This document shows positions 1 through 41,715 of a stretch of DNA of 41,715 nucleotides, piece after piece. Location: positions 1 through 41,715 of IMG/VR virus record IMGVR_UViG_3300045988_134432; one strand, written 5' to 3'. A program made the translations under genes and the position numbers. This stretch comes from a virus. Numbering within the stretch: the first letter of the stretch is position 1; each line of letters opens with the position of its first letter. Below the pieces are notes generated by a model, which was not told where the DNA came from, made no database searches, and saw only the letters and a program-made list of their open reading frames with translations.

Positions 1-119
1 ACCTCCGCCTATCACTCTTACTTTTTCTTTTGTTTCAAAACATATTACAGATTTCAACATATTCTTCTCCTTTTTCTTGAAATTCTTTTATTTTTGCGTA
101 TAATATAATCAAAAAAAAC
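1..119. repeat. Terminal direct repeat, left copy (identical to 41597-41715); circular-assembly overlap or terminal redundancy
   Basis: Base-by-base comparison shows that 1-119 equals 41597-41715. The repeat carries the 5' end of the minus-strand ORF 41456..41656 and the promoter of the plus-strand gene at 138. Confidence 0.9.
77..104 (+). promoter_or_regulatory. Sigma-70-like promoter TTGAAA-16 nt-TATAAT upstream of the Abi-alpha-like gene
   Basis: TTGAAA lies at 77-82 and TATAAT at 99-104, with a 16-nt spacer. The AAAGGA RBS is at 122-127 and the ATG at 138. Confidence 0.5.
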
Positions 120-137
120 AAAAAGGATGTGATTAAA

Positions 138-929
138 ATGAACAACGCACTCGATGATCTTTCCAAAGGTGTCGCAAAAGCTCTTGATACTGTTCCCGAG
201 TTATATCACGATACTCTTCAACCAGCAGCACAAGAAACTGGCAAAGTTATTGCCCGAATACCTCGTGCTATTAACGCAGCATTCTCTGGGCTTGATAGAT
301 GGATTTTAAATAAAGAGTATAGCATCGAAGAAACTAAGAAACTTCTTGCTCAAAAACTTGATAATGTCGATCCCGAAAAAATTGTTGAACCAGAACCATA
401 TGTTGCTGTTCCTGCAATTCAAGCAATTTCCTATGCAATGAATAGTGATGAATTGCGTAATCTATATGCCAATCTTCTTGCCAAATCTATGATTAAAGAT
501 ACAAAAGATACTGTTCATCCCTCTTTTGTTGAAATAATCAAGCAGATGTCTCCTATAGATGCACGTATATTTCAATTAATAATGAATGCTGGGTCTCGAC
601 CTCTTATTAATCTAAGAGTAAAAAGGGAACATGGTGGTTCATATCCAATTCAATATCACTGCTCATGGATACAAGATTTTTCAATTAAACAATGTGCAAC
701 ATCGCTTGATAGTTTATTGCGCTTAGGTTTAATTGAAATCCCATTCGACGGATATTACACCGACGAAAAAATATATAATCATGTAAAACAAAATCCTCTA
801 TTTAAAAAATTAGAACAATCCCATAAAAATTCTCTACCACCTGGAGAAACACTGGATTATGAAAAGTCTTACATAAAACTTCCTGATCTTTCTTTATTAT
901 TCTATGAAGTATGTGTCCTTAATCCTTAA
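138..929 (+). CDS. Abi-alpha / DUF4393-like protein (candidate abortive-infection or exclusion moron)
   Basis: The ORF track gives 129..929. The GTG at 129 sits 1 nt after the RBS, whereas the ATG at 138 has 10-nt spacing, so 138 is preferred. The motif pattern matches what I recognise as Pfam Abi_alpha (formerly DUF4393): PAAQETGK, EPEPYVAVPAIQAISY, LRNLYANLLAKSM, VHPSFVEIIKQMSPIDARIF. The gene has its own promoter and terminator and runs opposite to the flanking late genes. Confidence 0.65.
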   Translation: MNNALDDLSKGVAKALDTVPELYHDTLQPAAQETGKVIARIPRAINAAFSGLDRWILNKEYSIEETKKLLAQKLDNVDPEKIVEPEPYVAVPAIQAISYAMNSDELRNLYANLLAKSMIKDTKDTVHPSFVEIIKQMSPIDARIFQLIMNAGSRPLINLRVKREHGGSYPIQYHCSWIQDFSIKQCATSLDSLLRLGLIEIPFDGYYTDEKIYNHVKQNPLFKKLEQSHKNSLPPGETLDYEKSYIKLPDLSLLFYEVCVLNP

Positions 930-950
930 TAACTGCAAATCATTTAATTT

Positions 951-975
951 GGTGCATGATATCATGCACCTTTTT
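951..975 (+). terminator. Rho-independent terminator of the Abi-alpha-like gene
   Basis: A perfect 20-bp palindrome GGTGCATGATATCATGCACC (951-970) is followed by TTTTT (971-975). Confidence 0.75.
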
Positions 976-1042
976 CTGCTATTTTGAAATTATGCTGCTT
1001 AACTATAACTTCTTTTAGTTAACTAAAAAGATTTTGTCTATT

Positions 1043-3511
1043 TTATAACTCTGAATTTTCAACCTTGTTAAGATGATTACTAACATCAGCAGTTAATACT
1101 AGATTTCCAGATATATAACAACTTGTCTGAGTGGCAGATACAGTGATGTCTTTTACTGTATTATCCCTGACAATGTTATCAATCAAATTTAAATTCGTTG
1201 TTTTTTGGCTAATATTAATTCCAGTTTTATTTCCTATAACCACATTGTCTTTGATTGTAACATTTTCAAATGATGTCTCAAGAATCCCCGGTTTTTCGTT
1301 TCCTAAGCAAATTCCATTTCCTGTATTATCTCTTATCAAATTATTTTGAATAACGATTGATTTATTTTGGTAATCGCTGAAAAATCCACCATTTGCATTT
1401 TCGTATGCCTCATTACCGTCGAATATAACGTGTTGTCCACCACGCACTCCAAAACCGTAATTTCTGCCATTTCTGCAAATATTATTTGCAATAATCACTC
1501 CTTTTGGATAGGTAGGTGTTCTGTGTGCTGCATCTCCGAATACATGCTGATCCTCTAGAAAGATTCCAAAATGTCCGCAGTTATCACAAATACAGTTTCT
1601 CACAATAAAATTTTCATTTTCCCATGCTCCCGTTCCAATTCCGACTCCTGCACCACCGGGGCTGTTATCTGCATGGATGCGTCCAGACTCGTAACAATAA
1701 ATAGAGTCGATTACCACATTGTCAAGGAAATCAATTCCAAGAGATGTAGCAGGAGTACCAATTAATCTTAAGTCACGCCACACACAGTTTTTAACATATT
1801 GATAAAAAAATGCCTTGCCATCACTTGAATATGTATCTATCGTACACTCTTCGCCATTTACCGTAAAATTTCTATAAGTACATCCCTCGATTGGAGTTTT
1901 GTTTGTTGCACTGTTATAGCCAAACATACAAACACCCTGTGAGCTATGTCCTGTCATTTTAAACACCGAATCCGTTAATGATTCCCCAACAATAGACACG
2001 TTACTTTTTGCTTTTATGCAACATTTACAACCACCAGTTCCCTCGATATATTGTCCATTTGATGTATCGAATTTATATGTACCTATTGGAACGTAAATCG
2101 TTCCACCACCATTTTGTGACAATTCATCGACCATTTGTTGAAATTTCAAAGAATTATCATCCGCATCCTGTGTGATTCCATAATCAAGCACATTATGATA
2201 CATTCCTAAAGCATCTCGCATCTTCAAAAAGTTTGCTTCAACGTTTTTATTTAATGTTTCAACTGTCTTGAATCCATTCAACCAATCATTTAATGTTGGT
2301 TCCTCTTTTAACCATAAAATGGATAGTTTATCTTTGTTAGCCCATGTATCGTTATCTACACCAAACCATCCACAATTTTCTTTATAAACTTCACAATAAA
2401 TCGTCTGCGTGCCACTTAATTTACTTTTTTCAAAGTATTGATTCAACTCCGAACAATCAAATTTACGGCATTCTGTCCATGGGTAGTTAGTTGAGTTTGC
2501 TTTTTCTGGATAGGACCATAATTGTACTGTTTTATCTTTCGCAGTCCCAATGGCTTGAGAAACACTATAACTGTAACTACTCCAATTATTTATACCGGAT
2601 TTATATGGTGCATTAACACTCCCAAACTGTCGTCCTTGTAATCTCGTTTGCATTATCATATAAATGTATGGTGTCCCAACTTCAAACGGAATCATATAGT
2701 TTCTGTTATTTGCTGACGCATTTTCTGCATTAGCATCCCCTGTTGGAGTGTAAAAATGAAATTCTTTTTTATCAATAAAATCAATCTTATCTCCAGTGAC
2801 CGCTTTATCTGCAATTTTCGATGTTGTAATAGAACCATCAGTTACTGTTGCGTTTTTTAAAGATTCCTTTAGTGAACCAATCTGCTGTCTAACTGCTTCT
2901 CCCGCACTCTTATATACAGTACCATCAGCACCTGCTCTTACATCTTTTAATTCGGCTGAACTTATATCTGTCGCAATGTCTTCATATGCTATTGTTACAA
3001 CTGCCATAAAAACATACTGCCCAACGACACTACTTGATCCCGAGTACACAGTTATAACATATTCATCGTTTGTTGACTCTACATTATAACTTGATGGGAT
3101 GCCTTTACCATTTATTGCTACTCCATCTAATGCTTTAGCAATAACATTAGCATTTATAACTGTAGGTGATTTATCCTTTATGCTTTTCAGTGTTTCATTG
3201 TCTTTGCTACTAATTTTAAATGTAAGATCGCTAGCGCTGTTGTTTCTAATAGTTGCCGAATGTACTGTTACTAGTTTTGTTGTATTTACAGTACCTGTTA
3301 GTATAGTATCGATTCTTCCATTTATTGTATTGATATTAGAATCTAACTGTTTTTGCATATTTTTGTTTTCTTCGATTACTCCTGCAACAGACTCAGGATG
3401 CCCGGTCGCATCTTTATAACATTGCTCAATGCTGTCATGGATGCTTTGCCTTACATCTCGTCCGAGCTTCTTGTGTAACAAATTATCCAGTAATTCCTGT
3501 ATTTTCGTCAT
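1043..3511 (-). CDS. Tail fibre/tailspike with C-terminal right-handed beta-helix (pectate-lyase-like depolymerase) domain
   Basis: 822 aa. The RBS AGGAGG lies 7 nt upstream of the ATG. The segment NVLDYGITQDADDNSLKFQQMVDELSQNGGGTIYVPIGTYKF is typical of the start of Pectate_lyase_3-type domains. It is followed by repeated N-x-(I/V)-x-x-N beta-helix rungs (NNICRNGRNYGF, NNLIRDNTGNGI, DNVVIGNKTGI, DNIVRDNTV). It is the last gene of the tail module. Confidence 0.75.
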   Translation of the reverse strand: MTKIQELLDNLLHKKLGRDVRQSIHDSIEQCYKDATGHPESVAGVIEENKNMQKQLDSNINTINGRIDTILTGTVNTTKLVTVHSATIRNNSASDLTFKISSKDNETLKSIKDKSPTVINANVIAKALDGVAINGKGIPSSYNVESTNDEYVITVYSGSSSVVGQYVFMAVVTIAYEDIATDISSAELKDVRAGADGTVYKSAGEAVRQQIGSLKESLKNATVTDGSITTSKIADKAVTGDKIDFIDKKEFHFYTPTGDANAENASANNRNYMIPFEVGTPYIYMIMQTRLQGRQFGSVNAPYKSGINNWSSYSYSVSQAIGTAKDKTVQLWSYPEKANSTNYPWTECRKFDCSELNQYFEKSKLSGTQTIYCEVYKENCGWFGVDNDTWANKDKLSILWLKEEPTLNDWLNGFKTVETLNKNVEANFLKMRDALGMYHNVLDYGITQDADDNSLKFQQMVDELSQNGGGTIYVPIGTYKFDTSNGQYIEGTGGCKCCIKAKSNVSIVGESLTDSVFKMTGHSSQGVCMFGYNSATNKTPIEGCTYRNFTVNGEECTIDTYSSDGKAFFYQYVKNCVWRDLRLIGTPATSLGIDFLDNVVIDSIYCYESGRIHADNSPGGAGVGIGTGAWENENFIVRNCICDNCGHFGIFLEDQHVFGDAAHRTPTYPKGVIIANNICRNGRNYGFGVRGGQHVIFDGNEAYENANGGFFSDYQNKSIVIQNNLIRDNTGNGICLGNEKPGILETSFENVTIKDNVVIGNKTGINISQKTTNLNLIDNIVRDNTVKDITVSATQTSCYISGNLVLTADVSNHLNKVENSEL

Positions 3512-4961
3512 TATTGCTTACCTCCTGCATCTGAATTGTCTTAACTGTTCCTGTTTTATCTGCAAAATATAAAATTCCATTCTCGACATATAGCTTTCCG
3601 TCTGTTTCCGGATAGTTGTCGGTTGAATGAAATTCTATTGTTTTCCCTACTTGCATTGTTCCCTCATTATTTGATATATAAGGGACATTTCCATATTTTT
3701 CTCCAACTACCCTATTTCCAATATTTTTTTGAATTTCTTGTACCGTACCTGCTGCACCTTTAGCTTTTTCTGCTGCTTCTTTTGCACTTTTTTCTGCGGC
3801 AGCAGATTTGGCCACTGCATCTGTAGATGCTACGGATAGAGTCTGTATCATGCCTTTTACATTATTTGTTCCTGCAACAGTGTCAGTCAGTGAACTAATT
3901 GTTCTTCCTAATGTTATCTTATTATTGGCCGGATTCTCTAAATCTAGTTCGTACTTACTTACAAGATAGTACGTGCTCACATCTCCGAATGTGCTCATGA
4001 TTCCATGCTGTGTAGAAATGCAAGGAACAAGATCTCCAAGTCTGATTGCGTTAATATCAACATCAATCATATGCAGATCAACAGCTGTAAGTTCAATCGT
4101 GATTGCTAAGTTGATGCACTTCTGCAGATATTTATTTGCTTCTTCCAGTAGTTTGTCTGGATCATATACCTCAGAGAAATCAACCTTGTCATAAATCCAA
4201 CCATACAAATTTACTGCGTCTTGGTTATATACGTAATCTGTTCCATTGTGTCCATTTGCTGTTGTGATTGTCACGTTGTCTTTTCCAACTGGTATAATCG
4301 CTGTTTTAATGTCTTCTGCTTTAGAGTATTTCTTCAGATCAAGAAGATTTTCTCCAAATCTGATAACCTGATTACTTACATTTCCGTATCGTTTCACATA
4401 ATCGAGGTATCTCACATCATCCTCATGACGGACACGAAGATACCCATCATATTTCTCTAAAAAATTAGAATTAATAAAATCCCAAGTTTTCTCATAATTT
4501 GTCGATAAACTTGGGATCGTAACACTTTCAATATCGATCACACCGATTTCAAATCTCTTTGCTTCCTCTACCTGTGAATTATGTTCGTGAATTAATCTTT
4601 TAAAAATCTCTATATTGGTATCTGCTGTCCCAGCTTCTGTTGTTTCGGTTCCGTAATTATGCGGTCGCTGAATTGAATCTAACAAAAAAGACAACTCTCC
4701 TTCACAAGAGATTTGCCCTGTATTCTGAAAATCTTTTTCATCCGTTAAACTTCTTCCGGAAAATAACAGTTCAACATCTTCATAAACATCGATTCGAGAT
4801 TTTAACTTATTGATATCGTTAACGTGAGGATGCGTTTGTAACATCCCAAAATCAAGATTTCCTGTTTTATTTAGTTCTAATGATATCTTAGGGCTAAGCA
4901 CCATATAATCCGGATCGCGGACATCGTGCAGTGTTTTCCCGTCACATAGTATCTTATACAT
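3483..4961 (-). CDS. Tail-associated (Tal-like) minor structural protein, prophage-tail N-terminal domain
   Basis: 492 aa. The N-terminus MYKILCDGKTLHDVRDPDYMVLSPKISLELNKTGNLDFGM is the usual start of Firmicutes 'phage minor structural protein, N-terminal region' proteins. The gene sits directly after Dit. Confidence 0.7.
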   Translation of the reverse strand: MYKILCDGKTLHDVRDPDYMVLSPKISLELNKTGNLDFGMLQTHPHVNDINKLKSRIDVYEDVELLFSGRSLTDEKDFQNTGQISCEGELSFLLDSIQRPHNYGTETTEAGTADTNIEIFKRLIHEHNSQVEEAKRFEIGVIDIESVTIPSLSTNYEKTWDFINSNFLEKYDGYLRVRHEDDVRYLDYVKRYGNVSNQVIRFGENLLDLKKYSKAEDIKTAIIPVGKDNVTITTANGHNGTDYVYNQDAVNLYGWIYDKVDFSEVYDPDKLLEEANKYLQKCINLAITIELTAVDLHMIDVDINAIRLGDLVPCISTQHGIMSTFGDVSTYYLVSKYELDLENPANNKITLGRTISSLTDTVAGTNNVKGMIQTLSVASTDAVAKSAAAEKSAKEAAEKAKGAAGTVQEIQKNIGNRVVGEKYGNVPYISNNEGTMQVGKTIEFHSTDNYPETDGKLYVENGILYFADKTGTVKTIQMQEVSNNDENTGITG

Positions 4962-5681
4962 CTACAAACTACCTCCCCGATAATCAACAGAAACTGTCCC
5001 ATTTCCTGTAAACGTTAAAAGGTTATCCCCTTCTGATAACCAGATATCGAACACTTTACTTTTGCCCTTTGGAAGATCATAAGTGGCCCCGTTATATGTA
5101 ACCTGCATTGGTGTATCGCATTCGATCACAGGGATCACTCTCTTTCTTCTTCCATAAATATTTAGCTCGTATTTTCCAGAAACTTTGATGTTTCCATATT
5201 CACGGATGATATCAGTTTCAAAATTAAAATCATCCCATAACCAATCTTCCAGAGACGAAGCAACTTCATACTTATATGGATCAACTTCTCCGGACATTAC
5301 AAGCTTTCCATTTATACGATCTGTCTTTTCGACATCAATCGTAAGTCGGCCAATGTAATAAAAAGATGGATCAGTATCGAGTATGATCTTCATTTTCTTA
5401 CCAACCAGGTAATTTGCAATGTCCGATACAATAGATCCCCATTCAAAAAAGTCTTCGTCTGGAGTTTCAAATTCTAAGGAAAGACTACGATTCTTGTACT
5501 TCACATCTCCGCCAGTAACCGCTTCAGTGATATCCAGTGTTCCATCTGCTCCTTGAATATCCAGTTCATATGTTTTTGGTTCCGGAAAACCAAGAGTGAT
5601 CGCAGTCCATCCAAGATTCCAATCCTTTAAGGTATGTTTTTCTCCGATCGTGACTCCTAATGTTCCTGGCATACTATACAC
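4962..5681 (-). CDS. Distal tail protein (Dit, Sipho_tail family)
   Basis: 239 aa. The gene lies immediately downstream of, and overlaps, the end of the tape measure gene, which is the conserved siphovirus TMP-Dit-Tal order. Confidence 0.7.
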   Translation of the reverse strand: MYSMPGTLGVTIGEKHTLKDWNLGWTAITLGFPEPKTYELDIQGADGTLDITEAVTGGDVKYKNRSLSLEFETPDEDFFEWGSIVSDIANYLVGKKMKIILDTDPSFYYIGRLTIDVEKTDRINGKLVMSGEVDPYKYEVASSLEDWLWDDFNFETDIIREYGNIKVSGKYELNIYGRRKRVIPVIECDTPMQVTYNGATYDLPKGKSKVFDIWLSEGDNLLTFTGNGTVSVDYRGGSL

Positions 5682-8600
5682 CTCCTCTTGATTTTCGTGT
5701 TGCTCTTGTACTTAATTCTGTGTCCATGTAAGGAGCGATTACTCTTGTAATCTCTCGACCATCTACAATCACAGGCACCTCAATTCGTTCTGGTCCAGTA
5801 TAGACTACTGATTCTGATCCATTAGCTGAATCTGTTTGCATAACTGGCTGCATTCTTGTTGTGATCGTCTGCATCTGCAGGTTAATCGCATCCTGCATCC
5901 TTGACTGAATATCTTGAACGTTCAACTTCGCTTTTGCAAATTTCTGTGCCATGTTCTGAGAAATCGTTCCCATTTGTTTATACAAATTTGGCGCTTCTTT
6001 TTCATGTCCTTTGATTGCTCCCTGAATATCATAAGAACCAATCTTTGCAAATTCTCGAGATGGGGAATGAATCTTAAGTGTCTTTTTGGCTGTCTTAATA
6101 ATATTCTGGCAGATCTTTTTCATGGATTTGCTGAGGTTTCTGGTTTCGCTTTCCATACCCGCAGTTAACCCTTTAGCAATATTAACTCCTGCCTGTTTCA
6201 TCTCTTTCTGCAGATCATCTGTGACTGTTTTCATTTCAGATTCATAATTTGCTTGAAGTTTTGCGAGATCATCTCCAAAGAAGTTTTCAGAAAATGTTTT
6301 GGACATGCTCTGTTGCTGATTCCACTTATTAATGTAAGCCTGCTGCTCAGCTTCTGACATATGCTGAAACCATGCCATATAAGCATTTCCCGCATCAATA
6401 TCCATTCCAAGAATCTTTTCCATCATAGATTCAGGAATCTTGTTTTCTAGCGACTTCAAGTTCTTTTGATACTTTTCAATATCCATGATATTCTGATCAA
6501 GGTTATAGATATTTCCCCAAGCCTGCTGTTTATCAGTTAAACTATCCATCTTGCTCTTGATGTTGTTATACGCTTCCTGGTATTCATCTGACAGTTCCTG
6601 TAGTTTTTCCTGTGCAATCTTATTTAATCGATCAGCTTCTTTCTCAAATGCATCATTGTATGCTGCTGCCGTTTTTTCTCCCGCAATTTTTAATTGCTTT
6701 TCTTCTGCAGCATTCTGCTTCTTTAACTTTTTCAGCTGTTTTTTTAATTTTGCTTTTTTCTTTTTATTTTTTGTCTTACTGATCTTATCTTGAAGATTTT
6801 TCTCTGCTGTATCGTGCTTCGAAGAAACTTTACTTGTCTGCTGATCAATGATTTCTTGTACAGTTTCTGATGATCTTGACTTGGCCGTGTTGAGTGCTTC
6901 GGATATACCAGACACAAGGTTGTTTCCGATGTCGGAATAATTTCCTTTTTTCGATGCACTCTTAGCTGCATATAACGCTTCATTTACAGCTAGATTCATT
7001 TCTGCATTGAGTTCTGTCTGTCCTTCTCTGACACCCTTTGCTACACCTTTTGGAATATTCTTACCAACCGCATCTTTATATACACGAGATGGAGAATGGA
7101 TTCCTAAGGCTGTTGCTGTAGCTTCTACCGATGCGTTAGCCATCTCTCCAGAAGCATCTTCCACATCTTTCGTATGCTTTCGGATACCTGCTGCCATTCC
7201 TAACGGCATCCATTTTCCTACGTCACTATCCATAACACGGGATGGTGAATGAATCTTACCTTCTGCTTTTGCGGCTACAACTGCTGCTCTTACTGTTTCT
7301 CTTGCGGCTGCTGATACAGCACCGGAATTTGATCTGATACCAGATGCAATTCCTGCAGATAAATTGCTACCAACGGATACAAAAGAAGATTTCTGCGCAC
7401 TTGCTCCGGAAGAACCTGCTTTAGCTACTTTTGAACCGGCACTTTTTGCAGCTCCAGATTTTGATGCAATACCTTTTGCAAAATCATTTCCAAGTTTTGC
7501 TCCTGCCTTTTTAGCAGCACCATCATTTGCAGCTAGAGTTTTTGTAGCTGTGCTTTTCAAAGTTTTACTACTACTTTTCACCTCAGTAGATGCCTTTTTT
7601 GCTTCCTTTGGAAATGCACCAAATGTTGTTTTTGCACTTTGAGTATTATCTGTAGCCGGTATCTTAGAAGCCTTTTTAATTTCGGTCTGATTTTTCTTCA
7701 AACTACTTGATGCTTCATTTGAAGCCTTTGCGACTTTTTTTAATGAATTAGTAGTTGCAGAATTATCAGGCGCTTTTAACTTTGTATTGCTTTCAATTTT
7801 CTTTTTTGCATCACTTGTCTTTTGAGCTGTTTTCTCTGACTCTTTTCCTACCGCATCGGTCAATTGTTTTACTGCAGCTTGAACAGATATTTGTCCTTGC
7901 GCAACTCTGGTTGCTAATTCTGTTGGAACTTTTGATCCTTCAATTCCTGCCTTATCTATCATATCCTGAAAAGATACCAAATTACTCAGTGCCTTAACTG
8001 CTTCTTCAGGTTTCATACTTCCAGATGTAATACCATTTGCCAAATAATCAGGTACTTCAATTCCACCTTGTAATGCCTTAGTTTTTAATCCTTCAAATGT
8101 AACTAGATTCTCAACAGCTTTTATAGAGGCTGGAACAGCATACTGTCCGGAACTAATTCCCTGTGCAATACTGTCCGGAACTTCTTTTCCTTTATCTTTT
8201 ACTTGCTGAATTAAATCTTCCCAGTTAATTGCATTTCCAAGCTGTGTTGCTGCGGTTTTAAATGAAACAGATCCATCAGAAATACCTTGTGCCAAATACT
8301 GTGGGATCTTCATTCCCTGTTCTTGCATCTTGGCCAACTGATCAGAATTAACCAGATCATCTAATTTGATCAGACTCTTTAATTCTTTTCCAGAGGTTGG
8401 ATTTGCGTAAACACCCTGTTTGATTCCCTCTCCAACAGATTTTGGAATATCACTCGCTTTAATCTTTGCCTGTTTGGCCAGGTCATCTAAGGATTTCAGA
8501 TACTCTGTATAATTTGTCTGAGCTGTATATTTGTCTGTATATGTAGTCAATTCTTTTTGTGCTGCATTTAAATTTTTACCACTTTGCTCAACTGCCTTAT

Positions 8601-11109
8601 TGGCTGCCATCATTGCATCATAGTATTTTGTCAGATCATTAGAAGCTTTCTTATATTCATCACTGCTTGTTGTTATCTTCCTTTGGTTTACCTTTGCGGT
8701 AACCTGATTCATTTTTTCAACAGCGGCATTATATTTGTTTGTTGCTTCTGTCTTTTTCTTAATAGCATTTTCATTTTCAATGTCAGCTTTGGCTACTTTG
8801 GATGCGGCACTTTCCATCCCTTTTTGGTAAGCCTTAGCCATTGCCTGTTCTTTTAGCGCTGCAATATTCTTTTTGATCGCAGAAGTGGACTTATTTAGCT
8901 TATCTGCTTCTTTGTCATACTCAAGATTCAGCCATGGTAATAATTCATTTAATTGTTTAACTACACTTACAATCTGTGCTTTTGTCCCGGCGCTCTTATG
9001 CTCAACATTCATCAGTTTTGTTAATCTCTGATACAGCTGATCTGCCTGAACACCATTTGCACGTGTAGAATCTACATTTTTCTGATTTTCTTTATGTAAG
9101 CTCTTGATCGATGCTGCCATCTCTTCTTGTTTCTTTTTGAGTTTTGTACAAGAAGAATAGTATCGATCCGCTTCTGTAACCGCTTTTTTCTGTGTCAAAG
9201 CATATGCTGCGACTCCTGCTGTTAATGCTCCAACCGCAACAACTCCTAAACCTACTGGACCGCCAAGTGCTGTACACGCTGCATTAAAAGTTCCTGTTGC
9301 TGCTGTTGCAAGAGAAATCTTACCTGTAAAGATTCCAACGACTGTCTGCAGTGCAGTCAAACCACCCTGTTGTGCCACTAAGGTGATTGCATTTGCCTGC
9401 TCCATTGTTTTTAAGGCACTAAAAGCTGTAGTTAATGCTGTAACTCCTTTAGATGCAGTGTTGAAAACTTTAACTCCGGCCCAGGCCCCCATGAATGATG
9501 TCGCAAGCGGAATAACTGCGCCCATGTTGTCCCCAAGCAGTTTTGTAGAAGTGGCCAATACTTTTACTCCACCTTTACCAACTACCATAGCCACTTTTCC
9601 CAAGTTCTCGACAGTATTTATAGCTTCTTCAGGAACAATTTTTTTAATTCCACCATTTTCAAGTTTCCTTGATAGATTTCCTAAAGCTTTATTCGCTGTT
9701 GCTACACCTTTTACTAATGGCTTTTCAAAAGAACTATATACTGAAATTCCAATATCATTTAACTTATTTTTTGTCATTTGCAATTGGGATTCCATTGTTT
9801 TGTATCTTGTTTCAGCTTCTTTGGTAAGGGCTGTATTTTTATTCCAAGCTTTCGTTCCTATTTTTAAAGCTTCTGTAAATGTACCAGATGCTCCTGCTGC
9901 ACGTAATAATGCATCTCTAATTCTTACATCTGACAATCCCATATCATTTAAGGTTTTAATTGCACTTCCACCATTTTTATTGATTTTATCCAATCCATTA
10001 ATAAATGATAAAACTGCTCCTGCTGCGTCATTTTTAAAAGCCTTTTTAAACTGTTCTCCACTCATTCCTGCTACAGTAGCAAAACTATTCAAACTCTTTC
10101 CGCCTTGTACTGTTGCAAGATTCATTTTTGACAACAATGTAGAAAAGGCTGTTCCACCTGCTTCAGCTTCAATTCCAACAGAACTTAATGCTGCAGAAAA
10201 TGACATGATTTGTGCTTCTGATAAACCAACTTGAGATCCAGCTCCAGAAATTCTTGTTGCCATTTCTACAATTTCTTTTTCTGTTGTTGCCATATTGTTT
10301 CCAAGTGCAACTACCGTAGATCCTAATTTATCAAAATTTTTCTGGCTCATTCCTGTAACATTAGCAAACCTTGCCATTGATGTTGCTGCCTCTTCCGAAG
10401 ATAAATTGGTAGCATCTCCAAGCATAACCATTGTCTTTGTAAATCCTGCAACAGATTTTGTTTTAATGCCCAATTGTCCTGCTGCCTCAGCTACTCCTGA
10501 AATCTCTTCCACGGACTCTGGCATTTCTTTCGCCATTCCACGAATATCTTTTCTGAGCTTTGAAAGTTCTTCACTCGTAGCATCTACAGTTTTTGTCACG
10601 CCTGTAAACGCACTTTCAAAACTTATTCCGGAATTTGCAACTTCTTTTACTGCTGTTCCAATACCTACTGTAGCCGCCATTGTTTTTATCAGTCCCGCCA
10701 TTTTAGAACATGCACTTTCTGTACTTGCTACAGTACTTTGATTAGATTTTTCCCAAGATTTCTTTGTGCTATCTGAACTCTCTTTTGCAGTATCTTTTAC
10801 TTTTTTATGAGACCGTTGCATCTTCGTAGATGCAGACTCTGTTCCCTTTGCAGCTGAATCAGCTCCTTGTTTGGCTGCCTGTCCTGCTTTCGATGCTGAA
10901 TCTTTTGCACTCTTTTCTACTTGCTTTCCAGTTTTCTCTGCGGATTTAGCAACTTCTTCTACACTCTTTTGTGCTTGATCAGAAGCTTTATCTATATCCT
11001 GTGCTGTACTCTTAGAAGAAGACTCAACTTCTTTCTTAAGATCATTTAATCCTTTTTCTGCACCAGAATTATCCAGTTTGGTTTCTATTGTAACTGTACC
11101 ATCTGCCAT
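5674..11109 (-). CDS. Tail tape measure protein
   Basis: 1811 aa and rich in A, K and E. It has a TP901-type core (ATTEKEIVEMATRISGAGSQVGLSEAQIMSFSAALSSVGIEAEAGGTAFSTLLSKM), hydrophobic glycine-rich segments and internal repeats. The RBS is GAGGTG. It lies between the chaperones and Dit. Confidence 0.92.
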   Translation of the reverse strand: MADGTVTIETKLDNSGAEKGLNDLKKEVESSSKSTAQDIDKASDQAQKSVEEVAKSAEKTGKQVEKSAKDSASKAGQAAKQGADSAAKGTESASTKMQRSHKKVKDTAKESSDSTKKSWEKSNQSTVASTESACSKMAGLIKTMAATVGIGTAVKEVANSGISFESAFTGVTKTVDATSEELSKLRKDIRGMAKEMPESVEEISGVAEAAGQLGIKTKSVAGFTKTMVMLGDATNLSSEEAATSMARFANVTGMSQKNFDKLGSTVVALGNNMATTEKEIVEMATRISGAGSQVGLSEAQIMSFSAALSSVGIEAEAGGTAFSTLLSKMNLATVQGGKSLNSFATVAGMSGEQFKKAFKNDAAGAVLSFINGLDKINKNGGSAIKTLNDMGLSDVRIRDALLRAAGASGTFTEALKIGTKAWNKNTALTKEAETRYKTMESQLQMTKNKLNDIGISVYSSFEKPLVKGVATANKALGNLSRKLENGGIKKIVPEEAINTVENLGKVAMVVGKGGVKVLATSTKLLGDNMGAVIPLATSFMGAWAGVKVFNTASKGVTALTTAFSALKTMEQANAITLVAQQGGLTALQTVVGIFTGKISLATAATGTFNAACTALGGPVGLGVVAVGALTAGVAAYALTQKKAVTEADRYYSSCTKLKKKQEEMAASIKSLHKENQKNVDSTRANGVQADQLYQRLTKLMNVEHKSAGTKAQIVSVVKQLNELLPWLNLEYDKEADKLNKSTSAIKKNIAALKEQAMAKAYQKGMESAASKVAKADIENENAIKKKTEATNKYNAAVEKMNQVTAKVNQRKITTSSDEYKKASNDLTKYYDAMMAANKAVEQSGKNLNAAQKELTTYTDKYTAQTNYTEYLKSLDDLAKQAKIKASDIPKSVGEGIKQGVYANPTSGKELKSLIKLDDLVNSDQLAKMQEQGMKIPQYLAQGISDGSVSFKTAATQLGNAINWEDLIQQVKDKGKEVPDSIAQGISSGQYAVPASIKAVENLVTFEGLKTKALQGGIEVPDYLANGITSGSMKPEEAVKALSNLVSFQDMIDKAGIEGSKVPTELATRVAQGQISVQAAVKQLTDAVGKESEKTAQKTSDAKKKIESNTKLKAPDNSATTNSLKKVAKASNEASSSLKKNQTEIKKASKIPATDNTQSAKTTFGAFPKEAKKASTEVKSSSKTLKSTATKTLAANDGAAKKAGAKLGNDFAKGIASKSGAAKSAGSKVAKAGSSGASAQKSSFVSVGSNLSAGIASGIRSNSGAVSAAARETVRAAVVAAKAEGKIHSPSRVMDSDVGKWMPLGMAAGIRKHTKDVEDASGEMANASVEATATALGIHSPSRVYKDAVGKNIPKGVAKGVREGQTELNAEMNLAVNEALYAAKSASKKGNYSDIGNNLVSGISEALNTAKSRSSETVQEIIDQQTSKVSSKHDTAEKNLQDKISKTKNKKKKAKLKKQLKKLKKQNAAEEKQLKIAGEKTAAAYNDAFEKEADRLNKIAQEKLQELSDEYQEAYNNIKSKMDSLTDKQQAWGNIYNLDQNIMDIEKYQKNLKSLENKIPESMMEKILGMDIDAGNAYMAWFQHMSEAEQQAYINKWNQQQSMSKTFSENFFGDDLAKLQANYESEMKTVTDDLQKEMKQAGVNIAKGLTAGMESETRNLSKSMKKICQNIIKTAKKTLKIHSPSREFAKIGSYDIQGAIKGHEKEAPNLYKQMGTISQNMAQKFAKAKLNVQDIQSRMQDAINLQMQTITTRMQPVMQTDSANGSESVVYTGPERIEVPVIVDGREITRVIAPYMDTELSTRATRKSRGGV
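7861..8312 (-). repeat. Four tandem ~38-42-aa repeat units inside the tape measure protein
   Basis: The units begin KIPQYLAQGISDGS..., VPDSIAQGISSGQ..., VPDYLANGITSGS... and VPTELATRVAQGQ... Each is followed by a (K/A)A(V/A)..L segment. Confidence 0.7.
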
Positions 11110-11220
11110 GTCTTCACCTCGTCAAATACCTATATACCTAAAAATCTAAAGTTTCTAAGCTATTTGACGTCCTGGGTGCTCAACCTGCAGATCCAAGCTC
11201 TCGCCTGTTCGCTTCTCTTA

Positions 11221-11868
11221 TCACAATATTCCTGACAGATCACCGCCATTTAGCAGTATCTGCGTTATCTCATCCTGTCTCTTCTTCTCTTCTTTGCTTA
11301 TCTCATCCGGAAGTGCATAGATCTTTTGCATCTCCCGTATCCTTTTTCTCTGTTCTTTGTCAAAATTCTTTAACTCAGCTCCACGATATCCGATGATCTC
11401 ACAGATTTTACAATCATCATGCAAGGCACTGAATAATGACATAAACTTCCACCAATGTAAAAAATCAATCTCAAACAGATCAATCTTATAATCCTGCATA
11501 AACCCTGCATTAATATAATCAAAATCATGTTCAAAGCTGATCACTTTCTTTTTTGTCTTTGCTTTCGAAGTTTCTTCTTTTCCACACGAATAAAACCACA
11601 GCATCTTTTCCATTGCTTCTTCCAGATCATCTGGAATGTTATCTTTATAGAAAATCTTTAACGCATCATAATACTTTGCGTTCGTGATTGCATCTTTTTC
11701 ATTGATCTCAATTTCCTTCATCATTTCCTTTGCAAAGTTCTTTTGATCTTCCGTGACTTCTTTTCCAAAGATAATTCCTTCTATGTTCATGATCGTTCGA
11801 AAGTCAGCATTGATCTCATATTTTTCACTCCCGATATCCACAGACACCGGGAGTTCTCTCCTGATCAT
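11221..11868 (-). CDS. Gp15-like tail assembly protein (Sfi11-type Phage_Gp15 family)
   Basis: 215 aa. The start overlaps the upstream stop (ATGA) and has its own AGGAG RBS. Its position between the tail chaperone and the TMP fits, and the N-terminus LPVSVDIGSEKYEINADFRTIMNIE resembles Gp15-family proteins as I recall them. Confidence 0.55.
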   Translation of the reverse strand: MIRRELPVSVDIGSEKYEINADFRTIMNIEGIIFGKEVTEDQKNFAKEMMKEIEINEKDAITNAKYYDALKIFYKDNIPDDLEEAMEKMLWFYSCGKEETSKAKTKKKVISFEHDFDYINAGFMQDYKIDLFEIDFLHWWKFMSLFSALHDDCKICEIIGYRGAELKNFDKEQRKRIREMQKIYALPDEISKEEKKRQDEITQILLNGGDLSGIL

Positions 11869-12215
11869 TCAGCTCCTAACATTTCAGCAATATCGTTTAA
11901 CGTTTTATCATGTGTTGATAACTGTGCATTTTTTATCTTATAAAGCTTTTTCACCGCCTTTGTTCTCTCCGATAAATCATGTTTTGAAGTAAACATCTTG
12001 TCTGATGCTCCATTTCCAAACAGTTTATCAAAAAATTTGCTAATCACTTCTGATTCATACGCAACACCCTCCGGCCCGATCGTACCAGTAGTTGCATTCT
12101 TTTTTTCATACTCTTCGAGTTCTTTCCACATTTCTTTACTTGTATCATTAAATTTCTTCAACATCTCCGCATCCATAATATTAAATGCAAATCTCTCTTC
12201 ATTCCAAATAAACAT
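11865..12215 (-). CDS. Tail assembly chaperone (gpG-like position)
   Basis: 116 aa, acidic. It is the first gene after the major tail protein. The assignment rests on synteny only. Confidence 0.5.
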   Translation of the reverse strand: MFIWNEERFAFNIMDAEMLKKFNDTSKEMWKELEEYEKKNATTGTIGPEGVAYESEVISKFFDKLFGNGASDKMFTSKHDLSERTKAVKKLYKIKNAQLSTHDKTLNDIAEMLGAE

Positions 12216-12256
12216 ATATCTTACTCCTTAATTCCAATTTCAAGCTTCGCTTTCGT

Positions 12257-12763
12257 TTACTCCGTTGCTGAATCCGGTGTAAATGTCTTTGTCTTTGTAT
12301 CAAATTTACCCATAACAGGATCTCCTTTGTCGTGAAGTGTTCCCTCAACCTGTAATTCTCCGTCATTATCAGAGAAACTTGAAATTTCAGCAGCTACGGT
12401 AAACATACGTGCTTTGAATACTGTCCCAGTGGTATCTCCCTCTACTTTTTCATCCAGATCAACGCGAACAAATTCACGTTCTGCATCCGCTCCTGTTTTT
12501 CTCTCTTTACCAATGCTGACCAGATCTTTAATGACCTTTTCGCTTGGAATCTGATCGGCTGTAAATCCGTGCTCACCTTCATAGCTTGTAATGCTTGATG
12601 TGGATGATTTATCATTGATATATTTTTTACTCGTTGTCTGTGCTCCTGGATCTTCATTTAACTCTGTAAAACCAGTTCCCATAAGTTCGAAGTTCTCTCC
12701 TACTTTTAAGTAAGAAGCTTCCTGATAACGCTGTTTTACTGTTTTGCTTGCTGTTTCTGCCAT
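12257..12763 (-). CDS. Major tail protein
   Basis: 168 aa. It lies between the head-tail connectors and the chaperones, with size and composition typical of a siphovirus tube protein. Confidence 0.65.
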   Translation of the reverse strand: MAETASKTVKQRYQEASYLKVGENFELMGTGFTELNEDPGAQTTSKKYINDKSSTSSITSYEGEHGFTADQIPSEKVIKDLVSIGKERKTGADAEREFVRVDLDEKVEGDTTGTVFKARMFTVAAEISSFSDNDGELQVEGTLHDKGDPVMGKFDTKTKTFTPDSATE

Positions 12764-12764
12764 T

Positions 12765-13202
12765 TTATATTCCTCCTAATTTCTGATAATAAATTAACTG
12801 GCACTGAATCTGGTACTGTGCTTTTGATGCATCTGCATTAAACACATATCCATTTGTCAGTGCCTGTATTTTAATTGCTCTTTTTCCTTTATCCATTTCC
12901 GGAAGATCATTATTGATCGTACATCGTTCCAACCAGTCTGAGAAATCTTCGTAAAACTCCGCCACATCGATATTCTCTGCAACGTCTGCCCCGAAGTACT
13001 CTCTACTTGCCAGGATAAAATTAAAACGGCGTTCTGTGTCACCGTTAATATACCGTTTTTTAATTGGCTGAGACGTTACAGATGCTTCAATCGCATAACT
13101 TTTTGTATCTTCCGGAAGATGTTCCACGCCAACCAGATCATCAAAAGTAGATAAACCTGGATAGTCCTGGATAAATGCTCTCACACTTGCGATTACACTC
13201 AT
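12765..13202 (-). CDS. Tail completion / tail terminator-like protein
   Basis: 145 aa. It is translationally coupled to its neighbours (ATGA overlap at 13199-13202). The assignment rests on synteny. Confidence 0.5.
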   Translation of the reverse strand: MSVIASVRAFIQDYPGLSTFDDLVGVEHLPEDTKSYAIEASVTSQPIKKRYINGDTERRFNFILASREYFGADVAENIDVAEFYEDFSDWLERCTINNDLPEMDKGKRAIKIQALTNGYVFNADASKAQYQIQCQLIYYQKLGGI

Positions 13203-13528
13203 TCTGCTTTCCCTCCAATAAATTTCGCAACAGATTCTGTAATCTGATCACCATTATTCGCCCAACACCTCTTATCCCATTCTTTGCCACGGAATCCACT
13301 GCCTTTGTTCTCCCAGTATTGTCTCTGTGCATATGGTTGCACATAAACAATAGAATCTTGATTCTCTATTGCAGTATTTTTTAGGACCCCATGATCAAAC
13401 GGAACATACGGATCCATTTTGTCCCGGAACTCTCCGACAAAAAATCTTTGTGCTGGTCCATTTTTCTCTAATCCTTTTAACTTAAGAATCTGTTCTGGCG
13501 AAAAATCTATCTTTACTTGTGTTGCCAT
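13199..13528 (-). CDS. Head-tail joining protein ('minor capsid' family of Sfi11/SPP1-like phages)
   Basis: 109 aa. The assignment rests on synteny within the connector gene block. Confidence 0.5.
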   Translation of the reverse strand: MATQVKIDFSPEQILKLKGLEKNGPAQRFFVGEFRDKMDPYVPFDHGVLKNTAIENQDSIVYVQPYAQRQYWENKGSGFRGKEWDKRCWANNGDQITESVAKFIGGKAE

Positions 13529-13939
13529 CTAAGCACCTCCGATTCTCCAATGTGGTAAACTGCCTCTTCGGTTATCTGAAAACGACAATACCTTTCCTGT
13601 GTACTGCTGCTTTAAAAATTCTGATTCTTTCTCAAAATCTTCTAACAACCCTTTTCCAAACAGATCCCCGTTGTTGATCGTCCAATACTTTTCTGCTTCT
13701 TCTGCAGATAATTCCCGATACTTGTCTGCATCGATATATTCTCTCCCTTCTGTATCTGCAGATAACGGGATGCGGATCTGATACAAATCGGCAGAACTGA
13801 GTCCCTGATCGGTAATAGTTGTCTGCTGCTTTGTGTAAAAATTAACACCTTTGATCTGAGTCTTTAAATAGATCTTTCGTGCTGTCTTTTTATCAACTCC
13901 GTGACTGTTATAGATCGTGAGGTCTGCATTTGTCATCAT
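13529..13939 (-). CDS. Head closure / head-tail adaptor protein
   Basis: The ORF track gives 13529..13978. The ATG ATG at 13939/13936 is preceded by a GGGGGTG RBS and gives a shorter overlap with the upstream gene, so it is preferred. Confidence 0.5.
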   Translation of the reverse strand: MMTNADLTIYNSHGVDKKTARKIYLKTQIKGVNFYTKQQTTITDQGLSSADLYQIRIPLSADTEGREYIDADKYRELSAEEAEKYWTINNGDLFGKGLLEDFEKESEFLKQQYTGKVLSFSDNRRGSLPHWRIGGA

Positions 13940-14315
13940 ATGGCCCACACCCCCTGTACAAGAGTCCTGTATGTGCAAGATAAGGATACGCCGCTTTCTT
14001 ACAACGGTGCTCCACAGTGCCTGTTGTTTTGCTCTGACTCGTCACAAAACTTACACTGTATCCATCGTTGTTCTCACTTGCGATCTCCCTTCCTGCATCA
14101 TCTTTTCTCATTCTATCCTGATACATTACATCTGCCACTGCACATGTGGCCAAGCTTACTTCTTCTGGAATCTCTGTCATATCATCGACTCTGGAAAATG
14201 TAAGAAACTTCACAAAAATACTCGCCTTTAAGATCATTCCAGGGAAAGCTTTCTCCGGTATGATCTCGCCATAAAATTTATTTTCGTAGAAATCCCTGTT
14301 TGCATATTCCACCAT
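13908..14315 (-). CDS. Head-tail connector (gp6-like) protein
   Basis: 135 aa. It is the first gene after the major capsid gene. The N-terminal DFYENKFYGEIIP... pattern resembles gp6-like connector proteins. Confidence 0.5.
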   Translation of the reverse strand: MVEYANRDFYENKFYGEIIPEKAFPGMILKASIFVKFLTFSRVDDMTEIPEEVSLATCAVADVMYQDRMRKDDAGREIASENNDGYSVSFVTSQSKTTGTVEHRCKKAAYPYLAHTGLLYRGCGPYDDKCRPHDL

Positions 14316-14328
14316 ACCGGATCACCGC

Positions 14329-15456
14329 CTATCCTCTGGAAATGATTCTTGCAATTGGAATTGCTTTATGATCGATTACTTTCTTATCTTGACCAGTTTT
14401 TCCGTTGTTGACAAGTTCCCAGTTAGATCCATCTGCAAGTTCTGCGTCTGTTGGCGAATTTGTAGCCTGTTTTTTCTTTGTATAAGAAATTCCATATGGG
14501 GCAAATACTTTTCTCTGTCTCATAAACAATGTATCCTCCCCACCATTTTTCATTGGATTACGATACATTTCATATGGGACTTTTGCACCAATGTCTTCGT
14601 AATCAAATGCTCCATCTCCTAATGCGAAGGTTGTATATTTCGTATAAGCTTCCTGTGCCGCAACATAACCAGACTCTCCTTTTGTTCCGCTTTCTTCTAC
14701 TGCAGCAACTTCTTCCGTTGGCATAGAGTCATCGATCAGAACTAAACGGCCATTCCATGTTGCAAGTGTTAACTGTCGTTCAATACCATTTGAATCAGTC
14801 TGAGTCATATATTTTAACAGCTTCAAATTTTCAAGATTTGTTGCAACTGCACTGTGCATGATCGCAATTGTGAATTTGGATTTATTATCCCCTGATGCTC
14901 TCTGTAAAGCTGTATTTAAAGTATCTGCCTGTACAACATTTTTAACATTCCCATCCTTATCTGTTGCAGTAACTTCTGTAATATCAGAAGTATGATTATC
15001 CACGAAAGTCTTGTTTTCTTTTCCTGTCATTGCAAAGATACCTTCCAGTTCTTTTACAATGGTCAACTGGTCAAGATCGGCTTTATAGTCATTCACCTGT
15101 GCTGCAACATTATCCATAAAGCTTACACCGCCTGTAATGTCTTCGGAAAAGTCTCGTTCTGTCCATCCTTTCATACGTCCAACTACAACAACACCTCTTT
15201 CGAATGTATCTGTGCTGTCCGATGTAAGATCGGTCTCGCCATCATAATTCTGTGCAGTTCCACCAATTAAACCATGCATTGGTAAAGTTGCATATGATGT
15301 TCCTGTCTGAGAACTGAACGTATTTTTAATATCCTGATTACCTTTTAAGGCTCTTGATTTGATCAGTTCGTTTCTTTTTAAATTTGGAATCCTCTCTGTA
15401 TAAGCACCAAATGCCTGAGGATTAAATGATTTAGAATCAAATTTTGCTCCTGCCAT
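14329..15456 (-). CDS. Major capsid protein
   Basis: 375 aa. The RBS AAGGAG precedes the start, and the gene directly follows the scaffold gene. Confidence 0.8.
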   Translation of the reverse strand: MAGAKFDSKSFNPQAFGAYTERIPNLKRNELIKSRALKGNQDIKNTFSSQTGTSYATLPMHGLIGGTAQNYDGETDLTSDSTDTFERGVVVVGRMKGWTERDFSEDITGGVSFMDNVAAQVNDYKADLDQLTIVKELEGIFAMTGKENKTFVDNHTSDITEVTATDKDGNVKNVVQADTLNTALQRASGDNKSKFTIAIMHSAVATNLENLKLLKYMTQTDSNGIERQLTLATWNGRLVLIDDSMPTEEVAAVEESGTKGESGYVAAQEAYTKYTTFALGDGAFDYEDIGAKVPYEMYRNPMKNGGEDTLFMRQRKVFAPYGISYTKKKQATNSPTDAELADGSNWELVNNGKTGQDKKVIDHKAIPIARIISRG

Positions 15457-15471
15457 TTTTTACTCCTTTAT

Positions 15472-16068
15472 TTAAATTTCTGCTCCGGGATTCTGTTCCA
15501 TATAGTCACAGAGTTCCGAATATGTCATTTCACTTGGTTTCTTTCCACCAATACCGCCGGAACCACCATTTGTTCCTTTAACGATTGTTGGTGCAGGTTC
15601 ATCGCTTTCAAACAAAAAGCCGTTTTCTTCCTTGATCTGTGACAGCTGTTCGTCTAAACCAATGATCTTTCCATCGTTTAGTTTCAGTCCGTCCATATCA
15701 AGTAACGCTTTAACCGCTTTGCTGTTTCTGGCTTTCGCTCCTGCCAATGCTGCAGTTAACGCATAATCAAATTTCATTTCTGAAATCTGAGCATCTGCAT
15801 CACTCTTTGCTTTCTCAGCTTTCTCTTTCCAGTCATCTGCTGCCTGCTTGATGCCGTCAATATCCATGTCTTTAAACTTCTGAATCTCTGCATTTGCATC
15901 GTTTACCTGAGTTTCAAGATTCTCCGCTTTAAGCTTATAGCTGTCTCGCTCCTGAGTGATCTTCTCTGCTTTCTTCTGTTCTGCTGCGATATCCTTTCCG
16001 TTCTCAGCCATGATCTTATCGATCACTTCCTGGGAAAGATTTAAACCTTTTAAAAAATCTGTTTTCAT
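15472..16068 (-). CDS. Scaffolding protein (GP20-like)
   Basis: 198 aa. It is a coiled-coil, acidic protein (MKTDFLKGLNLSQEVIDKIMAENGKDIAAEQKK...). The RBS is GAAAGGAG, and the gene sits upstream of the capsid gene. Confidence 0.8.
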   Translation of the reverse strand: MKTDFLKGLNLSQEVIDKIMAENGKDIAAEQKKAEKITQERDSYKLKAENLETQVNDANAEIQKFKDMDIDGIKQAADDWKEKAEKAKSDADAQISEMKFDYALTAALAGAKARNSKAVKALLDMDGLKLNDGKIIGLDEQLSQIKEENGFLFESDEPAPTIVKGTNGGSGGIGGKKPSEMTYSELCDYMEQNPGAEI

Positions 16069-16297
16069 GTTACTATGCTCCTTTCGTATTAGGTTGTTTT
16101 AGGCGTGTAACCGACCGCCACGAACCGACTGTTTAAGGTCTGATCAGCTGACCAATGTTATTTCTTTGCATAAAAATAACACCCAGATCTCTCTGCGTGT
16201 CCTCTGCAGCTTAACCCTGCTGCGGGGAGATATTTGGATCACCATCCCTTCTATTCTGCTGACTTCATGTTTCGCTGCTCCTTTCTTAAAATTTCGT

Positions 16298-16328
16298 ATA
16301 AAAATACCACCTGACATTGATCAGGTGG
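16298..16328 (-). terminator. Rho-independent terminator after the zinc-ribbon ORF
   Basis: The stem is CCACCTGA (16307-16314) / TCAGGTGG (16321-16328) with a 6-nt loop. On the minus strand it is followed by a U-rich tract (UAUUUUUAU). Confidence 0.65.
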
Positions 16329-16331
16329 CGT

Positions 16332-16496
16332 TTAATCTAAATTAAGTTTTTCTTTACATGCATCGCAATAAAATGATTTTGTTGTTTTTGGATTTCCAAC
16401 TGGCACTAACTTTCCTTTTTTGCATAATGGACAAGTTGCTTCTTGCCCTTGTCTTACTTTTTTAATTGCTTCATCAACTTCATCCCAAAATCTCAT
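16332..16496 (-). CDS. Small zinc-ribbon protein (54 aa), not in the ORF track
   Basis: My manual translation gives MRFWDEVDEAIKKVRQGQEATCPLCKKGKLVPVGNPKTTKSFYCDACKEKLNLD, with two CxxC pairs. A GGAGG RBS lies 9 nt upstream of the ATG and overlaps the MuF stop codon. A terminator follows immediately. Confidence 0.65.
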   Translation of the reverse strand: MRFWDEVDEAIKKVRQGQEATCPLCKKGKLVPVGNPKTTKSFYCDACKEKLNLD

Positions 16497-16502
16497 ATAT
16501 AA

Positions 16503-18173
16503 TCACCTCCACGGTAATTCTGGATACAATTCTTTTATTTCTTTAATTATACTTCTTAATTCATCTGCAGTCAATGTATTACGGCGATACTTATGTTTTA
16601 ACTCCTGAGCTCTGCAAACGCATTCTGACCACTGTGATCCACCAATATCATATCGATGATGTGTTATTTCATGAATCAATGTTTCAGCGGTTTTTTCAAT
16701 TGTTTTTGTGTCTGATGCATAAATACGAATATTATCTTTCCATTGCTTTCCGTATAATTTATCTGGATTATCAACATGATATGCTAATTCTATATTAATT
16801 TCCGGATGATCAACAATATATTTCATTGTCTCTTTTCCAATGTCGGACTTATTCAAATTTCTCTGAACACTCCAATGATTGATCAGATCCTTTTGTCCTA
16901 AATTAAAATCAGTTAATCGTTCTGTAAATTTAGATTCATTGACTTTTGTTTTTCTGTTACTCCATACAGCTTTCTGTGCAACACTACGACCAAATCCAAC
17001 GATATCTCCTGCTTTGTTCTTCACTGCATGGATCTGAACTCTGGCAGATTCATATCTTCTTCCTGTTTCTTTACAGAAAGCTTTCAATGCCGCTTCCTGT
17101 TTCTTTAATCTTACAGATTCTTCATTAAAGCGATTCTGTAAAGTATTTTTCAAAGTATCATCTTTCGCTTCACTGATCGCTGAATTATATCCAGCAAGTT
17201 TCCTCTTTGTTTCTCTGATCTGTCGTTCATGACTTCTCTGCATCTGACTTGCTTCATATTCTGTAAATTGCTTTCCATTGTATTCCACATTCTTTGCAGA
17301 ATAATCATCTAACATTTCTTGCGTATATGCTGGTGTCGATATTCCTGGGAAGAATGCATGGAAGTTATGGCGGCAATTCCAACCGCATAACCCTGGTCCT
17401 GTTCCATATCCTGTTGCTTCATAGAAGTTTTCATACTTCGGATCCGTCCCAGATAAACAAAAAACCTTCCCTTGCCATACGGCATGTTCCGGTCTTGCTC
17501 CTTCATGTGCAGTTGTTTCAACATAATCACAGTTCTGATCTTTTGCGTATTGCAAGTTCATTTCTGCTGCAGTCTGGTTTACTCCGGTAAGTACAGCTCT
17601 TCTTACCGCGACATCTAATTTATCGACATGCTGTGACGGATATAAGACTTCTGTTCCCTGCACTGCTGCCTCTTTGATCGCATCTGCAATTGCTTTGTCA
17701 TAACTGAATGCTCCAGAACTAACTTTCATCTGTGCTCTATTACAAGCTTGTATGTAAGCTGACTGTGATCTTACTGCGGTTGTCATCGTGAGATTATCAA
17801 GTTCCTGGCATGTTTTTCTGATATTTGCTTGCAAGATTCTCTGCATTCCATTGGACTGATTTAACTTAATATCTTCTTTGCCTGCCTGTTTGTAATATAC
17901 AGCCTCGTTCTTTAAATTCCTAACACCTGCTTCTTCATACATTCTCTGAACTTCATGCTTTTGATATCCAGATACCTGACTTACTCGCTTGATCGTATCT
18001 TTATAAACAAGACCTGCATTCTGTAAAACTTCAGCCTGATGTTTTGTTGACTCTGATACATTTCCCATCTTTACGATTCTTTTTGCCATATCAGATATGA
18101 TCGTTATTGTCAGAGTGTCAATGATGCCAAGTAACTGATCGGAGAACTTTTCCAAATACTTCGGATCAAGCAT
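16503..18173 (-). CDS. MuF/SPP1 gp7-family head morphogenesis protein with C-terminal HExxH (zincin-like) extension
   Basis: 556 aa. The MuF core reads TTAHEGARPEHAVWQGKVF...GLCGWNCRHNFHAFFPG. It is followed by a coiled linker (YEASQMQRSHERQIRETKRKL...) and a ~170-aa C-terminal domain containing HEITHH (HEITH = 16659-16673). The gene lies after the portal gene. Confidence 0.8.
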   Translation of the reverse strand: MLDPKYLEKFSDQLLGIIDTLTITIISDMAKRIVKMGNVSESTKHQAEVLQNAGLVYKDTIKRVSQVSGYQKHEVQRMYEEAGVRNLKNEAVYYKQAGKEDIKLNQSNGMQRILQANIRKTCQELDNLTMTTAVRSQSAYIQACNRAQMKVSSGAFSYDKAIADAIKEAAVQGTEVLYPSQHVDKLDVAVRRAVLTGVNQTAAEMNLQYAKDQNCDYVETTAHEGARPEHAVWQGKVFCLSGTDPKYENFYEATGYGTGPGLCGWNCRHNFHAFFPGISTPAYTQEMLDDYSAKNVEYNGKQFTEYEASQMQRSHERQIRETKRKLAGYNSAISEAKDDTLKNTLQNRFNEESVRLKKQEAALKAFCKETGRRYESARVQIHAVKNKAGDIVGFGRSVAQKAVWSNRKTKVNESKFTERLTDFNLGQKDLINHWSVQRNLNKSDIGKETMKYIVDHPEINIELAYHVDNPDKLYGKQWKDNIRIYASDTKTIEKTAETLIHEITHHRYDIGGSQWSECVCRAQELKHKYRRNTLTADELRSIIKEIKELYPELPWR

Positions 18174-18183
18174 CTGTGATCAC

Positions 18184-19578
18184 CTACTCTTCCTGGATGG
18201 TAAAACGATCATCCTGTGCCGGCATCATTTTCAATGCTTCTTCCTCAGATACGCCATACTTGGCCGCAATGTATATTTCTTTTCGGATCAGTCCTGCAGT
18301 TGCATCCTGCTGCATACTCTGCAGTTCCTGTTCTTTGTCGATCACGATCGAATCGTCCCAGTCAAAACTGATCTCGTATTTCTTGCCACCATTTAGATTA
18401 GCAAGCTGTGCGATCACATCCATTGCATAGATTAATTGTTCTAATGCTTTCTGCAAAGCTTTTTGAATATCAGATACTGTGCTGTATGATCGTTGTTTAC
18501 TTGTCTTAATCTCTTCTGCAGTCTTATCAACTGTGTTCAGATCGCTCAGAGTTCCATATGCCAATCCAGAATTAAACTCTACCCTACGAAGAATCGCATT
18601 AAATCCATTGATAAGGCTCTCATCACGGATCGGCGGTGCAAATACCTTGTACTGCTCCTTATCATCGTCAAAATCCATCATTCGGAAAAGTCTTTCTTTT
18701 CCTTTTGGAAGGTCAAATTCTCCGTTTTCTTTTCGCTTAAATAAGCTAACGTCTCCATCAATTGCTAATTCAGATCCCTCAAATTCCCATAATATCCTCG
18801 TCCATTGATAATCCGCTTCTTTGATGTCATCTACCGCTCTGGAATATACAGATACTCCCAACGGAGATGAATCATCAACGTTATTTGCGTTCGGAATCTT
18901 GAAATATGCAAATAACGGCTTCTTCACATTTATGATTGTGACGGTTTCTTCAAGATCGGCCCACTCCGGTACAGCACTAAGCGGTACTTCTTTTCCTAAC
19001 ACCTCAACGTTATCAAGGTCCTGCCTTACAAAAGCTTTGTTGATAATGTAGTATGTAGCCGTCTTTTCATCGTGTCGATGATATTCCAGTCTTGTATATA
19101 CCTGTTTTCCTATCGTGACAGTTTCCATAAATACTGCTGCAATAACTTCTCCTCTGGAATTAAATTTTACAGGAAAGAACCGATCGGCCTGAACCATGTC
19201 CACTTCTATATGCCCATCCGACACGTAAGGCTTCATTGCAAGTCCACCCTTTGCACAGGCATATTCCGTATAGGTTCGTATATTATCAATCACAGTTTGA
19301 TATTCATCATTCAGAAACTTATTCCCTGTGATCTCTGTCTTTAGTTCTAACGTAACAAGCCTTGCAAATTCTCCGGCAATGGCAGCAGGCAATCCGCAAA
19401 GCTTTAGATCTTTTCGTTTCCAAGGCGGCTGATTTTTATACATCTTCGACCAGAGATCAATTTCTCTTGCCATCTTGTCCGATACGGCAATATCAACTCC
19501 GATCGCATCCTTAATATTTTCTTTTCCAAGCATTTTTCTTATCACCTGCCTTATTCGCTCAATAATTTCTTTTATCAT
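18184..19578 (-). CDS. Portal protein (SPP1 gp6-like)
   Basis: 464 aa. It lies between TerL and MuF, with an N-terminal pattern typical of Firmicutes portal proteins (...IDLWSKMYKNQPPW...LPAAIAGEFARLVTLE). Confidence 0.85.
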   Translation of the reverse strand: MIKEIIERIRQVIRKMLGKENIKDAIGVDIAVSDKMAREIDLWSKMYKNQPPWKRKDLKLCGLPAAIAGEFARLVTLELKTEITGNKFLNDEYQTVIDNIRTYTEYACAKGGLAMKPYVSDGHIEVDMVQADRFFPVKFNSRGEVIAAVFMETVTIGKQVYTRLEYHRHDEKTATYYIINKAFVRQDLDNVEVLGKEVPLSAVPEWADLEETVTIINVKKPLFAYFKIPNANNVDDSSPLGVSVYSRAVDDIKEADYQWTRILWEFEGSELAIDGDVSLFKRKENGEFDLPKGKERLFRMMDFDDDKEQYKVFAPPIRDESLINGFNAILRRVEFNSGLAYGTLSDLNTVDKTAEEIKTSKQRSYSTVSDIQKALQKALEQLIYAMDVIAQLANLNGGKKYEISFDWDDSIVIDKEQELQSMQQDATAGLIRKEIYIAAKYGVSEEEALKMMPAQDDRFTIQEE

Positions 19579-19582
19579 TTAA

Positions 19583-20848
19583 TCAACTCCATTTTCGTTC
19601 ACGTCTTACGATCGTGTAAGCAAAATATCTCACTGCATCCATGCAATGATCATGTTGCTTCACTGGTTTATCTTCTCCACGTTCCAATGCCTTATCATCC
19701 CAGATATAAGAGCCAAACTCTTTGATTGTTTCTTTACAACATTCAGAGAACAGTAATACACCTAGATTTAACAGATTTCCGACAAATCGAATACCATCAA
19801 GTACATCATTCTTTGCTTTCTTAACCTTGAATCCTCTTTTCTTAAGCTCTGCGATAAAGGATGCTGCTGCCGGATCGACAATGATCGATTCAACATTGAT
19901 TCCTTCCAGGAACTCTTCCATGTCATCTGCATACTCTCCATCGGTCTTCTGCGTGGTCTCATCTCGGCCAGAATAGTAATATTCTTTCGTAGCAACCCAC
20001 TGACCTTTCTGGTTCTTCTCCCATAAAAGATATACTGTCGCATTCTGTGTACCATAATCGACACTGACGTATTTACTGCCGGTTGTTGACTGCTTTTCTG
20101 ATGTGGCATGCTTTTCTATATTAAACATGTCGTAAATAATTCCCTCAGCTACGGCCCACAGACCTAAGATATAACGTTTATAAAACACTCCGGTATACAT
20201 TGCTCGATATCGAGCTTTAATTCGCTCAGATAAGCTTAAATTGTCGTCCATCGTAAAGTGTAGATAGACAAGTTTCTTTTCATCTGCACGATCAATCCAG
20301 TTAGTTTTAAACCAATGATAAGGTCCATCGGGGTTGCAGTTGAACCAGTATTTAGATCCATCAACGGAACATCGTCCTGTTGCCTGGTTAACAAAAGATT
20401 CAGGCATCAGTGCCACTTCATCAAAAAAGACTCCTGCAAGTGTGATACCCTGTATCAAGTCCTGTGATCGCTCATCCTTACCGCCAAAGATGTAAAAATA
20501 ATTTTCTTTGCCACCTCTCCGGATAACAACTAAGTTATCAGCTCTGTGATCTTCAACGTGGTATCCTCGACTCTTAAGCATAAGCTTTAACCAAAAGAGT
20601 ACGTTTCTCCGGAAAGAACCAATCGTCTTACCGCACATACCGAAGTTCTGGCCATTGAACGTTTCCATTGCCCACATTGCAAAGGATAAACACATAGAAA
20701 CTGTTTTCCCCGATCGAATAGCTCCATCTGCTATGATTCCATCTTGATCATGCACTGGCGAATTTGGTAGCCACCAGGTAAGTATCTTTTTCTGCTTCTT
20801 AGAGAATGGCCGAAACTTAAAGACAGCTTTCTTTATTCTTCTTCCCAT
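19583..20848 (-). CDS. terL: Terminase large subunit (PBSX-type)
   Basis: 421 aa. The Walker A motif is GAIRSGKT, the Walker B-like motif is VFFDEV, and the C-terminal nuclease-region residues include DHCMDAVRY. Confidence 0.9.
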
Positions 20849-21711
20849 ACATCTGCCACCTCACCTTTTAAGGCTTCGATGAATCCATCGTCTTCTGTCT
20901 CTTCTTCGGATGTTCCGGACATGATCGCTGTCTTAGCTCTAATCTGTTCGATCTTCGCTTTCTGTTCAGCTGTAGCAATATCCATATGGTCTGCAAGCCA
21001 TTGCAAAGCTTTCATCTTATCAACCAGCTTAATGCTCGCTCCGTCTTTTCCTTGCTTCACTTCCGTGATCAGCGTTCCATCAACATCTTCAGATTGTTTG
21101 AATTTCACAGTATTAACTTCTTTTTCGAGAACCTCTTTTTCTCCAGTTTCTTTGTTTTCTACCATTACTGGACCAAAAGCACCCATAACTTGAATATTTT
21201 CTCGCCCAAACGATACATAATCTGTTACATCCGCAAATGCAATATCCATAAACTTTTGAAAGATATCTTCCTGCTTTAGCAATTCTCTGTTCATATGATT
21301 CTGCTTTAGCTGTTCAATCTCTTTTCTGATCACTGGATTCTTCATAAGTCTGCTTCCTAATACGGCAGCAGATGCATAAGTACATCCTGGATAAGCTTTC
21401 ATGTAAGCTTTCGTGTAATTAAACATCCTAGATTGATACAAACAAAAAAGCTGCTGCTGATCGGTAAGTTCATCGTTGATCACGACCTGACTTACATCCT
21501 CTGCAACGGCTTCTTTTTTGTGTGCACCCTTTTTATTTTGTGTGCACCCCTTTTGGATGCATTTTGTCTTTTTGTTCCTCGACCATGCGTATCGTTTCTT
21601 CCACGATTTCACAGTATTCATCGAGACTCCATACTTGGTAGCAATGTCTTTATACTTCATTCCGGCTACATAATCAGATTCTGCCAATATGTAGTTTTTT
21701 TCTTCATTCAC
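20833..21711 (-). CDS. terS: Terminase small subunit (N-terminal HTH plus Terminase_2-like domain)
   Basis: 292 aa. The HTH is [24 protein letters not shown]. The Terminase_2-like segment is [28 protein letters not shown]...[20 protein letters not shown]. The gene overlaps the TerL start. Confidence 0.85.
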
Positions 21712-21890
21712 ACATTACCACCCTCCTTCTTCAGGTACTCGCATAGTTTCTCACATTTCTGAGCATTACTGCATCGAATTATTGTATCCACTTTACAACC
21801 AGTCCCTACATATCCTCTGCTCATAACCTGTGTTTCAGGTTTGAACTCTTCACAGTTCTGGCAGTAATCTTCTACTTGTAATCTGATCAT
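21708..21890 (-). CDS. Small Cys-rich hypothetical protein
   Basis: 60 aa with 6 Cys. An AGGAGGG RBS lies 7 nt upstream, and the stop overlaps the terS start. Confidence 0.6.
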
Positions 21891-21914
21891 ATGTTTTCCC
21901 TCCTATATTTCAAA

Positions 21915-21988
21915 TGGACCTCCGGGGACTCGAACCCTGGACCAATCGGTTATGAGCCGATTGCTCTGACCTGCTGAGCTAGAGGTCC
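21915..21988 (-). tRNA. tRNA with CAT anticodon (Met, or Ile2 if lysidinylated)
   Basis: The minus-strand sequence is GGACCTC-TA-GCTC-AGCAGGTCA-GAGC-A-ATCGG-CTCATAA-CCGAT-TGGTC-CAGGG-TTCGAGT-CCCCG-GAGGTCC-A. It forms a 74-nt cloverleaf with a GTTCGAGT T-loop and one A:C mismatch in the T-stem. CCA is not encoded. Confidence 0.85.
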
Positions 21989-21992
21989 TTAT

Positions 21993-22008
21993 GCCGGATT
22001 ACTCCGGC
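21993..22008. other. Stem-loop between the upstream stop codon and the tRNA 5' end
   Basis: GCCGGA-ttac-TCCGGC. The T-run follows it only on the plus strand, so any role is unclear (processing, stabilising, or blocking antisense transcription). Confidence 0.4.
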
Positions 22009-22010
22009 TT

Positions 22011-22301
22011 TTATTCTTCTGTGTGGCATGTATTTGTCAGCTTCTTATACACGTCCTCATATAGTTCCTGTTTGTCTCCGTTGTACGTGTATTCTGCATA
22101 GATACCGTCCCCACTTACTGTAGTAGATACCAGGCATTTGTAGTTCTGTAATGTCTTACAGCTCCATACTACAAATACATTGCTTAAGTCAATCGGCTGA
22201 ATGTCATTAGGTTCTTTGTGAGGGTTATCGCTCTTGTTATACCAATCAACCATTTTTCTCTTACAAACACTCTGAAAGTGATCCATTCCTGTAATGATCA
22301 T
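22011..22301 (-). CDS. Hypothetical phage protein
   Basis: 96 aa with an AAGGAG RBS. Confidence 0.7.
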   Translation of the reverse strand: MIITGMDHFQSVCKRKMVDWYNKSDNPHKEPNDIQPIDLSNVFVVWSCKTLQNYKCLVSTTVSGDGIYAEYTYNGDKQELYEDVYKKLTNTCHTEE

Positions 22302-22312
22302 TTTGTTCTCCT

Positions 22313-22762
22313 TTACTCGGACATCAAATCTACTTTTTCAATTGCTGCTCTTGCTTCAAGCACTGCGATATATTCAGACATTGCTCTGATCTGCATATTG
22401 TAAATGCTACGTGGACAAGTTGGTTCAAATTCAAGTGTTCCATCATCCCACTTTTTAAGCATTCCCTTTAATCCTTCATAACGAATTACTAACTGAGCAT
22501 ATTCTGCCTTGAAACGTTCTTTATAATCTGTACTTATCATGCCAACAGCTGTTGCCGGTAATTTGTTTTTGTCATATTCAATATAATCAGCTTCGAACAT
22601 TTCTTTTAGTAACCACTGCACATATCCGTTCTCATATTCCATCAAGTATCCTTCATCCATCGGATCTTCATCTGCAGGAATCTGCCATCCTCGATAATTG
22701 TTATAATCACCTCTTGTCATCGGTTCTGCTTTAACGATTTTTGTTCCAATATACTGTTTCAT
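22313..22762 (-). CDS. Hypothetical phage protein
   Basis: 149 aa with a GAAAGGGTGG RBS. It is the first gene after the terminator at 22790-22823. Confidence 0.7.
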   Translation of the reverse strand: MKQYIGTKIVKAEPMTRGDYNNYRGWQIPADEDPMDEGYLMEYENGYVQWLLKEMFEADYIEYDKNKLPATAVGMISTDYKERFKAEYAQLVIRYEGLKGMLKKWDDGTLEFEPTCPRSIYNMQIRAMSEYIAVLEARAAIEKVDLMSE

Positions 22763-22789
22763 TCGTTACCACCCTTTCTAAATTTACGC

Positions 22790-22823
22790 ATAAAAAGACT
22801 CGGGGTCCGAAGATCACCCGAGT
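22790..22823 (-). terminator. Rho-independent terminator between the activator-like gene and the late/packaging genes
   Basis: On the minus strand: ACTCGGG-tgatcttcggac-CCCGAGT followed by CTTTTTAT. Confidence 0.65.
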
Positions 22824-22928
22824 TCATTCATTAAGTAAAAAGAAGAGGACTAATTATGAAGTATCGCTTCATCTAATCGCTCTAGCCTATATATTAGCCT
22901 ATTTTTTGCGAACGTGACCGAACATTTT

Positions 22929-23384
22929 CTAATTTTCTTGAAAAAATCTTGTATTTCTCATTCTACAGCTATCTTCTGTATAAGCTACTCTCCTCTTTGG
23001 ATGTAACTGATTCATCCTATGTGCCACCTGTAGCCACGTCATGCCATCAATGTAGTAGAACCTGAACATCATTCTAAGTTCGCTCTTCTCAATGCTATTT
23101 ATGTATTCTTCCGCTTGGTTCATAAGTTCCAGAAGTTCATTCTCTTTCTCGATCAGCATCGCTTTTCGTTTATTAAGCAGCAGCTTCTTTCGTCTTAACT
23201 CTGGTACTGGCATACCCTCAACAACAAAATGCTGTATTCCACCCATGCCACCGCTTACTGTGTCTTTTACAGTTCCTTCTTCCTCAATCCTTGCGATCCG
23301 CTTCTCTGTTTGCAAGATTCGTTTTCTTATATCTTTCACTTCTTCAATCATGTCTGCGTATTGGATCAGTACGTTCTTGTCCAC
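22929..23384 (-). CDS. Putative late-gene transcriptional activator (sigma region-4 / RinA-ArpU-like)
   Basis: 151 aa. The GTG start is preceded by AGGAGGGGAGAAC. The N-terminus is a coiled coil. The C-terminal SELRMMFRFYYIDGMTWLQVAHRM resembles a sigma-70 region-4 HTH. The position, just upstream of the terS block, matches that of RinA/ArpU-type activators. Confidence 0.45.
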   Translation of the reverse strand: MDKNVLIQYADMIEEVKDIRKRILQTEKRIARIEEEGTVKDTVSGGMGGIQHFVVEGMPVPELRRKKLLLNKRKAMLIEKENELLELMNQAEEYINSIEKSELRMMFRFYYIDGMTWLQVAHRMNQLHPKRRVAYTEDSCRMRNTRFFQEN

Positions 23385-23523
23385 GTTCTCCCCTCCTGTT
23401 ACGATTTATTATCTGCTGCCTTATCCGTTCTGTCATTTTCTGGTACTCTTGTTTGTATTGCACCCGATCGGCACAAATGCCCATGCAGTTTATCTCTGCA
23501 CAGGCTTTGCATGGATCTACCAT
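23344..23523 (-). CDS. Possible 59-aa Cys-containing ORF, translationally coupled (not in the ORF track)
   Basis: My manual translation gives MVDPCKACAEINCMGICADRVQYKQEYQKMTERIRQQIINRNRRGERGQERTDPIRRHD. Its ATG overlaps the upstream stop (ATATGGTAG), and its 3' end overlaps the next gene by 41 nt. Confidence 0.35.
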   Translation of the reverse strand: MVDPCKACAEINCMGICADRVQYKQEYQKMTERIRQQIINRNRRGERGQERTDPIRRHD

Positions 23524-23741
23524 ATCTTTCTTCCACCTTTTTGCTTCATCAGGTTTCTTTTGTAAAACTTCCCTTTGGTCGTCGAATAGTATTTGTCTTT
23601 ATCTTCTTTCTTTTTCTGTCTGATCGCCTGCATGCTTAACTTCCAGGCAGTAAATTCAGTACATTTTCTTCGACATTCAACTCGTTTTTCTCTTTCTCCG
23701 CCATGATCACACTTAAAACATGGACAATCTTGATATCCCAT
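23517..23741 (-). CDS. Small Cys-rich basic protein
   Basis: 74 aa. An AAGGAG RBS precedes the start. The sequence contains CPCFKC...C...C. Confidence 0.6.
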   Translation of the reverse strand: MGYQDCPCFKCDHGGEREKRVECRRKCTEFTAWKLSMQAIRQKKKEDKDKYYSTTKGKFYKRNLMKQKGGRKIW

Positions 23742-23757
23742 TTATGTATCACTCCTT

Positions 23758-24420
23758 TTACTTTATGAATACTAGCCAACGTGTCTTTCCTCGTTGGTCT
23801 CCAAGTAATGGTTTATGATCAAATTGTTCTAGCACTTCTTTCAACGGTATCTGATCTTCATTCCACTTGAATACTAATAATCCATCTGGTTCCAGAACTC
23901 TCATACATTCATCAAATCCTTGTTTTAAATACGTTGGCCAATCTTTCGGAAGTATTCCATATTTCTTAGCTAACCAACTTCCAGTTCCAGCATGTGCTAA
24001 ATGTGGCGGATCAAATACAACTACCTTAAAACTATTATCAGCATACTTCATATTGCGAAAATCCATTTTCACATCAGGCTTGATAAGTAAATGCCTTCCA
24101 TCGCACAATGTAGTTTCGAGTTCTCTGTTATCCTGGTATAGAACTTCTGGATTCTTTTTATCAAAGTAAAACATTCTGCTGCCGCAACATGCATCTAATA
24201 TTCTTTTCTTACCTTTTATAACACCTGTCAGATTCTCTGTTATTTGTGTACCACCAAATACTTCATTGTACATTTCATTAATTTTTTCATCTGGTAGCTG
24301 TTCAAACGATGTATAACCAAGATTTACACATTTTGCATAAATCTTGCATGTTTTTTCATCACAATGTCCTATGTTTCCGCATCGTCTTCTTAATCTCCAT
24401 ATCTTCTGCTCCCTTGTCAT
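23758..24420 (-). CDS. SAM-dependent DNA methyltransferase (amino-MTase; motif I before motif IV)
   Basis: 220 aa. Motif I is ILDACCGS and motif IV is VVFDPPH. The N-terminal ~40 aa are Cys-rich. I see no cognate endonuclease gene. Confidence 0.65.
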   Translation of the reverse strand: MTREQKIWRLRRRCGNIGHCDEKTCKIYAKCVNLGYTSFEQLPDEKINEMYNEVFGGTQITENLTGVIKGKKRILDACCGSRMFYFDKKNPEVLYQDNRELETTLCDGRHLLIKPDVKMDFRNMKYADNSFKVVVFDPPHLAHAGTGSWLAKKYGILPKDWPTYLKQGFDECMRVLEPDGLLVFKWNEDQIPLKEVLEQFDHKPLLGDQRGKTRWLVFIK

Positions 24421-24515
24421 AACTCATCCCTTTCTTTCGCTGCGGCACAGAGTGACATCACTGCCACTCCTGCAACTGCTCCGATAAATAATCCGCTTAA
24501 AAATCCAATGATCAT
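24417..24515 (-). CDS. 32-aa hydrophobic peptide (not in the ORF track)
   Basis: MIIGFLSGLFIGAVAGVAVMSLCAAAKERDEL. A GGAGGG RBS lies 7 nt upstream, and the stop overlaps the methyltransferase ATG (ATGA). Confidence 0.5.
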   Translation of the reverse strand: MIIGFLSGLFIGAVAGVAVMSLCAAAKERDEL

Positions 24516-24518
24516 AAA

Positions 24519-24803
24519 TTAACCCTCCATCGTATTCTCAAACCTGTATTTTTGCCTTGCATCTGGATATTTTTCGTGATCTACTTCACTCATAAACATC
24601 TGTAATGGTCTTGCATAGATTCTTTGCATTTCTTTTGTAGCAGCATATACTACAAGCAATTCATTTGTCTCCGTATGGCGAGCAACATTAAGAACAACAT
24701 ATAAGTTCCCTTTAAAGTGTTTGTACACTTCGTAAGGTTTTGGCATGTGTCGTCCATTTAGCATTTTCACCACTCTTTCTATTTTCTCTATTGTCTTTCC
24801 CAT
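24519..24803 (-). CDS. DUF1653-like protein
   Basis: 94 aa. [29 protein letters not shown]...[12 protein letters not shown] matches the DUF1653 pattern as I recall it. Confidence 0.6.
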
Positions 24804-24818
24804 ATTCTTAACGCTCCT

Positions 24819-24980
24819 TTATTCCAAGTGGAATGTTACATTCTGCATGATTGATCCCAGTATCAAAAATTTAATAGCTTGATAGCAATCTTTTTTTCGG
24901 TCGGAATAAAAATAAATTCCATAACATACGATTGTTAGTGTTAAACTTAATACTTTTACAGCATCTTTTGTTGTTATCAT
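24819..24980 (-). CDS. 53-aa membrane-like ORF hidden behind the G8 tract (not in the ORF track)
   Basis: MITTKDAVKVLSLTLTIVCYGIYFYSDRKKDCYQAIKFLILGSIMQNVTFHLE. Its stop TAA abuts the AGGAG RBS of the next gene. It overlaps the 3' part of the tracked ORF 24871..25164 in another frame. Confidence 0.5.
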   Translation of the reverse strand: MITTKDAVKVLSLTLTIVCYGIYFYSDRKKDCYQAIKFLILGSIMQNVTFHLE

Positions 24981-25164
24981 TTCTTACTGCCCCCCCCACA
25001 TCGTAAATCTCACATGATACTACTTCGTTTCCTGTTCCGTTATCTGTAACCTCAACATCCACGTCATATCCGGAACCCACCAGAGCATCAATGATGATAC
25101 TCTGGATGGATTCTTCTTTTGTATGGATGTAGGCTTTTCCTAATCTTTGTCTTACTTTGCCCAT
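24871..25164 (-). CDS. Hypothetical protein; the 3' third is probably an artefactual or frameshifted read-through past a G8 tract
   Basis: 97 aa as tracked. The residues after the G-run (AVRNDNNKRCCKSIKFNTNNRML...) look non-protein-like. With G7 the ORF would end as ...YDVGGQ-TAA, 3 nt before the ATG at 24980. Confidence 0.55.
   Translation of the reverse strand: MGKVRQRLGKAYIHTKEESIQSIIIDALVGSGYDVDVEVTDNGTGNEVVSCEIYDVGGAVRNDNNKRCCKSIKFNTNNRMLWNLFLFRPKKRLLSSY
24990..24997. repeat. C8/G8 homopolymer tract
   Basis: Eight consecutive C on the plus strand. This is unusual in an AT-rich genome. It lies at the junction of two alternative reading frames. Confidence 0.95.
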
Positions 25165-25547
25165 TACTCTTCCTCTAGTTCTTTTTGGATTTCGCTTGTT
25201 AATTCACAATAATAATTATCTATTACTTCTTGACACATTTGAGTTAGTGCATTAATGCTTGATAAACAAAGCATATTTTCTTCATAAATTACATAAGCTG
25301 GTGTTTCTCCATCTTCTTTGTATAAACATTCAAATGCAATAACATATATTTCATTTATCTCATTACAATCTTTTAATTCGCCTCTTTTTCTATATAATTT
25401 TTTAATAAGTCTTTTATAAAATCCTACCAAGATTTTCATAGCTCCGTCTTCATCTTGGTCCAGATTATAAATTATTTCTGGCTGATTCATAATTGTACAA
25501 ATGATTGTCTTTTTAACTGCATCCTTGAATTGTGTCTTTGTAATCAT
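25164..25547 (-). CDS. Hypothetical protein
   Basis: The ORF track gives 25164..25577. The ATG at 25547 has GGAAGGAG 8 nt upstream, whereas the ATG at 25577 has no RBS and lies inside a hairpin arm. Confidence 0.65.
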   Translation of the reverse strand: MITKTQFKDAVKKTIICTIMNQPEIIYNLDQDEDGAMKILVGFYKRLIKKLYRKRGELKDCNEINEIYVIAFECLYKEDGETPAYVIYEENMLCLSSINALTQMCQEVIDNYYCELTSEIQKELEEE

Positions 25548-25645
25548 ATTCTCTTCTCCTTCCAGCTGATACATCAACTGTTGTATTGTTTTATTAATTG
25601 ATGTATTAAATGATATATTAGTTAATCCTTAACTTTCTTTAACAA

Positions 25646-25807
25646 TTAATAGAAACGGTCTTTCTGCATTTCATCATCAACTTCCTTTGGTATCGGAATC
25701 GGTTCAAAGTCATCGCTTTCCCCATTCATAAATTTAATCAAGGCATCTATGTTCAAGTCATCTATGTAGTTGTTAAATTCCACCATTCTTTTTTCTTCGT
25801 CAGTCAT
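25646..25807 (-). CDS. 53-aa acidic ORF (not in the ORF track)
   Basis: MTDEEKRMVEFNNYIDDLNIDALIKFMNGESDDFEPIPIPKEVDDEMQKDRFY. Its ATG overlaps the upstream stop (ATGACTGA). Confidence 0.5.
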   Translation of the reverse strand: MTDEEKRMVEFNNYIDDLNIDALIKFMNGESDDFEPIPIPKEVDDEMQKDRFY

Positions 25808-25961
25808 TATCAATCACTTCCTTCTCACAATAAATGCATCCCTTATCACACTTGATCCGAACCTTTAACTTCTGCTGCTTGTCCGGACATAATCTCATCT
25901 CTCTGATTGGCTTATTGGTGATCTCACAGATGTAACCTTCAAATTCTTTCTTGTTTACCAT
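25800..25961 (-). CDS. 53-aa Cys-rich ORF (not in the ORF track)
   Basis: MVNKKEFEGYICEITNKPIREMRLCPDKQQKLKVRIKCDKGCIYCEKEVIDND. Its ATG overlaps the upstream stop (TAATG). Confidence 0.5.
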   Translation of the reverse strand: MVNKKEFEGYICEITNKPIREMRLCPDKQQKLKVRIKCDKGCIYCEKEVIDND

Positions 25962-26368
25962 TATTTTTTCCTCCATGCCATCACTACATCGTTCTTTCTA
26001 AGATCTAATTTAATGTTGTTTTCTTCTCTGACCTGCTCGATCATATCGATCCATGTCACATTTCCTGTTTCTAAACACTCTGTTTTGTCATTGAATCTTT
26101 TTTTGAATCGATCTAATCTCTTAGTTCCGAAATCAAATTCATCTTTCAAAACTATAAGACTCATGATCAATACAGTATCTAAAATCTGTAGTGTTGCATC
26201 TCTAAAATCCTGGTCAAGTTCTCTTGGATCTATTAGTGTTCGAAGCCCTGCAAGATTTCTCTGTCTTGTTACTCTCTGTAGCTCTTCTAATCCTTTTTCT
26301 TTTGCTATTTTGTCGCAGAACGCAATTCCTTCATTTCTGCCCTGCATTATATAATCTTGTTTACTCAT
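25961..26368 (-). CDS. Hypothetical protein
   Basis: 135 aa. It is the first gene downstream of the 508-bp non-coding island. The only SD-like element is AGGTAG. Confidence 0.7.
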   Translation of the reverse strand: MSKQDYIMQGRNEGIAFCDKIAKEKGLEELQRVTRQRNLAGLRTLIDPRELDQDFRDATLQILDTVLIMSLIVLKDEFDFGTKRLDRFKKRFNDKTECLETGNVTWIDMIEQVREENNIKLDLRKNDVVMAWRKK

Positions 26369-26382
26369 ACTATCTACCTATC

Positions 26383-26615
26383 TCAGACAGCTTAACTTTC
26401 TACCTGAAACAGCTTATACTGATCACATTTCTATAATTTCTTGCCCGATCATATAAACTGCCGTGATTCTTCTCTCGTGATTTGAAAAATTGTAATACCA
26501 AATCTAGTTTGTGAAAAATAAAAATACAAAAAACCTGAAAAATATGTTTACGTTTGCTTGCTTCGTTAATAGTTACTCGAAAAATCTTAATCAGATAGAA
26601 AGTTAAGCTGTCTGA
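26383..26615. repeat. Long inverted repeat IR-B1 (25-nt arms 26383-26407 / 26591-26615)
   Basis: The arms are TCAGACAGCTTAACTTTCTACCTGA and TCAGATAGAAAGTTAAGCTGTCTGA, complementary at 24 of 25 positions. The one exception is C:A on plus, which is G:U on minus. Confidence 0.9.
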
Positions 26616-26713
26616 TCGTACTCCTTTCTGCCCACTGCCTAAGGCAGCAGGCTCATGGCTTATACTGGCTGTTTCTTATGCGGTTAATAGTTACTGTGGT
26701 ATATAATTCAGTC

Positions 26714-26864
26714 CATCCGGCTGATCTCTGTCCGCATATGTGATCATCTTTTTACGCCCTGTCGCTTAAGATCATCCCGAACCCCACAACTACCACGACT
26801 ATTACTACGACTTTTAGCAACAATCTTAGGTTGTTGGTTGCTACGGACAGAGATCAACCGGATG
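26714..26864. repeat. Long inverted repeat IR-B2 (21-nt arms 26714-26734 / 26844-26864)
   Basis: The arms are CATCCGGCTGATCTCTGTCCG and CGGACAGAGATCAACCGGATG, complementary at 20 of 21 positions. The one exception is C:A on plus, which is G:U on minus. Confidence 0.9.
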
Positions 26865-26876
26865 CTTTATTTTTTC

Positions 26877-27608
26877 TTAGCTTGCAGCAAGCAACTTATT
26901 AATAAAATACTGCTGCCCTTTACCAGTAACCTTTGTAGTCTTTCTGATCTTTGTCGTTCCATCCGGATTTGTGATCGTTCTTTCTTCAACTTCAAACAAT
27001 CCCATTTCCATGCTCTTTTGTGTTGGCATATTCCAACTTGGACCTCTTCTTTGGATTAAATATCCGTTATTTCTGAGTTTTTGAAACAGTCTGTTTTGAC
27101 CAATATCAATTCCTTTTTGCTTAAGAATTTTTGCTAAATCTCCGATCAGAATAGAATCTTTACTCGCTGTTACTGCATCAGCAAATATCTCCTTAGGCTT
27201 CATACGTTCATTATCTTCAATCAATGCAGCTTTCTCTGTCTTTAATTTGTCTATTGTTCTATCAGCCATCTTTAATGCTCTCGCAAAGATCTGTTCTGGT
27301 GTATTCCAGGCTTTTTCTAAGTCAAGGAAGTACTGTCTAATCTGTTTTCCCTTTTCAGTTCTAGACATTAAACAAATATGTTTTGCCATATCTACAGACA
27401 TTTTATAATCCTGTAGTTCGCGTTGTGCTCCATTGTTTACAACCGTACCTGTAAGTACACTTGTAAAATCTTCGTTTTCTACGAATCCTTGTGAATTTGA
27501 TTCAAACCAAGCTGAGAATCTTTTATTAATCTCAAGTGCTTCGTGTAAATCCCTTGCTGATACTGTTGGTTCTTCTGTATCGTAGTTAACAGGAATTAAA
27601 TTATCCAT
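26877..27608 (-). CDS. Antirepressor (AntA/ORF6N-like N-terminus, KilAC-like C-terminus)
   Basis: 243 aa. The N-terminal part reads VSARDLHEALEINKRFSAWFESNSQGFVENEDF and the C-terminal part reads ILIGDLAKILKQKGIDIGQNRLFQKLRNNGYLI. Confidence 0.7.
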   Translation of the reverse strand: MDNLIPVNYDTEEPTVSARDLHEALEINKRFSAWFESNSQGFVENEDFTSVLTGTVVNNGAQRELQDYKMSVDMAKHICLMSRTEKGKQIRQYFLDLEKAWNTPEQIFARALKMADRTIDKLKTEKAALIEDNERMKPKEIFADAVTASKDSILIGDLAKILKQKGIDIGQNRLFQKLRNNGYLIQRRGPSWNMPTQKSMEMGLFEVEERTITNPDGTTKIRKTTKVTGKGQQYFINKLLAAS

Positions 27609-28470
27609 ACGTTATGTCATCTCCTAACTGTTTCTTTAACAACTGCTTCTCCAGATTCTCGTAATCACAATCTTTGAATTCTCGCTGTGTAAAATTGTGT
27701 ATAGTTTCTTTTTTCTTTGGCTTCGGTGTTGATTTCTTCCGTTTCCTTGATGTAGGGAAGAAACTCTTATATCCTCCACCAAATGCTTTTCTTACAATGC
27801 CCAACTTATCAGAATCATTCTCAGCCAGAGAATCTAGTTCTTCTTTCAAGGCATTGATCTGTTCTGCAGATAATGTTGGGCCAGTATGATTCCTCATATC
27901 AAGATAAAGACAGAACTCTCTGTTCAGATCTGGATTGCTATAATAATATTTACTTTCCTTTACTTTACTTTCCTTTATGGATTCTTCTCGGGAATTATCA
28001 TTATTTTTCTTGGAATTATCCGTATTATTCTCAGAATTATCTTCAAAATGGGTAACTTTAATAAAAGGTTCTGTTTCTTCTTCATTTAAAAGCCAGAACC
28101 TGTCGACTTTTATTGGATTCTTCTTAGCTCTTGTTTTTACTGCTAACTGGAATCTCTTCTGTATTCCGGCAGAAGTCAGGACAGCGTCCGACTGGAAAAG
28201 CTGTTTATCAAACATCGACCGTTCCAATAAGAATGTCAAGACTTGCTTCACCTTATCACTATTCATGTTCAGATCATCTGACACGATATAGTAAAAATCA
28301 TCATCTACAATGATGTAATATCCATTTCTATATATTTCACAAAGAAGATAAATGAAAATTGTGATCCCGTCTGCTCCATATCTGGATTTCAAGATCTTTA
28401 TCTTCCTGTCCGAAAAGAAATCGCAATCCAAAGAAAAATAATCGATGCCTTGTTTTTTCTGTCTGGCCAA
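27601..28470 (-). CDS. Replication organiser-like protein (DUF4373 / Lin1244-type N-terminal domain, DnaD-like)
   Basis: 289 aa. The TTG start is preceded by AAAGGAG. The N-terminus GIDYFSLDCDFFSDRKIKILKSRYGADGITIFIYLLCEIY is the DUF4373 pattern. Confidence 0.65.
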   Translation of the reverse strand: MARQKKQGIDYFSLDCDFFSDRKIKILKSRYGADGITIFIYLLCEIYRNGYYIIVDDDFYYIVSDDLNMNSDKVKQVLTFLLERSMFDKQLFQSDAVLTSAGIQKRFQLAVKTRAKKNPIKVDRFWLLNEEETEPFIKVTHFEDNSENNTDNSKKNNDNSREESIKESKVKESKYYYSNPDLNREFCLYLDMRNHTGPTLSAEQINALKEELDSLAENDSDKLGIVRKAFGGGYKSFFPTSRKRKKSTPKPKKKETIHNFTQREFKDCDYENLEKQLLKKQLGDDITYG

Positions 28471-28486
28471 AACGATTCTCCTTTTC

Positions 28487-28915
28487 CTATTTGATTTCTT
28501 CTATCTCTACTTCAACTCGTGGGTCCTCTGCATAATGCTTTTCCATATGCAGCGTTACAACCTGCGTATCATCCCTGTATGCTAGTTTATTCAAAGCATC
28601 AAGAATACTTTTTGCAATGTTATCAATGTCTGGTTTCTTCGTTGGAAACATAAGATCTTCCAACATCTGTTGTTTCTTTTTCCTGCTTGTACTCTTAACG
28701 ATCGGATAATAAGCTATGATCGTTACTTTTAAGGGCTGTCCGTCATTAAAAATGATGTTGTTTGATTCCTGCCTGTAACAGCACTTAATCAGATTCTCAT
28801 ACAACATAGTACCTTCTGGCGTATATGAGAAAGTTCCACCACCTTTACTACGGACAGTTCTTGCCCTGGCTTTTCCTTTCGGTGCACCAGGGACTGTAAA
28901 TCTAACTGTCTCCAT
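28487..28915 (-). CDS. rusA: RusA-family Holliday junction resolvase
   Basis: 142 aa. It contains VPGAPKGKARAR and KPDIDNIAKSILDALNKLAYRDDTQV. Confidence 0.8.
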   Translation of the reverse strand: METVRFTVPGAPKGKARARTVRSKGGGTFSYTPEGTMLYENLIKCCYRQESNNIIFNDGQPLKVTIIAYYPIVKSTSRKKKQQMLEDLMFPTKKPDIDNIAKSILDALNKLAYRDDTQVVTLHMEKHYAEDPRVEVEIEEIK

Positions 28916-28920
28916 AACTG

Positions 28921-29667
28921 TTACCCGATGATCGTGATCACTTTTAACAGTTCTTTCGGTAAATTCTCTGTTAAATATTTCTTGATAGCATCTACAGCTT
29001 CATACTTCCAGAGACCCCCATCAGCTTCTACTAACTTAAACATTGGCTGTCCATCGGAACCTTCTCTGATTCGAAAGATAAACTTGCTTTCTGGCTGTTC
29101 TACTTCCAGGAAGGTACGATATGGGCGAAGTGTTACTGGATTTGGTACGATCACATCTTCTTTTCCTGCAATACCTTTTGTGATCGTAGCTTTCTGGCTG
29201 ACTCCATCATCTCCATAGTTGGCCACTGTTTTATTTTCTACGTTTCCGGCAACTGAAAGAATCAGTTCTGTTTCATCACCCTGTTTAAAGGCAGTCTGCA
29301 TATTAATTACAAACGCTTCCTGATCATAGTAGTGATCGAAATCAAAACCATTTGGATTTGTATCTACACGGAATAATTCTTCTCGATTTCTTTCCTGTGT
29401 AAGACCAGATAGTAATCTTACTCTTGTTGGAGATTCTACGTGAATGATCATAGATTCTCTTAACTCTTCACTCTTTCCACTGATATAATCGATCAGAGAA
29501 TTAAGACTTGTAGCTGTCAATGGTTCTGCAAACTCTTCTCTGTCATATCGTGACATAGATTTATCGCAATAAGTCTTTCCTGCGATTTTTACAACGTGTG
29601 GCTCTCTTGCACTGTCTGTCAATTCTTCGATCTTTTCGATTGCTTCTCTTAAAAATGTATTATCCAT
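28921..29667 (-). CDS. Hypothetical protein (possibly DUF2303/YfdQ-like)
   Basis: 248 aa. The family assignment rests only on a weak N-terminal resemblance (…LTATSLNSLIDYISGK…). Confidence 0.6.
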   Translation of the reverse strand: MDNTFLREAIEKIEELTDSAREPHVVKIAGKTYCDKSMSRYDREEFAEPLTATSLNSLIDYISGKSEELRESMIIHVESPTRVRLLSGLTQERNREELFRVDTNPNGFDFDHYYDQEAFVINMQTAFKQGDETELILSVAGNVENKTVANYGDDGVSQKATITKGIAGKEDVIVPNPVTLRPYRTFLEVEQPESKFIFRIREGSDGQPMFKLVEADGGLWKYEAVDAIKKYLTENLPKELLKVITIIG

Positions 29668-29681
29668 TGTTATGTATCCTC

Positions 29682-30107
29682 CTATGCCTGTTTTGCTTTT
29701 CTTAAATTAATGACTTTGCTGCTTGGTTCGTAGATCTCTCCAGTATCCGGATCAAAAGCTTTCGGTGTTTCATCTTCTTCCTGGTCGATCACATCATCAA
29801 CATTCATCTGACCAGGAATCTGGTTAAAGATTTCAACCGCTTCAACCTCTCCGGTGCGAAGATCTCTGCCCATACTCAGTGCTGTTGTAGCTCCAAGTTC
29901 TGGTGCAAGACTTAACTTTGTTTCTACCGTAGTTGCCACAAAGTTTCTTTCATCGTTTGGCCGGAAACTGATTGATACATTGATCTTTCTGACCTTCTGC
30001 GCATCAGTGTTCGGATCCTGAACATTTTCAGTGATCTTTTCTAATGCCTTATTAAGCTGTACTGAAAGTTTCCCTCCTGCAAACTGTTCTAAGTTAATAT
30101 GTTTCAT
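29682..30107 (-). CDS. Hypothetical protein
   Basis: 141 aa with a GAAAGGAG RBS. Confidence 0.7.
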   Translation of the reverse strand: MKHINLEQFAGGKLSVQLNKALEKITENVQDPNTDAQKVRKINVSISFRPNDERNFVATTVETKLSLAPELGATTALSMGRDLRTGEVEAVEIFNQIPGQMNVDDVIDQEEDETPKAFDPDTGEIYEPSSKVINLRKAKQA

Positions 30108-30124
30108 CGTGTTGCTCCTTTCTT

Positions 30125-31000
30125 TTATTTAAAGAACTGCTGTGGTTCTTCTTTTGTTGTTTCTTCCTGTAGTTCCTGTTTTTCTGGTTCAGGTGTTTCC
30201 TCTGCCGTTTCCTGCAGATCCTGATCTGCTACAATATTTTCTTCTGAAACTGTATCTACATAATCTTTTGTTCCATCTTCATGGATCACCGCCATATCAG
30301 ATTCCATTGCATTCTGCATATCAATGCTCATGATTCCCCATTTACTGATCAGCTGGCGAAGCATTGTCTTATAAGCCATTCCATCAAAATCTTTCTCCCA
30401 GAATGTATATCCTTTTTTTGCTGCATACCCTTTGGAATACTTTAATGCATGTGCTTCCATTTTCTTTTTGGACCAGTACATAGCTTTTCGGAAACCGTTT
30501 GTATATTCAAACATTGCATAGTATCCGATCGTCTTTGCTTCTTCCCTTACTTCCTCATCATCGATCAGATTTACTTCGATTTCTTCATTCAGTGGATCAA
30601 ATCGAACCAATTCCCCATCCTTAATTGCCAGAACGTTTAGTTTTTTGTACTGCCCTGAGCGGATCGCTAACTGAATGTATCCTTTATAACCAAGCTGAAA
30701 CTGTGCTTCTTTACATCCTTTTTTGTTGTTTCTGAATGGAACCATGTAATACTGTCCAAGCTGTGGTGATGGAGAGAGTTTTAAAGACTCTCCAAGTAGT
30801 GCAGCACTTAAGATTGATGGATTTGTACATTCCTGTAAATCTGAATTAACCTGTACTGCAGATACAATAGAAGCAATGAAACGATCTCCGTTTTTACCAC
30901 CGACTACATTATTAATCTGATTTTTTACAGCATCATTTGTAAGATATGCCGTTAATCCTGTTTTCTGCTGTCTGTTTGCTAAACTGTTTCCAACTGCCAT
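30125..31000 (-). CDS. recT: RecT-family single-strand annealing recombinase
   Basis: 291 aa. It contains QFQLGYKGYIQLAIRSGQYKKL and has an acidic C-terminal tail. The RBS is AGGAGG. Confidence 0.85.
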   Translation of the reverse strand: MAVGNSLANRQQKTGLTAYLTNDAVKNQINNVVGGKNGDRFIASIVSAVQVNSDLQECTNPSILSAALLGESLKLSPSPQLGQYYMVPFRNNKKGCKEAQFQLGYKGYIQLAIRSGQYKKLNVLAIKDGELVRFDPLNEEIEVNLIDDEEVREEAKTIGYYAMFEYTNGFRKAMYWSKKKMEAHALKYSKGYAAKKGYTFWEKDFDGMAYKTMLRQLISKWGIMSIDMQNAMESDMAVIHEDGTKDYVDTVSEENIVADQDLQETAEETPEPEKQELQEETTKEEPQQFFK

Positions 31001-31001
31001 C

Positions 31002-31907
31002 TTATAATTCCTCCTGACTTATGATTTCAAATTCTTCACATGTTTTCTTAAGAATACTGATCTTCGCATTCGCTTCATCAAAGTTGTGTTCTTTTACAAC
31101 ACAACGAAATGTAATCGCTACAGTTCTTTCTTCCGTACGTTTAGGTTTTGGAACTTCTGCCGGTTCTTTTGGCATCTCTGATGCTTCTTTGCTTTCGCCA
31201 GCAGATGCCACTTTCTGCGCTTCTTTTTTTAACTGTTGCTGTCTCTGCTCTTCCTTCTGCTTCTGCTCTTCCTCAAATAAGGCTTTCTTCTTGGCGGTCT
31301 CCTCTAACTTCTGTTTCTTCATCATTGCAGCGTTCAGATCAAAAGCTTTCAGATATTCTTCTTTCATTTCAAAAACATAAGGACTTGTATCTGCATTGAT
31401 TACTTTCAGATCGCTGTCAACTTTATCTCTGATCTCTGCGATCTCTGTTGTGATAGATTTCAATGTCGTTGATACATTTAACCAAGAATCCTTATAGATT
31501 TTTTCAAATGGAATCGTGCGATCAAGATCACCGATTGTCTTTGAATAGATTCCCTTGATTTTCTCTAATTTTTCTTGCCGTGTTGCTTCTTCGTATCCTT
31601 TGATCTGGATGTCAATGTTTCCAATCGCTTGATCAACGATGCCGATCAGTTCTTTTTCCTGTTCTTCAAAAGATGTGTATGGCTGCATGACCTGTCGTTT
31701 GATTTCTTTTCTTTTGTTCTCTAATGCGGTTACAAATTTTCGAAGATTAGCACGATCCTTTTTTGCATCCTTAATCTGATCTGCTGTATAGACCAGATTC
31801 ATATAGTCGTTTGCTTTCTTCTGGATCTCTGTTTTTAACTCTTCATAATTCCAATCAATCTCTTTCAGGAATCCTTCTTCCTGTGGATTGTATATCTTAA
31901 ATTCCAT
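31002..31907 (-). CDS. DUF1351-family protein (RecT-associated)
   Basis: The ORF track gives 31002..31991. The ATG at 31907 is preceded by AAAGGAG, and the product then starts MEFKIYNPQEEGFLKEIDWNYEELK, which is the typical DUF1351 N-terminus. Confidence 0.7.
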   Translation of the reverse strand: MEFKIYNPQEEGFLKEIDWNYEELKTEIQKKANDYMNLVYTADQIKDAKKDRANLRKFVTALENKRKEIKRQVMQPYTSFEEQEKELIGIVDQAIGNIDIQIKGYEEATRQEKLEKIKGIYSKTIGDLDRTIPFEKIYKDSWLNVSTTLKSITTEIAEIRDKVDSDLKVINADTSPYVFEMKEEYLKAFDLNAAMMKKQKLEETAKKKALFEEEQKQKEEQRQQQLKKEAQKVASAGESKEASEMPKEPAEVPKPKRTEERTVAITFRCVVKEHNFDEANAKISILKKTCEEFEIISQEEL

Positions 31908-32035
31908 ATGTTTCTCCTTTATTGATTCATCTGATCTGTATCCCGGTAATGAACTATATGGAGAAGCCGAATTACTTACTTCATTTTTCAATGATATTTA
32001 CTCTACTCTCCAAAATCGTTCCGATTCAGATTTTG

Positions 32036-32206
32036 TTACAGATGCGCCGTTTTAATCACCTCTTCACGAGTCATATTTAAGATGACTTCAATATGTTCAA
32101 CCGTCAGGTTATTGCCTTTTAAAATCTCAACAATTTTATTTACAATAGCCTGATTTTCTTTTTTCTTTTCTTGAACCTCTTTCATATATTCATCGTATCG
32201 ATTCAT
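32036..32206 (-). CDS. 56-aa hypothetical ORF (not in the ORF track)
   Basis: MNRYDEYMKEVQEKKKENQAIVNKIVEILKGNNLTVEHIEVILNMTREEVIKTAHL. The RBS AAAGGAG lies 7 nt upstream. Confidence 0.55.
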   Translation of the reverse strand: MNRYDEYMKEVQEKKKENQAIVNKIVEILKGNNLTVEHIEVILNMTREEVIKTAHL

Positions 32207-32220
32207 AACAATTTCTCCTT

Positions 32221-32892
32221 TTATATTTCTGGAAGAATCAAGTTTGGCTGTTGCCTTCTTTGAACTTTCTGCCAGAACTCTTCTTCTGCTTGTCTTAATA
32301 TCTCAATATCTTCTTCTACGTCTGATCGCTCAATATGGTAATCTTTTGTCTGCAACCTTATCTGCCCTTGCCATTCTGACTTTAGCTGTGCCCGAAGCTC
32401 AACGAAATCATATTCTGTAACAAGTAGATAGTGCAAAACCTGTATGTAGTAGTTATCAGGGATTCGATCATTCCATTTTTCTCGCTGCATACTTTGTAGG
32501 ATATTTGTAGTCTTGATCTCTAAGATTCCCTTTCTTCCATCCTGATCTGTAAGCTCTCCGTCCAAGGAAGCATGTGCCCATTGATATTTTTCATTTCTGA
32601 TCATGTTGTCTCCGAAGTATTCAACCTTGTATTCTGGATGGTCAAGAGCAAATAATTGTCTTAGTAGCGGCTCTGCATCATGTCCATACTTCACATAATC
32701 CTTATCTGAAATATCCGGAGCGATCCGCTGTCCTGTTTTTTCTAAATAAAGATCAGTGTTGGTTTTATATGGATTGAATCCTAATACCGCAGATGCATCA
32801 GATCCACCGATTCCGTGTCTGGCATTTAACCAGGAATCAAAGGAATCGAACTGGATCCGTTTGATTCCTTTGCTGATCTCAATCTCCTGCAT
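32221..32892 (-). CDS. YqaJ-like (lambda-exonuclease fold) recombination exonuclease
   Basis: 223 aa. It contains GIGGSDASAVLGFNPYKT and ...LDGEL...GILEIKT..., the pattern of PD-(D/E)xK exonucleases that partner RecT. Confidence 0.75.
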   Translation of the reverse strand: MQEIEISKGIKRIQFDSFDSWLNARHGIGGSDASAVLGFNPYKTNTDLYLEKTGQRIAPDISDKDYVKYGHDAEPLLRQLFALDHPEYKVEYFGDNMIRNEKYQWAHASLDGELTDQDGRKGILEIKTTNILQSMQREKWNDRIPDNYYIQVLHYLLVTEYDFVELRAQLKSEWQGQIRLQTKDYHIERSDVEEDIEILRQAEEEFWQKVQRRQQPNLILPEI

Positions 32893-33316
32893 CTTTAAAC
32901 CTCTTTCCCAATTCTTTTAATTTAGGAAAGACAAGATCAAACTGTTCTTCTGACATTCCACAAAACTCAATTCCTGCATTTCCATACTTTTCTCCAATAA
33001 TCAAGGCATTACCAAGAATCGGGTATCCATGGCGATCTGTCTCATACAGCCATGAAGCTATCTTATTTAATTTGGTTTTGTCACAGTGAAAATAAAATTC
33101 TTCATCAACCAACATGCTTACTTTTGATCCCGGCACATTTTTAATCTCAATTCCTGCACCGATCTCTGTATATAATCTCTTGGGCTGTACGTGTTCAATT
33201 AACTCACATCTGTTTCCAATGTGTTCTTTCAACTTTTTCCATGATTTAAGTCCCTCATCTGGATATTCCAGCTCTTTTACCTCATTATCAGTTTTGATCA
33301 GAATCATCTTTCCCAT
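32879..33316 (-). CDS. Hypothetical protein (DUF3846-like)
   Basis: The ORF track gives 32879..33322. The second ATG (33316) has better spacing from GAGGAA. The family call is weak. Confidence 0.6.
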   Translation of the reverse strand: MGKMILIKTDNEVKELEYPDEGLKSWKKLKEHIGNRCELIEHVQPKRLYTEIGAGIEIKNVPGSKVSMLVDEEFYFHCDKTKLNKIASWLYETDRHGYPILGNALIIGEKYGNAGIEFCGMSEEQFDLVFPKLKELGKRFKDAGD

Positions 33317-33701
33317 TGTCATTTCCTCTTCTTTCTTCTAATAATCCCATTAATTTTTCTTTCAGATACTTTGCTTCGTTCATACAGTTCTGATTATCCA
33401 AGAACAGCATTGTACTGTAATCTGGTTGCTGTTCTGCATTAAAACCATCTTCCCAGATCCTAACGCTTAGCACTGCGGCAGCTCCATGATATTCAGCTTG
33501 TACACATGGAACACCTGGTTCTCGCCAATCTATAGTTCCATCTGTCATTTCTTGCAGCTGCAAAGATAGATCAAAGATCTCAACTGCTGTTTTTCTGATT
33601 TCACTTTTCTTCTGATCTGTGTTATAATTTGCTTGTCTATTTAATTGTGTGCCTAATGGAGTTGCCGCTCCGTGGGCACTTTTTTCTTTCTTATCTATCA
33701 A
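33288..33701 (-). CDS. Hypothetical protein
   Basis: 137 aa. The TTG start is preceded by AGGAAGGAG. Confidence 0.6.
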   Translation of the reverse strand: MIDKKEKSAHGAATPLGTQLNRQANYNTDQKKSEIRKTAVEIFDLSLQLQEMTDGTIDWREPGVPCVQAEYHGAAAVLSVRIWEDGFNAEQQPDYSTMLFLDNQNCMNEAKYLKEKLMGLLEERRGNDNGKDDSDQN

Positions 33702-33825
33702 ATTTCTTCACTCCTTCCTCAAACACCACTGCTGTGATCAAACACACTGCTGCTAATTCTTTAAAAATTCCCATTGCGATCAGCACTGCTGCTGTGCAGA
33801 TCATTGCTTTTGTTTCTGTATGCAT
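33691..33825 (-). CDS. 44-aa membrane peptide (not in the ORF track)
   Basis: MHTETKAMICTAAVLIAMGIFKELAAVCLITAVVFEEGVKKFDR. A GAAAGGAG RBS lies directly after the upstream stop. Confidence 0.5.
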   Translation of the reverse strand: MHTETKAMICTAAVLIAMGIFKELAAVCLITAVVFEEGVKKFDR

Positions 33826-33840
33826 CTTTATGCTCCTTTC

Positions 33841-34233
33841 TCAAACGCTTATCATTTCAGTTGCAAAAAACTTTTTTGCATTTATGAAATACCTGTGCTT
33901 TTTTTCACTTGTCCGGATTGCATATCCCCATGGAAAAATCCCTTGAATCAGTCCTTTTTCGATTGTTGGAACACCCATTCCCATCAAATACGCAACTTCT
34001 TTCGGGGTTAACGTCTCTATTTTCTTTTTAGGAATTACTATTTCTTCGAAGTAATTCTCTGGAAGATCAAATGCTTCTGCAATCTCATTTCGTCTCGCTT
34101 TTGTTGGTTCCGAATCTCCAGACATCCACTTACTGACGGTCGATCTACTTACACCGCAGATTCTGGACAACTCTACTTGATTGATGTTTTGATCTGCCAT
34201 TACTTTTTTAAGCCTGTCCCTGAACACTTTCAT
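33841..34233 (-). CDS. XRE-family HTH protein with a second C-terminal HTH-like region (early regulator)
   Basis: The ATG at 34233 is preceded by AAAGGTAGGTG; the track's first codon (34236) is a GTG. The HTH is INQVELSRICGVSRSTVSKWMSG. Confidence 0.7.
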   Translation of the reverse strand: MKVFRDRLKKVMADQNINQVELSRICGVSRSTVSKWMSGDSEPTKARRNEIAEAFDLPENYFEEIVIPKKKIETLTPKEVAYLMGMGVPTIEKGLIQGIFPWGYAIRTSEKKHRYFINAKKFFATEMISV

Positions 34234-34247
34234 CACCTACCTTTCTT

Positions 34248-34353
34248 CAGATGGCTTAACTCTCCGTCCGATTGAGTGCTATTTTTAATGATTAACCAAT
34301 TTTATGGAGGAGTTTCGGGGTTATATGTATCGGACAGAGGATTAAGCCATCTG
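34248..34353. repeat. Long inverted repeat IR-C (25-nt arms 34248-34272 / 34329-34353), paralogous to IR-B1
   Basis: The arms are CAGATGGCTTAACTCTCCGTCCGAT and ATCGGACAGAGGATTAAGCCATCTG. On the minus-strand RNA, 22 of 25 positions are Watson-Crick, two are G:U and one is a mismatch. Confidence 0.9.
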
Positions 34354-34364
34354 CCATTATTCTG

Positions 34365-34393
34365 TTGTCTTTCTTTCATATATCTCCTATACT
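34365..34393 (+). promoter_or_regulatory. Candidate promoter TTGTCT-17 nt-TATACT for the plus-strand membrane-protein gene
   Basis: The hexamers lie at 34365-34370 and 34388-34393. The AAAGGAG RBS and the ATG at 34446 lie downstream. Confidence 0.45.
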
Positions 34394-34445
34394 TAATTCA
34401 CAGGGCACCGCCATGCCCGAGTAATAATGAAAGGAGAATAAACCT

Positions 34446-35276
34446 ATGAAATACGATAAAATTAATTCGTTTTCTAAAGAGCTATCGTCAATTCAAAAAA
34501 CTTTAGATTCATATAAAGGATTCACGCAAGCATTCACAAAAAGATCTAACTTTTATGCAAAAACCATTCCACATTCTGCTTTAGCTGCATCCTTAAATGC
34601 GAAAAAATTTGTTCCAAAACCTACGATGGTAGATGCTATTGCTAGCAAAGTGAAATACACTGCAGCCTTAAATGTTAAAGTTATGGGCCTATCCATGGAC
34701 AACTCTGCGCTTGCATCCGCAATTAAACTCTCGTCATGCATAAAAGATTCATATCTAAATGGTCCTGCTGTAAGTGGAGTATGTAAGAGTATACAAAAGC
34801 TTCAAAATACATATACTTCTTCTCTCCAGCAACAGGCTACAGAGTTAATAATTACTTCGAAAGAAATACTTTCTGCTTTTGAAAGTTCTTCAGATTTTGA
34901 TGTGGATCAATTTGAATTTGATCAGGATACAGTTTCTGCACCTATAAGTTTTGTAGATTCCATCTCTGATATTTTTGATAACACTCCATCTATTTCAGAT
35001 ATTTTGTTACCTATTAAGGAAAAGATATCTATCAAACTCTTTATTTCCATCGTAACAACTATTATTTCTGCTATTACTGTTTGTTGCCTCATTACTCAAA
35101 ACAAACTTCAAGCTGAGTCTAATCAAATATCCAAAGAGCAATTACAATTGGATAAAAAATACAAAAAACTTGAGTTTGAGCAAAAAGAACGTGAGCTAGA
35201 TCAAAAAGATCGTGAATTAGATTTAAAAGATGAAGAATTACATTTAAATCTTAATAAGTCCGATTCAAACAATTGA
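34446..35276 (+). CDS. Membrane-anchored coiled-coil protein, reverse-oriented moron inside the early region
   Basis: 276 aa. It has one TM segment (LFISIVTTIISAITVCCLITQ) followed by a repetitive charged tail (KERELDQKDRELDLKDEEL). I recognise no family. Confidence 0.75.
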   Translation: MKYDKINSFSKELSSIQKTLDSYKGFTQAFTKRSNFYAKTIPHSALAASLNAKKFVPKPTMVDAIASKVKYTAALNVKVMGLSMDNSALASAIKLSSCIKDSYLNGPAVSGVCKSIQKLQNTYTSSLQQQATELIITSKEILSAFESSSDFDVDQFEFDQDTVSAPISFVDSISDIFDNTPSISDILLPIKEKISIKLFISIVTTIISAITVCCLITQNKLQAESNQISKEQLQLDKKYKKLEFEQKERELDQKDRELDLKDEELHLNLNKSDSNN

Positions 35277-35286
35277 TTCTCAAAAT

Positions 35287-35499
35287 TTAAATCCAAAAAT
35301 ATATACTCACTCTTCTCAAAAACAAAGCGAACAATACAACATCTAGTGCCATTCGAATCAGTATAAGGTCCTGTTTCTCTGTAGATTCAGGATCTTGCTT
35401 TTTTACTCGCGAAAGTCGGTATATATTAATCCCAAAACTTATCAGCCATACCACACACGCGATATATCTTGTCATATCTACTGTTTTCGTCTTTCCCAC
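35287..35499 (-). CDS. Small two-TM membrane protein
   Basis: 70 aa as tracked. The GTG start is fused to the AGGAGG, so an internal ATG (MTRYIACV...) is an alternative start. Confidence 0.5.
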   Translation of the reverse strand: MGKTKTVDMTRYIACVVWLISFGINIYRLSRVKKQDPESTEKQDLILIRMALDVVLFALFLRRVSIYFWI

Positions 35500-35563
35500 C
35501 TCCTGGTTATTTAGTTTCGTTTTTGTAGATTTACTAATGAGCGCAAGCTCGGAAGTTTGTTAA

Positions 35564-35578
35564 GTCACTAAACGTGAC
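35564..35578. promoter_or_regulatory. Operator-like palindrome GTCAC-N5-GTGAC
   Basis: GTCACTAAACGTGAC overlaps the stop codon of the Cro-like gene. It shares the TCAC-N5-GTGA core with the sites at 35841 and 35887. Confidence 0.4.
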
Positions 35579-35783
35579 ATTTTTCATCAAAAAAAATTTC
35601 CTGTACACTTTTGCCGTAATATGAAGCTAATTTAACTTTAACAACATCACGAGGAATGCGTTCTCCATTTTCATACATTGATATAGCAGATACACTTATG
35701 CCAACAGCATCGGCAACAGTTTCTCTCGAGATGTTTCCTCTTAACTCTCTTAGTCGACACCCAATTTCTTTGGCATCCAACAT
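35568..35783 (-). CDS. Cro-like XRE-family HTH repressor
   Basis: 71 aa. The HTH is ISRETVADAVGISVSAISMYENGERIP. The gene is divergent from the CI-like gene. Confidence 0.8.
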   Translation of the reverse strand: MLDAKEIGCRLRELRGNISRETVADAVGISVSAISMYENGERIPRDVVKVKLASYYGKSVQEIFFDEKCHV

Positions 35784-35827
35784 TTTCTCACTTCCTTTCT
35801 TTATTGTCTTACCTTTGCTTCAACTAT

Positions 35828-35856
35828 ATATTATCATATGTCACGTATTGTGTCAA
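35828..35856 (-). promoter_or_regulatory. Early lytic promoter (TTGACA-17 nt-TAATAT) for the Cro-like gene
   Basis: On the minus strand, TTGACA lies at 35856-35851 and TAATAT at 35833-35828. An operator-like site lies in the spacer and the -35 region. Confidence 0.6.
35841..35853. promoter_or_regulatory. Operator-like site TCAC-N5-GTGT within the early promoter
   Basis: TCACGTATTGTGT is a degenerate copy of the TCAC-N5-GTGA motif. Confidence 0.4.
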
Positions 35857-35886
35857 CACTTTTTGTGACATTTCTATTTACTTTTT

Positions 35887-35899
35887 TCACGTTACGTGA
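35887..35899. promoter_or_regulatory. Operator-like perfect palindrome TCACGT-T-ACGTGA
   Basis: TCACGTTACGTGA lies between a weak plus-strand promoter candidate (TTTACT-17-TATTCT) and the repressor gene. Confidence 0.5.
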
Positions 35900-35946
35900 T
35901 ATTCTTATATCAACAAATACAATATATAAGGAAGGTGATTTATAAA

Positions 35947-36393
35947 GTGGGAAATTTTCAAAATATATTAAAATCGTTGCGAACTTCTCATAGTTTAACT
36001 CAAGATGCTCTCGCAAAAAAATTAAAAATTTCCAGAAGTACTATCGGAATGTATGAAAGCGGAGCTCGTGAACCAGATTTTGAAACATTAGAATTGATTG
36101 CTGATTTCTTCAATGTCGATATCGATTATTTATTAGGAAGAACGCTTAAAACTACTTATATTCCATTTGCTGAAAACCAACCAGAGCTCAACAAAAGAGA
36201 CACAAAACAAATAGAAGAAATCCTACAGCAAACCAAAGACAAACTAACATCCCAAGAAGGATTAATGTTTGATGGCGATCCCGCTTCTCCTGAAGCAATT
36301 GAATCTATTCTAAACGCAATGGAAATTGGGATGGAGATGGCTAAGAAAAAGAACAAGGAAAAATATACACCTAAAAAATATAAAAAGGACTGA
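35947..36393 (+). CDS. CI/ImmR-like XRE-family repressor
   Basis: The ORF track gives 35896..36393. The GTG at 35947 is preceded by AAGGAAGGTGA. The HTH is LTQDALAKKLKISRSTIGMYESGAREP. An ImmA-type protease gene follows. Confidence 0.8.
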   Translation: MGNFQNILKSLRTSHSLTQDALAKKLKISRSTIGMYESGAREPDFETLELIADFFNVDIDYLLGRTLKTTYIPFAENQPELNKRDTKQIEEILQQTKDKLTSQEGLMFDGDPASPEAIESILNAMEIGMEMAKKKNKEKYTPKKYKKD

Positions 36394-36398
36394 TGTGA

Positions 36399-36821
36399 AT
36401 GGACATAAAAAAGATTGTAAATTCGCTTGTCAAGAAACACAAAACAAGAGACCCCTTTGAGATTATCAAGGGAATGAATGTGATCCTTGTGCCAGTGCCA
36501 CTTGAAGGTGTCAGAGGATTCTATCAATATTTTCAACGTAACAACATTATTTATATTGACGATTCTCTTCCAGAACATGAACAAATCCTTGTCTGTGCTC
36601 ATGAGTTAGGTCATATGTTGTTGCATAAAAAAGCTAATGCTTTATTCATGGATACATATACTGGGTTCAATACAACGAAGTATGAAAAAGAAGCGGATCT
36701 ATTTGCTATGGAACTTCTTGTGCCGGACGATATATTTTTAGAGTACCAGGAATACACCACTGGACAGATCGCGCATGCACTCGGCTATAATGAAGAGTTG
36801 ATTAAACTAAGATTAAAATAG
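36399..36821 (+). CDS. immA: ImmA/IrrE-family zinc metalloprotease (anti-repressor protease)
   Basis: 140 aa. The HExxH motif lies in VCAHELGHMLLH. The gene follows the repressor directly, as in ImmR/ImmA modules. Confidence 0.8.
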   Translation: MDIKKIVNSLVKKHKTRDPFEIIKGMNVILVPVPLEGVRGFYQYFQRNNIIYIDDSLPEHEQILVCAHELGHMLLHKKANALFMDTYTGFNTTKYEKEADLFAMELLVPDDIFLEYQEYTTGQIAHALGYNEELIKLRLK

Positions 36822-36921
36822 CGATGACCTACTGCAATAAGCCACCGCTACCTCTAGTGTATAAAATATGTAAGCTATACAAATTTATTATAACATACTT
36901 TATATACGAGGAGGAAAAATT

Positions 36922-37788
36922 ATGAGAAAAAAGTTTTTGTTATTATGGAGTTTATTAGGCATACTGGTACTAATAACTGCTTGTGGATCAAACAAAGAAA
37001 CTGTCAAAGAATATAATATTGATGATTTCCTTAAATCCTATAACAAAGTCGTTAATTCCGTTGAAGAAAAAACAAAATATTGGAGCGATAGCGAAAAGGA
37101 GGAAAATAAATATACTGATGTTATAAAGCAATATGCAGAAAAAAATGATTTATCTATAAATCAAACTATTCAGCTTCGTGGAAAGTTTGCATATATTCTT
37201 GGAACTGCTTTAAATCTTCAAGAAGAGGAAAACTCTGAAAACAGTTTTTTGTGTTTTTTTCATGCATCTAAGAAAAGTACAAAAGTGCCGTCTGAAATCG
37301 CATTGCTGAATCCTGGAGATAATATCAAAGTTGAAGTTACAATATTCCCAAAATATAATGAAAATGGAAAGTCTCGGGCATCTATATATTCAGATAATTG
37401 TAAAGTGATCACTCCAAATTTATCTAAAGTAAAATACAAAAGCAATACAAATAGTGTAATAGGCAATTCCACGACCTCTCGTATCATGGGAAAAGTAGCA
37501 TCTGTTATAGAAAATCCATATTCCGAAGCGGAAAGAAAAAAAATCTCAGATAGTGTCGATTCCAGTGTGTCAGGAGAATATGAATTTTCGTCAGCCTTAC
37601 GGTATGCTACAAATATTGTTAGCCTTAATTTAGATGGTACAGATGATAAACTTCTTTGCTTTGTAAATAAAAGTTATGCAAAACTTCCAAAGACAGGAGA
37701 TAAAATTAGTTTGATTGGAAGTCCTTTTACATATTCAAATACTTTCGGAGTTGATGCAAATTATTCTCCAATTTATATTTTTAAATAA
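36922..37788 (+). CDS. Lipoprotein (lysogeny-module moron)
   Basis: 288 aa. The signal peptide with lipobox is MRKKFLLLWSLLGILVLITAC-GS. The RBS is GAGGAGG. Confidence 0.8.
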   Translation: MRKKFLLLWSLLGILVLITACGSNKETVKEYNIDDFLKSYNKVVNSVEEKTKYWSDSEKEENKYTDVIKQYAEKNDLSINQTIQLRGKFAYILGTALNLQEEENSENSFLCFFHASKKSTKVPSEIALLNPGDNIKVEVTIFPKYNENGKSRASIYSDNCKVITPNLSKVKYKSNTNSVIGNSTTSRIMGKVASVIENPYSEAERKKISDSVDSSVSGEYEFSSALRYATNIVSLNLDGTDDKLLCFVNKSYAKLPKTGDKISLIGSPFTYSNTFGVDANYSPIYIFK

Positions 37789-37805
37789 AAGATAATTACA
37801 AAAAA

Positions 37806-37826
37806 CGCCTGGCTACCAACCAGGCG
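37806..37826. terminator. Stem-loop downstream of the lipoprotein gene (terminator-like, orientation ambiguous)
   Basis: CGCCTGG-ctaccaa-CCAGGCG. An A6 run precedes it on plus, which gives a T6 run after it on minus. The tract after it on plus is weak. Confidence 0.4.
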
Positions 37827-37915
37827 AAATTTAGAAACCTATCAACGTAGTGTATGATATGTCTCTGACTCAACACCAGAATTATATCATACATCCTGCA
37901 AAAACACAATTTGAT

Positions 37916-37942
37916 AAGGGTGTATTTTTTGTACCCTTTTTT
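37916..37942 (+). terminator. Terminator-like hairpin immediately upstream of the integrase RBS
   Basis: AAGGGTGTA-ttttt-TGTACCCTT followed by TTTT. Confidence 0.5.
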
Positions 37943-37960
37943 AGAAAGGAATGATGATAT

Positions 37961-38986
37961 ATGGCAAGAAGAAATCCTAACGGCTACGGCAGTGTAACGA
38001 AATTAAAAGGAAATCGATCACGACCATACGTTGTAAAAGTTACTACATATGATGAAGATGGACACGGAAGGCAGGTCCCAGTGGACTATGCTGCAACTCG
38101 TGAAGAAGCAAATATTATTTTAGCCAGGTACAATGATAATCCTTGGAATATTGATCGCAATCGCGTCACTCTTGCAGAATTATATAAGCGATGGCTTGAA
38201 GTAAAAGCTCCTAAACTTGGAAGTTCTCGTTTATATACACTTAAAGCAGCTTATAAACATTGTCAAAAACTGTACGGAAAGAAATATAGGCAAATACGAG
38301 CTTATCATATGCAAGCAACCATGGACGATTGTGGTCGTAGTTACGCTACACAATCTCATATCAAAGCACTTTGGTGGCATTTAGATAATTTTGCATTTGA
38401 ATTAGACATTATAGATAAGATGTATTCTCAAATAATTTCTGTCAGCACAGAACAGGGAGAAACTAAACGCACTCCATTCACTGAAAAAGAAGTTGAAGAT
38501 CTGTGGAAAATATCTGATCAAAAAAATGTAGATATTGTATTAATCTATATTTACACCGGATTCAGATTAATGGAATTGTTAAATATGACATGTGATCAGA
38601 TCAATCTTGAAGAAGAATATTTTAAAGGCGGAAGCAAATCTTCTTCAGGGAAGAATAGAATTGTGCCAATCCATCCTCGTATCATGCCGTTTGTGAAAAA
38701 TCGGCTAAAGAAAAGTAATGAATATTTTTTAGAAACTGATGAAGGATCTAAATTTAAAAAAGGGGATTTTTATGAAGAATGGAAAACTGTTATTTCCTAT
38801 ATAACAAAGAAGAAGAAAACTCCTCATGAAGCTAGACATACTTTTGAAACATTCCTTGATAATGCAGGTGGTAATAGAAAGTGTATTGATATGCTGATGG
38901 GGCACAAATCTAAAGATGTTGGAAATAGGGTTTATAATCATAAAACAGTAGAACAATTAAGAGAGACAATTCTTTTGTTGAAATAA
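37961..38986 (+). CDS. int: Tyrosine integrase with AP2-like arm-binding N-terminal domain
   Basis: 341 aa. The N-terminus reads NGYGSVTKLKGNRSRPYVVKVT. The C-terminal catalytic pattern is ...HEARHTFETFL...LMGH...VY. Confidence 0.9.
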   Translation: MARRNPNGYGSVTKLKGNRSRPYVVKVTTYDEDGHGRQVPVDYAATREEANIILARYNDNPWNIDRNRVTLAELYKRWLEVKAPKLGSSRLYTLKAAYKHCQKLYGKKYRQIRAYHMQATMDDCGRSYATQSHIKALWWHLDNFAFELDIIDKMYSQIISVSTEQGETKRTPFTEKEVEDLWKISDQKNVDIVLIYIYTGFRLMELLNMTCDQINLEEEYFKGGSKSSSGKNRIVPIHPRIMPFVKNRLKKSNEYFLETDEGSKFKKGDFYEEWKTVISYITKKKKTPHEARHTFETFLDNAGGNRKCIDMLMGHKSKDVGNRVYNHKTVEQLRETILLLK

Positions 38987-39211
38987 TAAATTTCCATTCA
39001 ACAAGTAACAAATTAGTAACACATATGTTAGGAAATGACCATTTTAAGCCATTTCCTAACATTGCAAAATTATTATACCATAAATATTTTCAAATAACAA
39101 ATGCCCAAAACATCGTATTTAAGCCATTTGTTGAATGTTTTAATACTTCTAAACTGCCTCTAAAATGCTATATTTAGTAACAAATTAGTAACATAGAAAT
39201 ATTATTTTTCT
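38987..39211. other. attP-like region: arm-type direct repeats flanking an 11-bp-stem hairpin
   Basis: AGTAACAAATTAGTAACA occurs at 39004-39021 and 39176-39193. GTTAGGAAATG (39027-39037) pairs with CATTTCCTAAC (39050-39060). TTAAGCCATTT occurs twice. The region lies between the end of int and the end of the endolysin gene. Confidence 0.55.
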
Positions 39212-39760
39212 TTACCCTGCGATACCATCAGCAATCGCTTTTGCGATCTTTTTATAACCAACCTTCTTGTAAAGATTATAATCATCTTCATCATCAACGA
39301 AACACACCTCAATAAGGATTGCTTTATTGATTGTATGATTAAGATAATATAAACCGCCCGTTGTTTTGATTCCACGGTTTGTAAATCCAAGTTTTTTCAT
39401 GTTTGCAAGGATTCTGTTACCTGCAGCCTTTTTAATACCTTCTTCCTTTGTGCACCAGATTTCTGTTCCTGCTATCTTTTTATCTCCTTTTCGGTCGTTT
39501 CTGCCACTGTTCAAATGGATTGATACATCGAGTGCTGCTTTTCTTTTGTTACATTTTGCACAGATCTTTTTCAGAACATCGTTTTGACTAGTTCCGTTGC
39601 TGACCGTGCAGTTATATGCTTTGTGCCCTTTTTTCTTTAATAACCTTACAACCTCTTTGCAGATTTTTCTATCTTCTCTGCTTTCGTCCAATAAGTCACT
39701 TGCTCCACACGCGATCTTGCCACTTGGATTATGCCCGCCATGAATATTGTATATTGCCAT
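39212..39760 (-). CDS. N-acetylmuramoyl-L-alanine amidase endolysin (Amidase_3)
   Basis: 182 aa. It contains IHGGHNP...GA....E and ...DVSIHLNSG... An AGGAGG RBS precedes it, and it follows the holin gene. Confidence 0.85.
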   Translation of the reverse strand: MAIYNIHGGHNPSGKIACGASDLLDESREDRKICKEVVRLLKKKGHKAYNCTVSNGTSQNDVLKKICAKCNKRKAALDVSIHLNSGRNDRKGDKKIAGTEIWCTKEEGIKKAAGNRILANMKKLGFTNRGIKTTGGLYYLNHTINKAILIEVCFVDDEDDYNLYKKVGYKKIAKAIADGIAG

Positions 39761-39765
39761 GTTAG

Positions 39766-40227
39766 TTACCTCCTATTTTCTTCTATAATATTTGTTATAT
39801 CTGTTTCGTGTTCTGGTAGTTCTTCTGTCATGTCTTCTAAAAACTTCTGGATAAAATTCTTTATTCTTGTTGGTACTGGTAATCCGCATAGAGTCATGTT
39901 CTTTAAGATGCTGACTGCTTCATATAAAATAAATAACAGGCAGAAAAATTCACAGATTCCTAACTTTTCGATTCCCAGCAACTGTATATATTTTTCAGGA
40001 ACGAAACTTAACATGTTAATATGCATGATCACATCAATTGACATCAGTAAGCACACAGAGAACAACATTGCTGCTTTTCTGATTGCCCCATCAATTCCTA
40101 CACATGAATTAAACTTATGCTCTTTGATTGCTCGCAGTGCTCCAAGGATGGAATCTAAAGATACACAGATCAGGAGTGCTCGAAAGAGCATGTTGCTACC
40201 TAGTAATAATATAATTTCTTTCATCAT
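39766..40227 (-). CDS. Holin (TcdE/holin_4_1-like, multi-TM)
   Basis: 153 aa. It contains LLICVSLDSILGALRAIKEHKFNSCVGIDGAIRKAAMLFSVCLL and lies upstream of the amidase gene. Confidence 0.8.
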   Translation of the reverse strand: MMKEIILLLGSNMLFRALLICVSLDSILGALRAIKEHKFNSCVGIDGAIRKAAMLFSVCLLMSIDVIMHINMLSFVPEKYIQLLGIEKLGICEFFCLLFILYEAVSILKNMTLCGLPVPTRIKNFIQKFLEDMTEELPEHETDITNIIEENRR

Positions 40228-40257
40228 TTTGTTTTTCCTTTCTTATCTGGTTTGTTG

Positions 40258-40283
40258 CATAAAAATAAGACCTATTAGGTCTT
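40258..40283 (-). terminator. Terminator/attenuator hairpin ~30 nt upstream of the holin start codon
   Basis: On the minus strand: AAGACCT-aat-AGGTCTT followed by ATTTTTAT. Confidence 0.5.
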
Positions 40284-40317
40284 GCTCTGATTCTCATATT
40301 TGCTTGTCTCCTTTCTC

Positions 40318-40346
40318 TTGACATTGTTGTAAAAAATTGTTATAAT
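40318..40346 (+). promoter_or_regulatory. Perfect consensus sigma-70 promoter TTGACA-17 nt-TATAAT
   Basis: TTGACA lies at 40318-40323 and TATAAT at 40341-40346, with a spacer of exactly 17 nt. There is no plus-strand ORF downstream. Confidence 0.7.
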
Positions 40347-40352
40347 TTTAAA

Positions 40353-40423
40353 GAAGTTTTTTCATACTCGATGTATAAAACCCCTATACATCGCAAAAGG
40401 ACGTTCAAAAAACGTCCTTTTTT
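40353..40423 (+). ncRNA. Candidate ~70-nt sRNA (single-stranded 5' segment, 9-bp hairpin, terminator hairpin)
   Basis: The predicted start is ~7 nt after the -10 element. Hairpin 1 is CGATGTATA-aaacccc-TATACATCG (40369-40393). Hairpin 2 is GGACGTT-caaaa-AACGTCC plus T6 (40399-40423). Confidence 0.45.
40399..40423. terminator. Bidirectional rho-independent terminator
   Basis: The stem GGACGTT/AACGTCC is flanked by AAAA upstream and TTTTTT downstream. Confidence 0.65.
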
Positions 40424-40466
40424 ATTGCGTAAAATTATTAGTTGCCCATAGGTATTTTTAGATATT

Positions 40467-40490
40467 AAAAAAGACGTTCTCTCGAACGCC
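40467..40490 (-). terminator. Rho-independent terminator of the DUF2971-like gene
   Basis: On the minus strand: GGCGTTC-gaga-GAACGTC (one G:U pair) followed by TTTTTT. Confidence 0.6.
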
Positions 40491-40504
40491 TTTAAATTTA
40501 GATT

Positions 40505-41245
40505 CTATCTAAATGAAATACTTGACTTATTCACTTCTACACTATCTAAACCATATTCAGGATCATTTACTATATCTCTAATTAATTCTTCAAACCACAC
40601 TTGTGCATAAGGACTAATATATATTTCATCTATTAATGTATCCACTGAAATGTTAATATTTTTTCCTACCTTACCATCATTTTCGTCATAACATAGTGCT
40701 CTGATCTCATTTTCATATTTGTATGCACGATATTTACATGCTTCTTTAACATGTTCCCAGACAAAATCTTCAGGATGATCATAAAAAGGAAGTTCTAAAG
40801 TTTTATTTCCGTCAACAAACGAATCCAAATATTTCACTTTATATATCTCAACTCTCGAATCATTAAGTGCTTTTCTCAAATGTCCAACTGTTGTTTTAAT
40901 TGCTACACCTGTATCCGGATGAGTATATAATTTCCACATTGCATAATTTTCCCCACATTCAAAATTATTCCAGCAATTAATGTAAGCTACTCTATTTAAT
41001 ATCTCATCTCTTTCTTTATAAAATTGCTTCTTTTTATCACTCCATAAATTATAAAATCCGTTTGGAACTTCACCCTCATATTTATCTTCAAATTTCTCAG
41101 CATTACAGAAAAACAATTCCTTTTTAATTAATATATTCATAAACTTACTGAAATCCATATATCTTATAATTTCAGCCTCATCATCAATACGATATTCTTT
41201 TTCTATATTTTCCATTATCTCTTCAGTGTATACATTTCTTGACAT
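40505..41245 (-). CDS. DUF2971-like protein (accessory/moron gene)
   Basis: The ORF track gives 40505..41284. The ATG at 41245 is preceded by TTAGGAGAAAATTAT. The motifs ELFFCNAEKFEDKYEGE and YINCWNNFECGENYAMWKLYTHPDTGVAIKT fit the DUF2971 pattern as I recall it. The segment is visibly AT-richer than the structural genes. Confidence 0.6.
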   Translation of the reverse strand: MSRNVYTEEIMENIEKEYRIDDEAEIIRYMDFSKFMNILIKKELFFCNAEKFEDKYEGEVPNGFYNLWSDKKKQFYKERDEILNRVAYINCWNNFECGENYAMWKLYTHPDTGVAIKTTVGHLRKALNDSRVEIYKVKYLDSFVDGNKTLELPFYDHPEDFVWEHVKEACKYRAYKYENEIRALCYDENDGKVGKNINISVDTLIDEIYISPYAQVWFEELIRDIVNDPEYGLDSVEVNKSSISFR

Positions 41246-41455
41246 ATAATTTTCTCCTAAACAATTATTTCTATTTACCATCATCTATATATTTCTTATC
41301 TTCAATAAGCATTCATATAATTGCACACCACCCCTTTCATCATTCTTAATTATAAAATCATCAATATTAATGCTGTTAACTATTGTAATCAGTAATCTCC
41401 TCTATATAAGTATCATACCCTACATGTGCGGCATATTCTATTTTTTTCTTATTTT

Positions 41456-41656
41456 TTATAATTTTTCATGATTCTCTTTTATATTATTTAGAACTATTTC
41501 CATTGCTCTTGTATAATTTACATTTTTTTCTATTGATATCTTTTCTGCAGCAATCTTGCATATTGCAATTGCAAAGAGCGACATATCCAAACTGTCACCT
41601 CCGCCTATCACTCTTACTTTTTCTTTTGTTTCAAAACATATTACAGATTTCAACAT
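41456..41656 (-). CDS. 66-aa hypothetical protein
   Basis: The RBS AAGGAG lies 6 nt upstream. Its 5' end lies in the terminal repeat, so 1-60 is a second copy of its N-terminal coding part. Confidence 0.55.
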   Translation of the reverse strand: MLKSVICFETKEKVRVIGGGDSLDMSLFAIAICKIAAEKISIEKNVNYTRAMEIVLNNIKENHEKL

Positions 41657-41715
41657 ATTCTTCTCCTTTTTCTTGAAATTCTTTTATTTTTGCGTATAAT
41701 ATAATCAAAAAAAAC
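41597..41715. repeat. Terminal direct repeat, right copy (identical to 1-119)
   Basis: See the left copy. Confidence 0.9.

Follow-up and report, generated by a model that had tools for sequence, protein, structure and literature searches.

Conserved long-range helices in the early operon of a gut Lachnospiraceae phage, candidate elements for mRNA processing and translation control

A 508-bp island between genes in the early operon of a gut phage carries two independent modules, E2 and E1, which on balance we think probably are cis-acting structured RNA elements of the early-operon mRNA, serving RNase III-type intercistronic processing and translation control. The window is positions 1 to 41,715 of IMG/VR virus record IMGVR_UViG_3300045988_134432. 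The phage is temperate, its host type is gut Lachnospiraceae (Anaerostipes type), and the elements belong to the sense transcript of its early operon, on the minus strand. E2 follows the antirepressor gene ant and E1 precedes the next gene block.

The first-pass annotation reported two inverted repeats in the island, and both are in place: I1 (26383-26407 with 26591-26615, 24/25 complementary, 183 nt between the arms) closes E1, and I2 (26714-26734 with 26844-26864, 20/21 complementary, 109 nt between the arms) closes E2. Each arm occurs in the window at its two sites only, and such arm matches appeared in none of 100 shuffles. The sole mismatch of each helix, C:A on the plus strand, reads G:U on the minus strand, as had been noted. 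Folding of the island gave -170.5 kcal/mol (z = -10.4) for the minus (sense) strand, and a far weaker -127.4 kcal/mol (z = -5.8) for the plus strand. The 13-bp direct repeat GTTAATAGTTACT (motif M; 26565-26577 and 26683-26695) is likewise present and is retained by relatives; a search for a complementary partner of motif M found none. The local hairpin reported at 26635-26647 is the core of a longer conserved one, H, whose stem sequences change between families A, C, D, F and G with the hairpin still present. The hairpin at 26815-26843 is only partially conserved (5 bp by RNAalifold), and the three copies of TGAAAAAT are all there but are loosely conserved.

The claim that the island has no open reading frame is valid for this window; its inner frames of 30-37 aa are broken by indels in relatives, and no small ORF within E1, E2 or E3 is conserved. 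The 508-bp gap does exist here, but most of the related gut-phage contigs, of which there are more than 100, carry a gene for a 64-71-aa helix-turn-helix (HTH) protein between the two helices, which is absent from this window. The island arose by deletion between two AAAGGAG repeats (26618-26627), and the stretch from E2 to E1 is the remnant leader of the lost small HTH gene. A candidate promoter in this leader, TTAACC-17-TATAAG, was ruled out on its varying spacing among relatives. Promoter-like sites in the island are fewer than expected by chance, and a terminator scan of the island found none. Coordinates are collected in Table 1.

Table 1. Features of the island and of the related leader hairpin (coordinates of the window; sequences in the sense orientation)
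Feature	Position	Strand	Remarks
Spacer, 14 nt, between P1 and the next start codon	26369-26382	-	Contains the weak Shine-Dalgarno sequence (AGGU) of the next gene
E1, three-way junction of ~235 nt	26383-26615	-	P1 arms 26383-26407 and 26591-26615
E1 P3-P4 hairpin	26408-26464	-	Pairing kept across families
E1 loop, AU-rich, weakly structured	26473-26578	-	Blocks conserved across the aligned E1 families
E1 P2, 5' strand GAUUUUUC	26579-26586	-	Pairs with GAAGAAUC (26465-26472), closing the AU-rich loop; pairing and covariation
Shine-Dalgarno sequence AAAGGAG	26621-26627	-	Abuts E1 on its 5' side; overlaps the deletion junction
Hairpin H, 10 bp	26630-26652	-	4-6 nt upstream of the Shine-Dalgarno sequence; conserved in families A, C, D, F and G
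Motif M, copy 1 (AGUAACUAUUAAC)	26683-26695	-	In the leader downstream of E2; repeat, conservation
E2 3' flank (GGACUGAAUUAUAUA)	26700-26713	-	Conserved; invariant even where the sequence beyond differs
E2, fold-back of ~151 nt	26714-26864	-	Outer helix arms 26714-26734 and 26844-26864
E2 G/U-rich core (AAAAGUCGUAGUAAUAGUCGUGGUAGUUGUGG)	26784-26815	-	Near-invariant; conserved in all E2 families
A-rich linker from the ant stop codon to E2	26865-26876	-	A-rich in every context; sequence varies
E3, third hairpin	34248-34353	-	25-nt arms, 56-nt loop; arms homologous to those of E1 and E2

Pattern scans of IMG/VR returned from 49 to at least 119 contigs per scan, and copies also occur in one Anaerostipes hadrus MAG and one Clostridiales MAG. 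Across 61 unique copies E1 P1 is 98.7% paired, with both sides changed in 10 of its 25 pairs; when the 3' partners were slid by 1-3 columns as a control, pairing fell to 34-45%. P1 measures 24-29 bp in relatives. P2 is 98.8% paired and has two pairs changed on both sides, P3 retains its pairing between families whose sequence there is wholly different, and P4, which is based on GAUC, covaries. None of 500 shuffles matched the observed value in four of five measures, and the fifth (count of further pair types) was reached by 145 of 500. In families A-F, and also in G, minimum-free-energy folding gives this same three-way structure. The loop of E1 has its own conserved blocks, among them motif M copy 2 (26565-26577), AAACAUAUUUUUC, CUAGAUUUGGU and UACAAU. 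An internal promoter at the last of these was considered and rejected, as TACAAT is kept without a conserved -35 region and the blocks stand at variable distances of 11 to 22 nt.

The outer helix of E2 has 21-23 bp, counting G:U, around its 109-nt interior. Among 45-46 unique copies, 4 of the 21 pairs compared are changed on both sides, and U:G is kept at two pairs. Folding energies of E2 are -60 to -73 kcal/mol on the sense strand versus -48 to -53 kcal/mol on the antisense strand; over the elements, sense folds beat antisense by 10-25 kcal/mol. Helix length is 21-29 bp in nearly all unique copies. One-sided changes in the helices give 33 G:U states versus 10 A:C on the gene-sense strand, while the corresponding transitions in unpaired columns number 89 versus 79 (Fisher p = 0.005 against the helices). 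This control rules out a mutational bias behind the G:U excess, and a bias that is present in the helices and missing from unpaired columns shows that selection on the folds acts on the sense strand. The RNA-helix interpretation given on first pass is thus upheld by compensatory changes, sense-strand G:U pairs and one fold recurring across seven sequence families; in the aligned copies the helices, like the junction of E1, are conserved and show covariation. The elements would be transcribed with the operon.

A third member of the group, E3, lies in the leader of the early operon, directly upstream of the Shine-Dalgarno sequence and start codon of a cro-like HTH_3 gene (33841-34236). It is 7.5 kb from the island and was out of sight of the earlier annotation, as was the placement of E1 between a Shine-Dalgarno sequence and a start codon. 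By eye its arms agree with those of E1 at 17/24 positions, with CAGANNGCTTAA exactly in common, and with those of E2 at 15/21, with CTCTGTCCG in common; three pairs of the E3 helix alternate between UA, UG and CG. The search for more members in the window found none besides these three. Judged by their sequences, E1, E2 and E3 are one family, marked by a near-perfect long-range closing helix of 21-29 bp with related arms, placed between cistrons and beside ribosome-binding sites; their interiors differ.

Each element occurs as one copy per phage, in constant orientation and syntenic position. E1 and E2 are found apart, in either order, and recombine independently of each other. For all three helices, the homology between phages ends precisely at the outer edge, and the coincidence of the helices with mosaic junctions makes them relevant to the exchange of phage modules. 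The small proteins encoded next to the elements match HTH_Tnp_1 and HTH_28, and Pfam and PHROGs return only an IS3-OrfA-type HTH; when the HTH protein and the phrog_17690 protein were compared with solved structures, nothing informative emerged. E1 also occurs without a nearby HTH gene (family E). An inverton was considered and dropped, since the 74 E1 and 74 E2 copies then retrieved were all collinear with their flanks, with no inverted copy and no conserved promoter inside. Three hits to the E2 core in the genome collection (L102-L104) were discarded as non-homologous, being low-complexity repeats within coding sequence. When the entire sense transcript was scanned for RNA duplexes with the interiors, to find trans targets, only self matches came back.

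The three are undescribed RNA motifs, comparatively well supported and abundant in human-gut Lachnospiraceae phages (over 100 IMG/VR contigs). Rfam lacks them, as do the plasmid and cultured-phage collections: BLAST of the island against INPHARED phages and PLSDB plasmids gave no match, and that of the E3 leader gave one match of 72 nt, in Ruminococcus phage RG-TP1, which falls upstream of E3 and is uninformative.

In the reading that we favour, the helices would form in the polycistronic mRNA and act as substrates of the host RNase III, or as barriers to other nucleases; the early transcript would then be cut into units that differ in stability, with the conserved interiors freed or exposed. 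We take 21-29 bp to be about the minimum length of an RNase III substrate, and the helices described here are of that length, covary and carry their G:U pairs on the sense strand. Their positions are intercistronic or in the leader, with no terminator between the genes, and no sense-strand U-tract follows any of the three helices. Classical phage RNase III sites are simple hairpins with internal loops; we know of no such sites for gut Lachnospiraceae hosts. The resemblance to phage RNase III hairpins (T7 R sites, sites of Bacillus phage SP82, the lambda N-leader and sib) and to the B. subtilis helices (PMC11780869) lies in the presence of several related double-stranded helices of at least about 20 bp. 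The B. subtilis enzyme is reported to cut just such long-range intramolecular mRNA helices (PMC11780869), and the early mRNA of phage SP82 is cited as an RNase III target (references cited in PMC4838370). Further likenesses are the placement in a polycistronic early transcript, either intercistronic or in its leader, beside ribosome-binding sites, the pairing over 50-200 nt and the tolerance of wobble. The helices of E1, E2 and E3 differ in being unusually perfect and in enclosing large conserved interiors (56, 109 and 183 nt), and RNase III cutting is here putative. Should they prove to be RNase III sites, they would reveal how phages of a major gut clade divide up their early gene expression, a matter on which our search found no data for that clade.

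The conserved primary sequence inside the elements (the G/U core of E2, the AU blocks of E1, motif M) is superfluous for a plain RNase III site. As such a site needs no conserved interior and these are near-invariant, a further partner or function is likely.

Translation control would come from the placement of E1. The upstream AAAGGAG lies 1-5 nt 5' of P1 in every E1 family but D, which is without it, and is predicted to be unpaired with a probability of 0.6-0.98. P1 would bring this Shine-Dalgarno sequence close to the start codon that lies beyond the 3' arm. In families B, C, F and G the start codon follows 9-11 nt past P1, the two spacers (Shine-Dalgarno to P1 and P1 to start) total 10-14 nt, and the downstream gene has no Shine-Dalgarno sequence of its own, which in these four related families implies a split ribosome-binding site bridged by ~235 nt. 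Translation of the downstream HTH gene would there depend on the fold, as in a giant version of a split site. The downstream gene has its own Shine-Dalgarno sequence in families A, D and E and in this window (AGGU, with a spacer sum of 19 nt), so the split-site function cannot be general, and here E1 would instead be a processing and translation-modulating element that abuts that weak site. The two proposed roles may also conflict, since a double RNase III cut of P1 would part the Shine-Dalgarno sequence from the start codon. Transcription through the elements, RNase III cleavage, split-site bridging and any role of the conserved loops are what we infer.

The precedent is phage T4, where hairpins in the split ribosome-binding sites of genes 25 and 38 leave 11 and 5 nt and remove 16-17 nt (PMC3014915). 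Both systems have RNA structure between the Shine-Dalgarno sequence and the start codon, with an outside spacing of 10-14 nt here. The difference is one of scale, as ~235 nt with a three-way junction would be bridged here versus 16-17 nt removed by a simple hairpin in T4, and the likeness applies to families B, C, F and G and not clearly to this window. Bridging by E1 would extend the T4 precedent about tenfold and would offer a tractable system for how much structure the 30S platform accommodates. More tentatively, and as a possibility to which we give limited credence, E1 could be a ~235-nt RNA domain in the ribosome-binding-site spacer whose 25-bp closing helix rebuilds the geometry of Shine-Dalgarno sequence and AUG and whose conserved, single-stranded loops bind a factor, be it the small HTH protein encoded next to it or one from the host. 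It would then represent a new kind of translational switch, responsive to protein or ligand, and with E2 and E3 would form a family of processing stalks whose excised interiors are stable phage ncRNAs.

Some features of E2 could belong to the opposite strand. It might be a two-strand module in which a plus-strand cis-antisense sRNA of ~160 nt starts at a TATAAT, ends at a T-tract and pairs with the sense mRNA downstream of ant, perhaps akin to a type I toxin-antitoxin system with a Val-rich frame of 23-35 aa as the toxin, locked in the 5'-3' fold-back helix. We regard this as unlikely. Antisense RNAs do control antirepressor genes in phages P22 and P1, and in every copy of E2, with differing flanks, the TATAAT (26702-26707 here, 6 nt before the helix in the 3' flank) keeps a constant spacing to the helix, which on the plus strand is directly followed by a T-rich tract. 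The A-rich linker between E2 and ant, read on the plus strand, is this T-tract. Where E2 has no adjacent E1 the promoter is near consensus (TTGTCA-18-TATAAT); in the commonest context it has a poor -35 region, and a terminator with a 109-nt loop would be atypical. These promoter-like and terminator-like signals also stand against the processing reading. Two U:G pairs conserved in the sense helix would turn into A:C mismatches in an antisense RNA, whose folds are also much the less stable. The Val-rich frame is open across the core in all copies (MLLKVVVIVVVVVGFGMILSDRA in the window), yet no candidate start has a Shine-Dalgarno sequence, the start moves with indels (TTG -12, ATG -18, TTG -48, or an internal GTG only, giving 14 aa), and hydrophobic codons result from any G/U-rich sequence, and the frame is probably non-coding. 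The hok/Sok and Ibs/Sib systems are type I toxin mRNAs locked by fold-back, with fully overlapping antisense RNAs. E2 is like them in its closing 5'-3' helix around a short hydrophobic open frame and in exactly overlapping antisense signals, and differs in the missing Shine-Dalgarno sequence, the inconsistent start, the embedding in an operon without a promoter of its own and a helix optimised on the sense strand only. It is also improbable, to our minds distinctly so, that the elements act at the level of DNA, as foldback or MITE-like insertions akin to the IS3-OrfA-like HTH genes beside them, or as conserved linkers at which modules cross over between phages, with RNA structure a tolerated by-product. 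The long terminal inverted repeats with related arms, the breaks of homology at the helix edges, the HTH_Tnp_1 and HTH_28 matches and the look of E1 as an insertion between a Shine-Dalgarno sequence and a start codon would all suit that idea. Correia/NEMIS elements of Neisseria and other MITEs (PMC2649163, PMC10969869) are similar in size (100-250 bp) and in their inverted-repeat ends, are co-transcribed with genes and form hairpins that are potential RNase III targets, Correia elements being reported as bound or cut by the enzyme (PMC2649163). In contrast, our elements are single-copy, syntenic and in the same orientation, with no dispersed copies; no target-site duplication is seen at their flanks; the arms are common to them but the interiors are not; and no catalytic transposase domain was found among the neighbour genes scanned. 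Covariation of P2-P4 and strand-specific wobble are unlike inert DNA repeats, and family E has E1 with no HTH gene close by.

The first-pass annotation had itself offered two functions for the island, a single RNA of ~480 nt in the ROOL/GOLLD class and a lytic origin, singly or together. That the whole 508 bp is one large ornate ncRNA now seems scarcely credible. ROOL and GOLLD share with it a Firmicutes phage association, long non-coding stretches and strong predicted structure, in line with the very negative sense-strand folding energy. The island is instead made of two much smaller, separable modules (~151 and ~235 nt) within an mRNA between cistrons, separated by a gene in most relatives and also found apart, with no conserved pairing between E1 and E2. 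The covariance-model search that had been suggested, run with Rfam 15 over 26100-27100, gave nothing at gathering scores, and the best hits at E up to 10 were snoRNA/IS009 noise of 13-18 bits. The origin reading, in which the island (above all the repeat-flanked, AT-rich core of E1) would be a lytic origin or a single-stranded DNA initiation signal with hairpins on one strand, is very improbable. In its favour, E1 has an AT-rich interior in which ATTTTTCA motifs recur loosely, and it stands one gene away from the replisome organiser. Hairpins in ssDNA also tolerate G:T wobbles, and a sense-strand DNA role is compatible with the sequence, which is a point against the processing reading; in a double-stranded origin strand-specific wobble would be unexpected. 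Against an origin, E1 copies of 92-98% nucleotide identity sit with organiser alleles of ~95% and of ~53% identity, families C, D, F and G entirely lack the organiser gene, and cumulative GC skew has no turning point at the island. The position of E1 between Shine-Dalgarno sequence and start, and the homologous E3 in the leader, suit mRNA function. Near-identical E1 and E2 thus occur with different replication modules, with a diverged organiser or with none, and the comparison shows the two elements to be independent of the replication module. For annotation, this removes a false origin candidate and points instead to the organiser gene itself, whose internal 15-nt and 21-nt tandem repeats (27949-28041) are iteron-like and clearer than the repeats of the island; an origin of this type usually lies there, and the origin of SPP1 sits within its organiser gene (PMC6316719).

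The window represents a genome or prophage of a temperate, siphovirus-type phage. A long operon on its minus strand starts with a cro-like HTH_3 gene and continues through YqaJ, DUF1351 and RecT genes to RusA, the replisome-organiser gene (organiser) and the antirepressor gene (ant), with the terminase and structural genes further on, past the phrog_17690 gene. Because of this order and orientation, the gene-sense strand of the ORF-free 508 bp at 26369-26876 (the island) is the minus strand.

Fold-back elements and neighbouring genes in the window
Feature	Position	Strand	Remarks
phrog_17690 gene	25961-26368	minus	next after island
E1	26383-26615	minus	downstream module
E2	26714-26864	minus	upstream module
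ant	26877-27608	minus	antirepressor
Organiser	27601-28470	minus	Lin1244-type
cro-like HTH_3 gene	33841-34236	minus	head of long operon
E3	34248-34353	minus	25-nt arms 34248-34272 and 34329-34353; 56 nt enclosed
Integrase and CI-like genes	35.9-39 kb	plus

Every feature that the first-pass annotation listed in the island was found in place. The arms of its long inverted repeats are complementary at 24/25 (25-nt arms) and 20/21 (21-nt arms) positions, shuffles of the window gave no match to either arm, and the single mismatches, C:A on the plus strand, are G:U on the sense strand. Folding of the island gives -170.5 kcal/mol (z = -10.4) for the sense strand versus -127.4 (z = -5.8) for the plus strand. 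The island indeed has no credible ORF, frames of 30-37 aa being broken by 1-6-nt indels in relatives. One candidate reading of it had been a single large RNA of a kind to be sought in Rfam; it instead contains two independent modules and, between them, the scar left where a gene was lost, and the elements are members of no Rfam family.

To gather relatives, IMG/VR was scanned for exact matches to the helix arms and conserved interior motifs; the scans found 49, 71, 87 and at least 119 contigs, whose sample numbers suggest human-gut metagenomes. Two MAGs, one of Anaerostipes hadrus and one of Clostridiales, also have the elements. None was found in the plasmids searched, and the cultured phages searched gave a single match, of 72 nt, in the leader upstream of E3. 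BLAST against the matched loci showed that most relatives have ~220 additional bases at window position 26618-26627. This DNA is a sense-strand gene with its own Shine-Dalgarno sequence (SD), encoding an IS3-OrfA-like helix-turn-helix (HTH) protein of 64-71 aa (HTH_Tnp_1/HTH_28) between E2 and E1 (for example, locus L001, 5807-6033). It is missing from the window and from two or three other contigs, its loss being a deletion between two AAAGGAG repeats; other relatives have a second or double HTH gene 3′ of E1. E1 and E2 behave independently: E2 is found without an adjacent E1, one E1 sequence family (E) is present without E2 or any HTH gene, and C-type phages have E1 first, followed by a double-HTH gene, two genes and then E2. 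Homology among related phages ends exactly at the outer helix edges (window 26381, 26872 and 34353, and the matching positions in the loci), which places the elements at mosaic recombination junctions.

The E1 fold is identical across seven sequence families (A-G). It consists of a closing helix, P1 (24-29 bp), an inner helix, P2 (GAUUCUUC paired with GAAGAAUC), which encloses an AU-rich ~105-135 nt with conserved sequence blocks, and a P3-P4 hairpin in which the P3 sequence is wholly different between families with its pairing kept. Across 61 unique copies, 98.7% of cells are paired in P1 and 98.8% in P2, with 10/25 and 2/8 pairs, respectively, changed on both sides; sliding the 3′ partners by 1-3 columns as a control lowers pairing to 34-45%. 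For the whole E1 structure, none of 500 shuffles matched the observed value on four of five measures. Among 45 unique copies of E2, four pairs of the 21-bp outer helix show two-sided changes and two are conserved as U:G; the interior has little conserved pairing and a near-invariant G/U-rich core. Conservation of these interiors (the E2 core, the E1 blocks and motif M, a 13-bp direct repeat with one copy inside E1 and one after E2) suggests enclosed RNAs or loops with a further function.

One-sided helix changes in E1, E2 and E3 give 33 G:U versus 10 A:C states on the sense strand, while for the corresponding transitions the unpaired columns of the same alignments show 89 versus 79 (Fisher p = 0.005, binomial p = 0.0006), so mutational bias does not account for the G:U excess. 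Selection is on one strand only, the gene-sense strand. That this strand acts as RNA is the natural reading of these patterns, and the earlier interpretation of the arms as RNA helices is borne out by the covariation and the G:U excess; alternatively, judged from sequence alone, the helices may be single-stranded DNA hairpins of the sense strand. For E2 there is also the possibility of a cis-antisense small RNA (~160 nt) or a type I toxin-like arrangement, judging from plus-strand signals and an open frame. On the plus strand every copy has TATAAT (26702-26707) at a fixed distance of 6 nt ahead of the element and a T-rich tract (26865-26876) directly behind it; in some contexts the TATAAT belongs to a TTGTCA-18-TATAAT promoter. 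A Val-rich frame (MLLKVVVIVVVVVGFGMILSDRA; 26744-26815, minus) that crosses the invariant G/U-rich core is open in all copies. Against this possibility, the frame lacks an SD, its start codon is inconsistent, shifting in position, and the conserved U:G pairs of E2 favour a sense helix.

The island had also been put forward as a replication origin. We rejected this candidate because E1 and E2 copies sharing 92-99% identity are found alongside organiser alleles of ~95% and ~53% identity, and also in phages whose early modules are entirely different; GC skew has no feature at the island. The organiser gene contains tandem repeats at 27949-28041 (2 copies of 15 nt and 2.9 copies of 21 nt), an arrangement like that of SPP1, whose origin lies inside its organiser gene (PMC6316719); these repeats are a better candidate for the phage origin than the island.

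All E1 families except D have an SD, AAAGGAG, 1-5 nt 5′ of P1, and it is predicted to be unpaired. In families B, C, G and F the downstream gene is of HTH type and has no SD of its own, the distances from SD to P1 and from P1 to the start being 5 + 9, 2 + 10, 2 + 11 and 1 + 9 nt, respectively; the HTH gene that lacks an E1 in front of it carries a normal SD, 5 nt from its ATG. In the window (family A) the distances to phrog_17690 are 5 + 14 nt, with AGGU as its own SD. Families E (another small gene) and D (a phrog_17690-like gene) have 25 and 27 nt from P1 to the start, and both genes have their own SD. For families B, C, G and F we infer from this geometry a putative split ribosome-binding site that E1 would bridge. 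In T4, hairpins shorten the SD spacing of gene 38 from 22 to 5 nt and that of gene 25 from 27 to 11 nt, with which the residual 10-14 nt here agrees (PMC3014915). Family D has a ~500-nt insert upstream of E1 (L090, 6081-6590) that includes a hydrophobic ORF of 51 aa on the reverse strand.

E3 was detected when the whole window was scanned for long inverted repeats. It lies in the early-operon leader, and its helix ends a short distance before the SD of the cro-like gene. The E3 arms share homology with the E1 arms (17/24 identities by eye, with an exact CAGANNGCTTAA confined to E1 and E3 arms) and with the inner portion of the arms of E2 (15/21 by eye, with an exact CTCTGTCCG in common). E3 is kept in ~30 of the fetched loci, UA, UG and CG alternating at three pairs, and here too upstream homology stops at the helix edge. 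The phage has, then, three related long-range helices, all sense-oriented and all intercistronic or in a leader. An upstream ORF of 24 codons, which has its own SD (UAGGAGAU; 34306-34380, minus), begins within the leader and crosses the 5′ arm of E3; its frame is broken by indels in relatives. If it were translated, the E3 helix would melt. The E3 loop has a palindrome, TTAATCATTAA (34296-34306; TTAATTATTAA in relatives), that resembles motif M (GTAACTATTAAC) of E1 and of the E2 flank; this palindrome could be an operator or a shared binding motif.

The three helices resemble phage RNase III processing sites, such as those of T7, because they are near-perfect, kept at a length of 21-29 bp in nearly all copies, intercistronic in one transcript and mutually related. 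RNase III sites of SP82 are cited in PMC4838370. In a recent study, B. subtilis RNase III was found to cut intramolecular mRNA helices whose pairing is long-range, over hundreds of nucleotides, with U-G pairs enriched in the distal box (PMC11780869). On this likeness and these precedents we propose that early mRNA would be processed, and its stability controlled, at E3, E2 and E1, and that E1 would additionally tie translation of the next gene to its own fold. As a class, the elements group with the intercistronic processing hairpins of phages and with structured translation-initiation regions. They differ from both in that they enclose large conserved domains and form a homologous family of three, and in that E1 spans a ribosome-binding site with ~235 nt.

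Elsewhere in the window, the Rfam GP20-b RNA has a match at 16090-16153 (minus; 47.2 bits versus a gathering score of 36.2), intergenic between ORFs 15472-16068 and 16503-18173 in the structural region. A tRNA-Met gene (anticodon CAT; 21915-21988, minus) lies just upstream of the gene heading the packaging block (20833-21711), itself upstream of the presumed large-terminase ORF (19583-20848). An ORF-poor gap of 619 bp (35277-35895) lies upstream of the CI-like HTH_3 gene, and the gene next to it, which encodes 276 aa and is of unknown function, has three 21-nt tandem repeats (35163-35248) at its 3′ end.

What the first reader, a model, noticed from the sequence alone, without database searches (positions are those of the whole stretch)
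34248..34353. A second long hairpin, paralogous to 26383-26615, with five compensated base-pair changes and the same placement before a start codon
The 25-nt arms at 34248-34272 and 34329-34353 are separated by a 56-nt spacer. On the minus strand they form 22 Watson-Crick pairs, 2 G:U pairs and 1 mismatch.
- Sequence: the arms are homologous to those of the 26.4-kb element. The sense-strand 5' arms are TCAGACAGCTTAACTTTCTATCTGA versus CAGATGGCTTAATCCTCTGTCCGAT. The 3' arms are ...GTAGAAAGTTAAGCTGTCTGA versus ...GACGGAGAGTTAAGCCATCTGA.
- Compensation: at five paired positions both partners differ between the two loci while pairing is kept (C:G to U:A, A:U to G:C, U:A to C:G, A:U to G:C, U:A to C:G).
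- Placement: in both loci the 3' arm ends 13-14 nt before the ATG of the next gene (26368 and 34233), and the interval contains the same AGGTAG SD-like hexamer.
- Related motifs: a smaller 9-bp hairpin sits similarly before the gene at 25547 (25569-25606). The sense-strand heptamer GTTAAGC also recurs in other intergenic gaps (near 998-1004 and 16209-16215), and the 11-mer AGAAAGTTAAG recurs at 25628-25638.

Perfect dsRNA stems longer than 20 bp are classic RNase III substrates, as in T7 early mRNA processing and lambda. These may therefore be processing, stabilising or translational-control elements that define the 5' ends of early cistrons. An alternative is two decayed MITE-like elements with related terminal inverted repeats.
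Basis: partly seen in the sequence, partly recalled or inferred. Interest (0 to 1): 0.7.

Follow-up and report, generated by a model that had tools for sequence, protein, structure and literature searches.

The report
Conserved RNA hairpins punctuating phage early operon
The hairpin is real and belongs to a family of long stem-loops that evolution keeps base-paired in the messenger-RNA strand between the early genes of a group of Anaerostipes gut prophages, most likely as RNA cutting or stabilising signals like those of phages T7 and SP82.

Summary
The hairpin at 34248-34353 is as described: 25-nt arms, 56-nt loop, and 22 Watson-Crick, 2 G:U and 1 mismatch on the minus strand.

- **Paralogs.** It is paralogous to 26383-26615, with five compensated pairs. 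I found a third paralog at 26714-26864. These are the three longest inverted repeats in the window.
- **Setting.** The window is an Anaerostipes-type temperate prophage. All three hairpins lie on the sense strand of one roughly 13-kb early transcription unit.
- **Relatives.** More than 200 related viral contig fragments carry the same elements, up to four per fragment, always in the same orientation.
- **Selection.** 17 arm-mismatch states are G:U on the sense strand and 2 on the antisense strand (p=4e-4). The adjacent gene shows no such strand bias. U:A to U:G to C:G series and many double compensations are present.
- **Rejected readings.** No target-site duplications, no empty sites and no inverted loops, so a mobile element or invertible switch is rejected. 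There is no Rfam match.

Best reading: intercistronic double-stranded RNA stems, probably RNase III processing or stabilising signals placed just before strong ribosome-binding sites. Cleavage is untested. The GTTAAGC recurrences elsewhere in the window are at chance level.

The parts
34329..34353 (-). Hairpin B, 5' arm (RNA sense): CAGAUGGCUUAAUCCUCUGUCCGAU
   Evidence: Nearly invariant in 35 distinct relatives.
34273..34328 (-). Hairpin B loop: 56 nt, A/U-rich, with a CCUCC motif and UUGGUUAAUCAUUAAAAAUAGCACUCA
   Evidence: Predicted largely unpaired. Loop length in relatives is 49-97 nt.
34248..34272 (-). Hairpin B, 3' arm: AUCGGACGGAGAGUUAAGCCAUCUG
   Evidence: Its A/G variation falls opposite U of the 5' arm.
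34233..34247 (-). Extended Shine-Dalgarno AAGAAAGGUAGGUGA directly after the stem. The likely start is GUG 34227-34225; an alternative is AUG 34233-34231.
   Evidence: Conserved in front of three different downstream genes.
33841..34227 (-). First gene after hairpin B: a 128-131 aa helix-turn-helix (XRE-type) regulator
   Evidence: Pfam HTH_3 6.5e-11. PHROG transcriptional regulator.
26383..26615 (-). Hairpin A: 25-bp closing stem (arms 26591-26615 and 26383-26407), a 183-nt insert with conserved blocks, and an inner hairpin at about 26410-26460
26714..26864 (-). Hairpin D, a third paralog not in the finding: 21-bp stem (arms 26844-26864 and 26714-26734, one U:G on the minus strand) and a structured 109-nt insert
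   Evidence: Folds at -73.2 kcal/mol, z = -8.95.
35828..35856 (-). Strong early promoter-like site (TTGACA-17-TAATAT with TG) next to the repressor gene. It is the probable source of the transcript that carries B, D and A.
   Evidence: No minus-strand terminator-like site lies between it and 22811.
34365..34393 (+). Divergent promoter-like site (TTGTCT-17-TATACT) for the variable plus-strand gene 34446-35276. It abuts the 5' arm of B.
   Evidence: Conserved with B while the gene it serves varies.

Best explanation
Hairpin B is a cis-acting RNA stem-loop in the long early (lytic) transcript of a temperate Anaerostipes phage. A and D in this window, and further variants in relatives, are paralogs.

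**Proposed mechanism**
1. The transcript starts at the promoter next to the repressor gene and runs through all the minus-strand early genes.
2. Between certain cistrons the RNA folds into a helix of about 21-28 bp. In most types the base of the helix is the invariant CAGA...UCUG.
3. A helix of two or more turns is the natural substrate of host RNase III. The most likely function is therefore endonucleolytic processing that cuts the polycistronic RNA into segments.
4. In this window, processing at B would also detach the downstream message from RNA that is antisense to the plus-strand gene 34446-35276.
5. The new 5' end would lie a few nucleotides upstream of a very strong ribosome-binding site (AAGAAAGGNAGGUGA). 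A bound ribosome there could both translate the next gene and protect the end from 5' exonuclease.

**Shown versus inferred**
- Shown: the helix, its sense-strand-specific conservation, the family, and its placement.
- Inferred: co-transcription of both arms, RNase III cleavage, and the stabilising or activating consequence.
For: **Structure under selection on the sense strand**
- In 35 distinct B elements, 95.9% of cells are paired and 5 pairs show double changes. None of 500 shuffles reaches this, and slid controls give 27-44% paired.
- Across types A-D, 17 mismatch states are G:U on the sense strand and 2 are compatible only with the antisense strand (binomial p=3.6e-4).
- The neighbouring gene shows no mutational strand bias: 40 versus 44 transitions. 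Fisher test against 17:2 gives p=6.5e-4.
- Stepwise U:A > U:G > C:G series are seen. The C-A mismatch is repaired to U:A in 22+ loci.
- Across 35 distinct stems, 13 positions carry two or more Watson-Crick pair types.

**Placement**
- All hairpins are on the coding strand of the early operon.
- In relatives, A starts about 11 nt after the stop codon of the upstream gene. It ends 14 nt before the next ATG.
- In L033 a B-like hairpin lies 25 nt after the cro-like gene and 19 nt before the next ATG. A second hairpin follows that gene.
- No terminator-like site interrupts the unit.

**Family behaviour**
- The three longest inverted repeats of the window, and essentially all long inverted repeats in related fragments, belong to this family. 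Up to 4 occur per 15-kb fragment.

**Precedent**
- The idealised RNase III substrate is 22 bp, two helical turns. T7 early RNA carries five processing signals, and mismatches at the target give single-strand cuts (PMC3867540).
- B. subtilis RNase III cleaves phage SP82 early mRNA (PMC4838370).
- The SP82 mRNA is stabilised through its ribosome-binding site (PMC7509114 citing Hue et al. 1995).
Against: - No transcript-end or cleavage data exist.
- Firmicute RNase III is described as narrow-specificity (PMC4838370), so cleavage of these stems is not guaranteed.
- Simple processing sites need no conserved loop. Yet the A/C inserts (180-270 nt) and the D insert carry conserved blocks and inner helices that this model does not explain.
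- The invariant CAGA/UCUG base and the GCUUAA core suggest sequence-specific recognition that RNase III alone may not account for.
- A promoter inside the loops cannot be excluded from sequence. Weak matches exist, for example 26517-26489. A promoter there would leave the 5' arm out of some transcripts.
- G:T wobbles are also tolerated in folded single-stranded DNA.
Confidence: 0.55

Rival explanations
1. The RNA hairpin acts without RNase III cleavage. It could be a passive barrier that protects the 3' end of the upstream cistron and the 5' end of the downstream cistron from exonucleases. It could insulate the ribosome-binding site from upstream structure. Or it could be the binding site of a sequence-specific double-stranded-RNA-binding regulator, from phage or host, that times early gene expression.
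For: - It rests on the same covariation and placement evidence as the main model.
- The invariant CAGA/UCUG base and the GCUUAA/UUAAGC core fit recognition by a specific factor better than generic double-stranded-RNA recognition.
- In the minimum-energy fold the ribosome-binding site is left unpaired.
- The Correia-element paper states that those elements can bind RNase III and be either cleaved or protected by it (PMC2649163).
Against: - In several relatives the helix is a perfect 24-28 bp. Such a helix would be hard to keep away from RNase III in a cell.
- No candidate RNA-binding protein was found among the early genes.
- Pairing of the loop CCUCC with the Shine-Dalgarno sequence is no better than for shuffled loops.
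Confidence: 0.25
2. The element acts at the DNA level. It could be a cruciform or folded single-strand site for recombination or replication priming. One version is an integron-attC-like site or a conserved 'linker' that promotes exchange of gene modules.
For: - Flanks are mosaic right at the element. B sits behind at least 5 different upstream contexts and in front of 3 different genes.
- Arm A contains GCTTAAC...GTTAAGC, which matches the attC consensus RYYYAAC...GTTRRRY (my own knowledge of attC; sequence).
- G:T is the most tolerated DNA mismatch, so a strand-specific folded-DNA role could mimic the wobble signal.
Against: - A protein that reads both arms as duplex DNA, or a cruciform, predicts no strand asymmetry. 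The observed ratio is 17:2.
- attC sites fold on the bottom strand. Here the favoured strand is the coding strand.
- The first base of the 'GTT' box is variable in B (G, A or C).
- The hairpin plus Shine-Dalgarno sequence is constant while both flanks vary. This is the opposite of cassette-specific attC sites.
- The only recombinase in the window is an ordinary phage integrase. It scores 32.7 bits against the integron-integrase model, whose cut-off is 265.
- The tight spacing to start codons has no DNA-level rationale.
Confidence: 0.07
3. The elements are relics of a miniature inverted-repeat transposable element (MITE) family with related terminal repeats. They could be neutral, or exapted in the way Neisseria Correia elements are.
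For: - Several copies per genome share terminal inverted repeats (CAGA...TCTG) but have unrelated internal sequences.
- Correia elements are also co-transcribed and interact with RNase III (PMC2649163).
Against: - No target-site duplication is seen.
- Each type occupies one fixed position per phage.
- 69 of 69 loci with the downstream gene carry B, so there are no empty sites.
- In a truncated scan of species-representative genomes, true copies were seen only in three contigs, two titled Anaerostipes, and only one per contig. All had the same downstream flank as the phage copies.
- Arm mismatches are selected for RNA pairing.
Confidence: 0.05
4. The element is an invertible DNA switch (inverton). 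A recombinase would flip the segment between the arms to turn a promoter or leader on and off.
For: - The inverted repeats (25 bp) and the spacers (56 and 183 bp) are in the size range of known invertons.
- The A spacer has a weak promoter-like match facing the downstream gene (26517-26489).
Against: - In 155 B and 52 A/C occurrences the loop has the same orientation relative to the downstream gene. None is inverted.
- The asymmetric mismatches always stay on the same arm.
- The promoter-like spacing is not conserved between A, C and E variants.
Confidence: 0.01

Closest known systems
RNase III processing signals of the phage T7 early polycistronic mRNA (R0.3-R1.3)
   Same: - Several paralogous hairpins of about two helical turns sit between cistrons of one long early transcript, shortly before the next ribosome-binding site.
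- Central mismatches are known to restrict cleavage to one strand (PMC3867540).
   Different: - There is no sequence relationship, and the host is a gut Clostridium-class bacterium, not E. coli.
- Loops here are far larger (49-272 nt), and some carry conserved structured inserts.
- The stem base is sequence-invariant (CAGA/UCUG).
- Cleavage has not been shown.
[quoted passage not shown]
   Same: - A Firmicute phage has early mRNA hairpins cleaved by RNase III (PMC4838370).
- A strong Shine-Dalgarno-like purine tract stabilises the mRNA (Hue et al. 1995, as cited in PMC7509114). Here AAGAAAGGNAGGUGA follows the stem directly.
   Different: - SP82 is a virulent Bacillus phage; this one is temperate.
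- I could not read the primary SP82 papers, so the similarity in anatomy rests partly on my own recollection.
- No sequence homology was tested.
Correia repeat-enclosed elements (Neisseria MITEs)
   Same: - Elements of about 100-150 bp with roughly 26-bp inverted ends occur in multiple copies and are co-transcribed with neighbouring genes.
- They are bound or cleaved by RNase III and can carry promoter-like ends (PMC2649163).
   Different: - Here there are no target duplications, no dispersal in the host chromosome and no insertion polymorphism.
- The elements are confined to the early operon of one phage lineage.
Processing stems that flank 16S/23S rRNA in precursor rRNA
   Same: A long helix is formed by sequences on both sides of a large structured insert and is cut by RNase III (PMC4838370). 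The anatomy of A, C and D (closing stem plus structured insert) resembles this.
   Different: - The inserts here are 110-270 nt and of unknown function.
- Nothing shows that they accumulate as stable RNAs.
Integron attC sites
   Same: - Imperfect palindromes lie between co-oriented genes.
- An RYYYAAC/GTTRRRY-like pair occurs in arm A.
- The fold is strand-specific.
   Different: - The favoured strand is the wrong one, and there is no integron integrase.
- The site is constant while its flanks vary.
- The box is not conserved in B.

Membership tests
RNase III processing site | Double-helical RNA of about two turns (about 20-22 bp or more) | tested here: met
   - B has 25 positions: 22 Watson-Crick, 2 G:U and 1 mismatch.
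- Relatives reach a perfect 24-28 bp.
- The fold has z = -4.5.
RNase III processing site | Helix maintained by selection in the transcribed strand | tested here: met
   - 17 sense-strand versus 2 antisense-strand wobble states, with a control for mutation bias.
- 5 doubly changed pairs, reached by 0 of 500 shuffles.
- 13 covarying positions across paralogs.
RNase III processing site | Both arms present on one transcript | tested here: inconclusive
   - No terminator-like site lies between the early promoter and 22811.
- In relatives the 5' arms start 10-25 nt after upstream stop codons.
- Promoters inside the loops cannot be excluded from sequence.
RNase III processing site | Cleavage by RNase III in vivo or in vitro | not testable with these tools
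   Needs end-mapping in wild-type versus rnc hosts, or an enzyme assay.
MITE | Terminal inverted repeats | tested here: met
MITE | Target-site duplication flanking the element | tested here: not met
   The flanks of B (..aatgg|CAGA...TCTG|aagaa..) and of A (..acgaT|CAGA...TCTG|Agata..) share no duplicated bases.
MITE | Many dispersed copies and insertion polymorphism (filled and empty sites) | tested here: not met
   - Each type has one fixed position per phage.
- 69/69 loci with the downstream gene have B.
- The genome scan gave only single copies with phage-type flanks, but it was truncated.
Inverton (invertible promoter or leader) | Both orientations of the enclosed segment occur in populations | tested here: not met
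   0 of 207 occurrences are inverted.
Intrinsic terminator | G+C-rich stem with a short loop, followed by a U tract | tested here: not met
   The loop is 56 nt, the 3' flank is AAGAAAGG, and the scan did not call it.
Integron attC site | Conserved RYYYAAC / GTTRRRY boxes at the stem base, bottom-strand folding, and an integron integrase nearby | tested here: not met
   - The box is internal to the stem, and its first base varies in B.
- Wobbles favour the coding strand.
- The integrase scores 32.7 bits against a 265-bit cut-off for the integron integrase model.
Any curated RNA family (Rfam 15) | Covariance-model match at or near the gathering score | tested here: not met
   Only sub-threshold microRNA-precursor or snoRNA noise at B, nothing at A, and noise at D.

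The most novel reading that the evidence does not exclude
The closing stems may not be mere cut sites. They may be excision signals, analogous to the stems that flank rRNA. RNase III, or a dedicated factor that reads the invariant CAGA/UCUG base, would release the enclosed segments from the early transcript as free non-coding RNAs that act in trans.

The candidate released segments are:
- the 56-nt C-rich (CCUCC) loop of B;
- the highly structured 109-nt insert of D;
- the conserved 180-270-nt inserts of A, C and E.

Possible trans functions include sponging ribosome-binding sites or host factors, or countering host defence during lytic growth. The evidence does not exclude this. The inserts are conserved beyond what a cut site needs: D folds with z = -8.95, and A/C/E share sequence blocks and a covarying inner helix.
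Probability: 0.12. Interest if true: 0.7.

Novelty: new member of a known kind. Interest (0 to 1): 0.42.

Why it matters
Post-transcriptional organisation of early gene expression is well studied in T7, lambda and SP82. It is essentially unknown for the temperate phages of abundant gut Clostridia such as Anaerostipes.

- **A defined candidate.** This family gives a concrete, sequence-defined, strongly covarying candidate for such control.
- **A landmark.** It also marks the junctions at which these phages exchange gene modules, including the variable slot that holds prophage-expressed accessory genes.
- **A testable prediction.** RNA ends should depend on RNase III.
- **Annotation.** The family is a candidate entry for RNA family databases.
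- **Limits.** If the stems are ordinary processing sites, the finding is useful annotation and no more. The unexplained conserved inserts of A, C and D are the part that could hold something new.

Tried and rejected
- **Inverton.** I looked for flipped loops among all relatives and found none.
- **MITE.** No target duplications, fixed positions and no empty sites.
- **Genome-collection scan.** I ran it with an over-loose pattern. It gave the host genus but is not a complete census.
- **Rfam.** No family matched at B, A or D.
- **Promoter inside the loops.**
  - Only weak matches were found.
  - The hexamer spacing is not conserved between the A, C and E variants.
  - One relative deletes the -10-like block.
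- **Loop CCUCC as an anti-Shine-Dalgarno pseudoknot.** Duplex energies are no better than for shuffled loops. One common variant (CCUACC) is perfectly complementary to GGUAGG. Left as speculation.
- **Small ORFs.**
  - The 25-aa ORF that enters the 5' arm of B exists in only one upstream context. It coincides with the divergent promoter.
  - The valine-rich ORF in the D insert loses its frame or start in several relatives.
  - The 6-codon antisense mini-ORF has a variable distance to its Shine-Dalgarno sequence and is lost in L234.
  - All three were rejected as coding.
- **Operator reading of the loop palindrome TTAATNATTAA.** It occurs once in the window and is unrelated to the GTCAC-N5-GTGAC operators at the repressor/cro region. 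Relatives change its spacing by 3 nt.
- **attC-like reading.** Rejected.
- **Distant homologues of the downstream regulator (about 40% identity).** They have no hairpin, so the family is lineage-restricted.
- **GTTAAGC recurrences.** Chance level.
- **Cultured phages.** There is no similar region in the phage collection; a 1-kb query around B gave only a 72-nt hit to a Ruminococcus gnavus phage.
- **Hue et al. 1995.** The paper could not be read.

Full report
**1. The observation**

The minus strand at 34353-34248 reads CAGAUGGCUUAAUCCUCUGUCCGAU, then 56 nt, then AUCGGACGGAGAGUUAAGCCAUCUG.
- The repeat finder reports 25-nt arms, 22/25 complementary as DNA, 56 nt apart.
- Pair by pair, the minus strand gives 22 Watson-Crick pairs, 2 G:U and one C-A mismatch.
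- The minus-strand RNA folds at -39.5 kcal/mol (z = -4.5). The plus strand is clearly weaker (z = -2.45).
- The paralog at 26383-26407 / 26591-26615 has 24/25 complementarity and a 183-nt spacer.
- A window-wide scan ranks these two as the longest inverted repeats within 400 nt. The third longest, 26714-26734 / 26844-26864, is a further homologue: its inner arm UCUCUGUCCG compares with CCUCUGUCCG in B, and it has one U:G on the minus strand.
- The peripheral 'related motifs' do not hold up. GTTAAGC occurs 6 times against 4.1 expected. The 11-mer at 25628-25638 is real but has no partner arm.

**2. The setting**

The window is a temperate siphovirus-like prophage.
- Lysogeny genes on the plus strand: integrase 37961-38986, ImmA-type protease 36399-36821 and HTH repressor 35896-36393.
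- Early genes on the minus strand:
  - a cro-like HTH gene at 35568-35783;
  - an HTH regulator at 33841-34236;
  - YqaJ exonuclease, RecT, RusA and a replisome organiser;
  - an antirepressor at 26877-27608.
- Further along the minus strand come a methyltransferase, a late regulator, the small terminase subunit and structural genes.
- The only strong promoter-like site on the minus strand is TTGACA-17-TAATAT, with TG, at 35856-35828 beside the repressor.
- No minus-strand terminator-like site follows until 22811. B, D and A therefore lie inside one early unit of about 13 kb, on its sense strand.
- B sits in the gap between a plus-strand gene of unknown function (34446-35276) and the HTH gene. 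The plus-strand gene has its own promoter-like site at 34365-34393.
- True copies in genome assemblies come from Anaerostipes hadrus and an uncultured Anaerostipes.

**3. The family**

- A degenerate arm pattern found 112 viral contig stretches. Every hit has a partner arm downstream.
- A second pattern that left the inner stem free found 88 stretches, which added new variants.
- The elements fall into size classes:
  - B: loop 49-97 nt;
  - A: 178-189 nt;
  - C: 228-272 nt.
- A generic inverted-repeat scan showed that essentially all long repeats in these fragments belong to the same family. This includes the D type, A-like variants with re-paired arms (E), and B-like variants (F, G).
- Up to four occur in a 15-kb fragment; the window has three.
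- In L033 a B-like hairpin lies 25 nt after the cro-like gene and 19 nt before the next ATG. A second hairpin follows that small gene.
- In relatives, A starts about 11 nt after the upstream stop codon. It ends 14 nt before the next ATG.
- B together with AAGAAAGGNAGGUGA is constant. It sits behind at least five unrelated upstream contexts, which are divergent accessory genes or an antirepressor. It sits in front of three different small DNA-binding genes.
- Two distant homologues of the regulator (about 40% identity) lack any such hairpin.
- There is no Rfam match.

**4. RNA or DNA?**

This is the key result.
- Where the two DNA arms are not perfectly complementary, the mismatch is almost always G:U when read on the sense strand.
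- I counted distinct (type, position) states over 181 loci of types A-D. There are 17 sense-strand wobbles and 2 states that would be wobbles only on the antisense strand (binomial p = 3.6e-4).
- This is not mutational strand bias. In 32 alleles of the adjacent gene, A>G plus C>T number 40 and T>C plus G>A number 44, with 28:28 at third codon positions. Fisher test against 17:2 gives p = 6.5e-4.
- In B the 3'-arm purines opposite U16, U18 and U20 toggle between A and G.
- A clade of 22+ loci then changes U16 and U20 to C and repairs the C14-A mismatch to U:A. The result is a perfect helix.
- The counting tool gives 95.9% paired cells and 5 doubly changed pairs. None of 500 shuffles reaches these values, and slid controls give 27-44%.
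- Across 35 distinct stems, 13 of 24 positions carry two or more Watson-Crick types. The first four pairs (CAGA/UCUG) are invariant.
- A and C also share a covarying inner hairpin.
- A duplex-DNA operator or a cruciform predicts no strand asymmetry. A folded single DNA strand cannot be formally excluded, but it would not explain the spacing to start codons.

**5. What it is not**

- **Inverton.** 155 B and 52 A/C occurrences all have the loop in the same orientation.
- **MITE.** There is no target duplication, the positions are fixed, and 69/69 loci with the downstream gene carry B.
- **Terminator.** The loop is long and there is no U tract.
- **attC.** The favoured strand is wrong, the box is not conserved, and there is no integron integrase.
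- **Coding.** The small ORFs that overlap B and D are not conserved in frame.
- **Anti-Shine-Dalgarno pseudoknot.** Pairing between the loop CCUCC and the ribosome-binding site is not supported energetically.

**6. Mechanism**

A transcribed helix of 21-28 bp is the canonical RNase III substrate (22 bp, two turns). T7 uses five such signals in its early polycistronic RNA, and mismatches at the target favour single-strand cuts (PMC3867540).

B. subtilis RNase III cuts hairpins in phage SP82 early mRNA (PMC4838370). The SP82 message depends on its ribosome-binding site for stability (PMC7509114 citing Hue et al. 1995).

By analogy, I propose that B, D and A are processing signals that segment the early transcript. 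In this window B would also separate the downstream message from RNA that is antisense to the plus-strand accessory gene. The new 5' end, a few nucleotides before AAGAAAGGUAGGUGA, would then be shielded by a bound ribosome.
- Shown: the helix, selection on the sense strand, the family, and its placement.
- Inferred: co-transcription of both arms, the cleavage, and its consequences.
- Confidence: about 0.85 that this is a functional RNA structure, and 0.55 for the RNase III processing model specifically.

**7. What remains unexplained**

- The invariant CAGA/UCUG base and the GCUUAA core.
- The conserved blocks of the A, C and E inserts: AGUAACUAUUAAC, AAACAUAUUUUUUC, UAGAUUU..UUACAAU and GAAGAAUCAC.
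- The 12-mer GTAACTATTAAC, which also follows D.
- The very stable fold of D (z = -8.95).

These features go beyond what a cut site needs. They keep open the possibility that the stems excise functional RNAs.

**8. Verdict**

The RNA interpretation is supported by covariation, and the mobile-element alternative is rejected. RNase III involvement is plausible but untested. The finding is an undescribed, lineage-restricted family of a well-known kind of phage element, and it is of moderate interest.

Noticed in passing
window 26714-26864 (-): A third long hairpin (D) sits between the antirepressor gene and element A. It has a 21-bp stem homologous to B's inner arm and a 109-nt insert with inner helices. 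It folds at -73.2 kcal/mol (z = -8.95) and is conserved in 26 or more distinct relatives.
   Followed up: yes
window 26683-26694 (-) and 26565-26576 (-): The 12-mer GTAACTATTAAC occurs about 20 nt after hairpin D and again inside the loop of hairpin A. It is conserved in the A, C and E variants of relatives. It may be a protein-binding site or an RNA motif.
   Followed up: partly
window 26616-26700 versus relatives (e.g. L003, L005): Relatives carry a gene of about 109 aa between D and A. In the window it is missing. The junction lies between two AAAGGAG Shine-Dalgarno-like repeats, which suggests a deletion.
   Followed up: partly
window 34403-34418 (+): A small hairpin (GGGCA..UGCCC) lies in the predicted 5' leader of the plus-strand gene 34446-35276. 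Relatives show compensatory variants (AGGCA/UGCCU, AGACAU/AUGUCU) and one wobble that fits only the plus strand. It is probably a 5' stem-loop of the accessory-gene mRNA.
   Followed up: partly
window 34446-35276 (+) and the equivalent slot in L001-L112: The slot upstream of hairpin B is a hot spot for unrelated, mostly divergently oriented accessory genes. Examples are membrane-helix proteins of 79-290 aa, or an antirepressor. The window's 276-aa protein matches nothing in Pfam, PHROGs, NCBIfam or PADLOC.
   Followed up: partly
window 35575-35590 and 35840-35900 (-): Palindromes of the type GTCAC-N5-GTGAC / TCACGTAACGTGA flank the early promoter and follow the cro-like gene. They are probably the repressor/Cro operators and are unrelated to the hairpin arms.
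   Followed up: no
window 16090-16153 (-): Rfam GP20-b RNA motif (47.2 bits, gathering score 36.2) upstream of a structural gene.
   Followed up: no
window 21915-21988 (-): A tRNA-Met (CAU) gene lies between the early/middle genes and the small terminase gene.
   Followed up: no
window 129-929 (+) and 40505-41284 (-): Candidate anti-phage defence genes lie near both ends of the window. One is Abi_alpha / PADLOC PDC-S47 (E = 1e-110). The other is DUF2971 / PDC-S31 (E = 5e-20).
   Followed up: no
window 25628-25638 (-): An exact 11-mer from the 3' arm of hairpin A (AGAAAGTTAAG) lies right after a stop codon and has no partner arm. It could be a relic half-hairpin or chance.
   Followed up: partly
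window 25569-25606 (-): A perfect 9-bp hairpin (AUACAUCAA/UUGAUGUAU, 20-nt loop) ends 22 nt before the ATG at 25546-25544. Its sequence is not related to the family.
   Followed up: no
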